From Candidatus Hodarchaeota archaeon (lineage in GTDB: Archaea > Asgardarchaeota > Heimdallarchaeia > Hodarchaeales > Hodarchaeaceae), in contig JAEOTC010000006.1 of the NCBI GenBank assembly GCA_016840035.1, positions 1 to 14,020 on the forward strand: 14,020 bases of DNA. The letters are read 5' to 3'. Positions within the stretch are counted from its first letter, which is position 1. The number at the start of each line of letters is the position of its first letter. Position numbers and translations under genes: made by a program. The notes under the pieces are model-generated. The model had not been told where the DNA came from. It saw nothing but the letters and a program-made list of their open reading frames with translations, and did not search any database. Below, in pieces: positions 1 through 14,020 of this stretch.

Positions 1-1
1 C

Positions 2-151
2 TTCTCTTTGACAAAAACCAAATAGAAAATTATCATGTTTGAAAATTACACAGTCTTGTTGGACAACCCAGATGGTTGCGCCAATAATATCGGTATAAAA
101 ATCTTTCATCTTTTTCAGATTATTAGTCTTATGAAATACTATTCCTGCCAT
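2..151 (-). CDS. VOC (glyoxalase/bleomycin resistance) family protein, N-terminal part; runs off the left edge of the window
   Basis: Not in the ORF track. Manual translation from the ATG at 151 (minus strand) gives MAGIVFHKTNNLKKMKDFYTDIIGATIWVVQQDCVIFKHDNFLFGFCQRE with no stop. The pattern 'IVF.T.NL....DFY..IIG' is the first beta-alpha-beta unit of VOC proteins. It lies 64 bp downstream of the URO-D-like gene on the same strand. Confidence 0.8.
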   Translation of the reverse strand, partial: MAGIVFHKTNNLKKMKDFYTDIIGATIWVVQQDCVIFKHDNFLFGFCQRE

Positions 152-215
152 TTTTTAATCCACACTTGTTGGTATTCTAATCACTATTCTGTCAGATCTT
201 TTATCATTGCGTTGA

Positions 216-1364
216 TCATGGTTCTAATTGGTCTAGTGCCTCAAAAGCTGCTGAAATATTTTCTGGAGGAACGTCAGCTAATATATTATGAGCTGTGGCG
301 AAAATATACCCCGTATGATCACTAGCTAAAGTAGTTAATACTCGTTGTACTTCTTTTTCTACCTCTGATGGTGTACCTCTAGGAAGTACTTCCTGAGTAT
401 CCACTCCCCCGTGAAAGGCTATCTTCGATCCAAATTTTTGTTTTAGGGAGGCATGATCCATTCCTTTAGAAGGTTGAACGGGATTGAGGACATCGAACCC
501 GATTTCTATTAGATCAGGAATGATTTCAGCAATAGAACCACACGAATGTAATTGGATTTTAATCCGAGAGAAATTCTTTTTGATTGTTTGAATTAATTTC
601 TTGACTCTAGGCTTAACTAAGTCTCTCCACATTTGAGGATGCAAAAGGGGGCGTTCCTGAGTTCCATAATCATCGCCATACAGGGCTATTGTTGTCCACT
701 CTCCTACTTCATTAAGCCAGCTCTCCCACATTTCCAACTGATGCGTTAAATTCCTATCTAATAACTCGATTACTATTTCTCTATTCTCATACAAATCAGA
801 GAGAAATTTATGGTTACCTCGTAACCAAATTGTTTGTTCCAAAATACCTCCCGATACTGGATCTGCAACAACTGCATAACCCTTCTCCCAGCACGTCTTG
901 GTTATTTTGCTACAATTGACAAACCACTCTTTAGCTGGAGAGGGGAATTCATACTCTCTAACTCCTATCAGAGATGCTTCTGCTAACGGATAAGAAACCA
1001 TTTCATAATATAAAGGATCATACTCAGATGTTCCAATCTTTTGATACTCCATCCCAAACACATTAATGAATGATTTTATTGTTCCATCATGACTGAAAGT
1101 TTCTCTGATTGGAGGATTCATTCCAATGTGGCGAGTGTCAATCATTAATTTCGTCAATACTTCTTCATCGATAATTGCTAACTGCTGTTCTAAGTCAGAA
1201 ATTCTAATTTCTTTGATAGGGATTTTCCAGAAATCTAGAAGCTTCTCATACGCAATTTTTGCAATTCCACTTACAGGACCGCCAAAATCTCTGGGGATTC
1301 GGTCTACATCTTTATGTAGAATAGCATGTTCTATACGCTCGCGGGGGAGCAGTTTATTCACCAA
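216..1364 (-). CDS. Uroporphyrinogen decarboxylase (URO-D)/MtaA-CmuA-like TIM-barrel family protein, probably a corrinoid methyltransferase-like enzyme rather than true HemE
   Basis: Motifs: N-terminal 'PRERI..AI.H..VDRIP', 'GDDYGTQ..PL..P..WR..VKP', 'HSCG', 'G.DVLNPVQ', 'FHGGVDTQ.VL..GTP.EV..EV' and 'GYIFATAHNI..DVPPENI'. It lacks the HemE 'W.MRQAGR' motif. Start is TTG at 1364 or GTG at 1361. Confidence 0.88.
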   Translation of the reverse strand: MVNKLLPRERIEHAILHKDVDRIPRDFGGPVSGIAKIAYEKLLDFWKIPIKEIRISDLEQQLAIIDEEVLTKLMIDTRHIGMNPPIRETFSHDGTIKSFINVFGMEYQKIGTSEYDPLYYEMVSYPLAEASLIGVREYEFPSPAKEWFVNCSKITKTCWEKGYAVVADPVSGGILEQTIWLRGNHKFLSDLYENREIVIELLDRNLTHQLEMWESWLNEVGEWTTIALYGDDYGTQERPLLHPQMWRDLVKPRVKKLIQTIKKNFSRIKIQLHSCGSIAEIIPDLIEIGFDVLNPVQPSKGMDHASLKQKFGSKIAFHGGVDTQEVLPRGTPSEVEKEVQRVLTTLASDHTGYIFATAHNILADVPPENISAAFEALDQLEP

Positions 1365-1382
1365 TTAATGTGTAGAAAATGA

Positions 1383-1393
1383 TTTATATATAA
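1383..1393 (-). promoter_or_regulatory. Probable archaeal TATA box for the URO-D-like/VOC genes (leaderless or short-leader transcript)
   Basis: Minus strand reads TTATATATAAA about 20-29 bp upstream of the start codon, the typical archaeal spacing. Confidence 0.55.
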
Positions 1394-1419
1394 GAACAAC
1401 AATGATTCCTGTGAAACAG

Positions 1420-1450
1420 GATAAGAAAAGAAAAAAAGAGGAGAAGGGTA
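1420..1450 (-). terminator. Oligo-T/pyrimidine-rich archaeal terminator after the surface protein gene
   Basis: Minus strand immediately after the stop at 1453 is a pyrimidine tract with T-runs (CCCTTCTCCTCTTTTTTTTCTTTTCTT). Confidence 0.5.
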
Positions 1451-1452
1451 GT

Positions 1453-2967
1453 TTAATGTCTTCGCTGCTTTCGTGCTACGACTACAATTAAGAAACACGG
1501 AATTACAACTGAAATTAACCCTGAATATGGTGTTGATGCTGGTTCAGTTTCCGACGTGGTTGGTACACTTGTTGTACCTGAAGATGCAGATGTTGTTTCA
1601 GTCGAGGATCCTATAGTTGACCCTTGGATACTCAAGGTATAGTTGCCTGAAGCATGCTTAGTATTAGTAACCACGATACAGTAGAATCCACTTGCAGGAC
1701 CCGAACTTGTAATTGATTCATCTGCTCCCAAGACATCGTTCATGCTGTAACCGAGAGGTTTCTTACCGGTTCCGAGAGCACTGAATCCGTGGCACAGGAA
1801 AAGATCGAAATTATTAACACCTGGAACATCCAAGGTAATATTGTACGTAAGACCTGTCTCTAGATATATCTGATATGCATCAAACACTTCGCTTACACTG
1901 AATGAGCTACTTGTGGTGTCGTTCACATTGAGTTTTGTTATACCTGTACTCTCTCCGTTTTCCATCTCTACATAACAACCATCACCCACGCCAGAAACCA
2001 TCAGATAGTAAGGTGTCACGCTGGTCAAGCTTGTGCCGTCAATAGTGTGAAAACCAACACTTTTTTTCCAAACATGATTCTGAGTAACCGCTTGAGTGTA
2101 TGCATCGTCTTGATACAGATCAAAACTACCATCACTATCCGAGGTATATACTCCTACAACAGTATAGTTTCCAGGTTGGACAGGAACCGTGTAGTAATTC
2201 GATCCTGCGTATGCAGGGGAATATTCTGGGTTGTTATCCTCAAGTGTTCCCACAGAAAGGGTGTAATCGCCTGCAACATGTTCGGCATTAGTAACTACGA
2301 TACAGTAGAATCCACTTGCAGGAACTGAACGAAGAATTGATTCATCTGCTCCCAAGACATCGTTTTCGCTGTAACCGAGAGGTCTCATGCCGTAACCGAG
2401 AGCACTGAACCCGTGGCACAGGAAGAGATCGAAATTATTAACACCTGGAACATCCAAGGTAATTTGGTATGTAAGACCTGTCTCTAGATATATCTGATAT
2501 GCATCAAACACTTCGTTTATACTGAATGAGCCATTTATACTGTCGTTCACATTGAGTTTTATTATGCCTGTGCTCTCTCCGTTTTCCATCTCGACATAAC
2601 AACCTTGGCCCACGCCAGAAACCTTCAAATAGTAAGGTGTCACGCTGGTCAAGCTTGTGCCGTCAATAGTGTGAAAACCGACACTGTTCTTCCAAACAAA
2701 ATTTTCAGTAACCACTTGAGTGTATGCATCGTCTTGATACAGATTAAAACTACCATCACTATCCGATGTATATACGCCTACAACAGTGTAGTTTCCAGGC
2801 TGGGTATTTGCGATATACAAAGCTTCCCCACTTGTAGCAGCACTATAGAATGGAGAGTCATCTGTTAGAACATATTGTTGTACATAAGCTGTTGACATGA
2901 TTAAACTGGATATGGTAGAACACAAAATAAAAATCCCAAATAATCCAAAAAAGAATTTCTTTTGCAT
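1453..2967 (-). CDS. Secreted, C-terminally anchored surface protein with duplicated PPC-like beta-sandwich domains
   Basis: Signal peptide MQKKFFFGLFGIFILCSTISS. Two copies of a 208-aa unit, each containing 'DAYQIYLETG.TY.ITLDVPG..NFDLFL...GADESI....PASGFYCIVVTN....G.YTLS' (PPC/pre-peptidase C-terminal pattern). Ser/Thr-rich linker, then a TPY motif, TM helix and basic tail RKQRRH. Multiple N-x-S/T sequons. Confidence 0.85.
   Translation of the reverse strand: MQKKFFFGLFGIFILCSTISSLIMSTAYVQQYVLTDDSPFYSAATSGEALYIANTQPGNYTVVGVYTSDSDGSFNLYQDDAYTQVVTENFVWKNSVGFHTIDGTSLTSVTPYYLKVSGVGQGCYVEMENGESTGIIKLNVNDSINGSFSINEVFDAYQIYLETGLTYQITLDVPGVNNFDLFLCHGFSALGYGMRPLGYSENDVLGADESILRSVPASGFYCIVVTNAEHVAGDYTLSVGTLEDNNPEYSPAYAGSNYYTVPVQPGNYTVVGVYTSDSDGSFDLYQDDAYTQAVTQNHVWKKSVGFHTIDGTSLTSVTPYYLMVSGVGDGCYVEMENGESTGITKLNVNDTTSSSFSVSEVFDAYQIYLETGLTYNITLDVPGVNNFDLFLCHGFSALGTGKKPLGYSMNDVLGADESITSSGPASGFYCIVVTNTKHASGNYTLSIQGSTIGSSTETTSASSGTTSVPTTSETEPASTPYSGLISVVIPCFLIVVVARKQRRH
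1661..2804. repeat. Intragenic tandem duplication, period 624 bp (copies about 1661-2180 and 2285-2804)
   Basis: Manual alignment gives about 52 mismatches over 520 bp (about 90% nucleotide identity), with no indels and a constant 624-bp offset. Confidence 0.95.
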
Positions 2968-2986
2968 TTTCTCACTCTCTTAAGAA

Positions 2987-3027
2987 AACGGATATAAAAT
3001 AATCTTATAGATAAAAAGATTTCCGTT
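2987..3027. promoter_or_regulatory. Promoter region of the surface protein gene, with nested inverted repeats (possible operator)
   Basis: AATCTT-N9-AAGATT (3001-3021) is flanked by AACGGA (2987-2992) and TCCGTT (3022-3027). These overlap TATA-like TTTTTATC and TTTTATAT on the minus strand, 25-50 bp upstream of the ATG at 2967. Confidence 0.35.
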
Positions 3028-3433
3028 GAATAAATTTAAAACTCTTTTGATCGATGTAGTTGATGCTTTGCAAACGACCCCGTACTTGCCGTAGGCCGGT
3101 ATTAATTCATTAATCTGATTTCCATCTCTGAGAACTCTTTTTTCATTCTTTTTGAAATCCTCTGTTCTCTGTCTAATGATTTCATTAATGATACGATTTC
3201 AATTCTTAGTACGAGTCATAGGAATAGAAATTAATCCCTAAGGTATTCACATGAGCATAAAATAAGGATATGAAATATCTCTTAGGAGGGATGACATTGT
3301 AGCATAACTTATTGGCTGCAGTGAATTAATAAACGGACTTTATTCTAGTTAAATTTTGATCGCGGTGGTCAGAACAGTCTTAAGGATCATTATGAAATAA
3401 CTTTGGAGTAAGAATTGATGAGGTCAAATTCTA

Positions 3434-4609
3434 GTGCATGAGAATATCATTCGCTTTTTACATATTGGTGATACTCATTTTGGTGTTCATTATGCTTTAA
3501 ACCCGAAAAATCCCTATCGTCGTGCTTATGGAGAGTTATTTTTTCAAAAAATAGAGGAAGTTATTAACCAAGCAATTTCAGAGCATCATGTTGATTTCAT
3601 TATCCATTCAGGGGATTTTTTCAATCGCAGCAAACCTCCACCAGAAGTCGTCGATCGTGGAGTGAAACCTTTTCAATTAGCAGCGAAAAGAGGAATCCCC
3701 ATCTTCATAATACCAGGGAATCATGAGCGAAGTAAACTTCCTCTCGGTCTTCTCCCTTTTTCTAATGACAATATTAATTTGTTTTCAAAACCTTGTTCCT
3801 ATACTTTTAAGAAAAATGGATTTTCTATTAAATTAACGGGATTCCCATACATTAGACACAATATCAAGAAAAATTTCTCAAGCATTCTAAAGAAAGCTTG
3901 GATTAATTCCTTAGGTAGAAATCCGATTAAACCAGATTATTCTATCTTGGTGACTCATCAGCTTATCGAAGGATCTCGTATTGAACACTATACTTTTCGT
4001 AGCGGTCAAGATGTGGTTTCATTTCGTCAAATTCCTAAATTACTCAATTATGTGGCTTGTGGACATGTTCACCGCTTTCAATTTCTCTATAATCCCAGTT
4101 TTTCTTCTGTAAAGTCGACCAATAAATCTTACTTCATTGAACAAGATAATATCAATCAAATATGGCAATTCAATGGTAAAAATGGTTTAAAATCTTCTCA
4201 ATTTCCCAACCCTATAATTGCTTATACTGGATCACTTGAACGAGTATCTCTTGCGGAAAAAAATGAACCAAAGGGGTATATCATTGGTGAATTACAGTTA
4301 TCAGAAACAGGTCATAAAATAAATGATGTAAAGTACCAATTTCATGAATTAGATGCTCTCAAAATGGTATATTTGGTCTGGGACCTTTCAAAAGCAACCA
4401 TTGATGATTATGTTACCCAGACACTTGAGAAACTATATTCAGTCTCTACACTAAGGAGAGATGAGAAAAGGGGAGGATTATCTGGAATTTTCAGAGTGAA
4501 AATTCAAGGAAAAAGATATGATTCGTCTAAGAATCTGGAACATCTTAAACAAGAAGCAAAACGTCTCAATATCTACCTTACCTTCTCATATAGCTTTACT
4601 CCAGCATAA
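3434..4609 (+). CDS. Mre11/SbcD-family metallophosphoesterase (putative DNA repair exonuclease)
   Basis: Calcineurin-like motifs FLHIGDTHFG, IHSGDFFN, IPGNHE, THQ and YVACGHVH, plus the Mre11/SbcD-type 'YTGSLERVSLAE..EPKGY'. GTG start with GAGGT upstream. Confidence 0.88.
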   Translation: MHENIIRFLHIGDTHFGVHYALNPKNPYRRAYGELFFQKIEEVINQAISEHHVDFIIHSGDFFNRSKPPPEVVDRGVKPFQLAAKRGIPIFIIPGNHERSKLPLGLLPFSNDNINLFSKPCSYTFKKNGFSIKLTGFPYIRHNIKKNFSSILKKAWINSLGRNPIKPDYSILVTHQLIEGSRIEHYTFRSGQDVVSFRQIPKLLNYVACGHVHRFQFLYNPSFSSVKSTNKSYFIEQDNINQIWQFNGKNGLKSSQFPNPIIAYTGSLERVSLAEKNEPKGYIIGELQLSETGHKINDVKYQFHELDALKMVYLVWDLSKATIDDYVTQTLEKLYSVSTLRRDEKRGGLSGIFRVKIQGKRYDSSKNLEHLKQEAKRLNIYLTFSYSFTPA

Positions 4610-4681
4610 TAGAGAATAAATTGGAGATTTTAGTTTCCGATATACAGGGATCTAAATAGAATTTCAAAACATGTTTTTATT

Positions 4682-5674
4682 GTGTCACGTCTCAAACAGT
4701 TCCTTCGAAGATCAAAAAAAGGGCAGGATGAAGAGGAAGAAGCTCCTGAGAAGCCGATAAAACCTGCTAGAGGCATAAGACGAGTACTAGCGATTTTTAG
4801 CCTTTATTTTCCTCTCGGAATGTATCAAAGAGCATTGGAGTGGAGATTAATTTCAACTACACCTTCTACAACCAATAAGGCAGCTGAAAATAATGATACA
4901 AGTGATGTAGAAGAAGTCGTTGAGGACAATAAAACTATCTACATTCGAGAAAAACCATTCCGTTCTCGCTTTGGGTATTTTAGCTCACGTACATTACTAC
5001 AGAGTTTCGGATTGTCTATTATCTTTACTGCCCCCATCTCTCTTCCATGGATTTTCAATGTGGTTATTCCTTTCTCAATTGATCTATTACCATTCGGTCT
5101 TGCGGATATAATTCGTGGCCTTATCAACGCTATTTTAGCATTCTTATCGCCACTTGAAATCGTTGTAGAAATAATCATGGGGATTTCTAATTTTGTTGGA
5201 ACCTACAATCCAATCATTTTTTATGGCGCTACACTTTGGATCTTAAGTATGTTAGGCTTTACTAATATTGAAGAAGCCTCTGATATCTTTGTAAACTCAG
5301 GAAATAATGGAACAGCATCCATGGTGGAACTGATGGCTAATCACTTCCAATCAAAGTTCGCTCTGATTCAAGATTTTATTGCACCATTCCTGATTTTAGT
5401 CGCGGGGTCTATCTCTTTCTTTTTAATCGTTCGTCGTGCACGAGCTATTCTTTTTGAAATTCAGACAGAGAAAGAACAGTCTAAAACCATTGAAAAAATT
5501 AAAAGGAAGCTAATTAGTTATTATCTTGATGATGGCTATTCACAGGTGGAGTACACACAGAATCGAATTGCTTCATCACCAAAATTGAAATGGTTGGCTC
5601 GACTTACGAAATATGGTCCAATCTTTTCAGTTGTAGTACCAATATTTTTAGCAATAATTGTTATTATCCTTTAA
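4682..5674 (+). CDS. Hypothetical multi-pass membrane protein
   Basis: 330-aa ORF with a charged cytoplasmic N-terminus, about 4-6 hydrophobic segments and a TM helix at the extreme C-terminus. No family motif recognised. Confidence 0.75.
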   Translation: MSRLKQFLRRSKKGQDEEEEAPEKPIKPARGIRRVLAIFSLYFPLGMYQRALEWRLISTTPSTTNKAAENNDTSDVEEVVEDNKTIYIREKPFRSRFGYFSSRTLLQSFGLSIIFTAPISLPWIFNVVIPFSIDLLPFGLADIIRGLINAILAFLSPLEIVVEIIMGISNFVGTYNPIIFYGATLWILSMLGFTNIEEASDIFVNSGNNGTASMVELMANHFQSKFALIQDFIAPFLILVAGSISFFLIVRRARAILFEIQTEKEQSKTIEKIKRKLISYYLDDGYSQVEYTQNRIASSPKLKWLARLTKYGPIFSVVVPIFLAIIVIIL

Positions 5675-5730
5675 CCTCTAGTATGCCTTTTACCTTTTTG
5701 TGCTTGAGCTCTTGCTTCTCCAATGAGATC

Positions 5731-5751
5731 AAAAGTAATACAGTTACTTTT
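5731..5751. promoter_or_regulatory. Perfect 8-bp inverted repeat, candidate transcription-factor operator upstream of the SBP pair
   Basis: AAAAGTAA-TACAG-TTACTTTT in the intergenic region. A TATA-like TTTTAAAA lies downstream at 5812-5819. Confidence 0.45.
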
Positions 5752-5867
5752 ATTTGGTAATGAATGGATAAGAATCTCTACGGTCAGTTTTGGTGTGCAC
5801 AGATGAATAGGTTTTAAAAGCACCGTGTGTGAGTCCTGTTAAACCAATCTCAATCCAGGACTCCTCG

Positions 5868-8012
5868 ATGCAGATTAATAAATCGCTTCTAATATTTTTC
5901 CTCCTAAGTCTTCTTATCAGCATTGTTGGTGTTAATGTTCAGGTACGCGCCTCAGAAAAACCAGAGTACTTCTTTTATGTGCACATGATTGCTCCAACAT
6001 CCAGTACCGTGCGGATGCAATATGCTCAACTCATGGAAGGAGAACTAGCAAAAATTGGGATTGGTACAAAACTAGAATTGGTAAGTTGGGGAGCTTTAGG
6101 TCCTCGTTGTTATAAGCAAGAAGTAGGAATGTATAGCGAGGGAGGATATGATGTATGTATTTTTGGTATGCACCTGGGAACTCCAGAACGACATCCTGGA
6201 GCATCTTTGCAGGGCATTTTTGGAGCAAATGCGATCCCCCCAGAAGGGTTTAATACAATGTATTGGTCCCCTGAATTAGGGAAGAACTATAACAATTACC
6301 GTGCTCAAGAATCAGATGACCTAATTCAGAAAATTGCCACCAATCTAAACCTATCAGAAACTAGAAAGGATCTGATCGAGTGGCAAAAGCTCTGGTATGA
6401 CGTCATGCCGAATGTGTTAATCTATAACCAGTATGAGGTACACGCTATTTCCACAGGTCTTTATGGATACGATCCGGTTGCTTATCCTTTAAATTCAATT
6501 GAGGACGTCTGGTTAACAAGTGATTTTACAGGAACAGCTGGTCACGTAGTTTTGGCTGCAAGTACTGGTGGAGAAACCTTTAATCCATTACTTACCACTG
6601 ATGTATACGACCAGTATGGCAATAATCCAGCATTTGATGGACTTGTGGGAAACACACCTTCTAAAGAGGCTGTTTTACCAACAGGAACCGTTCGAGCTAC
6701 ATGGATGACGGATAACTACAATACAACTGATTATCTAGCTCTGTACCCAAGGGTAGCTGATAGTATGGGATCTTATTCCTCAGATGGTTTATCATATGCA
6801 GTCGATCTAAGAGATGACGTCTATTTCCATGATGGACATCAAGTGGACGCATGGGACATTGCAATGTCTTTTCAGGCCCACATTATTTCTGATATGGGAG
6901 CATCGTCTTACTCAAATCTGATAGTACCTTTTGGTGAAGATGATAAGACCAATAAGCATGGAAATTACTCCTTTACAGTAATAGACGAGGATAGCGATGG
7001 CTTCGATGAACATATCAACTTCACACTAAATACAACCTATGCTCCGTTTGAAACAGATTATTTAGGAGTGTGGATTTTCCCCGAACACATTCTTGGTGAC
7101 CCTATCAACCACGGTTTTGATCCAACAACTGGTGACTTTGATCCTGATAATCAATGGCTTGTTGCACCTGGTGACTGGCAATATCACTCAACCACTACTG
7201 GTCGAACTACTGACCCAGGTGGGTATGAAGGACCCATTAGCTGTGGTTCAATGATCTTTAAGGAGTTTGATTCACTTAATAACATTGTAAAACTCGAGAA
7301 ATTTTACCAAACCAAGTGGGACAACGCTACTGGCGATTGGATAGATGATGCTACTCTTAGTCACTGGAATATTGATAATTTAGAAGACATGCCTGACTCG
7401 GCCAAGGTGATTCTTTCAAGTATGGATGCTGGTCTCGTTGATATGAAAACAGGTGGAATCAACATCCTGGATCCCCAATTCACTATGGCAAACATTCTAG
7501 ATAAACTTCAAAATGATAGCACAATTCAACCTATTCTTTCACCCGAGACTGGTTGGCCAGCCATCTACTTTAACCCAAAGTTTGTACAGGACGACATTTA
7601 CCATTTTCAGAGGAAAGGTGTCCGCCACGCGATTTCTCATATGGTACCTCGTGAGGATATTATAACATACCTCATGAATGGTTTGGGTCTCCCTGCTTAC
7701 ACCCCTATACCCGTTACTTCGTGGGCAGCTATTTCTGAATCCGAATTGCTTGAATACAAGAAAACTTTACAGGCAACTGATAATTCTACCCCTGAATCGA
7801 ATGCTGTAGCCGCATTCGATGAATATTCAATCGACAAGGCATTTGATTGGCTTGATACCGAAGGATATAACACTACTGAGTGGCGGCAATACACCGAAGT
7901 CCCTACAACTAGTTCTACTAGAGGTTTTCTTCCTGGCTTCGAGTTTTTTGGAGTTGTTATCTTGATTGTCATTCTCACTATTCATTCGATTCTGAGGCGT
8001 AAAAAATTATGA
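5868..8012 (+). CDS. ABC-type family 5 (OppA/DppA/NikA-like) extracellular solute-binding protein, circularly permuted, with a PGF-type C-terminal anchor
   Basis: Family 5 motifs: 'SSDGLSYAVDLRDDVYFHDGHQVDAWDIAMSF', 'GPISCGSM', 'KGVRHAISHMVPREDII', 'EYSIDKAFDWLDTEGY', 'NYNNYR..ESDDLI'. I moved the start to the ATG at 5868 because that signal peptide (MQINKSLLIFF...VRA|SEKPEY) aligns with the paralog. The tail is LPGF + TM + RRKKL. Confidence 0.9.
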   Translation: MQINKSLLIFFLLSLLISIVGVNVQVRASEKPEYFFYVHMIAPTSSTVRMQYAQLMEGELAKIGIGTKLELVSWGALGPRCYKQEVGMYSEGGYDVCIFGMHLGTPERHPGASLQGIFGANAIPPEGFNTMYWSPELGKNYNNYRAQESDDLIQKIATNLNLSETRKDLIEWQKLWYDVMPNVLIYNQYEVHAISTGLYGYDPVAYPLNSIEDVWLTSDFTGTAGHVVLAASTGGETFNPLLTTDVYDQYGNNPAFDGLVGNTPSKEAVLPTGTVRATWMTDNYNTTDYLALYPRVADSMGSYSSDGLSYAVDLRDDVYFHDGHQVDAWDIAMSFQAHIISDMGASSYSNLIVPFGEDDKTNKHGNYSFTVIDEDSDGFDEHINFTLNTTYAPFETDYLGVWIFPEHILGDPINHGFDPTTGDFDPDNQWLVAPGDWQYHSTTTGRTTDPGGYEGPISCGSMIFKEFDSLNNIVKLEKFYQTKWDNATGDWIDDATLSHWNIDNLEDMPDSAKVILSSMDAGLVDMKTGGINILDPQFTMANILDKLQNDSTIQPILSPETGWPAIYFNPKFVQDDIYHFQRKGVRHAISHMVPREDIITYLMNGLGLPAYTPIPVTSWAAISESELLEYKKTLQATDNSTPESNAVAAFDEYSIDKAFDWLDTEGYNTTEWRQYTEVPTTSSTRGFLPGFEFFGVVILIVILTIHSILRRKKL

Positions 8013-8036
8013 ATCATCTTTATAGCGGGTTTTACA

Positions 8037-10196
8037 ATGCTGGATAAGAAACCTCTTCTGATATTGTTCTCCATAGGCCTATTAATCTCTGTTGTTGGGA
8101 GTAATATTCAGGTACAAGCCTCGGAAAAACCAGAGTACTTCTTTTTTGTGCATATGATTGCTCCTACATCCAATCCTGTGCGGATGCAATATGCTCAACT
8201 CATGGAAGGAGAGCTACCAAAAATAGGAATTGGTGCAGAGTTAGATTTGATTAGCTGGTACGCCTTAGGACCTCGTTGTACAGACCAAGAAGTGGGAATG
8301 TACAATGAAGGGGGATATGATATTTGTATTTTTGGAATGATGCCAATTAGCTACTTCCCATGTAACCATGATAGCCTGTACTGCGTTTATGGCAAGAATG
8401 CCATCCCTCCTACAGGATTTAATGTGATGTATTGGTCGTCTGAGACAGGTAAGAATTATAATAATTATCGTGCTCAAGAATCAGAGGATTTAATCAAACG
8501 AATGAACACTAATTTAAACTTAACAGAAGTTAAATCAGATTATCGGGAATGGCAAAAGCTCTGGTATGATGTAATGCCCAATATTCTGATTTATAGTCAG
8601 TATGAAGTACACGCCGTCTCTACAGGTCTTTATGGTTATGATCCAGTTAAATATCCTTTGAACTCTATTGAAGACATGTGGCAAACCTCTGATTTCACAG
8701 GAACTGCGAATCAAGTGGTGTTGGCATCAAGTACTGGCAGTGATACTTTTAACCCACTAATTGCTACTAATGTGCATGACCACTATAGCAATAACCCTGC
8801 GTTTGATGGATTATATGGAAATACTCCCTCTAAAGAAGCTGTTCTTCCATCGGAAACAGATCGTGGTACATGGATGAAAACAAAATACAATACCACTGAT
8901 TACATGGCTCTTTACCCTAGGATTGCAGCTAAAATGGGTACCTATTCCTCAGATGGTCTGAGTTATGCAATAGATGTGAAAGAAGGTGTCTATTGGCACG
9001 ATGGTGAGAAAGTGGATGCATGGGATATCTCGTTTTCCTTCCAAGCACCTCTTATCCCACCTGTAGGAGCCTCTCAGTACTCGTACTTGATAGGATCATT
9101 TGGTATGGATAACAAAACTGCCAAACATGGGAATTATTCCTTTACAGTTACAGATGAGAACAGTGATGGTTTTTATGAGCACATCAACTTCACTCTTGGC
9201 AGAATCTCTCCTTCATTTGAGACAAACTATGTAGGAATGTATCTATTCCCTGAGCACATTCTTGGGGATCCTGTTGATCATGGTTTTAACTCTAATGGTG
9301 ATTTTGTCCCCAATGAAAAGTGGAACGTTAAACCTAAAGATTGGCGACATCATTCCACTACTACTGGTCGAAAAAATGATCCTGGTGGTTATACTGGGCC
9401 TATTGGTTGTGGTTCCATGGTTTTCAAGGAGTACGATTCAACTACGGGTAAAATTACTCTTCAGAAATTCAAAGATATCAAATGGGACAACATTAGCAGC
9501 CAATGGGTATCTGCTCCAGGTTTTAGCCACTGGAACATAGATAAATTAGATAATATGTCCGATATAGCGAAAGTTATTGTCCTAAATCAAGATAATACTC
9601 TTTCTAGTATGAGGACTGGAGAAATTAACATCTTGGATCCGTACTACAATTTAAATAACATTTATGATGAGCTCCGAGTAGAAGATACAATTCAAACCGT
9701 TTTTTTGACTGAAGAAGGGTGGCAATCCATTTTTTTGAATCCTAAATTTGAACAAGACGGTATACATCATTTAGCTAAGAAAGGGGTACGACACGCAATC
9801 TCACACTTAGTACCTCGTGAGGATATTATTACCTACCTCATGAACGGTTTAGCGTACCCAGTTTATTCCCCCGTCCCGCATACCTATTGGGAAGCTATTT
9901 CTGAGGATGAGCTGATAGCTTACAAACGAAGCTTAGAAGCCTCTGACGGTACTACTCCTGAATCAACTGCTACGACAGCTTACGATGAGTATTCAGTGCG
10001 TCTGGCTTCCGATTGGCTTGATACTGAGGGGTATAATACGACTGAGTGGCGAGAATATAGTTATGAGCCTCCAGAGGATAATCCCTTCCCTAAAGTTGTA
10101 GATACAACACCCCTCATTCTTGGTTTACTGTTTATCTCAGTTGTATTAATAGTAATATACATCTCAGGGTACAAATTTCTTATGCGTAAAAAGTAA
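8037..10196 (+). CDS. Second, tandem paralogous family 5 solute-binding protein, circularly permuted, with a C-terminal TM anchor
   Basis: Same motifs and order as 5868-8012, about two-thirds identical by eye, with a 2169-bp offset over the N-terminal half. Signal peptide present. C-terminal TM followed by MRKK, with no PGF motif. Confidence 0.9.
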   Translation: MLDKKPLLILFSIGLLISVVGSNIQVQASEKPEYFFFVHMIAPTSNPVRMQYAQLMEGELPKIGIGAELDLISWYALGPRCTDQEVGMYNEGGYDICIFGMMPISYFPCNHDSLYCVYGKNAIPPTGFNVMYWSSETGKNYNNYRAQESEDLIKRMNTNLNLTEVKSDYREWQKLWYDVMPNILIYSQYEVHAVSTGLYGYDPVKYPLNSIEDMWQTSDFTGTANQVVLASSTGSDTFNPLIATNVHDHYSNNPAFDGLYGNTPSKEAVLPSETDRGTWMKTKYNTTDYMALYPRIAAKMGTYSSDGLSYAIDVKEGVYWHDGEKVDAWDISFSFQAPLIPPVGASQYSYLIGSFGMDNKTAKHGNYSFTVTDENSDGFYEHINFTLGRISPSFETNYVGMYLFPEHILGDPVDHGFNSNGDFVPNEKWNVKPKDWRHHSTTTGRKNDPGGYTGPIGCGSMVFKEYDSTTGKITLQKFKDIKWDNISSQWVSAPGFSHWNIDKLDNMSDIAKVIVLNQDNTLSSMRTGEINILDPYYNLNNIYDELRVEDTIQTVFLTEEGWQSIFLNPKFEQDGIHHLAKKGVRHAISHLVPREDIITYLMNGLAYPVYSPVPHTYWEAISEDELIAYKRSLEASDGTTPESTATTAYDEYSVRLASDWLDTEGYNTTEWREYSYEPPEDNPFPKVVDTTPLILGLLFISVVLIVIYISGYKFLMRKK

Positions 10197-10202
10197 AAGG
10201 AT

Positions 10203-10685
10203 TTAAAAAGTAAGTTCGTCTAATAACTTCTCATAGTCCTCTTGTGATAGTCCCTCTGATTTTTCATAAACTTCCTCCTGCTTTAAGGTTATTGTCTCTG
10301 CTGTTTTTAATAGTACTAGTTGTTCTGAAACTTTAACACTCAGTACTTTTACGCTTGCCTTTAGTTTTCTGAGAGATGCGTTTTTATGGGTGATAGCGAC
10401 TAGTACATACTCTTTCGTTACTCCGAAAAGACAGAGATTGAAGTTTGGAAAATCCATTTGGCTGAATCCTAGTTCTCCTAATTTTAATTCACTCATACCG
10501 AGATATATCGCAGTTGAAATAGAAGCAATGCCCTCAAAATCTGAAAAAGTCTCAGCAGATCCCGATTTCGTTACCTTCGAAAGAACCAGTCCTGTGGCAT
10601 CTGAAAGAATTATTTGTATTATGCCAGGAGTTGATTTCATGAATTTCGTCAAGTGAGCATTGAGGGCATTGTTGATATCCATCAT
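10203..10685 (-). CDS. Roadblock/LC7 (MglB/LAMTOR-like) domain protein with a C-terminal extension
   Basis: 'L..FMKSTPGIIQIILSDATGLVLS...EGIASISTAI...GEL....MDF...NLCLFGV..EYVLVAIT.KNA.L..L' is the roadblock fold pattern. The ATG at 10685 is preferred over the TTG at 10706 because a TATA-like element lies at 10712-10721. Confidence 0.85.
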   Translation of the reverse strand: MMDINNALNAHLTKFMKSTPGIIQIILSDATGLVLSKVTKSGSAETFSDFEGIASISTAIYLGMSELKLGELGFSQMDFPNFNLCLFGVTKEYVLVAITHKNASLRKLKASVKVLSVKVSEQLVLLKTAETITLKQEEVYEKSEGLSQEDYEKLLDELTF

Positions 10686-10711
10686 TCTCAGAATCCTTTG
10701 AATCAATTTAT

Positions 10712-10721
10712 CTTTTAAAAG
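10712..10721 (-). promoter_or_regulatory. Probable TATA box of the Roadblock gene
   Basis: CTTTTAAAAG lies 27-36 bp upstream of the ATG at 10685. Confidence 0.45.
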
Positions 10722-10773
10722 TTATTCACAACATCTAAAATCAATTCTGAATTAATCATTAATGTTTTTCCAG

Positions 10774-11148
10774 TCATTCAAGATTAATTTTCGTTTCAAT
10801 AGAATACCTCTCATGAAGTTGATAAACATCACGAAATATTTTCTCCGCACAAATAGCTCCTTGTTCAACACTAACTTCAGCTTGGTAAGCATAATCAGTT
10901 GGTTCTCCAAGGAGTGCTCCAAAATAATCGTTCAATCTATTGACCTCTTCCTTACTAAGTGATTGCTTTGGAATATCAATCAAAACTACTTTCTCTCCCT
11001 TTGTTGCAGCAAATTGCACGAATTTATTAGTTTCTAGATCTGTAAAGACCACAAAGTTCCCAGATCCACCTTCCTGAAGGATTGTCTTCAAATAAGTTCG
11101 AAAAATGGAGTGTCTTTCTTTTTTCCTCATTGATATCACAAAAACCAA
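10774..11148 (-). CDS. Small hypothetical protein, possibly YbjN/T3SS-chaperone (TY-Chap)-like fold
   Basis: 124-aa ORF with an alternative ATG at 11130. Pattern 'helix - FVVF....NKFVQFA....VLIDIP..SL...E..RL...AYQ....helix-IFRDVY' is reminiscent of YbjN-like peptide-binding chaperones. The fold call is tentative. Confidence 0.65.
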   Translation of the reverse strand: MVFVISMRKKERHSIFRTYLKTILQEGGSGNFVVFTDLETNKFVQFAATKGEKVVLIDIPKQSLSKEEVNRLNDYFGALLGEPTDYAYQAEVSVEQGAICAEKIFRDVYQLHERYSIETKINLE

Positions 11149-11240
11149 TCAAAGGAATAGAATTTTAATTTGTGATAGAGACCACAGTAGTAAGTCTTAT
11201 CTTTTACTTGTTTCGGTTAACCAATTTGGAGTTATAGCCA

Positions 11241-12116
11241 ATGACGTTTTCATCTGAAATAGACCTCGCAACTCAGAAGTATATTTCTAATCCTGAGATC
11301 GACATAACCCTGCAATTAGCCTTGAAGCTTAATCGTCCCATCTTAATAGAGGGTCCAGCTGGTACAGGCAAAACTAGTGTTGCTATTTCCATGGCAGGAG
11401 CGTTAAATTGGAAATTATTTCGTATCCAATGTTATGAGGGGATTACATTTGAAAGCGTTATTGGAGAGTTCGATTATAAACGGCAGCTCCTCCATATTGA
11501 GTTAGAGCGACAAAAAAGTACGTCTTCGTCTCTAATTAATTTTGAGGATATTTTTTCAAGGAAATTTTTTATCGAAAGACCCCTTTTCCATTCTTTTATT
11601 GAAAATGAACCTAATGTACTGTTGATAGACGAGATTGATAAATCAGATGAGGAATTTGAAGCGTTTCTATTGGAAGCATTAGGTGAACGACAAATCACTA
11701 TTCCTGAACTGGGTACATTTAAAGCAAAGAATGACCAACAAATTGTGATTCTAACGAGCAATTCGAGCCGTGATTTAAGTGAGCCACTCCGCCGAAGATG
11801 TCTGTTCTTATACATTGACTTTCCCTCTCCAGAGCGTGAACGAAAAATTCTCGCTGCTCATACTGGTAGAAATTTTGATGATCCTCTCATTCAAAGCATT
11901 GCAGGAATTATACAGCAAATTCGTCAATATGACTTGCGTAAAGTTCCATCAATTGCTGAAACGATCGATTGGGCGAAAGCCTTGGTTCTGTTAGGAAAGG
12001 AACACATCGACGAACCGACTCTGAGAGAAACTATAACAGTTCTTCTGAAATATCAAGAAGATATTAGTCGATTAGAAAAGCAGCTAAGTGAAATCATTCG
12101 GATAGGCACAAAATAA
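11241..12116 (+). CDS. MoxR-family AAA+ ATPase, CoxD-like
   Basis: Walker A GPAGTGKT, 'RIQCYEGI', 'ERPL', Walker B LLIDEIDKSDEEFEAFLLE, 'ITIPELG', sensor-1 LTSN, 'LRRRC' and 'K.PSIAETIDWA'. These are hallmarks of the CoxD subfamily. Confidence 0.93.
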   Translation: MTFSSEIDLATQKYISNPEIDITLQLALKLNRPILIEGPAGTGKTSVAISMAGALNWKLFRIQCYEGITFESVIGEFDYKRQLLHIELERQKSTSSSLINFEDIFSRKFFIERPLFHSFIENEPNVLLIDEIDKSDEEFEAFLLEALGERQITIPELGTFKAKNDQQIVILTSNSSRDLSEPLRRRCLFLYIDFPSPERERKILAAHTGRNFDDPLIQSIAGIIQQIRQYDLRKVPSIAETIDWAKALVLLGKEHIDEPTLRETITVLLKYQEDISRLEKQLSEIIRIGTK

Positions 12117-12129
12117 AGGGATTCTTACA

Positions 12130-13533
12130 ATGGGAGTAATTTTAAACTTTGTAACAATGTTAAGATATTTTGGCTTACCTATTTCTCCTGATGAGACTAT
12201 TACCGCTCAAAAAGCTTACCAGATTTTGGGAACACAACAGAAAGAAATCTTTCATTTCGGTTTGAGAGCTGCAATTGTTAAAAAAAAAGAAGATCTGCAC
12301 ATTTTCGATACTGTGTTTGATTCTTTCTTCACTAGGCAATCAAGCACTAATTCTACCCCTTCCGATCCTGAATCATACGAACGAGCAAAAAATCGCTTTA
12401 TTAGTCGGTTAGAAGGAACTCCCTATCAAGAAATTGGTCAAGAAATATTAGAGGACCAAGTCAATCACGCAATTCAAACTGCAGTCGAAATGGTGGGTGA
12501 TGGAGAAGGATCTTCCGGACAATCAATTGGTAACGAACTTTCTAATCTACAAAGAACGCTTCAGAGAGCCTTTAACTTAGCATTTGGAGTAAAAGTTCCA
12601 ATACGGGATTTGACTCCAAGTCAACGCCAAGTATTGCCAGACCAGACCATTCAACTTGCTGCTAATCTCCAATTTTTTGAACAAGGGATTAAGAAGAGAT
12701 TCCAGGAACAGCTGCAGGATACTTCTCTTGATCAAGAAGAAGAACCTGTTAATCTTTCTTCAATTGATTCTTTTCTATACCAGGATTTGAGTTTTGTATC
12801 AATGTCTGTTGCGAACGTGAAAGAACAACTTATAGAGATTGGGCGTATTCTTGCCTCACGAGAGAAACGTAGACGAAAACGTGCGAAACGTGGGAAGCTC
12901 GATTTTAGACGGACATTCAGAAAGAATTTAGCAAATAATGGAGTACCTCTGGATCTTGTTCAAAAAAAGAAGCAGATCCAGGATCCAGATATCGTGATCT
13001 TGAATGATGTTTCAGGTTCTACTAGGTGGGTTGCTGATTGGTTTTTTGCAATAACCTATGCTGCTCAAGGTGTATTCAAGAAGATACGGATTTTTGAATT
13101 TGATAATACTATGGTAGAAGTTACTGCTGCTCTAAGAAAGAAAACTATCAATCGTGCTCTGGAAGAGCGAAGCAAATGCTGGGAGAAAACTCTTCGTCCA
13201 CGAAGAATTCATTCGGATTACCAGAGTTCGTTGGAAGATTTTTTTCATTTAATTAAATTTCGGCCTTTGAACCGACGAACTACCGTTCTAATTCTTGGAG
13301 ATTGTCGAGACTGTGAAGGAACGTGGCGTACTGCAGGCCCTATCAGTGCTGAACTTCTATATAAAGTAGTTTTGCCTACAAAAAGAGTAATTGTTCTGAA
13401 TCCCGAGGATGAATCTTTGTGGAATACAGGTGATTCCGTAGTTCAATATTTTCAAACCGTGGGAGCAGAAATATTTCATGTTGCAACTTTAAATGATTTA
13501 ATCGATTTTGTTTTCGATTTAAAACGGAATTAA
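12130..13533 (+). CDS. CoxE-like VWA-domain protein (MoxR partner)
   Basis: N-terminal 'F...LR..GLPISP.E', 'GKLDFRRT.R.N....G.P', MIDAS DVSGS, 'SDY..SL', 'TTVLILGDCR' and 'LNPE...WNTGDS'. It starts 13 bp after the ATPase gene. Confidence 0.9.
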   Translation: MGVILNFVTMLRYFGLPISPDETITAQKAYQILGTQQKEIFHFGLRAAIVKKKEDLHIFDTVFDSFFTRQSSTNSTPSDPESYERAKNRFISRLEGTPYQEIGQEILEDQVNHAIQTAVEMVGDGEGSSGQSIGNELSNLQRTLQRAFNLAFGVKVPIRDLTPSQRQVLPDQTIQLAANLQFFEQGIKKRFQEQLQDTSLDQEEEPVNLSSIDSFLYQDLSFVSMSVANVKEQLIEIGRILASREKRRRKRAKRGKLDFRRTFRKNLANNGVPLDLVQKKKQIQDPDIVILNDVSGSTRWVADWFFAITYAAQGVFKKIRIFEFDNTMVEVTAALRKKTINRALEERSKCWEKTLRPRRIHSDYQSSLEDFFHLIKFRPLNRRTTVLILGDCRDCEGTWRTAGPISAELLYKVVLPTKRVIVLNPEDESLWNTGDSVVQYFQTVGAEIFHVATLNDLIDFVFDLKRN

Positions 13534-13574
13534 TCCCCATCAACACTGATTAATAAGTAAGGAACTCATATACC

Positions 13575-13985
13575 TTATATTTTTGATTTAATAAGTTCTA
13601 AAAGAGTTGTATCATAGTTTCCCATGAGTAACAGTGCTTGTAATCCTCCTAGGGTTATATGACCTAAGATATCAATCAAAGGTAGGAATGGTGCAATTAA
13701 TAAAACCCATAGTATCGCTAATGTTAGACCAACCTTTACATAAATCTCTTTACTGAGGATAAGCATACCTACAATAAATTCAAATACAACTACTAGTAGA
13801 ATAATCAATTTTTCATTTGGAATGACAATTTGAATAAGGAATTCCTTATAAAAAGAGAAATGAGCATTTTCAAGGCAAACAATCCATATATAATGGGCGT
13901 TATTTATTGTATGAAATAGATTGAAAAAACATGCAACTAAATAGAATATCCCCAATCCAATCCTACCTACATTATATTTATTCAT
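13575..13985 (-). CDS. Small membrane protein, DoxX-like
   Basis: About 4 TM helices with 'RIGLGIFY', 'FEFIVGMLIL' and 'VKVGL'. The ATG at 13985 is preferred because AAGGTGGA (SD-like) lies just upstream. The ORF track starts at the TTG at 14009. Confidence 0.7.
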   Translation of the reverse strand: MNKYNVGRIGLGIFYLVACFFNLFHTINNAHYIWIVCLENAHFSFYKEFLIQIVIPNEKLIILLVVVFEFIVGMLILSKEIYVKVGLTLAILWVLLIAPFLPLIDILGHITLGGLQALLLMGNYDTTLLELIKSKI

Positions 13986-14020
13986 TATTCCACCTTCAAA
14001 ACAATACAATCATGAGAATC

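Follow-up and report, generated by a model that had tools for sequence, protein, structure and literature searches.

Substrate-binding proteins (SBPs) of cluster C include E. coli DppA (1dpe/1dpp), OppA (1b52/3tcf), B. subtilis AppA (1xoc), and NikZ/NikA. We describe archaeal proteins that share their three-domain fold and the family PF00496, but with a different order of segments: canonical residues ~330-500 come first and residues 1-345 come second. The old termini are fused, and the new termini lie in a loop of domain III. Few natural circular permutations of large multi-domain proteins are well documented, and to our knowledge it is rarer still for several cut points and surviving tandem fusions to occur in one family.

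Another described system is Tp0684 (TpMglB-2) from Treponema pallidum, which was proposed to be a permuted glucose-binding protein of "Type Ic / Cluster Bc" (PMC4990184). TpMglB-2 is tethered to the membrane, and its authors discussed a possible connection of the permutation with tethering (PMC4990184). It belongs to cluster B (type I) and has two domains, and the permutation adds a fourth hinge crossing (PMC4990184). The part that moved has only 13% identity to its canonical counterpart, which led the authors to weigh whether it was acquired from another gene (PMC4990184).

Like TpMglB-2, the proteins at our locus are natural circular permutations of a membrane-tethered, ABC-type ligand-binding protein. 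Unlike TpMglB-2, they belong to cluster C, and homology to the canonical counterpart is clear for each block (E = 1e-23 and 3e-39 between the relatives P0128 and P0184). We expect no additional crossing, and the family combines several cut points with tandem fusions. We considered whether they might be members of "Cluster Bc", which is defined by a cluster B (type I) sugar-binding fold whose first three N-lobe strands have moved to the C-terminus, and rejected this: nearly all of their listed fold matches are cluster C/family-5 proteins and the cut is in domain III, so the analogy is one of principle only. We found no report of natural permutation in family-5/OppA-type proteins in the full-text literature (mostly without subscription journals). 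What is new here is the phylum-wide spread, at least four cut points, fusions, and the rejection of a single switch in order.

Two adjacent genes encode circularly permuted SBPs

The window (the whole stretch of 14,020 nucleotides that we analyzed) is from an Asgard archaeon and contains two adjacent ORFs for permuted family-5 (OppA/DppA, cluster C) SBPs, at 5868-8012 and 8037-10196 on the + strand. Gene 2 starts 24 nt downstream of gene 1, and their products are 63% identical (BLASTP). In both products, the signal peptide is followed by the canonical C-terminal third (the C-block; PF00496 ~292-353 or DppA ~329-492), the canonical N-terminal two thirds (the N-block; PF00496 2-286 or DppA 1-345), a linker, and a transmembrane (TM) anchor. 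The features are:

5868..8012, + strand: gene 1 (P0001), circularly permuted family-5 SBP; likely start ATG at 5868
5868..5951, + strand: predicted gene 1 signal peptide (with a hydrophobic core, ...VRA/SE; from reading the sequence)
5958..6524, + strand: C-block of gene 1, aa 44-232 (Pfam 292-353, phmmer canonical ~393-600, fold match)
6492..6548, + strand: junction of the old C- and N-termini in gene 1, aa ~222-240 (junction alignment; pLDDT >90 across it)
6525..7898, + strand: N-block of gene 1, aa 233-690, ending at the "...DWLDTEGY" helix (Pfam 2-286, VIA-align)
7899..8009, + strand: Thr/Ser linker, PGF-like motif LPGFEFF, TM helix, and RRKKL tail of gene 1 (from the sequence)
8037..10196, + strand: gene 2 (P0002), paralog with the permuted order of gene 1
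8127..8693, + strand: C-block of gene 2, aa 31-219 (Pfam 291-351, phmmer canonical 393-606)
8694..10064, + strand: N-block of gene 2, aa 220-676 (Pfam 2-258/264)
10065..10193, + strand: linker, TM helix, and basic tail of gene 2, without a PGF motif (from the sequence)

The ORF finder started gene 1 at an in-frame GTG at 5829.

A preliminary description of this DNA had proposed that both proteins begin with the C-terminal block, right behind the signal peptide, and all of the motifs were located where it had placed them: RMQYAQLMEGEL at aa 62 of P0001 and aa 49 of P0002, GGYD at 105 and 92, NYNNYRAQES at 153 and 140, and WQKLWYDVMPN at 185 and 172. The N-terminal block was said to come second, and the VVLA motif is indeed at nt 6546 in gene 1 and nt 8715 in gene 2. 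Also as described, the chain runs to DWLDTEGY (aa 673 and 659), followed by the linker and a hydrophobic tail that closes in RRKKL or MRKK.

Over their full lengths, the two proteins score 103 and 97.4 bits against PF00496 (the cut-off is 32.4). Two Pfam hits in swapped order had been set beforehand as a check, and we obtained them with complementary coordinates: residues 53-121 of P0001 match positions 292-353 of the model, and residues 305-688 match positions 2-286. The mapping for P0002 is swapped in the same way, and both halves of the model were recovered when the protein was split for the search. Because a single PF00496 hit spans just part of these proteins, annotation pipelines may misjudge the domain limits.

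Other comparisons gave the same result. The mapping by phmmer was identically swapped for all eight canonical proteins that we compared, and sequence matches in the PDB were also in swapped order. When we aligned to an in-silico tandem copy of P0214, a single alignment crossed the junction (query 31-408 matched 393-559 and then 1-203, E = 1e-9). With profiles for each block, the N-block (E = 1e-72 to 1e-88) precedes the C-block (1e-22 to 1e-28) in bacterial canonical proteins, while the C-block precedes the N-block in the archaeal proteins. This agreement is far beyond chance.

We also used BLASTP to compare P0128, which is permuted, with P0184, which is canonical. Residues 197-542 of P0128 align to 33-376 of P0184 (E = 3e-39), and residues 21-186 align to 393-554 (E = 1e-23). 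The cut was expected in the loop behind the "...AGY" helix, and that is exactly where this pair places it: the end of P0128 corresponds to residue 376 of P0184, and its start corresponds to residue 393. The old termini had been proposed to be joined, and in the junction alignment, about 5-10 residues bridge them. The canonical colinear order is absent from the window proteins, and the order was swapped in every comparison. By homology, the window proteins are a topological variant of family 5 and not outside of it. The circular permutation of both proteins is confirmed, and the interpretation in the preliminary description is supported.

The AlphaFold2 model of P0001 (pLDDT 89.7, pTM 0.85) packs both blocks into a single confident globule. 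The fold evidence consists of two sequential alignments, one per block; sequential alignment with Foldseek gave target-normalized TM-scores of 0.45-0.47. For the N-block, residues 238-685 of the model align to residues 1-345 of E. coli DppA (Z = 20, rmsd 2.9 Å), and with VIA-align, residues 226-690 align to residues 1-~350 of the AppA, DppA, NikZ, and OppA chains (Z = 20-21.8 over 320-340 residues). For the other block, a separate model of the N-terminal fragment, which is of moderate quality (pLDDT 73), aligns to DppA 329-492 (Z = 9) and AppA 348-489, and its hits to the family-5 C-terminal thirds have Z = 8-9.5. In a search that was independent of Foldseek, cluster C/family-5 SBPs ranked first for this fragment and made up 48 of the top 50 matches. 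An unrelated fold for the N-terminal part, the alternative raised at the outset, is disfavored: this part matches the C-terminal thirds of family-5 proteins. For the full model, every fold match listed was a cluster C/family-5 protein, and the fold search found no PDB chain that is colinear with the window protein over its full length. The models thus indicate an OppA/DppA-like three-domain fold. In gene 1, the C-block comprises most of domain III and the return strand into domain I.

In the architecture that we propose, the chain begins in a surface loop of domain III, behind the "...LL.eaGY" helix. It continues through the rest of domain III to domain I and across the fused old termini to the canonical first strand. 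From there it passes through domains II and I and returns to domain III, where it ends at the "...LL.eaGY" helix and is followed by the Thr/Ser linker and the TM (PGF-like) anchor. From where the domains of DppA/OppA are known to begin and end, we expect the number of passages between the lobes to stay at two, so the Venus-flytrap hinge and the ligand cleft should persist. The transfer of ligand-binding residues from structures to permuted SBPs requires re-indexing.

Distribution and cut points

The preliminary description had raised the question of how widespread the permuted form is. It occurs throughout the Asgard phylum as well as in Bathyarchaeia, in about 150 proteins, all of which have both a signal peptide and an anchor. 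Taxon names were taken solely from protein databases. Their identity to the window proteins ranges from 69% down to about 24-30%. The alignment of the close family has 43 invariant columns, and a profile of the junction was matched end to end in proteins from across the Asgard phylum. The permuted order is also found in genomes that consist of a single contig (G066, G004, G015, G016, and CP070695).

The relatives have at least four distinct cut points, at Pfam positions ~92, ~142, ~205, and ~290. Head-to-tail fusions exist as well: P0221 and P0222 each contain two permuted units, and multi-unit tandem frames reach about 2750 aa. Some family members of ~1000 aa have C-terminal extensions of ~300 aa, which do not match any Pfam family. 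Biosensors based on permuted binding proteins find ready designs in these four natural cut sites and in the short natural linker that bridges the old termini.

Could the N-terminal ~190 residues be the decaying remnant of an upstream SBP, attached to a truncated SBP, so that the product is non-functional or is two unrelated pieces? Tandem SBP genes and fusions do exist, and partial fusions could arise from them. However, the two blocks complement each other exactly (Pfam 292-353 and 2-286), the layout is kept in the ~150 proteins with intact signal peptides and anchors, the close family has its invariant columns, and the predicted structure is a single globule, all of which makes a remnant very improbable. 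It is also hard to credit that the permuted order is an artifact of assembling tandem SBP arrays, or of calling genes in them, in metagenome bins. The window is a short contig from a metagenome-assembled genome, and tandem SBP genes are present, but the same order recurs in many independent assemblies, including the single-contig genomes, and every frame opens with a signal peptide and closes with an anchor. We consider an artifact to be extremely unlikely.

Origin of the permuted order

The nearest unpermuted relatives are P0184, P0197, and P0215 from the Kariarchaeaceae. They share motifs such as "PNTNPAR..W" and "ELPKIGIG" with the permuted proteins, and they also have a signal peptide and a C-terminal TM helix, but their order is canonical. 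We built trees from sequences that were rotated in silico; the tree search was short, and SH-aLRT was the sole measure of support. The first tree paired sequences on long branches (own-genome C215 with own-genome L004, and own-genome C238 with P0260). Own-genome C215, L004, C238, L009, and L001, along with P0260 and the fragment P0162, were removed before counting state changes and before the AU test.

Permuted and canonical proteins are interleaved in the tree. The three canonical proteins group with the type A proteins P0120, P0128, and P0228 (SH-aLRT 100%), within a mostly permuted clade. The AU test rejected a single switch between the canonical and permuted orders (p = 2e-9), which fits with permutation by duplication. 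The tandem genes in the window, the fusions P0221 and P0222, the four cut points, and the interleaved phylogeny also point to this origin. Most likely, tandem SBP genes would have fused in frame and the outer parts would then have been lost.

The present-day family may even preserve a whole series of stages in permutation by duplication, with fusion, trimming at four or more sites, and repeated switches, perhaps driven by C-terminal anchoring, but we put this forward tentatively. The repeated switches could mean that the canonical order was regained, or that the window-type cut arose independently several times. As for the driver, given C-terminal anchoring in archaea, each cut point would place the tether elsewhere on the fold and orient the receptor differently over its transporter. 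The family could allow the route of duplication, fusion, and trimming to be tested on real sequences.

Anchoring and likely role

The C-terminal anchor that the preliminary description had proposed is present, but it is not special to the permuted form, because canonical paralogs in the same genome carry similar tails. In the model of gene 1, the tail has a helix at 704-726, and pLDDT is below 50 for 692-706; at the other end, there is a helix at 18-33 within the signal region, with low pLDDT around it. P0001 has a PGF-like ending (LPGFEFF, the TM helix, and RRKKL), P0002 lacks the PGF, and no NCBIfam match to PGF-CTERM was listed for either protein. Pfam PF09721 (exosortase) had no match, in a search whose control missed Haloferax, and the archaeosortase model TIGR04125 gave a single weak match (24.5 bits versus a cut-off of 75). 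The tether would exit from domain III and no longer from domain I, and this shift raises the testable question of how receptors on a tether dock to ABC importers.

We are quite confident in the joint reading that these are permuted, secreted, and C-terminally anchored SBPs of cluster C, which most likely arose by duplication and serve as receptors for Opp/Dpp-type importers. For the window proteins, these importers would be encoded elsewhere. More distant permutants with the same cut are found inside Opp-type operons, which makes a role in transport likely: one is in an oppB-oppC-oppD-oppF cluster on another contig of the same genome (C238), and others are in such clusters on two contigs from a clade named as Bathyarchaeia (L032 and L033). 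The permeases of these loci are of the Opp/Dpp type (BPD_transp_1, OppC_N), as are the ATPases (ABC_tran with oligo_HPY). A substrate class cannot be assigned, as the scores for the NCBIfam equivalog models Opp4A, NikA, GsiB, and CntA are all far below their cut-offs. We also considered a conserved upstream partner and rejected it: the 330-aa ORF that lies upstream of the window pair and the 376-aa ORF upstream of the SBP gene on C238 are unrelated to each other. Neither of these ORFs, nor the 647-aa ORF at locus L018, matches Pfam.

Alternatively, the permuted SBPs might serve as surface receptors or as partners of a different machine, such as a large (~960 aa) FtsX-domain (type VII, MacB-like) ABC system, or they might act as sensors. 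There are no ABC permease or ATPase genes on the 14-kb contig with the window pair, or within 10 kb on either side in a relative with three copies (L022), and an FtsX permease and two ABC ATPases adjoin the close homologs P0048, P0012, and P0026 in three genomes. Yet orphan OppA-type genes that rely on a transporter encoded elsewhere are common, permutants with the same cut sit within Opp operons, and we found no precedent for a partnership between a family-5 SBP and FtsX. A role outside of Opp-type transport therefore seems unlikely to us, and we favor receptors for Opp/Dpp-type importers. L031 carries oppBCDF-like genes too, some 4-9 kb away from its SBP gene. At L018, the FtsX system and the SBP are encoded on one strand; a single unknown gene separates them, and the gap that precedes the SBP gene is 14 bp.

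A tandem pair of circularly permuted binding proteins

The gene pair encodes OppA/DppA-type (family 5, or cluster C) substrate-binding proteins (SBPs), a very well-known family, in a topological variant that is genuine and conserved. The two genes lie in tandem, with a gap of 24 nt, on a contig of 14,020 bp (C75, the entire window) from a 4.3-Mb genome that is 87% complete. Their proteins are 63% identical (BLASTP). The open reading frames are:

5829/5868-8012, + strand: P0001
8037-10196, + strand: P0002

Both chains start with a hydrophobic signal peptide. A globular region of ~650 residues follows, then a linker rich in Thr, Ser, and Pro, a C-terminal hydrophobic helix, and a basic tail. The preliminary description proposed that both are circular permutants, cut in the loop after the "...AGY" helix, so that the canonical C-terminal third (C-block) precedes the canonical N-terminal two thirds (N-block). 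Every motif and coordinate that it quoted is exact when checked in the sequence, and the permutation is borne out by the swapped mappings from Pfam, phmmer, and BLASTP.

SBP_bac_5 (PF00496) matches P0001 and P0002 at 103 and 97 bits. In both proteins, the main match ends at model position ~286 of 368 although this match occupies the C-terminal end of the protein. When P0001 was split in two, residues 53-121 matched model positions 292-353 and residues 305-688 matched positions 2-286. The pieces of P0002 gave the same swapped mapping, as had been predicted for both proteins. With phmmer against PDB sequences, query residues 279-409, 591-635, and 57-93 aligned to residues 52-177, 303-347, and 379-415 of DppA from H. 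pylori (6ofq). Exhaustive searching of 1.84 billion representatives with phmmer aligned query 30-220 to residues ~400-600 of canonical proteins and query ~292-360 to residues ~60-150; the swapped mapping was identical for all eight canonical proteins compared. Against an in-silico tandem copy of the canonical protein P0214, a single alignment crosses the junction (query 31-408 onto 393-559 and then 1-203, E = 1e-9).

We also made block profiles from distant permuted proteins. In bacterial canonical proteins (from Bacillales, Nitrospirota, and Thermomicrobiaceae), these find the N-block (E = 1e-72 to 1e-88) and then the C-block (E = 1e-22 to 1e-28); in archaeal proteins, they find the C-block and then the N-block. 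The clearest individual evidence comes from ordinary BLASTP between two Asgard relatives, the permuted P0128 and the canonical P0184: P0128 197-542 aligns to P0184 33-376 (E = 3e-39), and P0128 21-186 aligns to P0184 393-554 (E = 1e-23). The "...LAGY" helix closes P0128, and the strand that follows this helix in P0184 opens it, so the cut drops only a 16-residue surface loop, at the proposed location.

Among ligand-binding proteins, MglB-2 of T. pallidum, from cluster B, is a published case of natural circular permutation (PMC4990184). Its moved part was barely alignable; the authors suggested that permutation is linked to tethering and named the proposed class "Cluster Bc". A full-text literature search found no natural permuted family-5 or OppA-type protein. 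The window proteins share homology and fold with the described family-5 members but break the colinearity that is common to all of them. The multiple cut points, fusions, phylogeny, Opp operon contexts, and occurrence in Bathyarchaeia are new here.

In the close subfamily, an insertion of ~28 residues ("NTPSKEAVLP...", window 6651-6737, P0001 residues ~275-303) comes right after the first N-block strand. It is absent from distant permutants in the junction alignment. The two paralogs diverge strongly just after the conserved "GGYD.CIFGM" (window 6150-6200 and 8320-8370; P0001 residues ~113-125 and P0002 ~100-115), with "HLGTPERHPG" versus "MPISYFPCNHDS". Canonical DppA/OppA have ligand-contacting residues here, which suggests that P0001 and P0002 have different specificities.

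Predicted fold and membrane tether

AlphaFold2, run with an alignment of 39 sequences, predicts one confident globule (pLDDT 89.7, pTM 0.85). Model confidence is above 90 over the fused old termini and is poor only at the signal peptide region and the linker. In sequential structural alignments, model residues ~226-690 fit the first ~350 residues of family-5 structures (AppA 1xoc, Z = 21.8; E. coli DppA 1dpe residues 1-345, rmsd 2.9 Å, Z = 20). When the N-terminal 191 residues were modelled by themselves (pLDDT 73), every match was to a family-5 protein and fell in its C-terminal third (DppA 329-480 or 329-492, AppA 348-489; Z = 8-9.5). When 48,161 representative chains were searched independently of Foldseek, family-5 binding proteins took the first 48 places, and the first other fold was at rank 49 (Z = 6.0). 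We looked for a colinear alignment and for an unrelated N-terminal fold and found neither, because the two ranges of fold matches are complementary. No PDB chain was colinear with the whole model in the sequential structural alignments, so it appears that no permuted cluster C structure has been solved so far.

By the domain boundaries of DppA/OppA, the chain would begin in domain III, go back to domain I, pass the fused old termini (~5-10 residues in the junction alignment), form domains II and I, re-enter domain III, and stop there. Since neither hinge crossing would change, the lobes should still close to capture the ligand. In contrast, the permutation of T. pallidum MglB-2 adds a fourth hinge crossing.

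The preliminary description also placed an archaeal membrane anchor at the new C-terminus. The linker and anchor would exit from a loop of domain III instead of the canonical C-terminus, which would shift the tethering point. The anchor itself is not peculiar to the permuted form: canonical paralogs in the same organism also end with a PGF-like motif, a transmembrane helix, and a basic tail, so this type of anchor is ordinary for this organism. The tail of P0001 has LPGFEFF at the PGF position, and P0002 lacks PGF. PGF-like signals end many surface proteins of this genome, and its sole archaeosortase A-like match (TIGR04125; G000:C112:39948-40265, - strand, L029) is below the cut-off (E = 3e-5, 24.5 bits).

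Relatives, cut points, and phylogeny

Asgard archaea (Hodarchaeales, Heimdall-, Hermod-, and "Promethearchaeota") account for every full-length homolog at 36-69% identity. The window-type order is found in ~150 retrieved proteins of at least 450 aa, a biased sample in that each member was retrieved as a match to a permuted query; ~55 of them represent distant clusters at 50% identity. We also used a junction profile of 193 positions (the C-block end, the fused termini, and the N-block start), which only permuted or tandem-fused genes can match from end to end. Such matches are present in 20 of 21 genomes of the same genus and in nearly all genomes from another four families of its class; they also occur in three additional families within the phylum. 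Among the matches listed, down to E = 6e-29, all but one contig-end fragment cover positions ~2-192. In five genomes from three more families, inspected singly, the junction was matched end to end in all five, in frames of 588-656 aa.

Outside of Asgard, the same order is found in P0226 and P0229, which are named Bathyarchaeota/Bathyarchaeia. Another window-type permutant, P0260 (554 aa), starts with an Ala-rich signal peptide, lacks a C-terminal anchor, and stops exactly at the "...LLEEGGY" cut. A different lineage, possibly bacterial or high-GC, could be its source. About a dozen homologs of ~950-1010 aa (P0021, P0038, P0074, and others) have a C-terminal extension of ~300 aa between the SBP fold and the anchor, with no match in Pfam.

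Relatives have at least four cut points.

Cut points in Pfam model coordinates
Window type: 292-353, then 2-286; cut at ~290
P0143 and relatives, including one Thorarchaeota protein: 213-362, then 2-190; cut at ~205
C215 protein of the same genome (L021:1708-3639, - strand, PGF-type tail): 143-364, then 2-141; cut at ~142
P0111: 98-358, then 2-88; cut at ~92

Proteins of the first three types are complete, with a signal peptide at the start and an anchor at the C-terminus. The two sequences of the P0111 type keep the anchor, and their N-termini were apparently shortened by gene calling.

Some relatives are fusions. P0221 (1245 aa) matches model positions 207-351, then 2-358, then 2-211, which makes two permuted units; P0222 (1533 aa) has a similar layout, and both are bounded by a signal peptide and a PGF-type anchor. 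P0212 and P0100 have two to four canonical units each, and other genomes have single frames of 834 to 2591 aa. The giant head-to-tail frames of family-5 units (2591 aa in G317:C59, 1801 aa in G074:C27, and 1536 aa in G075:C170, along with these four proteins) contain two to four or more units each.

For phylogenetic analysis, sequences were rotated in silico to one common order, and trees were built with short searches. One clade with 97% support holds several arrangements. It includes the window's own subfamily, the ~205-cut clade, the ~92-cut pair, which branches among window-type proteins, and a canonical Asgard clade that joins window-type proteins at 100%. Once long branches were taken out, four changes on the tree were needed to account for the four states of arrangement. 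The AU test rejected the constraint that a single branch sets all canonical-order proteins apart (delta lnL = 142.7, p = 2e-9). These results suggest repeated origins of the window-type cut or, alternatively, a return to the canonical order. Taken with the several cut points and the fusions, the interleaved tree and the tandem pair in the window fit a putative origin of the permutation by duplication, and the tandem fusions could also be secondary instead of intermediates.

Gene neighborhoods

Annotation of the neighbors identified no ABC permease or ATPase gene in the 14-kb window. Besides a metallophosphoesterase gene and several ORFs of unknown function, the neighbors are:

216-1364, - strand: URO-D-like gene, ~4.5 kb from the SBPs
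10203-10706, - strand: roadblock/LC7-like protein with a weak MAPKK1_Int match, immediately after the two SBP genes
11241-12116 and 12130-13533, both + strand: MoxR-type AAA ATPase and VWA (CoxE-like) pair, ~1 kb farther downstream

Permutants with the same cut are found in Opp-type clusters. On contig C238 of the same genome, oppB-, oppC-, oppD-, and oppF-like genes and one gene of unknown function precede a permuted SBP. On a Bathyarchaeia MAG contig (L033) and a related metagenome contig (L032), the permuted SBP adjoins oppB/C-like permeases and oppD/F-like ATPases. The C215 paralog, which is cut elsewhere, is also downstream of oppC/D/F-like genes. Given these clusters, the window proteins are probably transport receptors. 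For the substrate, the NCBIfam equivalog models (Opp4A, NikA, GsiB, CntA) gave no assignment, since every score was well under its cut-off. The close subfamily might instead have a role linked to an FtsX-type ABC system. Its members are often orphans (e.g., L022), and in three independent Asgard genomes, close homologs adjoin an FtsX-domain permease (~960-980 aa) and two ABC ATPases, which keeps this alternative alive:

L018:3337-12118 (same strand; one 647-aa gene of unknown function separates the ATPases from the SBP, with a gap of 14 bp before the SBP gene)
L030:1-12160
L031:5578-12136

It would be unusual, to our knowledge, for a family-5 SBP to be linked to a type VII ABC system.

In the two contigs of the Bathyarchaeia clade (L032:1-17767 and L033:1-11904), the permuted SBP and the Opp-type transporter lie amid genes for MTTB-family methyltransferase, corrinoid (B12-binding), MtrH, and URO-D-like proteins, which hints that the substrate in this clade is a methylated amine or a quaternary amine.
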